IMG/VR virus record: IMGVR_UViG_3300032157_000019
Location: 1-44,393 of that record
Source: a virus
Reading direction: 5' to 3' (one strand)
Length of the DNA: 44,393 bases
In this document: positions 1 to 44,393 of the stretch, piece after piece
Layout: each line of letters starts with the position of its first letter
Numbering within the stretch: position 1 is the first letter of the stretch
The notes under the pieces: generated by a model
Database searches by the model: none
What the model was told of the DNA's origin: nothing
Seen by the model: only the letters and a program-made list of their open reading frames with translations
Position numbers and translations under genes: made by a program

Positions 1-127
1 TCCGTAACGGCCATGACGATCGCCATAGATAGCCAGCCAACCGACAGGGTGGACACGGCTTGGTGATATGGCTCAAAGGCCGCGCAACCGGCCGCGGCAA
101 CGGCGCACATTAAATTCAGAAACACTT
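1..127. repeat. Terminal direct repeat, copy 1 of 2 (end overlap of a circular or circularly permuted genome)
   Basis: Bases 1..127 (tccgtaacggccatgacg...aattcagaaacactt) recur exactly as the last 127 bases, 44267..44393. 127 nt is a typical assembler k-mer overlap. The non-redundant unit is 44266 bp. Confidence 0.9.
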
Positions 128-203
128 GTACGCGCCGGCAGGCCCTGTTGACCGCCTCGATATCTCGCTCGTGAAGCAACTGAAGCCTCTCAAGCTCATC
201 CAT
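1..203 (-). CDS. Small 2-TM membrane protein (71 aa), split by the linearisation point; last 13 nt at 44266..44254
   Basis: The ATG at 203..201 directly follows the TAG of gene 204..791 and is preceded by AAGGTGG. Translation: MDELERLQLLHERDIEAVNRACRRVQVFLNLMCAVAAAGCAAFEPYHQAVSTLSVGWLSMAIVMAVTEWWA-stop. Its TGA (44256..44254) overlaps as ATGA the second in-frame ATG of the next gene. It is missing from the ORF track because it crosses the window ends. Confidence 0.45.
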   Translation of the reverse strand, partial: MDELERLQLLHERDIEAVNRACRRVQVFLNLMCAVAAAGCAAFEPYHQAVSTLSVGWLSMAIVMAVT

Positions 204-791
204 CTAGGCCACCTTCCGCTTCTTGACCTCGGCAACCTCGCCGGACAGGCCGTTAAGCTGGTTCTGCAGGGCCGCGAGCTGGTCCTTGAGGGCCTGGTTC
301 TCGGCTGCGATCTTGTTGGCCGCCGCCGCGTCCTTCGCCTGCGCAGCGTGGGTAATCGCCATAGTGCGCAGATCGCGGCCTCGCTGCCCCAGAGGATGCA
401 GGATCGAGTCATTCGCGTTAGCCAATGCCTCCACGGTGCGTATTTCCATGACGCGAAGCGTAAACACTTCGCCGCGAGAAATCGGCGGCCATTTGTCGAG
501 CGGTTGACCCTCCATCGGGGTCTTAATGCCCTGCTGGAAGCGCCGGTAAGCCTCGGGGAAGCGGCGGCGGTCATCGTCAGTGGCGGGCTGGAAGTGGAAG
601 CTCAGCTTGTCGCCTGTGTGGATGGCGCAATACTCGCGGTCAACAAAGAACGGATGCCCCGCCTCTGCCGACTTCGCAGGGTCTTCCTGCGGGTAGAGAC
701 CGAAAGCCACCTGAACCATGGGCTCGTTGGGGCGGTCGAGAATAGCGGTCGCGTCACGCTCAAGGATCGGCACGAAGTCATCGGGAAACAT
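204..791 (-). CDS. Virion-module protein of unknown function with C-terminal coiled coil
   Basis: 195-aa ORF in the late operon after the head genes. It has a globular N-terminal part, a helix-hairpin-helix-like segment (IRTVEALANANDSILHPLGQRGRDL) and a heptad-rich tail (ENQALKDQLAALQNQLNGLSGEVAEVKK). No function recognised. Confidence 0.65.
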   Translation of the reverse strand: MFPDDFVPILERDATAILDRPNEPMVQVAFGLYPQEDPAKSAEAGHPFFVDREYCAIHTGDKLSFHFQPATDDDRRRFPEAYRRFQQGIKTPMEGQPLDKWPPISRGEVFTLRVMEIRTVEALANANDSILHPLGQRGRDLRTMAITHAAQAKDAAAANKIAAENQALKDQLAALQNQLNGLSGEVAEVKKRKVA

Positions 792-2459
792 TCAGGTTTT
801 CTCCTGTTGATGGGAGGCTGTGAACTCACGCCATGTGATCTCGAGATTTTCGAGCGTATCCGGCTTCCACACAATGCGCTGATCCGGGCGTGACCACGGG
901 AACTGCTCATAGGCGTTGATGCCCACGTGCTTAGGCCACCATGCCTCATCGCCCACGCACCAGCCCTCGATGAGGGGCTTGAACTTGAGCCACGGGCGCC
1001 GGCCGAAGATGGCCAGCTCCACAGGTCCGTTGCTCACGAATAGGTTGACCCGTGCGCAGTCATACAGGGCTGCGCGGAACAGCACGTCCACCGATGCGCG
1101 CGGGCAGGTTTCGAAGCCATCCAGGGGCTCGCCCGCCTTCTCAGTGTCGCGCACGAAGATCACGCGATGGCCTTCTGCCATGCGGCGACGCGCGAACTCC
1201 GTCCAGGCCGGGATATCGCTGTTGCGGTAATCCCAATGTGCAGCCTCGCGCAAGGTGATCGTGATCGGGGCCGGTCCATGTCGCAGCAATTGGCGTGCAT
1301 CGTCCAGCGATCCCTCATCGGGCACCAGGACGGGAACGCGACACCCACCGCGCGCAAGCTGCGACACGCGCTTGAACGTGTATTCGTGCTGCTCGCCTGT
1401 GTAGGCCAGCGGGTCCTCTACCGCGCCCACGAGGCGCAGAAGCGGCTGCATCACGTTGGCCTTGAACGCGGCGCGCTGCTCGGGCGACCAGGGCAGATCA
1501 TCATCGCGAAAGCCGTTGTTCGGACCCGGCTTGAAGGCTACGCGGAGCGGAGCCGGTGCGCCACGCATGCGGCGCTCCATCTCAGCTCGCACCAACCATG
1601 TGCAGAAATCCCAGCTCGCCGGGGCACTGGTCAGGTCATAGCACGCGGCGCTCGGATGCGGCGTTCGCACCATCTCATGGTGGATGTGCTGCAGGAGCCC
1701 ATCTCCGTGCACGTAGAACACGCAGCCGTATTCTTCGGCGTAGGTGTGGGCCAGCTTTTTGTAGTCGTCCGCCTGATGGATCATCCACACGGCAGACTTG
1801 AACTTGCGGCCCCCCAATTCGACCATCTGCCAGGGCTCAGCGTCGTTCGCCGGCTGGGCGTAGGCGTGGTTGGCGTCGCCCTGGTAGCTGCTGTCGTAGC
1901 CGTACAGGTGGAATGTCTTAAACCCGAGATGGGCGAGAACGGTTATGCCCATGAGCCCAACCGTGGTGCCGGGCTGGCCGATCGGATCAGTCGGGCGATC
2001 CCCAACGATCTCCTCCCAGCCCTTGATAGCCGGCACCCACACCATGCATGGACGCTTGCCCACCTTGTCGAAGGTTGCAGCATCACACTGCGCAGAGATC
2101 AGATAGTGCGTCCCCGGCGCGCGCCGCTCGATGAACTCCGCATTGAACTCGCGGGCGTCAAGCAGAACGTGATACGTCGGGTTGATGCCATGCTTGCGCA
2201 GCCACTTGGCTGTGCCGTTCATGGCCACGATGGAGTGGCCACACTCGGCATGGATACGCAGCTTGTCCAGCTCGCCCGCCAGCGAGGGGCCGCCGCCGAC
2301 CATGACGGCAACGCCCTCGTGAGCCTGGCAAGCCTGTAGAAGGGGAAGCCCCCGAGCAATCGCACCACGCATGTTCTCGTGAATACGATCGTCGGGGGTA
2401 TTGCAGGCAATTGGAATGTAGGCCCGATGGTCCGAAGCCTGCATTTCCAGTTGCAGCAT
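792..2459 (-). CDS. Two-domain putative glycosyltransferase: N-terminal DUF115/Maf(MptE)-like domain plus C-terminal Rossmann-type GT-like domain
   Basis: The N-terminal half carries DUF115 hallmarks: VMVGGGPSL, IVAMNGTAKWLRKHGINPTYHVLLDAR, GTTVGLMGITVLAHLGFKTFHLYGYDSSY..NHAY. The C-terminal half (ITITLREAAHWDYRNSDIPAWTEFARRRMAEGHRVIFVRD) looks like a heptosyltransferase-type GT fold; this is less certain. The start was chosen at ATG 2459 (MLQLEMQ), 1 nt after the upstream stop. The ORF track extends to 2507. Confidence 0.7.
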   Translation of the reverse strand: MLQLEMQASDHRAYIPIACNTPDDRIHENMRGAIARGLPLLQACQAHEGVAVMVGGGPSLAGELDKLRIHAECGHSIVAMNGTAKWLRKHGINPTYHVLLDAREFNAEFIERRAPGTHYLISAQCDAATFDKVGKRPCMVWVPAIKGWEEIVGDRPTDPIGQPGTTVGLMGITVLAHLGFKTFHLYGYDSSYQGDANHAYAQPANDAEPWQMVELGGRKFKSAVWMIHQADDYKKLAHTYAEEYGCVFYVHGDGLLQHIHHEMVRTPHPSAACYDLTSAPASWDFCTWLVRAEMERRMRGAPAPLRVAFKPGPNNGFRDDDLPWSPEQRAAFKANVMQPLLRLVGAVEDPLAYTGEQHEYTFKRVSQLARGGCRVPVLVPDEGSLDDARQLLRHGPAPITITLREAAHWDYRNSDIPAWTEFARRRMAEGHRVIFVRDTEKAGEPLDGFETCPRASVDVLFRAALYDCARVNLFVSNGPVELAIFGRRPWLKFKPLIEGWCVGDEAWWPKHVGINAYEQFPWSRPDQRIVWKPDTLENLEITWREFTASHQQEKT

Positions 2460-2460
2460 G

Positions 2461-2994
2461 TTAGACCACGCGACCCTGAATGAACGGGCGCGAAATCTGA
2501 CACACAACCGTGCTGGTCGTGGCGGTCACGGAAGCAGTATTGAGGCTACGAACCCCCAGCAACTGCTTGCCAGACGCCGTGGTGGACATTGCGCGACCCG
2601 TAGTGGCCGACTGATACAGGGACACGTTCGGGGACACGGCAACAGCCGTCTTCTTGATCGGCACAGCGCCCTCAACCAGCACCCAGCCGTACTTGCTCGG
2701 CGTGGCGGCAGCCAGCGCAACACCGAACGGGCGGCCGGTGTTGGCCGTGTTCGGGGTAAGCGCAGTCGTGCCGTTCAACTGATCGTAGTGCACCATCTGG
2801 TTCGCCGTGCACGTTACGCTGTGCTTGACGAAACGGGCGCGACCGGCACCGTAGGTCGGGTCAGTGACCTCAACCTCGGTGCCGAGCGCCATACCCAGCT
2901 TCGCCAGAGCCGACAGAGCCGCCGTAGAGGCGACGCTGGCAACGCTGTTCGGGCTGATCGGTACGGCGCGGGGAGCGTTGACAGTCCAAGCCAT
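2461..2994 (-). CDS. Putative head decoration protein (DUF2190-like), Ser/Thr-rich C-terminus
   Basis: 177-aa ORF directly downstream of the major capsid gene. The core GRPFGVALAAATPSKYGWVLVEGAVPIKKTAVAVSPNVSLYQSATTGRA resembles the DUF2190 decoration fold. The tail is S/T-rich (SLNTASVTATTSTVV). Confidence 0.55.
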   Translation of the reverse strand: MAWTVNAPRAVPISPNSVASVASTAALSALAKLGMALGTEVEVTDPTYGAGRARFVKHSVTCTANQMVHYDQLNGTTALTPNTANTGRPFGVALAAATPSKYGWVLVEGAVPIKKTAVAVSPNVSLYQSATTGRAMSTTASGKQLLGVRSLNTASVTATTSTVVCQISRPFIQGRVV

Positions 2995-3006
2995 GATGGA
3001 CCTCCC

Positions 3007-4014
3007 TTAGTTGGAGCTCGTCAGGATGCCCTGACGCGCGAGGTTGGAGGCGGCGAAGTTGCCCATAACACCGAAATACTTGATGATCGCATCCTGGTTG
3101 ACCGGGATGCGTTCGCCACCGAGAGGCTGGAAGTCCAGGTCAGTGTGCGTCACAAAGTAGATGTAGTCGGTATTGAGCGCGTACATGGTCTTGGACGGGC
3201 AGTAGCCGTTGTCCAGAACCACGTCCGCATTGGTGCCGCCTGCGTAGTACTTCAGGTTAATGAAGCCTGCGCCGGCCATCTCCGTGTTGGTGATCTGCTG
3301 GAGACCCTGCATGCTCTCGGTGTAGCGCGAGTAGCCTACGGTATCCGTGACGTACAGATCGGGCTTGTCCTTGCCACGAGCGCACGCGAACGTCAGCGTG
3401 TTCATGGCCTGGATCATCGGCGAGGGGTTTGCGCCGGAAGAACCAGCAAGGTTCTGGGCGGTCGCCATCGCTACTGTGCCGGTCTGGTTGCGCCAGAACG
3501 TGTTGCCGGTGCCGCCGCGGTCGATACCGCCCACCACGCCCGATGACGGCGAGGCCACCACCATCAGACCAAGACCGTGCATCTGCTTTCCACCGAAGGA
3601 CGTTCCATTCGAGTAGGAAGCCTGCGCAATCAGGTCAACCAGGGAGTCTTCCGTGTTCTTGATGCGAGAGGCGACGGCCTCAATAACCTGGCTGTCGCCA
3701 GAGTTTTTTCGACGCTCCTCACCCGTCCAGCCACACGGCATGTAGGCGTTGCGCCACTGATATTCGGCCGCCGTCAGGTGGTCGAATATCGTGGTGCTGA
3801 GCGTGTCGGAACCGGAGAAGAACCCACCATTCGGGTTCAGACCGATTTCCAACGGCTGGACGATGGTGCGGCCACCGTCCACCTTCTTGTTCTTGCCCTT
3901 GCGGCGAAGCCGGTCGAGCAGAGCGGTACTCACGGTCGCGTTGTCGGCCACCTTGCCCATGCGCTTGCGCAGGGTCGTAGTGACCAACAGATCAAAGTCG
4001 GGGTTACCCGCCAT
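3007..4014 (-). CDS. Major capsid protein
   Basis: 335-aa ORF after portal and scaffold. The N-terminus LRKRMGKVADN...RRKGKNKKVDGGRTIVQPLE and the overall composition are typical of podovirus HK97-fold coat proteins. The call also rests on position and size. Confidence 0.85.
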   Translation of the reverse strand: MAGNPDFDLLVTTTLRKRMGKVADNATVSTALLDRLRRKGKNKKVDGGRTIVQPLEIGLNPNGGFFSGSDTLSTTIFDHLTAAEYQWRNAYMPCGWTGEERRKNSGDSQVIEAVASRIKNTEDSLVDLIAQASYSNGTSFGGKQMHGLGLMVVASPSSGVVGGIDRGGTGNTFWRNQTGTVAMATAQNLAGSSGANPSPMIQAMNTLTFACARGKDKPDLYVTDTVGYSRYTESMQGLQQITNTEMAGAGFINLKYYAGGTNADVVLDNGYCPSKTMYALNTDYIYFVTHTDLDFQPLGGERIPVNQDAIIKYFGVMGNFAASNLARQGILTSSN

Positions 4015-4031
4015 TGTTCTGTTCCTTCAGA

Positions 4032-5318
4032 TTAAGCGCGGCCTCGGATTTCTTCCAGGGCGGCGCGTGCGTCTGCGTAAGGATCGTCCACTTCGCCGGG
4101 CTTCCTGGGTGCCTGAACCCTGGTTTCCGGTGCGGGCGATCCGCTCACGGATCGGGACGCCTTCGCGGCGGCTGCCGCTACGGCTCGATCCTTGGCCGCT
4201 TGGTCCTCGGTTGTCTTGGTCATGCGCTGGTTGATCAGCGCTTCCCGCACGTCCGGGTTCTGCCAGCAGGCCAGGTCGTAGGCTTTCTGCAGGTCCGCCT
4301 TGTGGTCGCCCGTGAGCGGTACGATGCCAGTTTCGAGCAGACGTTTGATGTCTGCCTCAACGTTGGCGAAATACCTGTTCGCTGGGTCGGCACGGAAGGC
4401 TGCACCCGCTTGCGCGGCAGTCTGGGCAGCGCGTTCTTGATCCGCCTGCTCCTGCCGTGAAAGCTTCGACTGCAACTCGTTCACTTGCTGCAGCAGCGGT
4501 GTCAGCACGGGGGCCAACATGCTGTGCATCTCCGGGGGCAGGCCGTTGCCGTTCTGATGGGCTCCGTTCTGCGCCGGCTGTGCGGGGTCCGTGCCGTTTT
4601 GATGGCCCGGAGCCGCAAATCCTGTGTAGCCAAGCCCGTGCGCCACGCGCGCGAAATGCTGGGCTGCCTGTTCCTTTGACCAGCCCATGGTCTGCGCGAG
4701 CTGTACGAGCCCGTTTTGCGGGTCGCGCGTCAGCGCAGTTTCCATGCCGGTGTAGTTCTTGAGCGCCGTGTCGAGCGTGAGGCCCGAGCGCTGCGCCATC
4801 TCCACATAGGGGTCGAGACCGCGATAGTTCTGCAGCTTGGCGAAGCCCTGATTGACCTCAGCCTCGCGCTTTACGATGTCCGCCCGGATGTGCTCGGGCA
4901 GCTTGTCCCATTCGGTCTTGGACTTGACGGACCAGCCAGGCGGGGGAAGCCCTACCTGGGGAGCGCCTTCCGGCCCTTTAACTTCCGTGGCGCCGGCCAC
5001 CGGAGCTTTATCCGGTTGCTTGGAGGCATCGGCGGACGGTTCTTTGGCTTGCGCTTGCGGCTCGGGCTCGCCTTCCTTTTTGGCGAACTTGCCGTCCTTT
5101 TGGTGGACGCGGCCCTTGCTATCGACTTTGAGGTCGCCGTCCTTATCCCCAGCAGGGTCAGCAGCCACCGGATCAGGTTTCGCAACGGCATCGGCTGGCG
5201 GATCATTCGGTTTCTCGGCTAGCGTTTCGGCCTGCACCGCACCGGCTTTGATTTCTTCCATCGCGGCGCGTGCATCGGCATAGGGGTCGTCAACAATCTT
5301 CAGGTCATCGGGTGGCAT
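4032..5318 (-). CDS. Scaffolding protein (putative)
   Basis: 428-aa acidic, Ala/Pro/Gln-rich, helical low-complexity protein lying between portal and capsid genes. Both termini carry the motif VDDPYADARAA(M/L)EEI(K/R). Confidence 0.6.
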   Translation of the reverse strand: MPPDDLKIVDDPYADARAAMEEIKAGAVQAETLAEKPNDPPADAVAKPDPVAADPAGDKDGDLKVDSKGRVHQKDGKFAKKEGEPEPQAQAKEPSADASKQPDKAPVAGATEVKGPEGAPQVGLPPPGWSVKSKTEWDKLPEHIRADIVKREAEVNQGFAKLQNYRGLDPYVEMAQRSGLTLDTALKNYTGMETALTRDPQNGLVQLAQTMGWSKEQAAQHFARVAHGLGYTGFAAPGHQNGTDPAQPAQNGAHQNGNGLPPEMHSMLAPVLTPLLQQVNELQSKLSRQEQADQERAAQTAAQAGAAFRADPANRYFANVEADIKRLLETGIVPLTGDHKADLQKAYDLACWQNPDVREALINQRMTKTTEDQAAKDRAVAAAAAKASRSVSGSPAPETRVQAPRKPGEVDDPYADARAALEEIRGRA

Positions 5319-5350
5319 GTGGTTCCTTGGGGCGTTTGATTGCCTTGGGG

Positions 5351-5782
5351 CTAACGACTATTCAATTCCTGCAGCGAGCGCTTGATGTCGCCCACGATCT
5401 CAGCCTTCGACGGCCCTTCGTAGCGCTTGCCGACGTAGCTCTCTGGCCGCATGCCTGCCACGATCTCGCAACCGGCGCGCCTCACGGCCTTCTCATACGA
5501 GCGCATGCATGTGTAGCGCTGGCCGTCCACGGGGTTCTGGACGTAATCAAGCCCGAGCACGCCGAGATGTGGGCCGGCTGCGCGCGGGGTGGCTGTGCCC
5601 TTTGGCCTGCGCTCTCCGGTGCGGTGATCCCAGACCCAGGAGCCGAACTCTGGGCGCTTGACGGTCGGGAGCTTCGCGCGCTTGGCTTTGGAGGTACGGG
5701 CGCGGCGAGCGTTTAGCTCCTCGCGAGTGACCCACTTGCTTATGGTGTCGTCCCAGACCCACCTACCGCGCATAGTGGCCAT
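5351..5782 (-). CDS. Hypothetical protein
   Basis: The ORF track gives 5351..5827 with a GTG start, but the first 15 codons have poor third-position GC. ATG 5782 (MATMRGRWVWDD) is preferred. No motif recognised. Confidence 0.5.
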   Translation of the reverse strand: MATMRGRWVWDDTISKWVTREELNARRARTSKAKRAKLPTVKRPEFGSWVWDHRTGERRPKGTATPRAAGPHLGVLGLDYVQNPVDGQRYTCMRSYEKAVRRAGCEIVAGMRPESYVGKRYEGPSKAEIVGDIKRSLQELNSR

Positions 5783-5936
5783 GTATCCAGGTGTGTGCGT
5801 ACTCGCGGTTGGCCTCGTTGAATTCACGCTCAGCCTTGATCATCTCTGTTTGCGCGTCAGCGAACTTATCGCGGGCCTGCGCAAGTCGCGTGCGCGCCGC
5901 ACTGAGCCGCTTCCGCTTGGCCTCATCGGCTGCCAT
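5763..5936 (-). CDS. Small coiled-coil protein (57 aa)
   Basis: Internal ATG 5936 of track ORF 5763..6002 gives MAADEAKRKRLSAARTRLAQARDKFADAQTEMIKAEREFNEANREYAHTWIHGHYAR. Third-position GC is about 74%. A GGAGCGGGGAAG sequence lies upstream. It overlaps the portal stop by 14 nt. Confidence 0.45.
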   Translation of the reverse strand: MAADEAKRKRLSAARTRLAQARDKFADAQTEMIKAEREFNEANREYAHTWIHGHYAR

Positions 5937-8130
5937 TCTTCCCCGCTCCGTTCGTCTTTGCTGCCTTCGCCTTAGCCTTCGCGGCAATGGCGCTCTGCTC
6001 AATGCTGGCGTCGGCCTTCATCTGCGTGGTCTGGATGTTGGCCTCGGCCGTCTGCCGCTTGATCGCCGCGTCAAGCGTGGCGTTCATCCGGGCAATCTCG
6101 GCCTCCTGCGCAGCCTCGGCCGCGTTAATCTCCATTTCCTGCTTCAGCTTGGCGCCCTCAATCTGCGCTTCCTGCGCAAGCTCCTGCTGGGCTATCTGGC
6201 CCTCCTGCTGCAGCTTGGCCTGGTCGGCGGCGGCCTTGGCCTTCACCGCTTCCATCTTCGGATCAGGCGGCGGCTCCTTCGGCTGCATCATCTTCTGCGC
6301 CCAGGCGTCCATGGTGCGCTCAATCACGTCTTCCATCTGGCGGCCGACGCGGAAGCCGCGGGACATGAATTTCAGACCCTCGGCAAAGATCGGAGCGAGG
6401 TCAGGCGCGGCGGGCAGCGTCTCGGCGGCGGACTTCATCATGCCGCCCAGGACTTCACCGAACTCAACGCGGCGCTGCTTCTCCAGGTCTTCATCCGGCT
6501 GAATGGTGCTGTCGGTCTCGATGTCGATGCGGAAACCGCGCATGCGGTCATCACGCAGGAGTTGCATAACCTTGTCGTCAAAGGTCAGGCTGGTGGACAT
6601 CTCGGGCATCTGCTGCTGTGGCTGCATGCCGGGCTGCTGGGGCATACCCTGCTGCGGCATCCCGGGCATCATCGCGGGGGCGATCTGCTGGGGCGCCGGC
6701 ACGTACTTCATGCCGGTCATATCGGCCAGCGTTTGCGGCTGGAATTGCTTGGCGGCGATCTCGGCGCACAGGCTGGCCACGTCCTTCGTAAAGCGGGCCA
6801 TCTCGTCTTTGGTGGTGCGCACGCGGCGAGTGCCGGTCTGCGCCTTGATCTGCTGTGCGGTGGCCGTCTCGTTGGGGTCGGTGTCACCACGAGAAATGTC
6901 GCTAATGCCGGTGATCTGGTAGATGTCCTGGATGAGCTGCTGGCGTGTCTCGACGGCCGCCTGAAGGGTCTGGATGACGATATCCAGCGGCACCCAATCA
7001 ATCAGCTTGGATGCGCCGCCCTTCTCAGTGAAGCCTGCCCAGCTTTCGATGGGGATCAGGATTGATCCGGCTTCCGTGATGCGGCTCTGCAGAACCTCGA
7101 TCATGGTCTTGACGCCGGCAGCGCCCTCCGTAGAGGGGCCTGCGGGCACGAAGCCCTTGAGCACCAGCCAATCGGTCAGGCCGGCGATGCGGGCCGTCAG
7201 GTCATCGATCTCGTTCGCCTGATCCTTGTAGTAGTCGTAGTCAGGCGTCGGAACGAGAGACTTGCTGGTCTTGCTGGCATAGAACGGCTTGGGGCACGGG
7301 AAGAAATTCACGAAGCGGAATGGCGGCTCGCCGATCGCAAGCAGCGCACCAGGCTCCTTGCTGTCCTTCGCTACCCAGCCGACCTTATCGCGCTTCTTGT
7401 CCCAGAACTCGAAGATGACAGCCTTGTCGGCTTCCTGGGTCGCATCCTTGTCGCCCGGATCGCGAGCGTTGTAGACGAGCTTGTCGGCCTTCTCAGCGCC
7501 CCACGTGTCCGTGGCTTCTTGGCGATCCTTGTATACGCGCCGCCAGACCAGCCACACGTCGCGCCAGATGCGCGCAGTGTTGTGGCCGAAGTCCGAATAG
7601 TGGACGTAATCGACGCAGAATTTCTCGCCCTTCAGCTTCTCGGGCGTGGGCGCCTTGGTCTTCTCATCCGGTGCACCGTACTCAATGTCCGCCTCGTAAC
7701 GCGCCCAAGCCTGACCGCGGCCAGGGATCAGGCGATCGTCGCGAACCTGCTCGAATACCTCGTGTGCATCGTACAGCTCGAAGCCGCAATTGGTCGTGCG
7801 CTCCAGCATCTCGGATGCCGTGCGACCCGTGGGGTCTGGGTCTTTGTAACGACGCGAGCAGTTGACCACCGGGAGCTTGACGTAGATCGCCGGCTTCAGC
7901 GTCTCGACGTTGCTCCACAGCATGGCGAACGCGCGCTTGGTGGTGTTCTCGGCCCGGTCCTCGTTCAGGTAAATCTTGACGAGCTTATCGGCCTTGCGTA
8001 GCCAGGGCTCAAACGCCTTGTTGTAGCGGGATAGCTCACGCTCCCACGATGCCTTGATCTGGGCGTCCGTTTCCTTGCCCTTGACGGGCGCTGGGTCGGT
8101 ATCCGGCTGTGTGTCGGCGGGCTCTGCCAC
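5923..8130 (-). CDS. Portal protein
   Basis: 735-aa ORF immediately downstream of terL, overlapping its stop. The N-terminal region AFAMLWSNVETLKPAIY is portal-like. It has a Q/M/P-rich insert and a long C-terminal coiled coil. Confidence 0.85.
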   Translation of the reverse strand: MAEPADTQPDTDPAPVKGKETDAQIKASWERELSRYNKAFEPWLRKADKLVKIYLNEDRAENTTKRAFAMLWSNVETLKPAIYVKLPVVNCSRRYKDPDPTGRTASEMLERTTNCGFELYDAHEVFEQVRDDRLIPGRGQAWARYEADIEYGAPDEKTKAPTPEKLKGEKFCVDYVHYSDFGHNTARIWRDVWLVWRRVYKDRQEATDTWGAEKADKLVYNARDPGDKDATQEADKAVIFEFWDKKRDKVGWVAKDSKEPGALLAIGEPPFRFVNFFPCPKPFYASKTSKSLVPTPDYDYYKDQANEIDDLTARIAGLTDWLVLKGFVPAGPSTEGAAGVKTMIEVLQSRITEAGSILIPIESWAGFTEKGGASKLIDWVPLDIVIQTLQAAVETRQQLIQDIYQITGISDISRGDTDPNETATAQQIKAQTGTRRVRTTKDEMARFTKDVASLCAEIAAKQFQPQTLADMTGMKYVPAPQQIAPAMMPGMPQQGMPQQPGMQPQQQMPEMSTSLTFDDKVMQLLRDDRMRGFRIDIETDSTIQPDEDLEKQRRVEFGEVLGGMMKSAAETLPAAPDLAPIFAEGLKFMSRGFRVGRQMEDVIERTMDAWAQKMMQPKEPPPDPKMEAVKAKAAADQAKLQQEGQIAQQELAQEAQIEGAKLKQEMEINAAEAAQEAEIARMNATLDAAIKRQTAEANIQTTQMKADASIEQSAIAAKAKAKAAKTNGAGKNGSR

Positions 8131-9452
8131 TAGTAGCGTGATCCCTTGGGTTTCAGGCTGAGCTTCATCAGCTCGGCGCCTGTGATATTCTCTATGCCGC
8201 GCATGGGCTCGATCCTCTTGACCACGGGCTGGGCGATCTCACGCCATGCCGTGCATAGGTAGCGGAAGGCGTCGGCCGCGTGGTTCGTCCAATCCTTGCG
8301 CGGATGGTCTTTGAACGCGGCGGTCTTCTCATCGAACTCGGCGCGGTACTGGCGAAGCGCCTCCAGGCCGGCTGCGCACTTGTTGCGGTCGAAGTAGCAG
8401 CGCGCCATGGTGAGCCTGGCTGCGTTGATGCCATCCTCCACACCCAGGTCTGGCACGAGCTCCGGGTTGCGTCTGAGGGCAACCATGGTCTCTATGCGCG
8501 TGCGGCCCGTGCCAATCTCTGTTGCGCGGGCATCGTGCGGCACCCAATCCGTCTTGATCGGGTAGGGCCGGTCGTTCAGTTCCCGGACCACCTGGGGTAT
8601 GCCGTCCGAATGCGCGCCCTCGTGGAAATCGATCACGTGGATTTCAGGGCCGACGATCTGGAATAGCCAGACCGCCATGTTCACGCCCTTGCCCAAATCC
8701 CACACTGAATAAACGGGCACGTGCGGGTCGTAGGGCACATCACGGATGCGGCCGGCGCGCTCGGCCTCGGCGATCTCCTTACCGAAGTAGGCGCCCAGGA
8801 TCGCCGCGTCGAAGCTGCACTCGAATTCCTGGGCATACTGCTCGGGCGTCATGTCCTTCGCAGCAGCCTCAAGCTCGCCGGCCGGCAGGATGCCCGTCTC
8901 GGATGCCCTCAACATGAGGGGCATCCACTCTGGGCTGCCCTGCGCGCCCTCCCAGACCTTGTGGAATGCGTTGCGCCCCTTGGGCGTGCCGATGAATGTG
9001 CTCCAGCCCTGACGATCGGTCAGCATTGGCCGGATGACTTCACCCCACACGCTGGGACGCATGTCGGCGTACTCGTCAAGCACCACGCCATCCAGATATG
9101 CGCCCCTCAGTCTGTCGGGATTGTCGGCGCCATGGATGCGGATGCGAGCACCCGTAATCAGTTCAACCCAAAGCTCGCTCTCGTTCTTGTCGGCCGTGAG
9201 GGGCAGGGCGTACCGCTTGAGGTATTCCCAGGCGACTTCCTTGGCCTGCGACAGGAACGGGGCAACGTAGGCATACCGTCCGTGCTCATACGGACACAGC
9301 GCTGCCCTTCGGATCAAATCGTTAATGCAGGCGACTGTCTTGCCCGCTCGCCTGTGAGCCACCATGACGGCCCAGCGGGTCTGCCGCTGGTGTAGCGGCA
9401 TGAACTGCTTGCGCGGGGCGTACTGGATGACTATGCGGCGGGCGCCAGCCAC
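8130..9452 (-). CDS. terL: Terminase large subunit
   Basis: 440 aa with Walker A-like VAHRRAGKTV and Walker B-like GVVLDEYADM. A C-terminal nuclease-like region is present (DWVPHD...DAFRY). It follows a small basic terS-like ORF. Confidence 0.9.
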   Translation of the reverse strand: MAGARRIVIQYAPRKQFMPLHQRQTRWAVMVAHRRAGKTVACINDLIRRAALCPYEHGRYAYVAPFLSQAKEVAWEYLKRYALPLTADKNESELWVELITGARIRIHGADNPDRLRGAYLDGVVLDEYADMRPSVWGEVIRPMLTDRQGWSTFIGTPKGRNAFHKVWEGAQGSPEWMPLMLRASETGILPAGELEAAAKDMTPEQYAQEFECSFDAAILGAYFGKEIAEAERAGRIRDVPYDPHVPVYSVWDLGKGVNMAVWLFQIVGPEIHVIDFHEGAHSDGIPQVVRELNDRPYPIKTDWVPHDARATEIGTGRTRIETMVALRRNPELVPDLGVEDGINAARLTMARCYFDRNKCAAGLEALRQYRAEFDEKTAAFKDHPRKDWTNHAADAFRYLCTAWREIAQPVVKRIEPMRGIENITGAELMKLSLKPKGSRY

Positions 9453-9760
9453 TCAATGCTCAGCTTGACCGGGCCACCGCCATCGCCCGTTATGGCCTGG
9501 GGGGACTTGCCATAGGCGCGGTCCAGAATTTCCTTGCACGCGGCAACCCTGGCCTGCTCGCTCTTGGCCTTCTTGGCCAGGCGAAACAGCTCATCGATGG
9601 CGTCGCCGCCATACTGGCTCGCAAGCGCGCGCACATCCTTGGTTGCCTTGTTCGGGCTGCCTTTCGGCCGACCCGGACCAGCTCGCCCGCGCTTTTTTTC
9701 GGTTAATTTAACCGCGGGGGTTGCGTCTTCCGGGCGTCCGCTTTTGATCGCGTCCACCAT
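9431..9760 (-). CDS. terS: Terminase small subunit
   Basis: Basic N-terminus (KKRGRAGPGRPKGSPNK) and the motif RVAACKEILDRAYGKSPQ, typical of small terminases. It overlaps the terL start. ATG 9760 (MVDAIK) was chosen; the ORF track extends to 9796. Confidence 0.75.
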   Translation of the reverse strand: MVDAIKSGRPEDATPAVKLTEKKRGRAGPGRPKGSPNKATKDVRALASQYGGDAIDELFRLAKKAKSEQARVAACKEILDRAYGKSPQAITGDGGGPVKLSIEWLAPAA

Positions 9761-10028
9761 TGTCTCTCTCGTTGTATAGGTCGAGCGCCTTGGCAATCAC
9801 CCTGCCGGCATTCTCGGCTATCTCACCCTTGCCTACGCACTCGATGAATGCACGTACGCCACCCTTGTAGAAGAATGCGGATACGCCGATCTGGCGTTGC
9901 TGGTCGTAGTGCGCGACGACGTAGGCGCCCGGTGTTGGCTGGCCGTCGATGTTGGCCGTTTTCACCACATTCAGCGGTGGGCTGAACTGAGCCGCGAATT
10001 TGCGGGCCGCCTGTTCGTTCTTGGTCAT
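9708..10028 (-). CDS. Hypothetical protein
   Basis: 106-aa ORF (MTKNEQAARKFAAQF...). Its 3' end overlaps the terS start region. No motif recognised. Confidence 0.5.
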   Translation of the reverse strand: MTKNEQAARKFAAQFSPPLNVVKTANIDGQPTPGAYVVAHYDQQRQIGVSAFFYKGGVRAFIECVGKGEIAENAGRVIAKALDLYNERDNGGRDQKRTPGRRNPRG

Positions 10029-10189
10029 GGCGCATCCAACTCCTTACTGATGCGCTCAATCAGATCGTTGTAGCCACTAGACGCCCGGTACTCTGGCGTT
10101 AGCAGGATGCGAGCCATCCGCTGAAGGTGCTCGCGGGAGTCGCGCAGCATTTCCAACAACCGCGCGATACGCTCATCATGGTCGGTCAT
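10025..10189 (-). CDS. Hypothetical small protein
   Basis: Internal ATG 10189 (MTDHDERIARLLEMLRDSREHLQRM...) of track ORF 10025..10252. Its stop overlaps the next start. Confidence 0.45.
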   Translation of the reverse strand: MTDHDERIARLLEMLRDSREHLQRMARILLTPEYRASSGYNDLIERISKELDAP

Positions 10190-10375
10190 CGTGGCACCCG
10201 CAGCTTGAAGCGCATGCGGCGCACCAATTCTGCCTGACGGTTGCGTAGGCACTTATTAAGTGAAATAACCGCGACTGAGCTTGGCTCATCGCGCTTTGCT
10301 GCCCCGCGCCTCACCCCATGAGGGGTCGCGTCGGATCGGGCTTGCGATACCCTATACCCGTTGGGGGTAATCATG

Positions 10376-10621
10376 TCAATCCCCATCCTTTGGCATCGAC
10401 TCGTGCATGAACACGCGCAGCGAAAATGCGTCGTGGTGATTGTTCGGTCGCACCCATGACATTGTGCCTAATGCTGGAGTGACGACACACCACGTGCAGC
10501 CCTCTGGCTTGTGGCCGCTCATGACGGCCTTCCGTGCATCCTCTTTCGTTGCATATAGGCCGATCGCAACGGGCTTCTGGTCCACGTCACTCAGACCGAG
10601 CAGGATTATGGGGTCGCTCAC
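10376..10621 (-). CDS. Hypothetical protein
   Basis: 81-aa ORF MSDPIILLGLSDVDQKPVAIGLYATKEDARKAV.... Its start overlaps the upstream stop by 4 nt. Confidence 0.5.
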   Translation of the reverse strand: MSDPIILLGLSDVDQKPVAIGLYATKEDARKAVMSGHKPEGCTWCVVTPALGTMSWVRPNNHHDAFSLRVFMHESMPKDGD

Positions 10622-10842
10622 TCAGACTCTCCGTTGACCCAATAGGCTTCAAACATGCGCCGACCATCCTTGCCGGGCGCGCCGCGCACGAGCTGACCAA
10701 CGGCTACCGAACCCGTCCAATTCTCATCGAGCACAATTGTTGCAGTCGAACCGAGTTGCGTCTGCTGCCCATGCACCCACACAGCGCGCACGCGCCAGCC
10801 TTGCAATTCTCGGGCGTCAACGAAGCTGAACGCTATCATCAA
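10618..10842 (-). CDS. Hypothetical protein
   Basis: 74-aa ORF following the NusG-like gene, with beta-rich composition. No motif recognised. Confidence 0.5.
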   Translation of the reverse strand: MMIAFSFVDARELQGWRVRAVWVHGQQTQLGSTATIVLDENWTGSVAVGQLVRGAPGKDGRRMFEAYWVNGESE

Positions 10843-10852
10843 ATTCTCCTGG

Positions 10853-11368
10853 TCAATAGCGAGATGCCAGCCGCATGTTTCGTTCCGAAACCAACTCCAG
10901 CGCGTCCAGTGGCAGCTTCAGCGGCGTGCCCTTCCCGAATATGCTAACGGACATCTCCGCATGCTTCTTGCGGATGACGAGAACTTCAGCCTTGAACCCG
11001 CGGAACGCCCCGACCATGACCTCCACATAGCTGCCCTTCTTGATCCCGCGATACTCTGGCTCTGCCGGCGCAGCCTTCGCGAGCCGCTTGATCTGGTCCC
11101 TTGGGATGACCGCAGGATAGCCGTCGCTGAGCCTCAGAACGTCGTACACGCCTGGTTTGTCCAGGGCGGCCCCCAGATCGCTCTTGGCTGGCAGGAAGAC
11201 GTACCCTGGCATGAGCGCCCGCCTGACCTCCACCATGCGTCTGTCGCGCCTGTGGACGCGGCGGAGGAAGGTCTGGGTGGGGACATAGGCTTTTCGGCCT
11301 GGCTGACGCAGGGCGCGCTGGCAGGCTTCCTCACGACCGGATATGACTTGCAGGGCGTACCAGCTCAC
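10853..11368 (-). CDS. NusG/RfaH-like transcription antitermination (processivity) factor
   Basis: NGN-type N-terminus SWYALQVISGREEACQRAL. KOW-type C-terminus GSYVEVMVGAFRGFKAEVLVIRKKHAEMSVSIFGKGTPLKLPLDALELV. The GTG start overlaps the upstream stop (GTGA). Confidence 0.75.
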   Translation of the reverse strand: MSWYALQVISGREEACQRALRQPGRKAYVPTQTFLRRVHRRDRRMVEVRRALMPGYVFLPAKSDLGAALDKPGVYDVLRLSDGYPAVIPRDQIKRLAKAAPAEPEYRGIKKGSYVEVMVGAFRGFKAEVLVIRKKHAEMSVSIFGKGTPLKLPLDALELVSERNMRLASRY

Positions 11369-11658
11369 CGTCTTCCCTCTCCTGTGAATTCGGAAATGTC
11401 CGTCTGCCGCATGCGGTCGGCCTTGGCGAACTGCGGGGCAACAAGGGCCGGGCCGACATTCGGCAGGGTTGCGATGAACTCCAGCAGTCGCTTCTTACTG
11501 GTGCCGGATGGCAGCCGCATCGGGGCAAGCCGCTTGCCCATCACGCCGTCCGGCATGATTTGCAGCTCGCAGCCGGACCACCAGTACCGGCCGCGCGAAA
11601 AACCGCGCTCCGCCATGGCGTCGGCGATCAATTGCCTGATAGCTTCGCGCTTCATCAC
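11365..11658 (-). CDS. Hypothetical protein
   Basis: 97-aa ORF, translationally coupled on both sides. Confidence 0.5.
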   Translation of the reverse strand: MMKREAIRQLIADAMAERGFSRGRYWWSGCELQIMPDGVMGKRLAPMRLPSGTSKKRLLEFIATLPNVGPALVAPQFAKADRMRQTDISEFTGEGRR

Positions 11659-11876
11659 TGCCCCCTATCGATCGGCTCACGGACGGCCACCAAGTGCAGA
11701 CCACCACCCTTGGGCATGACCTTCCCGGTCTTCAGCCAATGGATGTATAGGTCCATATCCGCGATGGTCTCGCGAGCGGAGATGTCCGGCGCGGCGATCT
11801 GGCCGAATACACGCTCGCGGAGAATGCGGTCTGATGACTTCCGCTTGCGTGGGGAGGGCTTGGAGCGGCGGGGCAT
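11655..11876 (-). CDS. Hypothetical protein
   Basis: 73-aa ORF with a basic N-terminus (PRRSKPSPRKRKSS). Confidence 0.45.
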   Translation of the reverse strand: MPRRSKPSPRKRKSSDRILRERVFGQIAAPDISARETIADMDLYIHWLKTGKVMPKGGGLHLVAVREPIDRGQ

Positions 11877-11879
11877 GGG

Positions 11880-12974
11880 CTAGGCCTCATGTCTACGTTT
11901 TTGCGTTTTGACGACACGTTTTCTGGATGTGCGCTCGGGAACGACATATTCGCCGCGAAGCGCCTGCAGAACCCTCACGCCCTGATCCACATCCGCGAAG
12001 GCCAGCACCTTGCCTGGCCCCTCGCACTCCGGATTGAAGATCGTCAGGATACCGCAACCGTGCCTGTCGTCCGGATACCCCAGGCGGCGGGCGTGCGGAT
12101 CATGCCTCTTGTAGCCACGAGTCCGGATTGACAGAGGAGCCTTGCCGGACTCCGGCATTTCGAATTGTTGTATACCCCACGTGTGTTTGTGTCCGCACAC
12201 GTACAAATCAGCGCCGTCGCCTAGCATCCTGGGCGCGCGCGACGGGCCATGGTTCACATTCCACATGCTATGGCCGGGGAAGTCGTGCGCAGCGTGCACC
12301 CTGACCTTGCGGCCGGACGGCCAGACCATCTCGAATTTGGCCGACCAATCGAACATGGGCACCCGGTTGTGGATGTCCATCAGCCGCAGGACTTCCGAGC
12401 CGTCGTTCCACTCGTCGTGATTTCCAAAAAGCCAAACTAGCCAGGTTATGCCGGCCTCCGACAGGAACCACTTGGCGAGCTGGCGCTCTGTGCGCCGGCT
12501 GATGTCCTGCTCGGCGGCTATCCTCATGAGGCTGCCGACCCAATTGTCGGACACGTCCCCGATGTTCGCGCCGTACAGGCCGGGCACCGTGGCGCAGTAG
12601 GTCACGTCGCGGCGAAGGCGGGTGATATCACAGAGCACGCCGATGTGCGGGTCTCCGAACCACAACACGCCAATCGGCTTGGGGTCGTTGATCTGGACCC
12701 GAAACCAGCGCTCGGCCTGCATGCGCTTGTCGCGGCGGCGGCTGTCGCGCTCCAGGCGGTTCAGGATGTCTTCGGTGTCTGGGTGCTTGCGAGGGAAACG
12801 GGGCAGCTCGATCAGAGGCTTTTCGGCGCGCGCGCCGGCATCCCGCATGCCAACCGAGCCAGAACCCTCGCGCTCTTTCTGCAGCTCCCAAACGAACTTG
12901 TTGTATGGCATATTCAGCGCGCGTGCCGCCTTGCGCTGCCCGCCGTACTCGCCTATCGCCGCTTCGAATTTCAT
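11880..12974 (-). CDS. Calcineurin-like metallophosphoesterase with N-terminal HTH-like segment
   Basis: Metallophosphoesterase motifs appear in order: GDPHIG, GDVSDNW, GNHDEW, GHKHTW. The N-terminus GGQRKAARALNMPYNKFVWELQK looks like an HTH. Confidence 0.8.
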   Translation of the reverse strand: MKFEAAIGEYGGQRKAARALNMPYNKFVWELQKEREGSGSVGMRDAGARAEKPLIELPRFPRKHPDTEDILNRLERDSRRRDKRMQAERWFRVQINDPKPIGVLWFGDPHIGVLCDITRLRRDVTYCATVPGLYGANIGDVSDNWVGSLMRIAAEQDISRRTERQLAKWFLSEAGITWLVWLFGNHDEWNDGSEVLRLMDIHNRVPMFDWSAKFEMVWPSGRKVRVHAAHDFPGHSMWNVNHGPSRAPRMLGDGADLYVCGHKHTWGIQQFEMPESGKAPLSIRTRGYKRHDPHARRLGYPDDRHGCGILTIFNPECEGPGKVLAFADVDQGVRVLQALRGEYVVPERTSRKRVVKTQKRRHEA

Positions 12975-13029
12975 TTCATTCCCGCCTCTGTTGCGGCTGC
13001 CTTACTCGGATACCCGTTTGTGGAGATTG

Positions 13030-13440
13030 CTAGTCCCATGCGACCACCTTGAGGGATGAGCGGCGAGTGGCCGCCCGAAGCTCGGCCTCCAGATGCTTGA
13101 TGCGATCCTGATCGGCCTGCGACGTTGCCCCGAAGTCGTGTGCGCAGTTCGGACAAATCACGTGGTCAGCCGGGCATTCCTTCGGGGCCGCATCTGACTG
13201 CTCGCGCCACCTAGACCACTGCTTCCGTCCGGGCGCGGGCATCTCATGGCGTGCTAGGTGCTCGCCAACCACCAAGCAGCCCCCATACCCGAGCCACGAC
13301 TTTACGCGATCCAGCCGGCTTGAGATGGTCGCTGGCGTGATGCGCTCGTGGAACAGGGGCGGCCGGTCGCGAAGCTCGACGAGCCGGCGCGTGACGCGGA
13401 CAATCGTGTGGGTGTCGAGCCTCACAGGATCGACCTCCAC
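13030..13440 (-). CDS. Hypothetical protein with a possible zinc-binding motif
   Basis: 136-aa ORF containing CPADHVICPNCAHDF and a C-terminal helical region. An alternative GTG start at 13425 overlaps the upstream stop. Confidence 0.5.
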   Translation of the reverse strand: MEVDPVRLDTHTIVRVTRRLVELRDRPPLFHERITPATISSRLDRVKSWLGYGGCLVVGEHLARHEMPAPGRKQWSRWREQSDAAPKECPADHVICPNCAHDFGATSQADQDRIKHLEAELRAATRRSSLKVVAWD

Positions 13441-13610
13441 GCATCGTTGTCCGGCGTTTCCTTCACCACCCGCTTGATCCGGCGTTCCTCGGCCTGCTGC
13501 AGGCGGGCAAGGGCTTCCTCTGCTCGTGCGCAGCGCTGCTCGGATAGGCGGCGGCGCTGGCGTTCCCAGGTGAGCTGCTGGCGGAGCTGGTCTTTGGTCT
13601 CGCGGGTCAT
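13422..13610 (-). CDS. Hypothetical small coiled-coil protein
   Basis: Internal ATG 13610 (MTRETKDQLRQQLTWERQRRRLSEQ...) overlaps the upstream stop as ATGA. Confidence 0.45.
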   Translation of the reverse strand: MTRETKDQLRQQLTWERQRRRLSEQRCARAEEALARLQQAEERRIKRVVKETPDNDAWRSIL

Positions 13611-13783
13611 GCTGCCTTCCTTTCCGCCTTGCGCAGCTCGCCGAGAAGGCGGTTGCGGAAGGACTCGATTTCCTCCAGGGCCTGAGACACGCTCATGCCT
13701 CCCCAATGGCCATGGCAGTCCTCGATCAGCTTGGCGATCGTGTCTGCGGCTTCGATCTGGGCGCGGAGTTGTTCGGGGGTCAT
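13607..13783 (-). CDS. Hypothetical small protein
   Basis: Internal ATG 13783 (MTPEQLRAQIEAADTIAKLIEDCHGHW...) overlaps the upstream stop as ATGA. Confidence 0.45.
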   Translation of the reverse strand: MTPEQLRAQIEAADTIAKLIEDCHGHWGGMSVSQALEEIESFRNRLLGELRKAERKAA

Positions 13784-14391
13784 GCGTTCACCCACATGGC
13801 TGATCCTGCGATAGAGAGGAGGAGGTTGCGGAATTCGATCGGGGTGGCTGCGCGCTGGTTCTTGGACAAGCGCTGACACACGCCGGTCTTGATCAGGCGC
13901 CTGCGCTGCTCGATGGTCAGGGATGGATCATCTGCGCCGGGAACGCGCTTCACGCAGGCATCCCAACGCAGCTCGGGAAGAACCACGCGGTTCACGTACA
14001 GCCAGGTTAGCTTGCGGGCGCGGTGGCCGTAGTTGCCTTGAGCAACGCAACACGTCCAGCCGCCGCGATCATCGGCCGGCACCCAGCCACCCTTGCGTGG
14101 CGGTTTGCGTAGGCCGTAGATGCGCCAGGCGTGGCTGCCCTCGGGATGTTCGATGACGCCGCCGTACTTGCGAACCGAGGCGAGCGCCGCTTCGAAGCAG
14201 CCATCGTCCTGGCCGAGCAGTGGGCCGGCGTACCTTCCGAAGCGCTCACACGGCGGGTGTGCAACGATCGGCCACGGGCCTGCGTACTTGCGGGCATCAC
14301 GGGATTCCGGCCAGGCGTCGATCCTGGGATGGCCGACGTATGCGCCCTTGGGCATTACGAACAGGGCTGCGATCTGGAAAGGGGCGGTCAT
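13780..14391 (-). CDS. Short C5-cytosine-methyltransferase-like protein (catalytic-core motifs only)
   Basis: 203 aa. VAHPPCERF resembles motif IV (PPCQ). GVIEHPEGS resembles motif VI (ENV). NYGHRARKLTWLYV resembles motif VIII (YG..QxRxR). TPIEFRNLL resembles the motif IX region. No clear FxGxG AdoMet motif is present. Confidence 0.55.
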   Translation of the reverse strand: MTAPFQIAALFVMPKGAYVGHPRIDAWPESRDARKYAGPWPIVAHPPCERFGRYAGPLLGQDDGCFEAALASVRKYGGVIEHPEGSHAWRIYGLRKPPRKGGWVPADDRGGWTCCVAQGNYGHRARKLTWLYVNRVVLPELRWDACVKRVPGADDPSLTIEQRRRLIKTGVCQRLSKNQRAATPIEFRNLLLSIAGSAMWVNA

Positions 14392-15221
14392 TGGACCCCC
14401 ACTGGCTTGAACTTGCCTTCGCGGCCCCGCTCACACATCCGGTCAAGCCGGTCCTCTAGGCGATCGACCACCGCGCATATGCGATCGGCCGTTTCCGCGT
14501 TGCCCGCATCGATTTGCTTTGCGAGGGCTGACTGAAGGCGGGCGATGACGCCCTCGATCCGGCCGACCTCTCGGAAGAACGCGCTTTCCTGCGGCATCTT
14601 GGGCATCGGCCCGCCGAACTCGGTCGCGTACTGCCAGAGGAAGAAAAACCGGGTCTGCTCGATGTCGCGGGGCTCTGGCTTCACGAGGTCGAGCATCTTG
14701 GCCGCGAACACCTGGGCCTGCGCCTCATGGTCAACGGGCGCAGCAGGCACCCTCACTCGAATAGCCTCTTTCTTCAAATGCGCGGAACGCGCCTTGGATA
14801 TATTCTTTAGAGACGCCAAATTGGCGTCTGGATTGGACTGTGTGGCGTCTGGTTGGCCACCACACGCCGTTGTGGCGTCTGGCGCGTCAATTCCGCCTTC
14901 GTCGGCGCTGATATCGCTGACCAAAACCATGTTCGGCGGAAACTTCGGGTGAAACTTAGTGTAGGCACCGAGAGTGCCGTTCGATAGTCGCGGGCGCGTG
15001 GCTGTCAGAAGCTTCGCCTTCCGAGCGGCTGCCAGATGACGGCTGATTGAGCGCGGACTCATGCCCGTGTCGCTCACCAGCTTGTCGATCGAGGGCCATG
15101 CGCCCTTGCCCGCATCACTCAGGTAGTTTGCGATTGCCCAGCACAGAGCCTTGGTGAGCGTCGGAACCTTCGCCTTCGCGACCGCCTGACGCCAAGACCA
15201 AACGGGTATCTTCGCGCTCAC
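14388..15221 (-). CDS. Replication initiator-like protein (N-terminal winged-helix/HTH_36-type domain)
   Basis: LTKALCWAIANYLSDAGKGAWPSIDKLVSDTGMSPRSISRHLAAARKAKLL is the typical HTH of phage/plasmid replication initiators. The gene contains an iteron cluster internally. The GTG start overlaps the upstream stop. Confidence 0.7.
   Translation of the reverse strand: MSAKIPVWSWRQAVAKAKVPTLTKALCWAIANYLSDAGKGAWPSIDKLVSDTGMSPRSISRHLAAARKAKLLTATRPRLSNGTLGAYTKFHPKFPPNMVLVSDISADEGGIDAPDATTACGGQPDATQSNPDANLASLKNISKARSAHLKKEAIRVRVPAAPVDHEAQAQVFAAKMLDLVKPEPRDIEQTRFFFLWQYATEFGGPMPKMPQESAFFREVGRIEGVIARLQSALAKQIDAGNAETADRICAVVDRLEDRLDRMCERGREGKFKPVGVQ
14811..14882. promoter_or_regulatory. Candidate origin of replication: iterons inside the initiator gene
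   Basis: TGGCGTCTGG occurs three times: 14822..14831, 14843..14852 and 14873..14882. A perfect 19-bp palindrome AGACGCCAAATTGGCGTCT spans 14811..14829. The encoded peptide is the low-complexity linker PDATTACGGQPDATQSNPDAN. Confidence 0.55.
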
Positions 15222-15445
15222 GCGACCTCCGACAGAGAGGGGAGGCCAAGGCGGCGGCGCCAGCGCACGCGGACATTGTAGAGCCAGCCAGCGCGCTGAA
15301 TGTCGCGCTCTTTCTGGGCGTCGAGCAAATCTTCAGCCACGCAATTCAGCGAGCAGTAGTGCTCGTAGCGGCCACCGCCGATAGGCCTCGGTGCGATGCT
15401 TTCGCCACACCACGTGCAATGATGCGCGCCGTACTTATCACGCAT
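15218..15445 (-). CDS. Small zinc-ribbon-like protein, first gene of the leftward operon
   Basis: ATG 15445 is preceded by GGAG at 8 nt. Translation: MRDKYGAHHCTWCGESIAPRPIGGGRYEHYCSLNCVAEDL.... The track ORF extends to 15490, into the operator. Confidence 0.5.
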   Translation of the reverse strand: MRDKYGAHHCTWCGESIAPRPIGGGRYEHYCSLNCVAEDLLDAQKERDIQRAGWLYNVRVRWRRRLGLPSLSEVA

Positions 15446-15480
15446 GCGCAGGGCTCCAAATAACATAGGGTTGCATGCGC

Positions 15481-15497
15481 AGTCACCCACGGTGACT
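15481..15497. promoter_or_regulatory. Operator, variant half-sites (AGTCAC-N5-GTGACT)
   Basis: Perfect dyad agtcacccacggtgact, related to the AACTCAC-N5-GTGAGTT family. It lies just upstream of the first leftward gene. Confidence 0.5.
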
Positions 15498-15556
15498 CAA
15501 CAAATCGCCGCAACCGCTTGACAATATCGGGGATTTCGCACCGGAAAGCAATCATA

Positions 15557-15575
15557 AACTCACCGTGGGTGAGTT
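15557..15575. promoter_or_regulatory. Operator (AACTCAC-N5-GTGAGTT)
   Basis: Perfect 7+7 dyad aactcaccgtgggtgagtt in the divergent intergenic region 15446..15680. Confidence 0.65.
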
Positions 15576-15639
15576 ATTTTTCTTGACCAGCCATGCAACT
15601 CCGCATACGGTGCGTCAGGCCTAGGACTAAAGACTAGGG

Positions 15640-15664
15640 CTATTGGCGAGACCTATTGGCGAGA
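15640..15664. repeat. Tandem 12-bp direct repeat CTATTGGCGAGA x2
   Basis: Copies at 15640..15651 and 15653..15664, 17 bp upstream of the HNH/ParA operon start codon. Confidence 0.7.
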
Positions 15665-15680
15665 GGTAGGCCCGAGGACT

Positions 15681-16220
15681 ATGGGCAAGCTGGACGGCAA
15701 GCTGTCTTTTGAGGACGTGCGGCGCATATTCAACTATGACCAGCGGACCGGCGAACTCCGCTGGAAAATTCGCATGGGTTGCCGGGCGTTGCCCGGCTCG
15801 CGCGCCGGCACCCAGAAGCCAAGAGGCCATTGGGAGGTTAAGGTCCACCGCGTGCGCTACCAAGCCCACCGCATCATCTGGCTATGGATGACGGGCGTTT
15901 GGCCGAAGGAAATGATCGACCACAAGGATTGCGACCCGAGTAACAACAGGTGGAGCAATCTGCGCGAGGCGACTGCACAGGAGAATATTCGCAACCGCCC
16001 CGTGATGCGTACGAATGAAGTCGGCCTGAAGGGCGTCAGTCCGCAGTTCCGCAATAAGGACCCCAAAACCGGCGTTCGGCCGCGCACCGGGAGATGGAAA
16101 GCGCAAATCCGGATCAATAGCCGCGTTGTGCACCTTGGGTTCTTCAAGACGCCTGAGGAGGCACACGCTGCCTACAAAAGGGCCGCCGATCAATTCTACG
16201 GCGCGTTCGCGAGGGCATAG
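15681..16220 (+). CDS. HNH homing endonuclease with AP2-type DNA-binding domain
   Basis: HNH motif IDHKDCDPSNNRWSNLREATAQENIRN. AP2-like motif GVS...GRWKAQIRINSRVVHLGFFKTPEEAHAAYKRAA. Confidence 0.9.
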   Translation: MGKLDGKLSFEDVRRIFNYDQRTGELRWKIRMGCRALPGSRAGTQKPRGHWEVKVHRVRYQAHRIIWLWMTGVWPKEMIDHKDCDPSNNRWSNLREATAQENIRNRPVMRTNEVGLKGVSPQFRNKDPKTGVRPRTGRWKAQIRINSRVVHLGFFKTPEEAHAAYKRAADQFYGAFARA

Positions 16221-16222
16221 CC

Positions 16223-16855
16223 ATGAAAGTGATGGCGGTAGCTGCAACTAAAGGGGGAAGTTGCAAGAGCACCCTTTGTGCAAACCTGGGTGTGCGCGCC
16301 GAGCGTGATGGTCCAACCGTCCTAGTCGACTACGACCCGCAACTGAGCCTGTGTCGCTGGCGCGAGCTGCGCACAGAGGAGGGCGGCCCATCCGTTATCG
16401 AAGGCTGCGGCGATGGGGCCGTGGTCGATGTCCGCCGGCTTCGCGGCAAGGCCGATTGGGTATTGCTCGACATTCCGCCTGCCACGCAACACTTGATCCG
16501 CACCGGCATCAAGGCCGCCGATCTCGTGCTTATCCCGGTGAAGACATCCCCGCTCGACCTGGAGGCAATCGACCCGGTTCTTGAGCTTTGCGAGGAGCAC
16601 CGCAAGCCCTTTGCGTTCGTCGTTGCGATGTTCGATCCAAAGTGGAGGCTCGCTGCCGAGGTCTTCCCCTACTTGGAGCGCAAGGCGCCCGGCCGCGTGC
16701 TGCGCGAGGTCTTCAGCTATCGCCAGGCGTATGTCGGATCGATGATCGCAGGACACACCGGCCCCGAGTACAACGCAGATGCGCGCCAAGCGAGGGCTGC
16801 GCGCGATGAGGTCGATGCTCTGTGGGCGGCCATCAGGAAGAGGCTTGGAGCGTAG
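16223..16855 (+). CDS. parA: ParA/ParF-like partition ATPase (small, type Ib-like)
   Basis: 210 aa with deviant Walker A ATKGGSCKST. Also DYDPQ and Walker B-like VLLDIPP. Confidence 0.85.
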   Translation: MKVMAVAATKGGSCKSTLCANLGVRAERDGPTVLVDYDPQLSLCRWRELRTEEGGPSVIEGCGDGAVVDVRRLRGKADWVLLDIPPATQHLIRTGIKAADLVLIPVKTSPLDLEAIDPVLELCEEHRKPFAFVVAMFDPKWRLAAEVFPYLERKAPGRVLREVFSYRQAYVGSMIAGHTGPEYNADARQARAARDEVDALWAAIRKRLGA

Positions 16856-16856
16856 C

Positions 16857-17156
16857 GTGTCACAGCGTAGCCATACGACATTCATGGGTCTGTATGAGGG
16901 CGCGGAGCAGCGCCAGACCCGCGGCAGCACAGTGCGCGACCGGCGCAAGCGCGAGAGGCCGCCAATTTCGTCTACGGATGGGCGCAGGCGGCGCGGGCTC
17001 GGTCGGGATATGCAATTCAACACGAATGTCACGCCGGACCTTTTTGACTCCATCTCGGACGCCTGCGCGCGCTTCGATCTAACCAAGGCCGAATTCATGG
17101 AGCGTTCGGCGCGCGCGTACATCGACCAACTAGAGGCGCAAAATGAAGGCGCGTAA
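16857..17156 (+). CDS. Ribbon-helix-helix protein (ParG/CopG-like), putative centromere-binding partner
   Basis: GTG 16857 lies 6 nt after GGAG. The N-terminal tail is Arg-rich and disordered. The C-terminal RHH pattern is MQFNTNVTPDLFDSISDACARFDLTKAEFMERSARAYIDQLEA. Confidence 0.55.
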   Translation: MSQRSHTTFMGLYEGAEQRQTRGSTVRDRRKRERPPISSTDGRRRRGLGRDMQFNTNVTPDLFDSISDACARFDLTKAEFMERSARAYIDQLEAQNEGA

Positions 17157-17496
17157 GTTCTTGCTCGGCCTGTTCTCTGCGGCTCCCGAAGCGCCGAAGC
17201 CCGCTGAACCCGAACAGCAGAGTGCTAGGCTTCCTGATTTTGGCAGGCCCTCGCGGTTTATTTACACGCAGCTTGAGCCGGCGCGTGGGCGCAAGGCTGA
17301 GTGGTCAGATATATACGCAGCCTACGTCGCATGGTGTACGCCGTTCGGTCTGCAACCACTCAGGGCGCGCACATTCGGCCTAGCCTTGCGCGAGGTCTGC
17401 GACGCCGAGGGCATTTCCATCACGGTCACCGGAAACAAGGCCCACTGCGTGCATTGCAGGCTGGTTGGGGTTGGGACTCTGCCTAAAAACCCTTGA
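17143..17496 (+). CDS. Hypothetical protein (possible winged-helix similar to C-terminal region of P4-type primases)
   Basis: 117-aa ORF overlapping the RHH stop. WSDIYAAYVAWCTPFGLQPLRARTFGLALREV resembles primase C-terminal DNA-binding regions; this is a weak recollection only. Confidence 0.5.
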   Translation: MKARKFLLGLFSAAPEAPKPAEPEQQSARLPDFGRPSRFIYTQLEPARGRKAEWSDIYAAYVAWCTPFGLQPLRARTFGLALREVCDAEGISITVTGNKAHCVHCRLVGVGTLPKNP

Positions 17497-17636
17497 GTCT
17501 CAATGAGTCGGTTTTCGGGGGTTGGGAGCCTAAGTCATTGATGTGCATAAGTACGCGCGAATTCGTCCGATTACTTTTTTCAGCATGCGGAGCTTGATTT
17601 TGCTGATGAATTTTGAAGGGTTGGGAATTTCGCCAA

Positions 17637-18680
17637 CTAGGTTTGGGAGTCTTCGTTCGGCTTCTGTACGCGCAACTTGAGTATGGCCGCGCTCGCCAAC
17701 TGCCGCTGAGCGACTTCCTTCGTATACCGCTCAACCTCCTTCAGCGACTTGTGGCCGGTGACAGACATGATCTCGTGTTCGGAGCATCCGGCCTCCGCGA
17801 GGCGACGAGCTGCAGCCTTGCGCAGCCCGTGGGCCACGCACTCTTTCGGGAGCCCTGCAGCCTCGATGCTCTCTCCCATCCATCGGCTGATCGTGTCCGG
17901 TGTGTAGGCGCCGCGATGGCCTGTGACCAGGATGAGGTTGAGGGTCGGCATCGCGTCGAGCGCCTTGCGCAGCTCGGGGTGGATGGCGATTGCCAGCTTG
18001 GTCCCCGTCTTATGCTGGGTGAGGCCGATGGTGTTGCCGGCGATGTCCGCCCGGCGCATCCGCGACACGTCCCCAATGCGCTGGCCGGTGTACAGAAGCA
18101 GAGCGAACGCAAGCCGCTCCATCGTGCCGAGCGCCCAGCGCGCCTCGTATTGGGTGATCTGATCCTCGGTCCAGGTGTGATGCTCGCCGATCTTGCGCTT
18201 TTTGACGCCTAGCGTGGGGTCTTCTTTGATGCCCCACGAAGCGCGCGCCATGGCGAACCGGACCAGCCGGCGAAAGCACTGCAATAGGTTGTTCGCGGCG
18301 CCGGGTGTGCGGCGGTCCATCATGCGTTCAACGTGCTCTCGGGTCATGCCGCGCACGGGGCGGTGTCCGATGTCTTCTGCCGAAAGGGTGCTCTCGATCA
18401 CGTAGCGGTATAGATCGCGGGATGTCTGCGCCAAGTCAGTGTAAGCGGCGCTGGCGAAGTATTCTTGCGCTAGGCGGTCAAAGGTGCCGACATCCCCGCG
18501 CAGTCGCGCCCGCGCCGGGGCTGTGCCGGTCAGCGCCGCGGCGTAAGCGTCCGCGAATTCCTGGCTGCCAGGCGCACCGGGGAGCGAGATGCGAACGCCG
18601 CGGGAGCGACGGAAATAGTAGCGCACACAACCGTGGCGGTCGGCGAAGCGATCGACGTACTTGAGGCGAAAACGCGTCAC
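17637..18680 (-). CDS. int: Tyrosine integrase
   Basis: 347 aa with catalytic-domain motifs HGLRKAAARRLAEAG and VTGHKSLKEVERYT. The N-terminal arm-type region is YYFRRSRGVRISLPGAPGSQEF. Confidence 0.95.
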   Translation of the reverse strand: MTRFRLKYVDRFADRHGCVRYYFRRSRGVRISLPGAPGSQEFADAYAAALTGTAPARARLRGDVGTFDRLAQEYFASAAYTDLAQTSRDLYRYVIESTLSAEDIGHRPVRGMTREHVERMMDRRTPGAANNLLQCFRRLVRFAMARASWGIKEDPTLGVKKRKIGEHHTWTEDQITQYEARWALGTMERLAFALLLYTGQRIGDVSRMRRADIAGNTIGLTQHKTGTKLAIAIHPELRKALDAMPTLNLILVTGHRGAYTPDTISRWMGESIEAAGLPKECVAHGLRKAAARRLAEAGCSEHEIMSVTGHKSLKEVERYTKEVAQRQLASAAILKLRVQKPNEDSQT

Positions 18681-18937
18681 GTGAAGTCCTCCCAGCCGGT
18701 CTGCCCATGCACGGGCTCCGCTGCGGCGGAATTCAATTGACCGCCGAACACCGCGTCAAGGTCGAAGCGTGACCAGACCAGGCGCCGGCCGAAACGGCGG
18801 GGCTGCGGTAGGGCGCCGGAGCGCCATTGTTTGTCGAAGTGGGTGAGGCCGAGCCCGACATAGCGGGCGGCCTCCTTGCGGTAAAGGCCGGCCGGTGGCC
18901 AGCCGTTCTGCGATTGTCGGGGCATGCTCAATCCCAT
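18677..18937 (-). CDS. xis: Excisionase/AlpA-like HTH protein
   Basis: LYRKEAARYVGLGLTHFDKQWRSGALPQPRRFGRRLVWSRFDLD fits the AlpA/Xis HTH pattern. It overlaps the int start. The start codon is uncertain (18937, 18925 or 18976). Confidence 0.65.
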   Translation of the reverse strand: MGLSMPRQSQNGWPPAGLYRKEAARYVGLGLTHFDKQWRSGALPQPRRFGRRLVWSRFDLDAVFGGQLNSAAAEPVHGQTGWEDFT

Positions 18938-19099
18938 GGTGATCAGTCTATCCGCCCATGGGCACTGGTGCGGCATGCTGGAGTGGGCGGCCCGCCGATA
19001 CGCAGGCGGGCCTTACGCGATCTCCGAACGCAACCTCAGGTTTACGCCAGGGGCAGGGACGCGCGACCTGCCTTAACCCCGGCACTATCCTTGTACGGA

Positions 19100-19193
19100 A
19101 CGGTACGGTGGAGTTGCGGAGCCCCGCTGCTCTAGGACGCGACCTTTAGTGCAGCGGCACCTAGATCGCACATCCGCAACTCCACGCTACCGT
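19100..19193. repeat. Long imperfect inverted repeat in the xis-upstream intergenic region
   Basis: ACGGTACGGTGGAGTTGCGGA (19100..19120) is complementary at 19 of 21 positions to TCCGCAACTCCACGCTACCGT (19173..19193). Inner 7-bp pair: CCGCTGC (19124..19130) and GCAGCGG (19151..19157). Confidence 0.7.
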
Positions 19194-19210
19194 CCACAGG
19201 AAACTTGAAC

Positions 19211-19250
19211 CATGCCGTCAGTCCGTGCTTATGGTCAGACTGACGGCATG
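19211..19250 (-). terminator. Stem-loop downstream of the Cro/YdaS-like gene (candidate terminator)
   Basis: Perfect 13-bp stem catgccgtcagtc / gactgacggcatg with a 14-nt loop, 4 nt past the stop at 19255. It is followed on the minus strand by GTTCAAGTTTCC, a weak U-tract. Confidence 0.45.
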
Positions 19251-19254
19251 CGAA

Positions 19255-19551
19255 TCATCTAGCCGCGGGGCCTCTCGGGGGCTTCCTCACGTCAACACCC
19301 ACGCCCGGTATCTCAGACCACTTGTCCACCCCGAATAACCTTGGTGTGGGTTCTGCGCCCCTGACGAGAAGCCCAATGTATAGTCCAAGGTGGCGGCCTG
19401 GGGGCACCTCCCCGCGGGCCTTCCAATTCGAGATGGCGTTGCCGTTTTTGGCGATGCTCATCTTGTTCGCCGAGGCGAGTTTTTTCAGGCCGCCGTAAAC
19501 GGCCTCCGCCTCCTCTATGGTTCTGACGCGCTTCGATGTCTTTGCGTTCAT
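19255..19551 (-). CDS. Cro/YdaS-like HTH regulator
   Basis: GGLKKLASANKMSIAKNGNAISNWKARGEVPPGRHLGLYIGLLVRG fits the YdaS/Cro-type HTH. ATG 19551 was chosen; the track uses TTG 19557. It is divergent from the XRE gene. Confidence 0.65.
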   Translation of the reverse strand: MNAKTSKRVRTIEEAEAVYGGLKKLASANKMSIAKNGNAISNWKARGEVPPGRHLGLYIGLLVRGAEPTPRLFGVDKWSEIPGVGVDVRKPPRGPAAR

Positions 19552-19564
19552 AAGCAATACCTCT

Positions 19565-19583
19565 AACTCACTGAGCGTGAGTT
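19565..19583. promoter_or_regulatory. Operator (AACTCAC-N5-GTGAGTT)
   Basis: Perfect dyad aactcactgagcgtgagtt in the 65-bp gap between the divergent regulator genes. Confidence 0.7.
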
Positions 19584-19616
19584 TGTCAACAGGTTAAAGG
19601 GACTGCGGGTGCTGAT

Positions 19617-19907
19617 ATGGCGCGCAAGGTAATTCAGGCCACCCCGCATGCCGATATCGGGGCCAGATTGAAGGCCGCTCGGCTTAGCCTTGGCCACGAT
19701 CATTTGGGTGACTACGCCGAAAATGCGGGGATAAAGCCCAACGCCTACTCGCAGAACGAGACCGGCGTGAAGCGCATCGAGGTCGATGCGGCCCTGTCCC
19801 TCAAGAGGAAATACGGCGTCACGCTCGACTGGATATACGCGGGTGATGAAAGCTCGCTGCCGTACAAATTCGTCAACGGCATGGCCCGCCTTAGAAAGCA
19901 GAAGTAA
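19617..19907 (+). CDS. XRE-family HTH transcriptional regulator (CI/Cro-type)
   Basis: IGARLKAARLSLGHDHLGDYAENAGIKPNAYSQNETGVKRIEVDAALSLKRKYGVTLDWIYAG is a canonical HTH_3 pattern. Confidence 0.85.
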   Translation: MARKVIQATPHADIGARLKAARLSLGHDHLGDYAENAGIKPNAYSQNETGVKRIEVDAALSLKRKYGVTLDWIYAGDESSLPYKFVNGMARLRKQK

Positions 19908-19963
19908 CTCCTAAATCCTTTATAGGATGCGTGCTGAGTGGCGCGGCGGCAACGCCTGCGCCT

Positions 19964-19982
19964 AACTCACTGCGCGTGATTT
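19964..19982. promoter_or_regulatory. Operator, imperfect (AACTCAC-N5-GTGATTT)
   Basis: aactcactgcgcgtgattt, with 13 of 14 dyad positions. Its centre is 30 bp from the next operator. Confidence 0.55.
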
Positions 19983-19988
19983 TCCCGC

Positions 19989-20017
19989 TTGCAAACTCAC
20001 TGCCGGTGAGTTAGATT
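19989..20017 (+). promoter_or_regulatory. Predicted early rightward promoter
   Basis: TTGCAA (19989..19994), 17-nt spacer, TAGATT (20012..20017). It lies upstream of the first early gene at 20100. Confidence 0.5.
19994..20012. promoter_or_regulatory. Operator (AACTCAC-N5-GTGAGTT)
   Basis: Perfect dyad aactcactgccggtgagtt that fills the spacer of the predicted early rightward promoter. Confidence 0.7.
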
Positions 20018-20099
20018 GTCTGTGTAATGCGCTGATGCGGAAAGACAATCCGCACATGCAACCAGGGCGGCGTCTGATCCAACCAACGGAGAGACGCAA

Positions 20100-20309
20100 A
20101 TGAGCAAGCGGAACATCCAATGCATCTTGATCAAGGCACAGGACGACGTGGACGAAAGCTCCCCGGAGTACCTGCGCGGCGTCAGGGACGGCGAGCTGCA
20201 GACCTGGGCAAGCGCCCCGGACATGCGGGAGGGCCTGACCTACGCCTGCGGGTGGATAGCGGGCCGGTTCTGTCGGAAGCCAAAGCCCGTGCCCCGCACG
20301 TATCACTGA
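20100..20309 (+). CDS. Hypothetical protein
   Basis: 69-aa ORF with a GGAGAG RBS 7 nt upstream. It is the first gene of the rightward early block. Confidence 0.5.
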   Translation: MSKRNIQCILIKAQDDVDESSPEYLRGVRDGELQTWASAPDMREGLTYACGWIAGRFCRKPKPVPRTYH

Positions 20310-20341
20310 CCCGTGCTGACCTGGAAAGCGACGCGGCGGAG

Positions 20342-20638
20342 ATGGAGCTGAACGGCACACCTGAGCAATATGCCGAGGTGATGGCCCTGATCGACAGCTT
20401 CGGTCCCCGCCGCGTCGCCCCGACCACCATCCAACGCGAGCGCGAAAGCATCGCTGCAGTGCACATCCGTTACGGCATCGACAGTGCCGTATCCCGCGCC
20501 TTCGCACCCTCCGAGGTCCGCAAAGCCCGGATGGATCGTGAGCGTGCGTGGCTGGATCGTGTCACGGCAGAAATGATCCGTGACCGCGAACTTCGCAAGC
20601 GTGACCCCAAGGCATTCATCAGGAGCCTGCGGAAATGA
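20342..20638 (+). CDS. Hypothetical protein
   Basis: Internal ATG (MELNGTPEQYAEVMALIDSF...) of track ORF 20120..20638. The upstream part of that ORF overlaps the previous gene in another frame. Start uncertain. Confidence 0.45.
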   Translation: MELNGTPEQYAEVMALIDSFGPRRVAPTTIQRERESIAAVHIRYGIDSAVSRAFAPSEVRKARMDRERAWLDRVTAEMIRDRELRKRDPKAFIRSLRK

Positions 20639-20883
20639 TCCGTATCATGAGGCCGGACGCCGTGAATGCGCTGCAGGCGATAATCGTATCGCTCGGCGCG
20701 ATCCCCCTTGAAGTCGGGAATGCTGGATTAATCATCATAACGCCCGAGCAATTTCAGAAGTGCATCGAGGCGGCGCGCGAAGGTGCCGATCAAGGATGTT
20801 TCCACTGCGGAAGAATGCCGGCGCCTCATGCCACGGTTGGCGGCCCCATGTGCTCCGACTGCCTATCAATGTGCATGGACTAG
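20635..20883 (+). CDS. Hypothetical protein with Cys-rich C-terminus
   Basis: 82-aa ORF with an ATGA overlap to the previous gene. Contains CFHCGRMPAPHATVGGPMCSDC. Confidence 0.5.
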   Translation: MIRIMRPDAVNALQAIIVSLGAIPLEVGNAGLIIITPEQFQKCIEAAREGADQGCFHCGRMPAPHATVGGPMCSDCLSMCMD

Positions 20884-20894
20884 GGGCAACGCAA

Positions 20895-21179
20895 ATGACC
20901 GCCAAGCTAATCAACCTCTCCGACCACTCCACACCGAGCAAGCCAATGCCCCCTGATCCGAAACTGACGGATCACCAATTGCGCGCGCTCCGCATTCTTG
21001 CGGAGGCGGGCGGGCTGCCGTTGGTGTCCCCGGTCAACGGCTATTCGGTGGTTCTTGATACATCCGTCCCCGAGCTGTTGACCTGGGTTGAACTTCTCTC
21101 CCTCGGCTGCATCTACGGCGGCTCTGGTCGCATTTACCCGACCGACCTGGGGCGCTCTGTGATTGGGAGGCGGACGTGA
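20895..21179 (+). CDS. Hypothetical protein
   Basis: Internal ATG (MTAKLINLSDHS...) of track ORF 20760..21179. A winged-helix-like segment LTDHQLRALRILAEAGG is present. Confidence 0.5.
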   Translation: MTAKLINLSDHSTPSKPMPPDPKLTDHQLRALRILAEAGGLPLVSPVNGYSVVLDTSVPELLTWVELLSLGCIYGGSGRIYPTDLGRSVIGRRT

Positions 21180-21442
21180 CGCGCGAGTGGCTTCCAATCA
21201 ATACGCTGCCGGCGCCGGGTTTGCGCCCGGGCCGCGTGTTCGTCCTGGTCGAAGGCGAGAGGGATCACAGCGGGCTTCGCTGGCTTCGGCAGGAAGCTGG
21301 GATAGCCAGCACGTGGAACGATGGGTTCGATCCGGCCGACATTCGCCATATCGAGCTGAAGGGCGACATGGACCGAGGTTCCGGCGCGGTGACGCACTGG
21401 CTTCCAATCGAACTGCCCCGCTTCCCGGAGCGCACACTATGA
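21176..21442 (+). CDS. DUF551-like phage protein
   Basis: N-terminal REWLPINTLPAPG...VFVLV and C-terminal THWLPIELPRFP fit the DUF551 pattern. GTG start. Confidence 0.55.
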   Translation: MTREWLPINTLPAPGLRPGRVFVLVEGERDHSGLRWLRQEAGIASTWNDGFDPADIRHIELKGDMDRGSGAVTHWLPIELPRFPERTL

Positions 21443-21666
21443 TCGACCTCCAACCCACAATGTCCATCCAGCACGACGCAGAGGCGGAGCGTGGATTTGC
21501 TCACTGGCATCGCATGGAGGCAATTCGCGATTGGTGCGTGGAGTTTCGCGCCCTGCAGGAGGCCGCGAGGCATGCGGCGCGCGAGGAGTTTCGCGCTGAG
21601 CTGAACGCGGAAATCCGCGACGCTGGGCTGTTCGTTATCAACCTATGCAACTACCGGAGGCGGTGA
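21439..21666 (+). CDS. Hypothetical protein
   Basis: Internal ATG (MIDLQPTMSIQHDAEAERGF...) overlaps the previous stop as ATGA. Confidence 0.5.
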   Translation: MIDLQPTMSIQHDAEAERGFAHWHRMEAIRDWCVEFRALQEAARHAAREEFRAELNAEIRDAGLFVINLCNYRRR

Positions 21667-21800
21667 TGAACACCTGCTATCTGCTCCTTCCTCCCATCGC
21701 ACTCAACTTTCAGTGCGGGGACGGCCTGTGGTGGGCGTGGCTCTGCTTCGCAGTCTTCATGTGGGCGGCTGCTCTGACTGCCAAGGTGCTGCTGCGATGA
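21666..21800 (+). CDS. Small membrane protein (44 aa)
   Basis: Translation: MNTCYLLLPPIALNFQCGDGLWWAWLCFAVFMWAAALTAKVLLR. It is translationally coupled on both sides (TGATG upstream, ATGA downstream). It is below the ORF-track size cutoff. Confidence 0.4.
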   Translation: MNTCYLLLPPIALNFQCGDGLWWAWLCFAVFMWAAALTAKVLLR

Positions 21801-22687
21801 GCTTCACCGACCAACAGAAGACCGACCTTGCCGCCCCTCTCTCTCGGGCGAACGTGTCGAAGCGGCAGGGCGGCGGAAATCGCCAGCTTTCCTACATCGA
21901 GAGCCACCACGCCATCCGTGAAGCAAACCGCATCTTTGGCTTCGACGGCTGGTCCTCTGAAACCGTGGACATCAAGCTCATCGTGGACAGGGGCGGCGAC
22001 TACACGATTGTCGCCTACATGGCCCGCGTGCGCATCACGGTCTATGCCGGCGAGCGCACGCTGATCCGTGAGGGCGTAGGCACTGGCCACGGCAAGGATC
22101 GCGACGCCGGCCAGGCCCACGAGAAGGCCGCGAAAGAGGCAGAGAGCGACGCTCAAAAACGGGCTCTGCGCCACTTCGGAGATCAGTTCGGCCTCGCCCT
22201 GTACGACAAGGATCAGGAGCACGTTACGGACGCGCTGCCCGCCAACGCACCGCTGGTGGACAAAATCGAGAAGGTGGAACCCATGCCCCCAAAGCAGGAA
22301 CCGAAACCCACAATCGACAAGCGCGACGCACCGCCCTCGCACATCATCGCCCCGGCCGCTGATCCCAAGGCCCTTGCCCTGCGCAAGCAGGAGGATGACC
22401 GCAAGGCCAAGGAAGCCTTCATCGCGAACAGCAAGGCCATGGCGGACAGCTTCGTGGCCACCCTGAAGTCCCGCTACGAGGAAGCGCAGTCCGCCTCCAA
22501 CAAGCAGGAGATCAACGCGGTTCGCTCTGGCCACAACGCCTGGATACAGACCGCGCAGGCATGCTGGAGCAAGCTGGTTCCGGCCGATCAGTCCAGAGTT
22601 AAGCGCGAACGGCTTCGGCTGGAAGATTTGCTCAAGAACGGCGTGATCGATGAGATTGCGGAAATCGCCAAGGAGCAGGCGGCGTGA
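21797..22687 (+). CDS. Rad52/22-family single-strand annealing protein
   Basis: QLSYIESHHAIREANRIFGFDGWSSETV, VGTGHG and AEKAAKEAESDAQKRALRHFG are typical Rad52/Sak-type motifs. The start is ATG 21797 (MSFTDQQ). Confidence 0.85.
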   Translation: MSFTDQQKTDLAAPLSRANVSKRQGGGNRQLSYIESHHAIREANRIFGFDGWSSETVDIKLIVDRGGDYTIVAYMARVRITVYAGERTLIREGVGTGHGKDRDAGQAHEKAAKEAESDAQKRALRHFGDQFGLALYDKDQEHVTDALPANAPLVDKIEKVEPMPPKQEPKPTIDKRDAPPSHIIAPAADPKALALRKQEDDRKAKEAFIANSKAMADSFVATLKSRYEEAQSASNKQEINAVRSGHNAWIQTAQACWSKLVPADQSRVKRERLRLEDLLKNGVIDEIAEIAKEQAA

Positions 22688-23055
22688 CCTACCAAGGCGT
22701 CCGCGACATGAACCCGAACGAGCAGCGGGAGCACCTGTCCGAACTCATTCGGCTCGCCGAAATGGCGTGGATCGAACAGGAACATGATGCCTCCTGTCGT
22801 GAGGAAGGCCGCAAGATTGTCCTGGCCCAGATGATCAACGAGCTGCTGGCCAAGAAGCTGGAAAAGAGCGCGGTTGGCGCCGAGCGCACGGCTCGCACGA
22901 GCCGCCAGTTCGCAGAATATCTCAGGGCCATGCACGACAGCCGGCGCAAGGCCAACGAGCTGCGTGCGGCGTGGAAAAAGCAGGAGCGTACATATTGGGG
23001 CCTGGCGAGCCACGAGGCTACGGAGCGCAGGCAGATGCAGATGGCGGGGAGATGA
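22684..23055 (+). CDS. Hypothetical helical protein
   Basis: 123-aa ORF with a GTG start overlapping the previous stop. No motif recognised. Confidence 0.5.
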   Translation: MTYQGVRDMNPNEQREHLSELIRLAEMAWIEQEHDASCREEGRKIVLAQMINELLAKKLEKSAVGAERTARTSRQFAEYLRAMHDSRRKANELRAAWKKQERTYWGLASHEATERRQMQMAGR

Positions 23056-23056
23056 T

Positions 23057-23338
23057 ATGTGCAAGGGCTGCGAGATGACGGATAAGATTGCCGAGCTGTA
23101 CCGGCAAAACGGCCTATTCGTCCCGGAGGGCGACGGCGACCGAACGAGCCCACTTATCGAGGATTTTGACGCGGCCATTAATGCGCTGATCCATGTCATG
23201 GCCTTCATTGCCGCAGAGCGCGCGGCACCGGAGCCCTTCATTCGCGAAGTCGTCAAACGACTACGCGCAGAGACGAAAGAGCGGACTACGCGCGCAAAGC
23301 TACAGAGCCCACCCAAGCTGAGTGGGGCGCTGCATTGA
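23057..23338 (+). CDS. Hypothetical protein
   Basis: ATG 23057 is preceded by GGGGAG. Translation begins MCKGCEMTDKIAELYRQNGL.... Confidence 0.5.
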   Translation: MCKGCEMTDKIAELYRQNGLFVPEGDGDRTSPLIEDFDAAINALIHVMAFIAAERAAPEPFIREVVKRLRAETKERTTRAKLQSPPKLSGALH

Positions 23339-23757
23339 CCCGCCCCCGCAAGCACGAAACCAAAGCAGACATCGCCGCCACCTTGATCCTACAACACTGT
23401 AAGGATGGCGCCGGCTGCCCGATCGTCACGCGCGAGCAGGCCAAGGGCATGTCCGCCGATCAGATCATCCGCGAGTGGCGCAAGAGGGTAATCCGCCAGC
23501 ACGGCGCCGCGCACGCTACGGGTGGTTTGGACCACCCCGCAAATTACTGGTTCACACTGCGCGAAGTCGATGCAGTCGAAACACCGCGGGACATCTCTCG
23601 GATAGCCAAGGGAAAGCGCCTGGAGCGCAGACAAGCCGAATTCCGCCAGCTCTGCCTATCCAAGGCAGGCCAGGCCACAGAGATACCGCTGCCTGCCCGC
23701 AAGAAGCACCGCTGGCCGAAGCGCTCTTTCGCGCAACAACGAGGCGCCCGCCCATGA
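23335..23757 (+). CDS. Hypothetical protein, possibly a degenerate HNH (His-Me finger) nuclease
   Basis: QHGAAHATGGLDHPANYWFTLREVDAVETPRDISRIAKGKR loosely follows H..A.A.GG.....N......H..KT..D...IAK.KR, with the last His replaced. This is a weak call. TTG start. Confidence 0.4.
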   Translation: MTRPRKHETKADIAATLILQHCKDGAGCPIVTREQAKGMSADQIIREWRKRVIRQHGAAHATGGLDHPANYWFTLREVDAVETPRDISRIAKGKRLERRQAEFRQLCLSKAGQATEIPLPARKKHRWPKRSFAQQRGARP

Positions 23758-24053
23758 CCGGAACAGACATCCTGCTAGCCCTCATCATGGTCGGTGGCGG
23801 CCTGATGCTGCTGTCGATGGTCAGCATCACAATCCTTGAATGGCGTTACCTCCGCCAGCGCATTCGCGCAATGCGGGAGCGTCGCAAGGAGCGGGAACGC
23901 GGGTGGCGCAGGAAGGCCAGGCTCCGTGTGAGCGAGCGGGAAATCGAACGATACCTTGCCCGCCAGAAGGGCCGCCAGTTGCTCAGCGAAATGGACCATG
24001 CATCCGAGGCGCTGTGGCGGCGCGATGTTCTGCAGCCGGAGAGGGTGGCGTGA
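23754..24053 (+). CDS. Membrane protein (N-terminal TM, basic coiled-coil tail)
   Basis: The ATGA-coupled ATG 23754 gives MTGTDILLALIMVGGGLMLLSMVSITILEW.... Confidence 0.5.
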   Translation: MTGTDILLALIMVGGGLMLLSMVSITILEWRYLRQRIRAMRERRKERERGWRRKARLRVSEREIERYLARQKGRQLLSEMDHASEALWRRDVLQPERVA

Positions 24054-24226
24054 TCTTCCTGGCTATCGTGTTTGTCGGATTGGTGGTTACGCTGTGTGGG
24101 TCTGGTGCGAGCTGCGTGCGACATTGGCGGGCCAGGCGCGACGCAGCGCGGCTGATGGCCACGTTGCCGGCGCTAACAACGATCGCGATTTGGGATGGGC
24201 CACCAGACTCCATCCCATTCGACTAG
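24050..24226 (+). CDS. Small membrane protein (58 aa)
   Basis: The GTGA-coupled GTG 24050 follows GGAGAGGG. Translation: VIFLAIVFVGLVVTLCGSGASC.... Third-position GC is about 71%. Confidence 0.35.
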   Translation: MIFLAIVFVGLVVTLCGSGASCVRHWRARRDAARLMATLPALTTIAIWDGPPDSIPFD

Positions 24227-24239
24227 GCGGCGTTTCCGT

Positions 24240-24470
24240 TTATCCAGCGTTGAAGTTCGAAAGCACGATGCCGGGCGCTCCATGCTCCGATATCTGATCG
24301 CACGCTGAGCGTGTCGGGTCAGTCCACACATCGCGCCCTTCGTCGGCGGCAGCACAGGCCGCCAGTTCGCGAGCCATGGCCTCTGAATCCGCTCGGATCA
24401 CATGCCCATCGAAGCAGTCATAAATCGGGTCGCGCTTATCGATGTCGCGCCGGAGTAGGTAGAGCTTCAT
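24240..24470 (-). CDS. Hypothetical protein (inverted cassette, gene 3)
   Basis: 76-aa ORF MKLYLLRRDIDKRDPIYDCFDGHVIRADSEAMARELA.... It resembles a small conserved phage protein type, but no function is known to me. Confidence 0.55.
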   Translation of the reverse strand: MKLYLLRRDIDKRDPIYDCFDGHVIRADSEAMARELAACAAADEGRDVWTDPTRSACDQISEHGAPGIVLSNFNAG

Positions 24471-24479
24471 AGGCGGCCT

Positions 24480-24722
24480 TTATTGACTGGTGCCAACGCG
24501 CTTGGCGAAGCCATCGACTTCGGCACGCCAAGCGCCGTTATAGATCAGCCTACGGTATTCCAGATCGGTGCCGTAGGTCAGGCCGTCCTGCCACGCTCGA
24601 TGCAGGGACCAACCGCCCGTCACAATCCACCACGCTTCAAGCCATCGCTGATACCAGCGCGGGTGACCCCGCTTGTTGCGGTGAATGCGGAAGCGGCGCG
24701 GGTCTGGTTCGTTCGCCTGCAT
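24480..24722 (-). CDS. Hypothetical Trp-rich protein (inverted cassette, gene 2)
   Basis: 80-aa ORF containing RWYQRWLEAWWIVTGGWSLHRAWQDG. Codon bias is plausible. Confidence 0.5.
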   Translation of the reverse strand: MQANEPDPRRFRIHRNKRGHPRWYQRWLEAWWIVTGGWSLHRAWQDGLTYGTDLEYRRLIYNGAWRAEVDGFAKRVGTSQ

Positions 24723-24736
24723 CGTTGTGGCCTCTC

Positions 24737-24952
24737 CTACTGCATCCGGCCGCCAGCGCTATCGCGTCGCCCGTAGGCGTAGCCCTCGGCACCCTCGCGG
24801 GCATCGTCAGAGCAGGCGACAACGTAGACCAGAAGGCTGTGATCCTTGGCGGACAGGCGGCGCGCGTAGCGTCGAGCGGCAGCAAGATCGCCGCCAAAAT
24901 CGCGCTGTTGGCACTTGTCCTGATCGTCCTGATATTCGGCAAGGTAGTTCAT
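24737..24952 (-). CDS. Hypothetical protein (inverted cassette, gene 1)
   Basis: 71-aa ORF starting 35 nt downstream of a predicted leftward promoter. Confidence 0.5.
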   Translation of the reverse strand: MNYLAEYQDDQDKCQQRDFGGDLAAARRYARRLSAKDHSLLVYVVACSDDAREGAEGYAYGRRDSAGGRMQ

Positions 24953-24986
24953 GACGAGCCCCTAACTCTGCTTCTCCATTGCACGG

Positions 24987-25015
24987 AACATAACATCGTC
25001 TCTTGACATTGGCAA
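24987..25015 (-). promoter_or_regulatory. Predicted leftward promoter for the inverted cassette
   Basis: Read on the minus strand: TTGCCA (25015..25010), 17-nt spacer, TATGTT (24992..24987). Confidence 0.4.
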
Positions 25016-25031
25016 GCGCAAAGTGTAGATT
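25003..25031 (+). promoter_or_regulatory. Predicted rightward promoter (near-consensus)
   Basis: TTGACA (25003..25008), 17-nt spacer, TAGATT (25026..25031). It sits back-to-back with the leftward promoter. Confidence 0.55.
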
Positions 25032-25085
25032 TGTGATGACAATCGTTATAACAGGTGTACGCAGGTGCCGGAGCTTCGAAGCTAC

Positions 25086-25292
25086 ATGAAGGCGATAGAG
25101 ACATGGCTGCGAAAGACAGGGGTAACCGAGGCAAGGTTAGGGCTTCTGGCCTGCGCCAACCCCTACGCCATAGCAAGGATACGCAATGGGACCGCGCGCG
25201 TCGAAACGCTCAACGTCGTTCTGAGTTACATTCGCCACAACCCGCCGGCCCGGAGGAAGGGTTCAAAGAAGGCGGGTTCGTCTACATCATGA
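25086..25292 (+). CDS. Small HTH-like protein
   Basis: Translation: MKAIETWLRKTGVTEARLGLLACANPYAIARIRNGTARVETLNVVLSYIRHNP.... The track ORF starts at GTG 25065. Confidence 0.5.
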   Translation: MKAIETWLRKTGVTEARLGLLACANPYAIARIRNGTARVETLNVVLSYIRHNPPARRKGSKKAGSSTS

Positions 25293-25585
25293 GAGACGCG
25301 CTTGGGGCCATCAAAGTGGGTCACACCTACGACATGACCAAGCGGCTGTTCGACGTTCAGTATCTCGTGGCGCTGGCGAGGCGCCCGGTCATTCTTGTTC
25401 GTGCCGTTGAAGTTCCCCGCGTGGCCATGAAACGTGTTGAATATCGAACTTTCAGGCTCCTGCGGGATTGCCGGATATCACCGGTGGCAGAATGGTTCGA
25501 CACAACGGCGTCGGTGGCGTCGCGACGCTTGAACGAGGCAATCCGCCAGATATCCACGAAGTATCCGCGTATGATGAAGTGGTGA
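25289..25585 (+). CDS. T5orf172/MUG113 (GIY-YIG superfamily) domain protein; N-terminus probably extends upstream in this frame
   Basis: GGFVYIMRDALGAIKVGHTYDMTKRLFDVQ ... VAEWFD fits the T5orf172 pattern. The first canonical start (ATG 25289, ATGA-coupled) lies after the conserved GFVYI. Confidence 0.6.
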   Translation: MRDALGAIKVGHTYDMTKRLFDVQYLVALARRPVILVRAVEVPRVAMKRVEYRTFRLLRDCRISPVAEWFDTTASVASRRLNEAIRQISTKYPRMMKW

Positions 25586-25682
25586 GGAACACGTGCACGT
25601 GAAGTTCACGCGCTGGCGCGCTCACCGGATGTTCGGACCGCGCCAGATTGGCGAGAAGCAGACAGAACGATAGGAGGCCAGT

Positions 25683-26672
25683 GTGAGCACCCACAGCGTG
25701 AACATTGTCGAGATCGGAGAGGTGCTGCCGCACGCGAACGCGGAGCGCCTTGAGATCGTGCCGATTGATGGCTGGCAGGCGGTCGTCAAGAGGGGGCAAT
25801 TCAAGCGCGGCGATTACGCGGTCTATATTCAGCCGGACTACACAGTCCCGACGCGCCGTCCCGAGTTCGCGTTTCTGGCCAAGGAAGGCAAGGACCGCCA
25901 CCGTCTGAAGGCCGTGCGGCTCCGTGGCGTTCTGAGCTATGGGCTGCTGATCCCGCTTCCAGATGAGCTACGCGACCACGTCCGTGGCACCAACGTGATG
26001 GAGGAGCTAGGCGTCGAACGATACGAGCCGCCTATCACGAACTCTGGTGCCGACGACCTCCCGGCCGACCAATGGCCAGAAACCTATGCGTCGAAGTTCG
26101 ATGTGGAGAGCCTTCAGAACTACCCCGACGTGTTCCGGCCGAATGAGCCAGTCATAGTCACAGAGAAAATCCACGGGGCCAACGCCCGCTATCTGTTCGT
26201 CAACGACACGTTCTACATGGGTTCGCGCACGCGCTGGCTGAAGCCGGACGGCAACCACATCTGGCGACGTGCCGCCGACAAGACACCCGAGGTCATCGCA
26301 TTCTGCGAGGCGCACCCTGGCGTCGTACTCTATGGCGAGGTCTATGGCAGCGTCCAATCATTGAAGTACGGCGCGACGCCCGGTGAGGTTCGCTTCCGCG
26401 CGTTCGCAGCGCTCGACCGTGGGCGGTGGTGCGACATGGTTCCGCTGTACGGCTTGCTGGAGAGGCACAAGGTGCCGGTTGCGCCGAAGCTCTACGACGG
26501 CCCGTTCAGTATGGAAGTGGTCAAGGCGCTAGCTGAGAAGGACAGCACGCTGTGCGACGGACAGATGATGGAGGGCGTAGTGATCACGCCTGCATTTGAG
26601 CGTCGAGACGATGAGATCGGGCGCGTTGCGCTCAAGCACATCAGCGCGCGGTATTGGGAAAGTGCCGCGTGA
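25683..26672 (+). CDS. RNA ligase, DRB0094/Rnl5-like family
   Basis: N-terminal OB-like module VNIVEIGEVLPHANAERLEIVPIDGWQAVVKRGQFKRGDYAVYIQPD. Nucleotidyltransferase motifs TEKIHGAN (KxxG), LYGEVYG, EGVVITP and LKHISARY. The AGGAGG RBS precedes GTG 25683. Confidence 0.85.
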   Translation: MSTHSVNIVEIGEVLPHANAERLEIVPIDGWQAVVKRGQFKRGDYAVYIQPDYTVPTRRPEFAFLAKEGKDRHRLKAVRLRGVLSYGLLIPLPDELRDHVRGTNVMEELGVERYEPPITNSGADDLPADQWPETYASKFDVESLQNYPDVFRPNEPVIVTEKIHGANARYLFVNDTFYMGSRTRWLKPDGNHIWRRAADKTPEVIAFCEAHPGVVLYGEVYGSVQSLKYGATPGEVRFRAFAALDRGRWCDMVPLYGLLERHKVPVAPKLYDGPFSMEVVKALAEKDSTLCDGQMMEGVVITPAFERRDDEIGRVALKHISARYWESAA

Positions 26673-26709
26673 TTTGTGGAATAGGGACCATACAAGGAAG
26701 GAGAGCAGA

Positions 26710-27012
26710 ATGATCACGACCACGAAGCCGACGATCTGCCACTGCCAGCCAGGTAAGTGCTCGGCACCCAAGCCGGAGTGGTGCATCGGTCGCCGCTATG
26801 CTGATGGACATCGGGAGCCAGACCCGCAGGCTGCGCGCATTGCAGAACTGGAAGCCCGGCTGCGCCCCGGTGTCAGCACCATCCTGAACGAGCTGATCGC
26901 CGCCGACTTCGCTCACGTTAACCCGGTGACGGGTGAGATCACGCTGACCCTCCACGGGCAAGTCTTGGTCGATCGTGCGAAGGCGGATTTGTGCAATTCA
27001 ACCCCTAACTGA
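26710..27012 (+). CDS. Hypothetical protein
   Basis: ATG 26710 follows AAGGAAGGAGAG. Translation begins MITTTKPTICHCQPGKCSAPKPEWC.... Confidence 0.5.
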   Translation: MITTTKPTICHCQPGKCSAPKPEWCIGRRYADGHREPDPQAARIAELEARLRPGVSTILNELIAADFAHVNPVTGEITLTLHGQVLVDRAKADLCNSTPN

Positions 27013-27015
27013 CGA

Positions 27016-27237
27016 GTGTTTGAAATGGCAGCGCGGGAAGGCGATTGGGTTGGGCAGGCTGCAGACGCCATGGCCGATCTGAATTGTTTCGCGGCCATTG
27101 TCGCGCTGCTTGAGAGCGGACTGAACCACGCTCCGACGCACAAGACCGCCGAGCGCATCATCGCGCTCGCAAGGGAAGAACAACAGCGTTGCCTGCGGCG
27201 GCTCGATGCCGCCAAGGCCCGCGCCAACCGCAAGTGA
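27016..27237 (+). CDS. Hypothetical protein
   Basis: 73-aa ORF starting at GTG 27016 or ATG 27025. Helical. Confidence 0.5.
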   Translation: MFEMAAREGDWVGQAADAMADLNCFAAIVALLESGLNHAPTHKTAERIIALAREEQQRCLRRLDAAKARANRK

Positions 27238-27254
27238 AGGAGCCATTACAACCC

Positions 27255-27440
27255 ATGCCCCGCTACATCCAACGCATGGACGGAGAATGGGTGCACTGGT
27301 CACGCAGGGGACACCTGATCGCATGTTGCTCATGCGGACTTGTGCATCTCATGAAACCCCGCGTTCGCAAGGGCAAGGTCGAGATACAGGCAACGCGCAT
27401 GCCCAGGAATACGGCGGGGCGGAGGAGGAGGAGGAAGTAG
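27255..27440 (+). CDS. Hypothetical small basic protein
   Basis: ATG 27255 follows AAGGAG. Translation: MPRYIQRMDGEWVHWSRRGHLIACCSCGLVHL.... Confidence 0.45.
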   Translation: MPRYIQRMDGEWVHWSRRGHLIACCSCGLVHLMKPRVRKGKVEIQATRMPRNTAGRRRRRK

Positions 27441-27441
27441 G

Positions 27442-27639
27442 ATGAGCACACACAGCAAGCGATTGCGGGCGATGCTGAATAGCCCGCACCCGGACACGCT
27501 GGCGCGGGACTGCATGTATCACGTTTTGCGTGGCAAGCGGCTGGAGGCAGAGCTACGCCAGACGCGACTACAGTTCTGGGTTGCGATGGTCGCGGTGGGG
27601 TTTCTGGTGGGCCATATAGCGCACCGGCTGTATCATTAG
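27442..27639 (+). CDS. Small protein with C-terminal TM segment
   Basis: 65-aa ORF with the hydrophobic tail FWVAMVAVGFLVGHIAHRLY. Confidence 0.5.
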   Translation: MSTHSKRLRAMLNSPHPDTLARDCMYHVLRGKRLEAELRQTRLQFWVAMVAVGFLVGHIAHRLYH

Positions 27640-27640
27640 A

Positions 27641-27658
27641 CCTCGCCCCACGGCGAGG
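27641..27658 (+). terminator. Short GC stem-loop after the 27442..27639 gene (weak terminator candidate)
   Basis: CCTCGCC-ccac-GGCGAGG, a 7-bp stem lying 1 nt after the stop. No U-tract. Confidence 0.3.
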
Positions 27659-27734
27659 AGACACATGCGAGTCTGGTGCGTCTCATATAAATAGAAAACC
27701 ATTGTGATGCGTCTCACAAAGACGGAAAGGCTAG

Positions 27735-28295
27735 ATGGGACTCATAATCGGCTACGCCAGGACATCCACCGTTGACCAGGTGGCTGGCTTCGACGCACAG
27801 GTTCGTGACCTCACCAACGCGGGGTGCACGAAGATATTCTCGGAGCAGGTCAGCTCGCGCGACGACCGACCGGAGATGGAGAAGGCACTCGCCTATCTCC
27901 GGGACGACGACGTTTTGGTTGTGACCAAGATCGATCGCCTCGCTAGATCGATGCGTGATCTAGTTTCGATCGTGGACAGGATCGCCGGGGTCAAGGCGTC
28001 GCTGCGAATTCTGGCCATCGGCCTCGATACCAACACGTCTACGGGGCGACTGATCCTGAACGTGTTCGGCTCGCTGGCAGAGTGGGAGCGAGACCAAATG
28101 CTTGAGCGGCAACGCGAAGGTATCGCCAAGGCAAAGGTTGAGGGGAAATACAAGGGCCGCAAACCCAGCGTCCCAGCTGACAGGGTTCACGCCCTTCACA
28201 AGAGCGGGATGGGTCCCGCTGCCATTGCCAGAGAGCTGAAGGTGGGGCGGGCGTCTGTGTATCGCGCAATCGCCGCGCGGCGCACCCTCTCATGA
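27735..28295 (+). CDS. Small serine recombinase (resolvase/invertase family)
   Basis: 186 aa. N-terminal catalytic motif IIGYARTSTVDQ. Also VVTKIDRLARS and GRLILNVFGSLAEWERDQMLERQREGIA. The C-terminal HTH is GPAAIARELKVGRASVYRAI. Confidence 0.95.
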   Translation: MGLIIGYARTSTVDQVAGFDAQVRDLTNAGCTKIFSEQVSSRDDRPEMEKALAYLRDDDVLVVTKIDRLARSMRDLVSIVDRIAGVKASLRILAIGLDTNTSTGRLILNVFGSLAEWERDQMLERQREGIAKAKVEGKYKGRKPSVPADRVHALHKSGMGPAAIARELKVGRASVYRAIAARRTLS

Positions 28296-28345
28296 TCGCC
28301 AAGGAATGGGGCGTGAGTCATACAACTATTGCGAGGGCGAGATGA
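28295..28345 (+). repeat. R1a: 51-bp left cassette flank
   Basis: atcgccaaggaatggggcgtgagtcatacaactattgcgagggcgagatga. It matches 28692..28742 at 50 of 51 positions. It begins at the last base of the recombinase stop codon and ends in the ATGA of the cargo start. Confidence 0.9.
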
Positions 28346-28572
28346 GCGGATGGCAGTCCATCGAAACCGTGCCGCGGGATGGGAGCGAGGTTTTGCTCGG
28401 CTTTGCCGGCACCGCCAACATGGATTTCTACCGCTGGTATGGCGAGAATGCCTGCGACCCCACCCTGATCCGCGACATTGAGATTGACGGCTGGGTTGAT
28501 CGGGCGTCCGACCCTCCGCATACCCGCCCCACGCACTGGATGCGTATCGGGCCTCCACATTCCTGTGGATGA
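28342..28572 (+). CDS. DUF551-like protein (cassette A cargo)
   Basis: MSGWQSIETVPRDGSEVLL...THWMRIGPP fits DUF551. The track ORF starts 36 nt upstream (28306) inside R1, which would add MGRESYNYCEGE. Confidence 0.55.
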   Translation: MSGWQSIETVPRDGSEVLLGFAGTANMDFYRWYGENACDPTLIRDIEIDGWVDRASDPPHTRPTHWMRIGPPHSCG

Positions 28573-28644
28573 CGGGTTGCGCAGCCCGCTGATGTTCAGT
28601 TGTATGCACGTATGGATGCGGTCTTAGCATGTACAATGTGGGAC
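28559..28644 (+). repeat. R2a: 86-bp right cassette flank
   Basis: attcctgtggatgacgggttgcgcagcccgctgatgttcagttgtatgcacgtatggatgcggtcttagcatgtacaatgtgggac. It matches 28918..29002 with 1 mismatch and a 1-nt indel. Confidence 0.9.
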
Positions 28645-28691
28645 CGCCCTTGAGTCGATGGAGAGCGTGGCCTGAAATGACCACACGCTTC

Positions 28692-28742
28692 ATCGCCAAG
28701 GAATGGGGCGTGAGTCATGCAACTATTGCGAGGGCGAGATGA
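28692..28742 (+). repeat. R1b: second copy of the left cassette flank
   Basis: Direct repeat of 28295..28345, with an A to G difference at 28719. Confidence 0.9.
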
Positions 28743-28918
28743 CCGACGTAGAGCTTGCAGCCGCGCTGGCCGCCGAATGCGAGGCGTGCGCCAAGATCGT
28801 TGAGTTGGACGCCGGCCATGGCCGTATGTTCGAGAGCCAGGTGGACAAGGAGACCCACATCCGAGCGCTGGCCCAAATCGCACAGGCCATTCGTGACCGC
28901 GGCAAGTCCGCTCGCTAA
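28739..28918 (+). CDS. Small acidic helical protein (cassette B cargo)
   Basis: Translation: MTDVELAAALAAECEACAKIVELDAGHGRMFESQVDKETHIRALAQIAQAIRDRGKSAR. The track ORF starts at 28703 inside R1, which would add MGRESCNYCEGE. Confidence 0.45.
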   Translation: MTDVELAAALAAECEACAKIVELDAGHGRMFESQVDKETHIRALAQIAQAIRDRGKSAR

Positions 28919-29002
28919 TTCCTGTGGATGACGGGTTGCGCAGCCCGCTGATGTTCAGTTGTATGCAGTATGGATTCGGTCTTAGCATGTACAATGTGGG
29001 AC
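28918..29002 (+). repeat. R2b: second copy of the right cassette flank
   Basis: Direct repeat of 28559..28644. It starts at the last base of the cargo B stop codon. Confidence 0.9.
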
Positions 29003-29095
29003 GGCGGCCTGATCGGGCTTATTGGCCTCGTGACCGGGTACTTTCTGCGCGCGGTATTCGATAAATTACGGGCGCATCGCCCATTGCGGAGGTAG
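28970..29095 (+). CDS. Small TM peptide (41 aa) initiating inside R2b
   Basis: Translation: MDSVLACTMWDGGLIGLIGLVTGYFLRAVFDKLRAHRPLRR. Third-position GC is about 70%. The equivalent ORF in R2a stops after 13 codons. No clear RBS. Confidence 0.3.
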   Translation: MDSVLACTMWDGGLIGLIGLVTGYFLRAVFDKLRAHRPLRR

Positions 29096-29097
29096 TC

Positions 29098-29295
29098 ATG
29101 CGAGATACAGCGGCCGACGAACCCAACGACCTGCTGGAGCTTGCCGCGGCAGCCCATGAGCTAGCCGGCGAGATGGATGCTCACACAGAAGTTGAGCACA
29201 GTGGCTCGGCTGCTGACCTGGCTACGGCGGTTGCGGCGCTGGATGAGCTGGCGGCGAGCGTGGCGAGGCTCAGGCAGCAGCTAGCCGGATCGTGA
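29098..29295 (+). CDS. Hypothetical acidic protein
   Basis: 65-aa ORF with a GGAGG RBS 5 nt upstream. Its 3' end overlaps, convergently, the end of the tailspike-like gene. Confidence 0.5.
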   Translation: MRDTAADEPNDLLELAAAAHELAGEMDAHTEVEHSGSAADLATAVAALDELAASVARLRQQLAGS

Positions 29296-31456
29296 AGCGC
29301 AGCGGCGTCACGCTCTCACTGAACGCAACCCAGGCGTCCCATTCTTCTGTCGGCGTAGCGTAAATATCAGGGTATAATTTTGCCCACCCGTTCGGGCCGG
29401 TCAGCACATAAGCAGATGGATACTCGCCGCGAGCAAGCCAACGCGAGTTAATGTTTTTGGTGATATCCCCGATGGCCGGGGCAAACTTTGTTGCCAGCCG
29501 AAACGCATTGCGAAGCGTCATCGAATTAACGAACGTGGCCGTGCCGCCGCTGGTGTAGGTCGTGAAGCCCGTACTGTTCACGTCGATGGTAACCAGCCGA
29601 TTATTTTGATCGACGGCCACAACCGCATATGTGTTGCCGTTCAACTCTGTCATGCCGCCAACTGAGGCAAGCGAAAGGCTGGAGCCGACAGGGGGAAAAT
29701 TGCTAGATACGGCAAACGTTAGGACACACTGCGCCGCCTTGCTGGCCCCGGTGACGGTGGCGGACATATTGCTGGTCAGAAAGTCGGGCGAGTAGCCACC
29801 CTCGTAGGGTGCCATCCGCAAGCCGAAGCCATCCGCCCACGTCCACCAATTGGAAATCATCGCATTGAGGCTGATCGACGTGGCGTCCGCGCGGGCTGCG
29901 ACATAGGCGTTGGCAAATGCCTGTTGGTCTTCCGAGTCTTCCAGGCTCATCTCATAGGCTGCCTGCAGCTCTTGAGTGGCGGTGTTGCTTGTAAGGTTCC
30001 AATACATCGCAGGCGAAACGTGCGTCGCATAGTCGCTCGCCGGGTCACCGCCGTCCACCGAGACATGCTTTCCACCGAGGCGTGGATTGCTGGCGCTTGC
30101 GTTTGCGCTTGCCGACTCCTGCACGCCACACATGACCTGATAGGGCCAGCCCTCCTTTGGCCCCGTCGGATTGTAAACGGTGTGGATCGCCTTGCCCATG
30201 AGACTGAGCACGCGGCCATACCAATCGTGCGTCTGGAAATCGGCCCCTCCCCATCCCGCACGCACTTTCGCCTTGTTCCAGCCGTATCGAGTGCTGTGGA
30301 AGCCGCCCCCTGAGTTCCAAACTTCATTGGCTGGCTCTATGCGTGGCGCCATCCATGCCGCATCGTTGGCCGGGTTCTCCGTGAATGCCTTGCATGTAGC
30401 CGCCAGCTCGGCCGCATAATCGGTCAGCGGATCAAGCCCAAGATACGGCACATGCAGCCACGGATGAGCACCGATTTCCTTGCACAGTCGCAATATGAGT
30501 GAAACCGGAACGCCTGACTGAACACCGACGATATTGCTGCTGGTGACGCCGCCGCCAAACAGTAGCCACGCATCAAAGTCTTCATCATAGACCAGAGTAG
30601 ACACCTTGCCCGCAGCGGGCCGCAGATTGGTGTGCAGCTCGTCTCCGTATTCGTTCGCGATCGTGACATCGCCAGTTTCATTGACGTTGAGCGTCGGCGT
30701 TGTCCCGGACGACTCCGCATTCCAGGTCACGCACACTGTCGCCTTGTCGGCCAGCACGAAGCCGGTTGCATCGACGCTGAACGCGTCACCACTGTTCGTG
30801 GTCTCACCCTTATACATACCGGGCGGCAGCCAAATCCCGTTTTCCGAACCGTAGGAAATCACACTTTCGGGCGTCATGTGCGCCCACACGCTTGTGTTCG
30901 ACGACCCGTTCGGCATCCAGTCTAGAAACCTCTCGACGCCAAAATGCGCGCAAGCTGCCTTGAAGACGGGCGCAAACACTTCGCCTGCGTCGACGCGCGC
31001 CTCGTCGTCCGCATGAAATAGTTCCAGGTGCGTGATGGGATCGGCCACGTTGATGTCGGTAATCTCCAGAAACAACTGGAGCGCACCCTCGGAGGCGTCC
31101 GAGCCCGTTGGCGTGAACACAAACCGCCCGTTCGCGCCACTCGTGCTGCCGCTCACAATGGTATGGCTTGTTGCGGAAAGGCGCACGAGGCCAGAGCCAG
31201 GATCACCAACCCACCGCACCACCCAATTGCCGGGGCGGCTGTCTTGGTTAGGTATCCACAACACACGCCGGATAGCCGCAGACAGTGTGGTCGGGTATCC
31301 ATCCGCATTGAGCGTATCGGGCGCCGGTTGAGCGCCGCTTCCGGTGTAGGACCAAGCCCCTGATGTTTTGACGAAGTTCAGGAACGGATAGTCCCGACCA
31401 CCCCAATACGTCGGGAACCACAGGTTCAGTTGCGCGCGCCTCCCGTTGTGCGGCAT
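29270..31456 (-). CDS. Tailspike-like protein with putative clan GH-A glycoside hydrolase (polysaccharide depolymerase) domain
   Basis: 728 aa. IEPANEVWN resembles the Asn-Glu acid/base motif, and MAPYEGGYS resembles a nucleophile-Glu strand. An inserted beta-domain reads GGMTELNGNTYAVVAVDQNNRLVTIDVNSTGFTTYTSGG. It is the last gene of the late block. Confidence 0.6.
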   Translation of the reverse strand: MPHNGRRAQLNLWFPTYWGGRDYPFLNFVKTSGAWSYTGSGAQPAPDTLNADGYPTTLSAAIRRVLWIPNQDSRPGNWVVRWVGDPGSGLVRLSATSHTIVSGSTSGANGRFVFTPTGSDASEGALQLFLEITDINVADPITHLELFHADDEARVDAGEVFAPVFKAACAHFGVERFLDWMPNGSSNTSVWAHMTPESVISYGSENGIWLPPGMYKGETTNSGDAFSVDATGFVLADKATVCVTWNAESSGTTPTLNVNETGDVTIANEYGDELHTNLRPAAGKVSTLVYDEDFDAWLLFGGGVTSSNIVGVQSGVPVSLILRLCKEIGAHPWLHVPYLGLDPLTDYAAELAATCKAFTENPANDAAWMAPRIEPANEVWNSGGGFHSTRYGWNKAKVRAGWGGADFQTHDWYGRVLSLMGKAIHTVYNPTGPKEGWPYQVMCGVQESASANASASNPRLGGKHVSVDGGDPASDYATHVSPAMYWNLTSNTATQELQAAYEMSLEDSEDQQAFANAYVAARADATSISLNAMISNWWTWADGFGLRMAPYEGGYSPDFLTSNMSATVTGASKAAQCVLTFAVSSNFPPVGSSLSLASVGGMTELNGNTYAVVAVDQNNRLVTIDVNSTGFTTYTSGGTATFVNSMTLRNAFRLATKFAPAIGDITKNINSRWLARGEYPSAYVLTGPNGWAKLYPDIYATPTEEWDAWVAFSESVTPLRFTIRLAAA

Positions 31457-32868
31457 TAGATCGAGAGCCCCGCCTTGGCACCGAGATACGTTACCAAGTC
31501 TTCCCGCTCGTCCGTGGTCAGCACTCGATTGACCAGCACCAAGGCGTAGACGCGGCCCGCAAAGAAGCTTCCGGCCGATGCGCCGAGGGCGGCGCCGAGG
31601 GCAAAGCGATCCAGGGTGAACGTAGTGGAGCGGCTGTAGTTGTGTGTCGAGCCAGCAGATTGGTTGAGGTACGGAATAATCGCCGCTCCGCTGTCCGTGA
31701 CGCCGACAACCTTGTCGGTATTGTCGAATGCGCCCGCCTGGATGGTGGTCGCGCTGTTCGATATGACCACCGTACCGCTGTCGCCGCGATAGAAAAGCGA
31801 TAGGTCGGCAGCCGTGCCCGTGTTGCTCTGCATCATCGCAAAAAAGCTGTCATTGTCCGCGCTGTTTCTCTCCACGACAAGCCGGCGATCCGTGCCGGGG
31901 TTGCCGCGCATGGCTACGAACAGGCTGTGTGAGCCGTTTGCGTACATGTCGGTGGACGCCAGGCGACGAAGAATGTCGTCTGATCCGTCGAAGGTGACCC
32001 AATGCAGGCCTCCCGCGGTGTTGTAGGTCGGCCGCGTTCCATCATCCGCCGCAGCGGTCAGGTGGAAGTTATCGCCGCTCTTGTCGTTCCATGTGCCAAC
32101 CGTTTGGCCGTCTGCTGACACCGCGCTTGAGCCGGCAACGTTTTGGAACAACGTGGATGCGTCACTTGCTTCCAACCAGAGCACAAGGTCGGCGCCGAAG
32201 TCGCCCGGACTAAAGCCGCCATCTGCTACATCCGCAACCGAAATGGTGATCGTCTGCGCGGAGCCCGCCTCGCTGTCCGCAGTGGCGGTGGGTGTCACCT
32301 CAACCACGTACGTGTTGTTGGTGTCCGCGTCGTCTGGACTCTCGTAGTCCTTCGTGCCGTTGCTCACCCACCGCAGGGTACTTCCACTGATCTCGAATTC
32401 AGCACTATCCGCGCCGCCCGTGATGGCGAAGGTGGATGGCTGGTCTGCCGTCAGGGCAAAGGAAAGCGTTTCGTTTTCGTCAACCTCGCCAGTTGTGGCC
32501 GATGTCATTGTGGGCGGGGCGTCGATGGTCAGGCTTTCGACGTTGCTCCAGCCCGTCTTGCCGACCACGCGAGCGCGCGCATAGGTTGCGCCGTCCTGCA
32601 GGGCGCTCGATAGCGTACCGCTGATATCTCCATCCCCGGCATCCTCGGCGTTTACAAGCCCGCTTGCCGTGTCGATGAGGACGGTTAGGCCGGCGTCCGA
32701 GTAGAACTCGATTTCCCACGTGTCATTCTCGGCCATGGCGCCGATCGGAACATCGATGGTGAGCGTGGGGGTGTTGTCTTCGGCGCCCGTTACCCAGGTC
32801 AGGACAGGCGTCACCAGGGCCGCTTCGCCCCCAAGGGCGGCGGCGTTGGTCAGCCGGAAGAACCACAT
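31456..32868 (-). CDS. Adhesin-like tail protein: cadherin-like repeat plus LamG/concanavalin-type lectin domain
   Basis: The cadherin-like segment is FAITGGADSAEFEISGSTLRWVSNGTKDYESPDDADTNNTYVVEVTPTATADSEAGSAQTITISVADVAD. The C-terminal LamG-like end is FAGRVYALVLVNRVLTTDEREDLVTYL. Confidence 0.6.
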   Translation of the reverse strand: MWFFRLTNAAALGGEAALVTPVLTWVTGAEDNTPTLTIDVPIGAMAENDTWEIEFYSDAGLTVLIDTASGLVNAEDAGDGDISGTLSSALQDGATYARARVVGKTGWSNVESLTIDAPPTMTSATTGEVDENETLSFALTADQPSTFAITGGADSAEFEISGSTLRWVSNGTKDYESPDDADTNNTYVVEVTPTATADSEAGSAQTITISVADVADGGFSPGDFGADLVLWLEASDASTLFQNVAGSSAVSADGQTVGTWNDKSGDNFHLTAAADDGTRPTYNTAGGLHWVTFDGSDDILRRLASTDMYANGSHSLFVAMRGNPGTDRRLVVERNSADNDSFFAMMQSNTGTAADLSLFYRGDSGTVVISNSATTIQAGAFDNTDKVVGVTDSGAAIIPYLNQSAGSTHNYSRSTTFTLDRFALGAALGASAGSFFAGRVYALVLVNRVLTTDEREDLVTYLGAKAGLSI

Positions 32869-33173
32869 CAGCCGAACGTGCCCCCGACCACGGCGCTAAT
32901 ATTGCTGCCGGTCGTAACCTTCCACGCGCCTGCCGCGCTCTTGGCATAGATGGGGACATAGAACGGAACCAGAGACGCCAAGCTGTCCGCGCCGCCCGCA
33001 AACACGGTGATTGCGCTGCCCGATCCATCCTTGATCGACACGGCGCCGGGCGACAGGCTGGCCGGCACCAACAGCAGGCCCATCAGAAGGTCGCCCGCGC
33101 CAGCGCTTGCGGAACCCATGATCTGATCACTTTGTCCAGCGGCAACCGCCTCGTATTGCTCTGCGTAGGCCAT
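32868..33173 (-). CDS. Hypothetical protein (Gly/Ala/Ser-rich, beta-rich)
   Basis: 101-aa ORF with an AAGGA RBS. It is translationally coupled to the adhesin-like gene (TGATG). Confidence 0.5.
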   Translation of the reverse strand: MAYAEQYEAVAAGQSDQIMGSASAGAGDLLMGLLLVPASLSPGAVSIKDGSGSAITVFAGGADSLASLVPFYVPIYAKSAAGAWKVTTGSNISAVVGGTFG

Positions 33174-33236
33174 GAATGTTGTCCTTTGGTTAGGTGAGCA
33201 CGCGATAGGCGAGCACTAGCGCGCCCACCGTGAAGA

Positions 33237-33488
33237 TCAACGAGAACCATCCGTGTGGGATGGATGTCGAATGCCCAGCATCCCCCTCAGGTCGTTTGCC
33301 GTGAAATGCCCCGCCGCCAGCAGCGCGAGGGCGATGTACCATCGGATGAGGCCGGCCGAGAGGTATGGGGCTATCGAGGCGCGGGTCCGGCGTCGGGCCA
33401 TGTCGTCTAGCTTCCGGTCGATCGCGCATACCTTGTGCTGCGTGGAAAGCGTGATCTCCAGAATACGCAGCGTGACTTGGTCCAGCAT
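33237..33488 (-). CDS. Membrane protein, holin candidate (possibly frameshifted)
   Basis: 83 aa with the TM segment LIRWYIALALLAAGHF. Third-position GC collapses in the last 11 or so codons. The -1 frame downstream encodes a second TM helix through to 33190. Confidence 0.45.
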   Translation of the reverse strand: MLDQVTLRILEITLSTQHKVCAIDRKLDDMARRRTRASIAPYLSAGLIRWYIALALLAAGHFTANDLRGMLGIRHPSHTDGSR

Positions 33489-33509
33489 GTGCCATGGCGC
33501 CCCTCTCGC

Positions 33510-33629
33510 CTATTCCATAACCAGGAGCAGGGCGGTCACGGCGGGCGCATATTCATGCGCCACGAACCATGACCCCACCGCAAGAGCGACGCCTGCCAGT
33601 GTGCCGAGGATGCCGGGCGCATTCTTCAT
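33510..33629 (-). CDS. Small membrane protein (39 aa), holin/antiholin candidate
   Basis: Translation: MKNAPGILGTLAGVALAVGSWFVAHEYAPAVTALLLVME. It is ATGA-coupled to the o-spanin stop. It is below the ORF-track cutoff. Confidence 0.4.
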   Translation of the reverse strand: MKNAPGILGTLAGVALAVGSWFVAHEYAPAVTALLLVME

Positions 33630-33883
33630 TGGATGGCCTCGTTGCGTCCGTATTGGCAACCCCACAGTGGTCGCGAGCGGTTGTTGCCGTCCGCTGTCGC
33701 GGCGGTCTTCTGGGTGAGCTTGTCGTCTTTGCTTACGGTCTGGTGCTTCCAGCCCTTCTCGCAGAGGTCTTTCTGCGAGATCATCACGAGCTTGTCTGCG
33801 CAGCCGCCCAGCGGGCTACTTACAATCGCGACAAGAGTCACGAAGCAGGCGCTCAGCAGCGCCCGGCTTCTCAGCTTTGGCAT
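33626..33883 (-). CDS. o-spanin (outer-membrane lipoprotein, Rz1-like)
   Basis: Signal peptide plus lipobox: ALLSACFVTLVAIVSSPLGGC. The gene start overlaps the 3' end of the i-spanin gene in another frame. Confidence 0.65.
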   Translation of the reverse strand: MPKLRSRALLSACFVTLVAIVSSPLGGCADKLVMISQKDLCEKGWKHQTVSKDDKLTQKTAATADGNNRSRPLWGCQYGRNEAIQ

Positions 33884-34073
33884 GTTCCTGCTCCGATTTC
33901 TTGCCGGCGATCTCGCCGGCCTTTTGGCTCTCTACGCGCAACTCCTGCTTGCCTTCCTGCTTCTTGCTGTAGCCGTATGCCTTGAGGGCGCCGATCGCGA
34001 CAAAGGCGGCCAGCACATAGCGCACCCAGCGGGCTCCCCAGAGCGCGGCGAGAAGCGCTTTCGCGGCGATCAT
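33816..34073 (-). CDS. i-spanin (Rz-like type II membrane protein)
   Basis: N-terminal TM segment VRYVLAAFVAIGALKAYGY followed by a charged helical periplasmic part. It is ATGA-coupled to the endolysin stop. Confidence 0.6.
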   Translation of the reverse strand: MIAAKALLAALWGARWVRYVLAAFVAIGALKAYGYSKKQEGKQELRVESQKAGEIAGKKSEQEHAKAEKPGAAERLLRDSCRDCK

Positions 34074-34825
34074 GGTTTTGCCCTCATAAGTTTGTTGCGC
34101 TGAAGGAACTGCAAAACCTCAAGCCCCACGAGCACGACAAGGGCGGCGCCGAGCAGCAGAAGCGCGATGGTTACGGGATCACTCGGGAGGCCAGAGAACA
34201 TGGATGCGCCGGCACCCGCGATCGACCCGCCGCCGAGCAGCTTTCCAAACCAGCGCTTGATGCCGTACCAGAGCGAATGCTCGACTAGCTCCTCATGCGC
34301 CTCTATGTGCTCCTCCTTAACGGAGGGCGGCTCGACGGCCTGCGGCATGGACGGCTCGGGCGAAACCTGGTCCGCCATGGGCTTCAGGAACAGCGATGCC
34401 TCACGGGCGCGTCGCGTAACGAGACCGGGAAGAACACGCCCGCCGCCCTTATTCCAGGCCGCAAAAGATCGCGCTGCGCCGGCATAGTCGCCCGCGTTCA
34501 GGAGCCGCAATAGAGAGGATTTCTGTAGCGCGCCGTCGCCGCAATTATAGGCGAAGCTCACCAGCGCATCGAATTGGTTCTGGTTGATCGATACCGTCAC
34601 CATGCGGTTGACGGCCGCCTCGTGGGTGGCTAGCTCGCGCCGAAACATGGCCTCACCCTCGGCCTCGGTGCAGATCATGCCCTCGTGCACGCCCTTCGTG
34701 ACGCCTGCATAGATCGTCCAAACGCCGGCTGGGCAGCGATATGCGATGTATCTGCCATCGCCCAGCGCGCGATGGCGGCCTTCGAAGCCGACGATCATCT
34801 TTATTCCGGCGTCTGAAAGTCTCAT
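34070..34825 (-). CDS. Endolysin: GH24 lysozyme domain with C-terminal transmembrane region
   Basis: The N-terminal IVGFEGRHRALGDGRYIAYRCPAGVWTIYAGVT...FDALVSFAYNCG is a GH24 pattern. The C-terminus has LLGGGSIAGAGASMF and the strongly hydrophobic VTIALLLLGAALVVLVGLEVL. Confidence 0.85.
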   Translation of the reverse strand: MRLSDAGIKMIVGFEGRHRALGDGRYIAYRCPAGVWTIYAGVTKGVHEGMICTEAEGEAMFRRELATHEAAVNRMVTVSINQNQFDALVSFAYNCGDGALQKSSLLRLLNAGDYAGAARSFAAWNKGGGRVLPGLVTRRAREASLFLKPMADQVSPEPSMPQAVEPPSVKEEHIEAHEELVEHSLWYGIKRWFGKLLGGGSIAGAGASMFSGLPSDPVTIALLLLGAALVVLVGLEVLQFLQRNKLMRAKP

Positions 34826-34834
34826 GACGGAGCC

Positions 34835-34863
34835 TTGACAAGTAATGTGTGGTTTGCTATGTT
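34835..34863 (+). promoter_or_regulatory. Predicted promoter of the antisense HNH gene
   Basis: TTGACA (34835..34840), 17-nt spacer, TATGTT (34858..34863). The ATG at 34870 follows 6 nt later, so the transcript would be nearly leaderless. Confidence 0.5.
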
Positions 34864-34869
34864 TCGCAC

Positions 34870-35376
34870 ATGCCAGCTAAACGCGATCCCGCCGCCCGTT
34901 TTCACGAGAAATACAAGGTCGTCCCAGAGACTGGATGCTGGGAGTGGACCGGATATCGCTATCACGGGTACGGCATCCTCTCGGTCGGGCGTCACCCGAC
35001 CAAGGCCCACCGTTTCTCTTACGAGATCGCAATTGGGCCGATCCCAGACGATAAAATCGTCTGCCACTCCTGCGACAACCGGGCGTGCGTGAACCCGCGC
35101 CACCTGTTCGTGGGCACATACACCGACAACAACATTGATCGGCTTCGCAAGGGTGGCCATCACTACGCCAAGCGCACGGCCTGTCATCGCGGCCACGAAT
35201 TCACGCCCGAGAACACGCAATGGCGCAAGCGCGGCGCCGCCACGACTCGCGTCTGCCTCCAATGCCGCCGCGATGACGGCCGCAGAAACGCCCGGAGTTG
35301 GCGAAGCAAGAACCGGGTGCGCCACAACGCCTACATTCGCGAGTGGGCCAGGAAGCGACGAGAGGCGGCCGTATAG
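34870..35376 (+). CDS. HNH homing endonuclease (antisense within late operon)
   Basis: Motifs [14 protein letters not shown]...[46 protein letters not shown]. The track start at GTG 34849 is also possible. Confidence 0.85.
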
Positions 35377-35378
35377 GT

Positions 35379-36353
35379 TCATAGCTTGATGATCTTCGTG
35401 ACGAGCCACGTGGGCGGCAGGTTGGAGTGAGCGCCACCCGAACCGGCGTTCTGGATGGAGATGCCTGTTGCGGCGGCATTGACTGTGATGGTCTGGGCAA
35501 CGCTGGCGGCACCCGTGCCGGTCTGAAGCGGGCTGGCCGTCAAGTCCACGCCGGCATAGTTGCTGGAGGCGGTGTGCGCGTGCGTCGGGTCTGTGACGCC
35601 GTGCGAGTGGGTCGGCATTTCCGTGGTGGTCAGGGTGTGCGTCTCGGTGCCGCCCGATGCACCCAGCGTGGTTTCATCCGTTATGACCGTGCCGAGGCGC
35701 CCTGCGGCGCTGTTGCCCATGTCATCCACGCCGGCCGCAACGCGACCGCGGAAGTCAGGCAGGGGCAGCCGCTTGTGCGCCGCGAAGTCCGCAGCCGCAT
35801 TGGCACCACGCGATGAGCCGGCACCTGCGCTGTCCTGAATGGCCAGGATGCTGTTGGAGTATTTCTCCCACAGCAGTGTGAACAGGTCTTCCGTGTCCGC
35901 ATTGGCGCGCTCGGTGCCGCCAGACGTGCCATCGCCGATCGTGCGGCCGTTGGCGCGCACCCAGCCCGTAGGGGCCGTGTCACTCACGTAGTCGAGCAGG
36001 GTGCCGATTGGCATCAGCGGCGTGCCGTTCTGGCTCACGCGGCCAGTGACGCCTAGCCCCGTGGCGCTGATGTCGAGCACCTTGGCGCCGTTGACCGAGA
36101 AGCCGAAGTTGTTCGAACCGATGCGGTAGAGGCCGCCGCTCGGGTCAGCGCTGAACGTGATGCCCGGCAGCGCCTCCGTGCCGCTCGCGCCCTTCATCTG
36201 GCCGGTCATGGCGGCCTGGCCGTCTCGCGGGAGCGATCCGGTCAGCATGCTCGCCACGTCCGTGAAATTCGCGTTCATAGCCGAAGCACTGATGAGGGTG
36301 CTCGGGGTAAAACTGTTTGTGATCGAGGCTGTGCCAGACCCGTTGCGGGGCAT
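35379..36353 (-). CDS. Tail fibre protein with phage tail-collar (MdpB-like) domain
   Basis: N-terminal NGSGTASITNSFTPSTLISASAMNANFTDVASMLTGSLPRDGQAAMTG. Collar-type motifs PTGWVRANGRTI...DLFTLLWEKY...LPLPDFRGRVAAGVDDMG. Confidence 0.85.
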   Translation of the reverse strand: MPRNGSGTASITNSFTPSTLISASAMNANFTDVASMLTGSLPRDGQAAMTGQMKGASGTEALPGITFSADPSGGLYRIGSNNFGFSVNGAKVLDISATGLGVTGRVSQNGTPLMPIGTLLDYVSDTAPTGWVRANGRTIGDGTSGGTERANADTEDLFTLLWEKYSNSILAIQDSAGAGSSRGANAAADFAAHKRLPLPDFRGRVAAGVDDMGNSAAGRLGTVITDETTLGASGGTETHTLTTTEMPTHSHGVTDPTHAHTASSNYAGVDLTASPLQTGTGAASVAQTITVNAAATGISIQNAGSGGAHSNLPPTWLVTKIIKL

Positions 36354-36409
36354 TTGTTAATTTCCCGTGCTATAGTGCGCGTACGCACTGATTTGCCGGA
36401 GGATGACGG

Positions 36410-36568
36410 ATGGACGCTCTATTTCAACTGTTGGCCTTGGCCGCGCTGGGGTTCGCGACCTGGGCGGCGCTGACCATCGTGTGCACGATGATCGGCACAT
36501 GGATCGAGACGGATGGCCGGGCGCTAGGGTGCGCCTTGCGGGACCGATTGGTTCGCGCCCTGCAGTAG
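36410..36568 (+). CDS. Small membrane protein (52 aa) encoded antisense between tail genes
   Basis: Translation: MDALFQLLALAALGFATWAALTIVCTMIGTWIETDGRALGCALRDRLVRALQ. The GGAGG RBS lies 7 nt upstream. An extended -10 TGcTATAGT sits at 36368..36376. Third-position GC is about 83%. It fills an otherwise non-coding 170-nt gap and is below the ORF-track cutoff. Confidence 0.45.
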   Translation: MDALFQLLALAALGFATWAALTIVCTMIGTWIETDGRALGCALRDRLVRALQ

Positions 36569-38272
36569 CGCGTTGATGACCGACCGCTCATTTCCGAGCG
36601 CATTGAGCGGTGCCGCGAGTGCTTGGTTCGCGAAGTACGCCTGAATGATCGGGTTCGACACGATCCGACTTTGCAGGGCCGGACCAGCGATACCGCCTGC
36701 CATGGCTGCGCTCAGGGACATTGCAGGATCACCGCCGCCCATGTGGGAAAGCATGCCCGTTGCCAGTGCGGCAGGCATGTTTTGCATGGTAAGGCGCGCG
36801 GGGGTGCCCGAGTTGGGTAAGTCCTTCATGACCGCATCGCCCGCGCGGGCTAGATCGTCGTAGCGGCCCTCACCCTCGACAAAGCCAGTCTTGTTGGCGT
36901 GGCGGTCGGCCATGCCAAGGCGTGTTGGGGTTATGCTCCCGAGCGACGCGGCTTCGGTTCCGGTCGCCATGGCATCACGCACCTCGGCCAAATGGCCCCA
37001 CTGCTGCCGAGCCTGTCTCCATGCTGTGGCATCGGCGGTGGACAGGCCGCTCTCCATGGCATCGTCCATCGCGTCGCGGAGGCCGGACAGGAAACGCCGC
37101 TCGGCCGCATCTGTCGCGTTCTGTGACATGGTGCCAAGCCGCGAGCGCCACGTCTGGTATGAAGGGCCGGCAATGCGGCCTGCGGTGATGGCGTTGTTGA
37201 CCTCATCTACTAGCTCGGTTGCATCGAGCTTTCGCATCGAGGGAACAACCGTGTTGTTGTACTCGGCCTCCAGGCGCAGGGTGTTGTTCTGTAGTGCGCG
37301 GGCGCGGGCGCGGCCGGCATGTCCGCCAGCGCCAGCGCCGCGGCCACTGAACACGATGTCGTTGCCATGGGTCAGGCGATCGAACTCGGCGCCGATACGG
37401 TCGCGGGCGCCACGGAGCACATCCGGCGTTGCCACGTCGGCAACCTCACCCATGCGCCGATTGGCCGCCGCAGTGAATTGGCCTTTCTGGCGCTCAAGAA
37501 TGTCGCTGATACCGGTGCCCCCGAACGGGGTTTCCGTAGCGACGCTCTCGGCGTAGCGGAGGTTGCGGTTGCCGGTGGCTTGGCCCGCGGTGAGGTCTAC
37601 ACCCTCGTTGCGCAGCAGGTTAGCTTGCGCGTTGCGCTCGGCGCTGGCCGGGAATGGCGTAACGGCCCGCATCGCCATTCGAGGAACCATACCACCCACG
37701 AGCGCGCCAGCGATACGGGCGGGCGCCTCCCACTTGGTCCCCTCGGTGGCCTGCCCGGCAGCCTCGCTCGTGATGGCGGGCGCAACAACCTGATTAATTC
37801 CCCTTTGCACCCAATTGCCAGGACCCATCATGAGGCCGGGGGCAAACTCGCCAGTGGTCTCAGCGTAGCGACCCATGCGTGTCTGGGGCTTGTGGAACTC
37901 TCCGGTGTATTCCTCCACCTTCTTTTGGGCGTCATGCACTGTCGGGAGGCTCTTGGGAGACGCAAACCATTGCAGGAGGGGTGAGCCCTCCAGAGATTTG
38001 TGTGCCGCGTCCTCTTGCGCCCTAATGCTCTTGGCCGTTTCCGGGGCAATGTAGTCCAGACCGGCGTGCGCAAGGGCACGCATGTTTCCGGGTAGCGTCG
38101 CGAGCCCAAGCCCGCCCTTGACTATGCCTGTGCCTAGTGATTTTGCAACGTCAGCGGCGGTGGATGTCTTCTGGCCGTATTCCCGCTTCATCACACCAAC
38201 GATCGTCTCGTCAGGTGTGCCGTCCGGGAATTCGACAATCTCGCCGTTGGGCGCTTCGATGCGGGCGGCCAT
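36524..38272 (-). CDS. Internal virion / ejection protein (putative)
   Basis: 582-aa Gly/Ala-rich protein. It is third in a run of three large genes after the tubular proteins, coupled by TAATG to the upstream gene. The call rests on position and composition. Confidence 0.5.
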   Translation of the reverse strand: MAARIEAPNGEIVEFPDGTPDETIVGVMKREYGQKTSTAADVAKSLGTGIVKGGLGLATLPGNMRALAHAGLDYIAPETAKSIRAQEDAAHKSLEGSPLLQWFASPKSLPTVHDAQKKVEEYTGEFHKPQTRMGRYAETTGEFAPGLMMGPGNWVQRGINQVVAPAITSEAAGQATEGTKWEAPARIAGALVGGMVPRMAMRAVTPFPASAERNAQANLLRNEGVDLTAGQATGNRNLRYAESVATETPFGGTGISDILERQKGQFTAAANRRMGEVADVATPDVLRGARDRIGAEFDRLTHGNDIVFSGRGAGAGGHAGRARARALQNNTLRLEAEYNNTVVPSMRKLDATELVDEVNNAITAGRIAGPSYQTWRSRLGTMSQNATDAAERRFLSGLRDAMDDAMESGLSTADATAWRQARQQWGHLAEVRDAMATGTEAASLGSITPTRLGMADRHANKTGFVEGEGRYDDLARAGDAVMKDLPNSGTPARLTMQNMPAALATGMLSHMGGGDPAMSLSAAMAGGIAGPALQSRIVSNPIIQAYFANQALAAPLNALGNERSVINALLQGANQSVPQGAP

Positions 38273-39981
38273 TATTCGAGGCGCCCCGTTGCTGGGTTAT
38301 ACCGACGAACGGCGCCCGCCTTGGGCGGCTCAGCGCCCTCGGGCTTGGTCGTGGAACTGGTTGCGCCGGTTGCGCTCGGCGCATGCCCACGCGTTTTGCG
38401 GAAGGCCTCGTAGGGATCGGGCAGCGCACGGATACGCTTGTCGGCCTCACGCTGTGTGATCTCACCGGCCATGGCCATCGAGGCAATCTCCGCGGCCTGG
38501 ATTTTGCTGTCATTAAGGGCGGCAAACGTGTTCTGGACGATCTGCTTGCCTTCCGGCGTCTGGCCGAGGCTAGGCAGGGAGTTGAGAAACTGGCGAGCGT
38601 CGAAGTCTGACGTGGCGCCGGAGCCAGGCGCGCGCATGCGCGGGGCCAGCTTCGAAATTAGGCTGTTGTAAGCCTGAAGGTCGCCAAGCCCATCGATCTT
38701 GATACCGAATGCCTCAGCCCACGGACCCAGCGCCGCCGTGATCTCCGCCGTCTTGCCGTCCGTCTTAATGCGGCCTGCGATGTCCGCAAGCGTCTGCATG
38801 TCCGCGCTCATAAAGCGAGCGTCCTGGCCTTCCTCAATCAGCGTGTTGAACCGCTTGGCGGACAGCTTCCCAACTTCCTTGTTGAACTCGGCCTCGCTCT
38901 TTTGGTCGATGTTGACCGTGGTCGCGCCCGCGCGCTTGAGCCCAGCCTTCCAATCCGTGAAGCTCTGTTTCTCGCCCTGCTTCACAGCAAGGTTGTATTC
39001 GCGCATCTCATCGGTGGGCGCATCGGCCTTGCCGACAAGCTGCGTGTATAGTTGCATGCCATACTGCCGCGTGCGCGGGTTGGCGATGAGCTGCTTGATG
39101 TAGCCCGCCGTTGCAGGGTCGATTGCCGCGCCGGATTGAGCCGCTGGCTGCGTTTTGACGCTCGCCGTCTCTATGGGCGCCTGAGTGGTGCCCGGCGCCT
39201 CTACGCCCGGAATTAGCGGCTCTGCGCCCTGACCCGCGTTGTCAGGACCACCCAGCATGGCCGGACCCTGCTGGCCGAACGCGCGTGACTGCGCCACCTG
39301 CCACTGATCATCGCTCATCGGAAATGGGCGGCCGGCCTCGTGGGCGGCCATGGACTTGACTAGCGCCAAGCCCTGCGGCCCGCGCAACAGATCATTGGTC
39401 AGCATGGCATCCGGAGCGATGCCCGTTTCGCGTGAAACGCGCTGGATATAGGCCGGTGCGCTGTTGCCGCCAGACCATTTGGCGATTGCCGCAGACAGGG
39501 GCATGCCAGCGTACTTGCGCGCCAGCAGATCGAATTGCGCAGCCGCGCCGCTCTCCGCGTCTGGGAAGCCAGCGATCTTGTGGCCGCCGCCGATAACGCC
39601 AGTGGCGTTGGAGCCGAAGCGCTGGGCGCTCGGGCCGGGATACTGCGCACCCGGATTGTTGTACCTAACAGAAGCGGGCTGGGGTCCGTCGATGTTGGAC
39701 ATCCGAGCAGACCCGATCGTCGGCGTAGGCGTTGGGCCACCACCCAGACCGGGCATGCTCAGGAGCGCATCCGACGTGCGCTGCTCGTCGGCGCGCTCGA
39801 CACCCTCGGCGTTGCCCATGATGGTGCCGCCAACGAGCGCCTGGATGATGCGCGATGGGACTTCCGCCCAATGCTTGGTCGGAGAACTGTCCATGCCCGA
39901 CTTGAGCAGGCTGCCGGCGTAGGCGCGGCGCGCGTCGAGCGCCTTCGGGCTGGTGAACGCGTAGGTGCCGCTGTCAGCCAT
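38272..39981 (-). CDS. Internal virion protein (putative), with conserved VRYNNPG-type domain
   Basis: Start at ATG 39981 (MADSGTYAF), coupled as TAATG. The domain VRYNNPGAQYPGPSAQRFG...AESGAAAQFDLLARKYAG...AIAKWSGGNSAPAYIQRV is one I recall from phage virion proteins, but its function is unknown to me. Confidence 0.5.
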   Translation of the reverse strand: MADSGTYAFTSPKALDARRAYAGSLLKSGMDSSPTKHWAEVPSRIIQALVGGTIMGNAEGVERADEQRTSDALLSMPGLGGGPTPTPTIGSARMSNIDGPQPASVRYNNPGAQYPGPSAQRFGSNATGVIGGGHKIAGFPDAESGAAAQFDLLARKYAGMPLSAAIAKWSGGNSAPAYIQRVSRETGIAPDAMLTNDLLRGPQGLALVKSMAAHEAGRPFPMSDDQWQVAQSRAFGQQGPAMLGGPDNAGQGAEPLIPGVEAPGTTQAPIETASVKTQPAAQSGAAIDPATAGYIKQLIANPRTRQYGMQLYTQLVGKADAPTDEMREYNLAVKQGEKQSFTDWKAGLKRAGATTVNIDQKSEAEFNKEVGKLSAKRFNTLIEEGQDARFMSADMQTLADIAGRIKTDGKTAEITAALGPWAEAFGIKIDGLGDLQAYNSLISKLAPRMRAPGSGATSDFDARQFLNSLPSLGQTPEGKQIVQNTFAALNDSKIQAAEIASMAMAGEITQREADKRIRALPDPYEAFRKTRGHAPSATGATSSTTKPEGAEPPKAGAVRRYNPATGRLE

Positions 39982-40805
39982 TATGCGGTCCTCCGTAGGC
40001 CCCCGGAGGCCCACCCTCCGGCCGCCGCCCCGCCCGCTCCCGCGATAGCCCCGAGCATGGCGTTCTGCCTATCCGCCTTCAGCTGCGCTTGCTGCAACTG
40101 CGCCTGATAGTTGCTGTTCACGAGGCCGGTATAATCGACCGGAGCCACGCCGGGCGACGGCGTGGTCGTGAAGTTCGGATTGGTGGGGGTGGAGTTGCCG
40201 AGCAGCGCGTTCAGCTCAATCAACGGCTGGTTGCGCTCGGTCATCTGCTCGTTGATGGACTGGTTGCGGCCCGTGAGCAGGAGTTGGTTGTAGGCGTCGT
40301 TTTCCTGACGCCCAAGCTCATCGCGCTTGGCGGCATAGGCATTGCTGCCGGGCCGAATACCGCGGTCAAGAAGCTGCTGCTCCAGGGCCGCCGACTTGTC
40401 GGCGAGCATCGGGTCGAGCCGCTTGCGGCCCAACTCCATCAGGCGAGCCTCGGTCGCCTCGTTGCCAAGCGTCAGAGGCGAGGAAAGCGTGCTGTCCACG
40501 CGGTCGAGCTGCGCGCCGGCAATCGAGCCCATCTTCTGCTGGGTCTGATTGTACTGGTCGTAAAGCGCCTGCTCGCCGGGCGAGAACGATGTCTCCGCCT
40601 GATACCGAGGGGTCCCGTCTTGAAAAGTTCCAATCTGCGAATATTTGAGGTTGCCATATGGCGTGATTTGGTCTACCTGTCCTAGCTGCGATTGCGTAAT
40701 CGCAGTTTGGCGGTTCATCGCCTGTTGCGCGTCTGCTGTGGCCTTAGGGTCTGGCGGCGCGGGCGTTTTGGGCGAATTCAATGGCAACCTCCCATGGGAG
40801 AACAA
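39981..40805 (-). CDS. Internal virion protein (putative), Gln/Asn-rich
   Basis: 274-aa track ORF with a TTG start. A likelier start is TTG 40781, 7 nt after GGGAG. The C-terminus is Gly/Ala-rich (AIAGAGGAAAGGWASGG). Confidence 0.5.
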   Translation of the reverse strand: MFSHGRLPLNSPKTPAPPDPKATADAQQAMNRQTAITQSQLGQVDQITPYGNLKYSQIGTFQDGTPRYQAETSFSPGEQALYDQYNQTQQKMGSIAGAQLDRVDSTLSSPLTLGNEATEARLMELGRKRLDPMLADKSAALEQQLLDRGIRPGSNAYAAKRDELGRQENDAYNQLLLTGRNQSINEQMTERNQPLIELNALLGNSTPTNPNFTTTPSPGVAPVDYTGLVNSNYQAQLQQAQLKADRQNAMLGAIAGAGGAAAGGWASGGLRRTA

Positions 40806-40806
40806 G

Positions 40807-41562
40807 GTGGATAAGTCACTGCTGACATGGCAAGCGATTGCCTACTTCTGGTCCAAGGTGGACGTATTGGCTGCGCGCGACACGCGCTGCTGGAATTATC
40901 GCGGCGGGAAGAACAGCCGCGGCTACGGCAAGCACTCTCTGCCCTCGGAGAATGGCCCGGCTACTGAGGGGGCGCACCGAATAGCGTTCGCCATTGCGGC
41001 TGGCATCTCGATGACCAGCGAGGACTACATCTGCCACCACTGCGACAACCCTTCGTGCTGCAACCCCGCCCACCTTTTCAAGGGCACCGCGCTGGAGAAC
41101 AACCGGGATGCATACGCCAAGGGGCGAAACCTAATCCCGAGCCAACGGCCCGGTTTCATTCCCGTACACGTGCGAAACCCTCACCACTACGCACACCGCG
41201 GCGCCGACTCGCCTAGCGCGAAGCTGACAGAGGATCAGGCATGGTCCCTTCTGCACGAGAGGGCCAACGGGGCTTCAGTTCCTGATCTCGCTGCCAAATA
41301 CGGCATGAGCAAAGAGGGCGTTGGTGGCATCTGTGCAGGCAGAAAGTGGCGCCACCTGTTTGAACAGCTCCCCGCAGAAGTCAGGGAAGCCATTCGCGAC
41401 ACCCGGAACCAGCACAAGACCTACAAAAAGCTCAGCCCCGACACCCTGGCTGACATCCGCGCCCGCTTAGCGGCCGGCGTAAGTGTTCGGGCATTAGCCG
41501 AACGCCACAAGGTCTCAAAGGCGCTTATCTACCAAATCAGAAGCGGGCGAGCGCACGCCTAG
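40807..41562 (+). CDS. HNH homing endonuclease with C-terminal HTH repeats (antisense within late operon)
   Basis: GTG 40807 lies 6 nt after GGGAG. Motifs CWNYRGGKNSRGYG...GAHRIAFAIAAG...ICHHCDNPSCCNPAHLFKGTALENNRD. Two HTH-like segments are present (VPDLAAKYGMSKEGV and VRALAERHKVSKALIYQI). Confidence 0.85.
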   Translation: MDKSLLTWQAIAYFWSKVDVLAARDTRCWNYRGGKNSRGYGKHSLPSENGPATEGAHRIAFAIAAGISMTSEDYICHHCDNPSCCNPAHLFKGTALENNRDAYAKGRNLIPSQRPGFIPVHVRNPHHYAHRGADSPSAKLTEDQAWSLLHERANGASVPDLAAKYGMSKEGVGGICAGRKWRHLFEQLPAEVREAIRDTRNQHKTYKKLSPDTLADIRARLAAGVSVRALAERHKVSKALIYQIRSGRAHA

Positions 41563-41961
41563 CCATTTGCAGTTTGTGCGTTTTAGGCCGTACAAAAAGC
41601 AATCGTTGGCTTTTGATCGCCCCCAATAGCCCGGTCGGATGCCCTCTGGCTTGAAGCCAAGGCGCAGAAGAAGTTCACGCACGGCGTGGTTGCCGCGCCT
41701 GGTGCGCGCCGAGAGGCGCCAGCAGCCAAGCTGGACGAACGCATACCGGAACATGGTGGTTACGCTCTCGCGGGTCACAGCACCGGGACCGTAGGCCGTG
41801 ACCTCGATATTCGAGCCGTTGTAGTCGTTGAACAGCAGGCCGCCGATCAGCCGGCCCTCCTTGTCTGCTACGCCGAGCGCCGTGTAGGGCGGCGTAAACA
41901 CGGTATCGAGCCGGCCGCCCATCCACTCTGCCACGGCCGCGTCATGGCCGTAGACGATCAT
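41515..41961 (-). CDS. GNAT-family acetyltransferase (putative)
   Basis: GGLLFNDYNGSNIEVTAYGPGAVTRESVTTMFRYAFVQLGCWRLSARTRRGNHAVRELLLRLGFKPEGI follows the GNAT core pattern. Its 3' 48 nt overlap the HNH gene convergently. Confidence 0.6.
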   Translation of the reverse strand: MIVYGHDAAVAEWMGGRLDTVFTPPYTALGVADKEGRLIGGLLFNDYNGSNIEVTAYGPGAVTRESVTTMFRYAFVQLGCWRLSARTRRGNHAVRELLLRLGFKPEGIRPGYWGRSKANDCFLYGLKRTNCKWLGVRSPASDLVDKRL

Positions 41962-43541
41962 CCGACCAGCCCGCCGCCCTCGTAGATGATATCGAAGGCG
42001 TTGATGTTGAACGTTGGTATGGGCTGCTCCGCGTCATCCTCGCCCAGCGACGCGATCTGCGAGCGCATGCGGATCGACGCGCAGTAGCCGTAACCGGACA
42101 CACCCTGCCATGATGTCTGCGTGCGTCGCTCGACAGGCCACAGGGCCTCATCCCACAACGCCTCATCCCAGCGCGCCTGCGGCAGGATGGCGGACGATGG
42201 CGTAGACAGCTGGGCATCGTCCCTGAAATCCACGTTCACACCCAGGCTGGGGCTGACCGTGCCATCCGTGGTCAGGATGGGGCGAACCAGCTTGAAGTGC
42301 TTCTGCCTGCCCTTCTCGCCGAAGTAATTGAACGCACATTGGATGTCGATCGATATGGCGGATGTGCCGTCCGCGCCGCTCCTGTCGGCCTCGTACAGCT
42401 TGCCGTCATTGCCGCCGAAGAACAGGCGATCCTCAAAGACCTCGAAGCAATTGGCATTCCAGCCAGTGAACTTGCACCAAGCGCCCGTGACGGTGTTCAT
42501 CACGTATTGGACCTGTTGGCCGCTCTCCGTGATTGGCACGTTCAAGATGCCCATCGTGGCTCGCGGGTAGGCGGTGAGCTGCCAGCCGAAGTTGTCTTTC
42601 CAATCCCGCGCGCTCTGCACCATAACGGGTTGTATCTTCTTGGTGAGCGCAATGACATCGGTCGCGGCCTGGTCTGTCACCATCGCCTTGGACAGAGGAA
42701 CCACGCCCGCGATCGTGACAATCGCTATATCGCCACCCACATTGAGCAGACAGCGACGGCCAATCGGCGGCGCCAGATTGTAGACGCCATTGAGGGCCAT
42801 ATCCGCATCAACGCCGTCCGGGTTGGAGCCCGAATAGACAGCAACCTGTCCGCGACTGCTCACGAGCACCAGCCGATCGTCTGGCCCTGCCCCGCCATCA
42901 ATCGTCCACGTGCCAACGGCCATCAGATGGCCGCCCTTGCTGAACACGCCCGTCAGCGGGAAATACGCTCCAGCGCCCTGGATACTATCTGCGTCAAGGT
43001 AGCCGCTGTCGATGCTGTCGATGAACGCGAACCACAGCCGGTTCTTGTAGACCGTGACGCCGATGATATCCTCGGCTGTGATCGTGGTGATAACCGCGGA
43101 CGCCCAGGTCGAGCCGTTGAACACGATCGGATCGTCTGCACCGTTGCAGGCCCACAGGAACTCGCCCCCTGACGTGGCGAAATTCACGTGCTGCCAGCGG
43201 GCATTGGACAGGTTGTCCAAATCCTCGGTAGCCGGGTCGCCCTCAACGGTCATGTCGAAGATGTATTCGCCCGTGGCGCCGAACATCTTGTTGCCGGCCG
43301 AGCCGTGGTAGGCCATCACGCTTTCGATGGGCGTCAACTCGCCCGTATCGCTGTACTCTCGGTTGCCGCCGCGGAGCTTGCCGTAGCCCTGGTCGGGGAA
43401 GATGTTTTCCAGGGCTACGGCATACTCCGGTTTCATGGAAGCCAGCGGGTCAACCGCGTTCCACCCGCCCACCGGGAAGGTAACCGACTTGCCAATACTG
43501 ACCCGCTGGCGTCCGCGGTTTGGGCGCAGCGCGCGGCGCAT
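41958..43541 (-). CDS. Tail tubular protein B-like / nozzle protein (putative beta-propeller)
   Basis: 527 aa, beta-rich and repetitive (GGWNAVDPLASMKPEYAVALENIFP...). It lies after a 241-aa structural gene and before the internal virion proteins. Confidence 0.5.
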   Translation of the reverse strand: MRRALRPNRGRQRVSIGKSVTFPVGGWNAVDPLASMKPEYAVALENIFPDQGYGKLRGGNREYSDTGELTPIESVMAYHGSAGNKMFGATGEYIFDMTVEGDPATEDLDNLSNARWQHVNFATSGGEFLWACNGADDPIVFNGSTWASAVITTITAEDIIGVTVYKNRLWFAFIDSIDSGYLDADSIQGAGAYFPLTGVFSKGGHLMAVGTWTIDGGAGPDDRLVLVSSRGQVAVYSGSNPDGVDADMALNGVYNLAPPIGRRCLLNVGGDIAIVTIAGVVPLSKAMVTDQAATDVIALTKKIQPVMVQSARDWKDNFGWQLTAYPRATMGILNVPITESGQQVQYVMNTVTGAWCKFTGWNANCFEVFEDRLFFGGNDGKLYEADRSGADGTSAISIDIQCAFNYFGEKGRQKHFKLVRPILTTDGTVSPSLGVNVDFRDDAQLSTPSSAILPQARWDEALWDEALWPVERRTQTSWQGVSGYGYCASIRMRSQIASLGEDDAEQPIPTFNINAFDIIYEGGGLVG

Positions 43542-44266
43542 CAGCTATCAACCACCAGATCGACATTCGGGTAGGTCGGCACGTCCGCCCCACCGCCGCG
43601 GCCGGTCATCATCACGTGCGTCCCGCCATCGCGGGACGTGGCGCGCTCCAGCTCGCGTTCGAAATCAGACATATCCTCGGCGTAGTCCAGGCCGATCGAA
43701 TGCTTCCAGCGCCAGATCATGTCGAGGATGAACAGCTTGTCGGAGAACCGCGGAACGTCGGTGTCCGCCTCAAAGCTCGCCTGCGCCGTGCCGCCGCTCG
43801 ATGCCGCCCAATTCTTGGAGATGTAGGGCATGTCGAGGGTTAGGCCAGCCTCGGGCGCCGGGTACATGCGGATTGCATTGCCCACGAGACGCCAATAGCC
43901 GGCGACGTTGCCCGTGGTGACAGAGTTGCGCAACCGCTGCCACGAGTTGCTGGATAGCGGCCCGATCCAACGCCGGCTGTTGCCGCGGTCCCAAAGGTCC
44001 GCGTTGTAGATCAGGCGGTCAAAGTCGGCCTGATCGGGCGGGGCGTCGGTCTGCAGCTCGGCCGCGATAGATGTCCAAGTGTGCAAATCAACCAGGATTT
44101 GCCAATCGTGGCGGCTGGAGATCGTCTCGCCGGCCTTCTGTGCGAAGCGGAGGAGCTTGCGCACGTTCGGGTCGGTCACGTTGTCGATAACTGAGGCGGG
44201 CTGATCTAGCCCGACCTCATCGCAAACGTCCGTGACGATCTCCAGAAGGGTCTTCATGCCCACCAT
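43541..44266 (-). CDS. Tail tubular protein A-like / head-tail adaptor (putative structural protein)
   Basis: 241-aa ORF. The probable true start is the second ATG at 44257 (MKTLLEIVTDVCDEVGL), which is ATGA-coupled to the junction-spanning small gene. The function is a positional call. Confidence 0.5.
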   Translation of the reverse strand: MVGMKTLLEIVTDVCDEVGLDQPASVIDNVTDPNVRKLLRFAQKAGETISSRHDWQILVDLHTWTSIAAELQTDAPPDQADFDRLIYNADLWDRGNSRRWIGPLSSNSWQRLRNSVTTGNVAGYWRLVGNAIRMYPAPEAGLTLDMPYISKNWAASSGGTAQASFEADTDVPRFSDKLFILDMIWRWKHSIGLDYAEDMSDFERELERATSRDGGTHVMMTGRGGGADVPTYPNVDLVVDS

Positions 44267-44393
44267 TCCGTAACGGCCATGACGATCGCCATAGATAGCC
44301 AGCCAACCGACAGGGTGGACACGGCTTGGTGATATGGCTCAAAGGCCGCGCAACCGGCCGCGGCAACGGCGCACATTAAATTCAGAAACACTT
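44267..44393. repeat. Terminal direct repeat, copy 2 of 2
   Basis: Identical to 1..127. It begins immediately after the start codon (44264..44266) of the minus-strand gene 43541..44266. Confidence 0.9.

Follow-up and report, generated by a model that had tools for sequence, protein, structure and literature searches.

The 'linker' idea for phage modules reportedly belongs to the original view of modular evolution. In temperate phages, mosaic joints of this kind hold unrelated genes in one slot between short boundary sequences, and their modules are exchanged by relaxed homologous recombination through Rad52-like recombinases (De Paepe et al., 2014, PMC3945230), with a minimal pairing length of 23-27 bp for Redβ (PMC3945230). 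In T4-type phages, PeSL (promoter-early stem-loop) cassettes hold ORFans of a hyperplastic region between short near-identical direct repeats; these repeats combine a promoter with a terminator, lie between genes and occur in many copies (Arbiol et al., 2010, PMC2839356; PMC4122927). For these ORFans, deletion and circularisation are predicted, with mini-circles formed by homologous recombination and no dedicated recombinase (PMC2839356). In integron arrays, promoterless small genes with repeated boundaries stand in direct array near the gene of a site-specific recombinase, the tyrosine integrase IntI, with one folded attC site per cassette. Finally, switches of the Gin/Hin/Cin/Pin type have an enzyme of the small serine recombinase family near tail genes, and an invertible segment with inverted crossover sites and alternative gene ends or promoter.

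Here we analysed a window of 44,393 nucleotides, namely, the whole of IMG/VR record IMGVR_UViG_3300032157_000019, which is the complete circular genome, about 44.3 kb, of a temperate podovirus whose host group is probably the Hyphomicrobiales. At the distal end of the early operon of this phage, two pairs of repeats, R1 and R2, bracket two unrelated small genes, termed cargo A and cargo B, directly 3' of a small serine recombinase gene, with all features of this array lying on the plus strand. The R1 copies (R1a, 28295..28345; R1b, 28692..28742) agree at 50 of 51 positions, with A versus G at position 28 as the sole difference and a longest perfect run of 27 nt. The R2 copies (R2a, 28559..28644, 86 nt; R2b, 28918..29002, 85 nt) consist of a perfect 50-nt core, a 1-nt indel and a 35-nt tail with one mismatch. 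These coordinates and differences agree with the original prediction, whose finer details were likewise confirmed: R1 ends in ATGA, so that each cargo starts inside the end of R1; R2a spans the last 14 nt of cargo A, and R2b begins at the final base of the TAA stop codon of cargo B; and the small ORF opened by R2 is short after copy a and extended after copy b to a 41-aa peptide with a hydrophobic helix. Each repeat is present exactly twice in the genome, in the same direct order, with no third copy, even a diverged one, detected by blastn-short across the genome, and two R1 matches by chance were obtained in 0/100 shuffles. The repeat edges are sharp, with identity beginning and ending within 1 base, and the unit centres are unalignable. 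Since the spacer between the units has no match elsewhere, R1 and R2 are the only sequence common to both.

When compared with the systems above, the array shows likenesses to each of them. First, as in mosaic joints, unrelated genes occupy one slot between short boundary sequences, in a genome encoding a Rad52/22-family single-strand-annealing protein (21713..22687, plus strand; Pfam Rad52_Rad22, 9.9e-38). The perfect runs of the flanks, 27-50 nt, have lengths within the working range of such enzymes, and both the 50 nt of R2 and the 27 nt of R1 reach the minimal pairing length of Redβ. Truncated neighbours, a feature of mosaic joints, are also present, with a 13-codon stump of a membrane-protein gene in R2a and apparent tails of a lost gene, termed gene X, of 16 codons in R1a and about 32 codons in the spacer plus R1b. 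The array differs in that both alleles stand in tandem in one genome, whereas mosaic joints are seen when two genomes are compared, and therefore an additional non-homologous junction is needed. Second, as in PeSL regions, ORFans lie between short near-identical direct repeats. However, R1 and R2 are coding fragments with exactly two copies each instead of many scattered ones. A scan for the sigma-70 consensus, the only promoter type covered, detected no sigma-70-like promoter in 27400-29500, R2 included, and in place of a stem-loop terminator there is only a palindrome with a 6-bp stem, a hairpin not called by the terminator scan.

Third, the array shares with integrons its promoterless small genes, in direct array near a site-specific recombinase gene and with repeated boundaries. 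Yet this recombinase is a serine enzyme, there are only two units, each with two different flanks, and neither flank folds better than shuffled sequences (R1a, z = -1.4, no better than chance; R2, z = +0.8 and +1.3), except for R1b (z = -3.2, 1/200 shuffles). Neither an adjacent tyrosine IntI nor one structured attC per cassette is found at the array, and the tyrosine integrase of the phage (17637-18680) is 10 kb away. Fourth, as in Gin/Hin/Cin/Pin switches, a recombinase of that family is found near tail genes, but R1 and R2 are direct and not inverted repeats, and we found no invertible segment with inverted crossover sites and alternative gene ends or promoter. A 26-nt inverted repeat (27262-27287 and 30375-30400; 22/26 identical, with 0/60 shuffles as good) does bracket the recombinase gene and the 3' half of a 728-aa tail-protein gene. 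It was rejected as an invertase switch, as it has no dyad symmetry and inversion would truncate the tail protein after 18 residues with no alternative end.

The anatomy of R1 and R2 suggests that both flanks are leftover fragments of neighbouring genes. The case of R1 is that of a putative helix-turn-helix (HTH) gene: in the frame ending at its TGA, it reads as the helix-2-turn-helix-3 half of such a domain, with matches that are all below curated thresholds (HTH_50, 0.003; HTH_36, 0.012; Trp_repressor; HTH_38; TetR_N) and that cover residues 16-36 of a 37-aa frame, the HTH_36 alignment spanning residues 10-36. According to this frame analysis, R1a would hold the last 16 codons (IAKEWGVSHTTIARAR and stop) of the lost gene X, together with a GAGGG ribosome-binding site and the ATG of cargo A, while comparison with R1b points to a second copy of the same tail (IAKEWGVSHATIARAR and stop), with the ribosome-binding site and ATG of cargo B. 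The GAGGG site is 4 nt upstream of both cargo ATGs, and a chain of ATGA overlaps leads from the recombinase to a 17-codon ORF and on to cargo A, with the same arrangement before cargo B. In the R1 frame, the 3' end of gene X would read ...FIAKEWGVSHATIARAR. Cro/CI-type proteins from the nearest phage align with the gene X frame, though weakly; the part of this frame formed by the spacer and R1b does not have the GC3>GC2 signature of the genome, with 33 codons that are too few to be informative. As other sources of R1, the tails of phage HNH-HTH endonucleases were ruled out because these tails differ, and the tail of a replaced recombinase allele was ruled out because the resemblance is only that of a generic HTH. 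Both R1 copies are relics that are still 98% identical, which fits a recent origin and also fits selection on R1 as a functional element.

R2, in turn, is composed of about 52 nt of intergenic sequence and of the 11 codons that open a small membrane-protein gene. In R2a this gene is reduced to a 13-codon relic (MDAVLACTMWDRP and stop), whereas in R2b, as judged by sequence comparison, its 5' end is intact and opens a 41-aa ORF with one hydrophobic helix (28970..29095), which has a gene-like GC3 and no family match. The intergenic segment of R2a includes a 16-bp palindrome (CGGGTTGCGCAGCCCG), and a dyad scan confines the symmetry of R2 to the inner 8+8 bp of this near-palindrome, which has a GC|GC centre and leaves the outer positions unmatched. 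The last ORF of the early operon (29098..29295; 65 aa, by ORF reading), with a strong GGAGG site, runs into the 3' end of the 728-aa tail-protein gene, which is convergent with it.

The two units are joined by a unique 47-nt spacer (28645..28691), for which similarity tests detected no resemblance to the sequence after R2b (p=0.30), to that before R1a (p=0.74) or to the rest of the genome. The spacer is probably a further part of the 3' end of gene X, because the gene X frame stays open across its whole length (…PPLSRWRAWPEMTTRF); the weak Cro-like similarity also extends through it. A decayed copy of the membrane-protein gene, or of the 3' end of the recombinase gene, was ruled out as its source by sequence comparison. 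The left edge of the spacer, the R2a/spacer boundary, is a novel sequence found nowhere else in the genome, and would be the non-homologous junction that made the tandem.

As for the genes between the flanks, cargo A (28342..28572; 76 aa) has a gene-like codon-position GC (GC3 0.73), a distant paralogue at 21188-21418, and one homologue, P0122, among 5.8 billion proteins. Its description as DUF551-like was not confirmed: no Pfam match was obtained even at E<=10, and only P0122 scores DUF551, below threshold (E=0.047). P0122 ends in ...THWMRIEPPA and stop, one residue past the conserved ...MRI(E/G)PP, and its flanks differ from R1 and R2. The last four residues of cargo A (HSCG) and its stop codon are encoded by R2a. 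Because P0122 stops one residue after the conserved motif, this ending is taken as non-native and donated by R2a, which points to a junction within the gene and not to a precise cassette boundary. Cargo B (28739..28918; 59 aa) is an ORFan with a gene-like codon signature (GC1/2/3 = 0.70/0.45/0.77), for which an exhaustive HMMER search of 1.84 billion representatives returned only itself and one spurious repeat translation. The candidate homologue P0124 was discarded as a translated tandem DNA repeat, and homology to the N-terminal extension of the relative of cargo A was discarded as no alignment was obtained. Predicted to be acidic, cargo B is only mildly so, with 10 acidic and 8 basic residues by direct count.

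The adjacent gene (27735..28295) does encode, as predicted, a 186-aa serine recombinase of the resolvase/invertase type. This was confirmed by matches to the catalytic domain (PF00239 Resolvase, 1e-37, residues 4-139), the C-terminal DNA-binding domain (PF02796 HTH_7, 1.3e-8, residues 141-181) and PHROG 125 'DNA invertase' (1.3e-55); direct reading places the conserved serine motif YARTSTVDQ at residues 7-15. Its closest relatives are generic Pin-like enzymes, 62-65% identical, which include enzymes on Methylobacterium plasmids and in Hyphomicrobium genomes. Upstream of the gene, direct reading and a dyad scan delimit a putative control region (27641..27718) with a hairpin, CCTCGCC-CCAC-GGCGAGG (27641-27658), an AT-rich stretch and a palindrome, TGTGA-N6-TCACA (27703-27718), just 5' of the ribosome-binding site of the recombinase. 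This palindromic region is unlike both R1 and R2. Its presence suggests that the recombinase gene is a self-contained inserted module. Moreover, a tyrosine integrase is encoded elsewhere in the phage, and the serine recombinase is therefore accessory. Its position beside the array is no evidence of a functional link.

Sequences from outside this genome were also considered. No relatives of the phage were found in IMG/VR, JGI metagenomes, GTDB genomes, INPHARED, PLSDB or a collection of 15 billion proteins, and blastn of 5 kb against INPHARED phages found neither a relative nor a further occurrence of R1 or R2. The anchor proteins, namely, the RNA ligase, the 728-aa protein and a 470-aa protein, have matches of about 30% identity or nothing, and in every 90%-identity cluster of the locus proteins this contig and its Logan re-assembly are the sole members. 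In the nearest deposited phage the layout is the same: several small ORFs follow one another at the position of the array, and the recombinase is missing. The expectation that R1 and R2 would surround other genes elsewhere found no confirmation in any DNA collection searched. Exact R1 and R2 words had no match in IMG/VR; a codon-degenerate R1 had none in GTDB genomes, JGI metagenomes or IMG/VR; a 22-mer of R2 had none in GTDB genomes or in JGI metagenomes, a collection evidently without the window's own contig; and the degenerate N-terminus of the membrane protein had none in IMG/VR. Among plasmids, blastn returned only the catalytic domain of the recombinase, with no R1 or R2.

We hold with moderate confidence that ordinary phage recombination, and not the neighbouring serine recombinase, produced the array, and that it is a tandem duplication with two different alleles, located in the variable far end of the early operon. 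The original prediction had offered, as its mundane alternative, two alleles of one locus captured in tandem by unequal homologous crossover. The tandem alleles agree with our results, but a simple unequal homologous crossover is insufficient, because neither the 47-nt spacer nor the sequence beyond R1 and R2 is common to the two units. The array requires, as a minimum, one non-homologous junction, at the R2a/spacer boundary, and a separate event placing the recombinase over most of gene X.

Observed at the locus are the flank anatomy, a unique spacer, a cargo A whose end is non-native and flanks that lack recombinase-type symmetry, in a phage that encodes the annealing protein; the order and nature of the events we infer. 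The ancestral locus would have consisted of the HTH gene X, one small accessory gene, an intergenic hairpin and the small membrane-protein gene, and the slot of the accessory gene would have been filled by A in some related phages and by B in others, with its two neighbours unchanged. First, a non-homologous join would have linked the membrane-protein gene, at 33 nt from its start, to gene X, at about 98 nt from its end, leaving the A unit and the B unit in tandem, with a truncated ORF in R2a and a fragment made of the spacer plus R1b. Second, either the parents already differed in their cargo, or one cargo may have been replaced later by double crossover within the 51-nt and 85-nt flanks. Third, the self-contained recombinase module, to which the hairpin, the AT-rich region and the operator-like palindrome belong, would have replaced the upstream copy of gene X except for its last 16 codons, so that R1a abuts the recombinase stop codon. 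The likely catalyst of the homology-dependent steps is the Rad52-type annealing protein of the phage. The resulting structure is predicted to be unstable, since annealing of R1a with R1b would delete 397 bp and leave cargo B, and annealing of R2a with R2b would delete 359 bp and leave cargo A. This explanation calls for two or three separate events at a single site, and neither single-unit ancestors nor an intact gene X were observed in the collections searched.

Less probable, and in our judgement unlikely, is that R1 and R2 are conserved 'linkers' for repeated, homology-driven exchange of ORFan cassettes within a population of related phages, in the manner of PeSL and with mini-circles of 359 and 397 bp, in which case the array would be a snapshot of ongoing and possibly selected shuffling and not a one-off accident. 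Two different genes do stand between the same flanks, R1 provides a ribosome-binding site and a start codon to any gene that follows, and directly behind each cargo R2 starts with a short palindrome able to form a hairpin. A circle of R1, cargo, R2 and spacer that integrated at R1 or R2 would also yield the observed structure, in a phage that has a Rad52-type recombinase. Against this, there are two copies per repeat with no diverged extras, no sigma-70-like promoter was detected, the structure of R2 does not exceed that of shuffled sequences, R1 and R2 are absent from the other sequences searched, the only homologue of cargo A is differently flanked, and the flanks look like pieces of genes rather than dedicated elements. 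More doubtful still is that the units (R1, cargo, R2 and spacer) are truly mobile ORFan cassettes, that is, circles of about 360-400 bp that re-insert at R1 or R2 in related phages via the Rad52-type protein or with help from the serine recombinase.

That the adjacent serine recombinase itself recognises R1 and/or R2, excising and inserting the units as cassettes, we consider very unlikely. The arrangement invites this reading, since R1a follows the recombinase gene without a gap, repeats in direct orientation enclose a variable centre, and the near-palindrome of R2 has a GC|GC centre. However, enzymes of this family bind the outer positions of their site through their HTH domains, and the outer positions of R2 are asymmetric, while R1 has no dyad symmetry (best 5/8). 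Neither repeat has the organisation of a res/hix/gix-type crossover site, namely, about 26-30 bp with inverted 12-13-bp half-sites and a central dinucleotide, and the recombinase's own upstream palindromic region resembles neither of them. Resolvases and invertases resolve two functional direct sites efficiently and perform intermolecular insertion poorly, and because of this a stable array is not expected of them. Furthermore, the R2 boundary is inside cargo A but after the stop codon of cargo B, which gives no precise cassette edge. The original prediction of a recombinase-serviced hotspot for cargo exchange thus gains no support: R1 lacks a dyad, R2 has a short inner palindrome, the flanks are readable as gene fragments, and the closest recombinase relatives, at about 65% identity, are found in unrelated contexts with no repeat-flanked ORFs nearby. 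Nor did we find in the literature a description of phage cassette arrays serviced by small serine recombinases.

An assembly artefact is an unlikely source of the tandem order, and we give very little credence to a chimera of two co-occurring strain variants, one with cargo A and one with cargo B. The source is indeed a metagenome contig, the two R2 copies do not differ in their 50-nt core, and it is exactly there that an independent assembly of SRR9694912 at k=31 breaks. However, these Logan contigs match the window at 100% identity. In a simple A/B bubble no path leads from R2 back to R1, and the unique spacer, which joins the diagnostic tail of R2a, with its two differences, to R1b, must be present in the reads. 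Moreover, the contig ends overlap by 127 nt, which we take to be the final assembly k of 127 in JGI practice, and both repeats are shorter than this.

Finally, it is highly improbable that the repeats are kept for expression, R1 serving as a leader for translational coupling and R2 as attenuator with leader peptide, and that they were duplicated to serve each accessory gene, for although the ATGA chains, the GAGGG sites and the folding of R1b would agree with such a role, R1a and R2 fold no better than chance, no other gene of the operon uses R1 or R2, and the truncated membrane-protein ORF in R2a is left unexplained.

If the array is the product of ordinary recombination, as we favour, then the locus is a single-genome snapshot of phages swapping orphan genes, in which both alleles are found together and the scars of the exchange, that is, truncated neighbour genes and a non-native gene end, are still legible, and the phage itself encodes an annealing enzyme of the kind held to drive such swaps. 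Its value would be that of an illustration, with no new mechanism implied, and its importance would rise only if reads or relatives showed the units circulating as cassettes. Were the units mobile, this would represent PeSL-like or integron-like gene shuffling in a temperate alphaproteobacterial podovirus.

The locus is built from two direct repeats, R1 and R2, each present in two copies that bracket cargo A (28342-28572) in unit a and cargo B (28739-28918) in unit b, with a 47-nt spacer (28645-28691) between R2a and R1b. As originally described, the R1 copies (28295-28345 and 28692-28742) are identical at 50 of 51 bases, a pair of matches seen in 0 shuffles of the window, and the R2 copies (28559-28644 and 28918-29002) share a 50-nt perfect core, a 1-nt indel and a 35-nt tail with one mismatch. 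Each of the four repeat edges is sharp to one base, the centres of the two units cannot be aligned, and a sensitive blastn-short search of the genome found no third copy of R1 or R2. The array sits at the extreme end of the early operon, converging on the tail genes. Here the 3' end of the final early ORF (29098-29295, plus strand) overlaps that of the minus-strand gene for the 728-aa tail protein by 26 nt (29270-29295), and nothing resembling a terminator was detected between the two operons.

The repeats appear to contain pieces of genes. Read in its TGA-terminated frame, R1 encodes IAKEWGVSH(T/A)TIARAR*, and in unit b this frame is open leftward across the entire spacer (…PPLSRWRAWPEMTTRF-IAKEWGVSHATIARAR*). 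The resulting peptide has sub-threshold matches to helix-turn-helix families in Pfam (HTH_50, 0.003; HTH_36, 0.012; Trp_repressor, HTH_38 and TetR_N), every one covering the helix-2-turn-helix-3 part and that to HTH_36 extending into the spacer, and it aligns weakly with Cro/CI-type proteins of the Bradyrhizobium phage ppBjS10J-1. On account of the open frame, these matches and this alignment, R1 seems to derive from the 3' end of a gene for a helix-turn-helix protein, here called gene X; copy a would keep 16 of its codons and copy b about 32. The last bases of R1 supply the downstream gene with a ribosome-binding site, GAGGG, and with its ATG, the repeat terminating in ATGA as had been claimed. 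R2, in turn, comprises about 52 nt of non-coding DNA, including a 16-bp palindrome (CGGGTTGCGCAGCCCG), and the first 33 nt of a membrane-protein gene (28970-29095, plus strand), whose 41-aa product has one hydrophobic helix; the 11-codon ORF start in R2 is indeed aborted after copy a, leaving a 13-codon stump, and extends to 41 aa after copy b. This ORF and both cargo genes have GC3 well above GC2, which is the coding signature of the genome. No significant match to the spacer was seen in the sequence after R2b (p=0.30), in that before R1a (p=0.74) or in the rest of the genome.

Among 5.8 billion proteins searched, cargo A has one homologue, P0122, which is 67% identical and ends in …THWMRIEPPA*, whereas cargo A ends in …THWMRIGPPHSCG*. 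The HSCG and stop codon of cargo A are supplied by R2a, with which the gene overlaps by the 14 nt described before, whereas R2b begins at the last base of the cargo B stop codon, so that the cargo boundary, judged from these termini, is not precise. No R1- or R2-like sequence occurs on the P0122 contig. The 'DUF551-like' label first given to cargo A could not be confirmed, as only P0122 matches DUF551, below threshold (E=0.047). Cargo B is an ORFan: an exhaustive HMMER search of 1.84 billion representatives returned itself and a translated tandem DNA repeat only. A distant paralogue of cargo A lies at 21188-21418, within a 167-aa early ORF at 21163-21666 (local search, E=8e-4; 31% identity across 81 aligned positions), so that the genome has two members of this small-protein family. 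The sole contig with a cargo A homologue, L010 from Logan run SRR26786834, carries at 2129-2347 a second small ORF, on the opposite strand, with the same N-terminal motif (MMVWKPIAEYPKD…), both motif-bearing ORFs belonging to a series of small ORFs that overlap by ATGA.

An exact overlap of 127 nt between positions 1-127 and 44267-44393 shows a circular assembly, and therefore a complete genome of 44,266 bp, with a GC content of about 62%. Structural and lysis genes (portal, large terminase, ejection proteins, tail protein, amidase and lysozyme) occupy the minus strand, and early genes (HNH endonuclease, ParA, repressor region, Rad52/22-family annealing protein and RNA ligase) the plus strand at about 15.7-29.3 kb. 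Given these genes and a tyrosine integrase (17637-18680, minus), the phage is temperate with its own integrase; a ParA-like partition ATPase (16223-16855, plus) is encoded as well, and the prophage could be either integrated or plasmid-like. The operator-like palindrome CTAACTCAC-N4-GTGAGTT is present at 15555-15576, 19563-19584, 19962-19983 and 19992-20013, and the three copies clustered round the repressor-like gene (19617-19907, phrog_2328) probably mark the lysogeny switch. Three genes encode HNH_3 homing-type endonucleases (15681-16220, 34849-35376 and 40645-41562), two of them on the plus strand within the minus-strand structural operon; the second overlaps an opposite-strand ORF favoured by the Logan gene caller, and the third has a helix-turn-helix at its end. 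The longest inverted repeat in the genome (35728-35764 and 41444-41480; 37 nt, 84%) links the tail-protein gene with this helix-turn-helix end, and the peptides of its arms are similar (LPDFRGRVAAGV, LADIRARLAAGV). The nearest deposited relative of the portal is from Bradyrhizobium phage ppBjS10J-1 (44% identity), which has the same layout, with small hypothetical genes in the equivalent place and without a recombinase.

We consider it probable that the array is a tandem duplication holding two alleles, or mosaic joint, in a new singleton phage where the recombinase is a bystander. This retains part of the earlier proposal of two alleles captured by unequal homologous crossover, namely the duplication and the alleles, and discards the simple crossover: between otherwise identical genomes such an event is excluded by the unique spacer, and because units a and b have only R1 and R2 in common a non-homologous junction is needed. 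The slot would have been duplicated by a non-homologous join at the R2a/spacer boundary, fusing a point 33 nt inside the membrane-protein gene to one about 98 nt short of the gene X end; the middle gene would be an allelic difference, or would have been replaced via the 51-nt and 85-nt flanks; and a recombinase module would have been inserted.

A recurrent exchange system like PeSL of T4-type phages, whose repeats flank ORFans and form mini-circles (PMC2839356), is an unlikely alternative. PeSL is the closest described phenomenon of this kind, but it is defined by a promoter, multiple copies and intergenic repeats, and our locus has no promoter, two copies only and flanks that are coding fragments; nor does the locus qualify as an integron or an invertase switch. 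The decisive check originally proposed, whether R1 and R2 flank other genes elsewhere, came out negative: searches of INPHARED, PLSDB, IMG/VR, JGI metagenome contigs and GTDB genomes, by exact words or codon-degenerate patterns, found them in no other sequence. In every 90%-identity cluster of the locus proteins the sole members come from this contig and the Logan re-assembly of run SRR9694912, and anchoring on neighbouring proteins retrieved no related loci; by these searches the phage is a singleton, and thus the ancestral single-unit state is inferred, not observed.

An assembly artefact and a purely regulatory role jointly take up the small probability left by the other readings. The two Logan contigs match the window at 100% identity; one stops after the first 30 nt of the 50-nt R2 core and the other begins 30 nt before its end, as expected of a true repeat at k=31. 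The self-overlap of the contig implies a k of 127 nt, which neither repeat reaches in length. Since, in addition, a simple two-variant bubble cannot yield a unique spacer joined to an R2 copy with two diagnostic differences, we accept the tandem order.

Recombinase-serviced cassettes, the first of the two original readings, are very unlikely. The upstream gene (27735-28295), whose stop codon coincides with the left edge of R1a, does encode a small serine recombinase, 186 aa long (Pfam Resolvase, 1e-37; HTH_7, 1.3e-8; PHROG 'DNA invertase', 1.3e-55). Sites of this enzyme family measure 26-30 bp and consist of two 12-13-bp half-sites in inverted orientation. Dyad symmetry is absent from R1 (best 5/8) and in R2 is restricted to the inner 8+8 bases, and neither repeat is like the palindromic region (27640-27734) that precedes the recombinase gene. 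This region has a 7-bp-stem hairpin (27641-27658) directly after the previous stop codon, an AT-rich stretch, a pair of direct TGCGTCTCA motifs and, adjoining the ribosome-binding site, a perfect TGTGA-N6-TCACA palindrome (27703-27718); it may be the enzyme's own site or an operator, and we read gene and region together as a self-contained module that would have overwritten most of the upstream gene X copy. The closest relatives of the recombinase, only 62-65% identical, form a plateau of generic Pin-like enzymes that includes ones from Hyphomicrobium and Chelatococcus genomes and Methylobacterium plasmids; the three of similar length that we inspected have unrelated neighbours (McrA/HNH nucleases, a Cas9-like protein, a HEPN protein), with no direct repeats nearby. 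The serine recombinase is accessory to this temperate phage, which has a tyrosine integrase of its own. The arms of a 26-nt inverted repeat (27262-27287 and 30375-30400; 22/26, a score reached by 0/60 dinucleotide shuffles) enclose the recombinase gene together with the array and the 3' half of the gene for the 728-aa tail protein. The right arm is in frame at codon 353 (ATCKAFTEN), and the left arm reads ATSNAWTEN with a stop 18 residues in. The repeat was rejected as a working switch, having no internal symmetry, extension or alternative C-terminal module, and inversion would merely truncate the tail protein; it may be what is left of an invertible tail-gene segment of the past.

The array is most economically explained by ordinary phage recombination within a variable region. 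Rad52-like phage recombinases drive exchange at short, diverged homologies, the minimal pairing segment of Redβ being 23-27 bp (PMC3945230). This phage encodes a Rad52/22-family annealing protein, and perfect runs reach 50 bases in R2 and 27 in R1. This protein should also destabilise the array, which would collapse to either single-cargo form.
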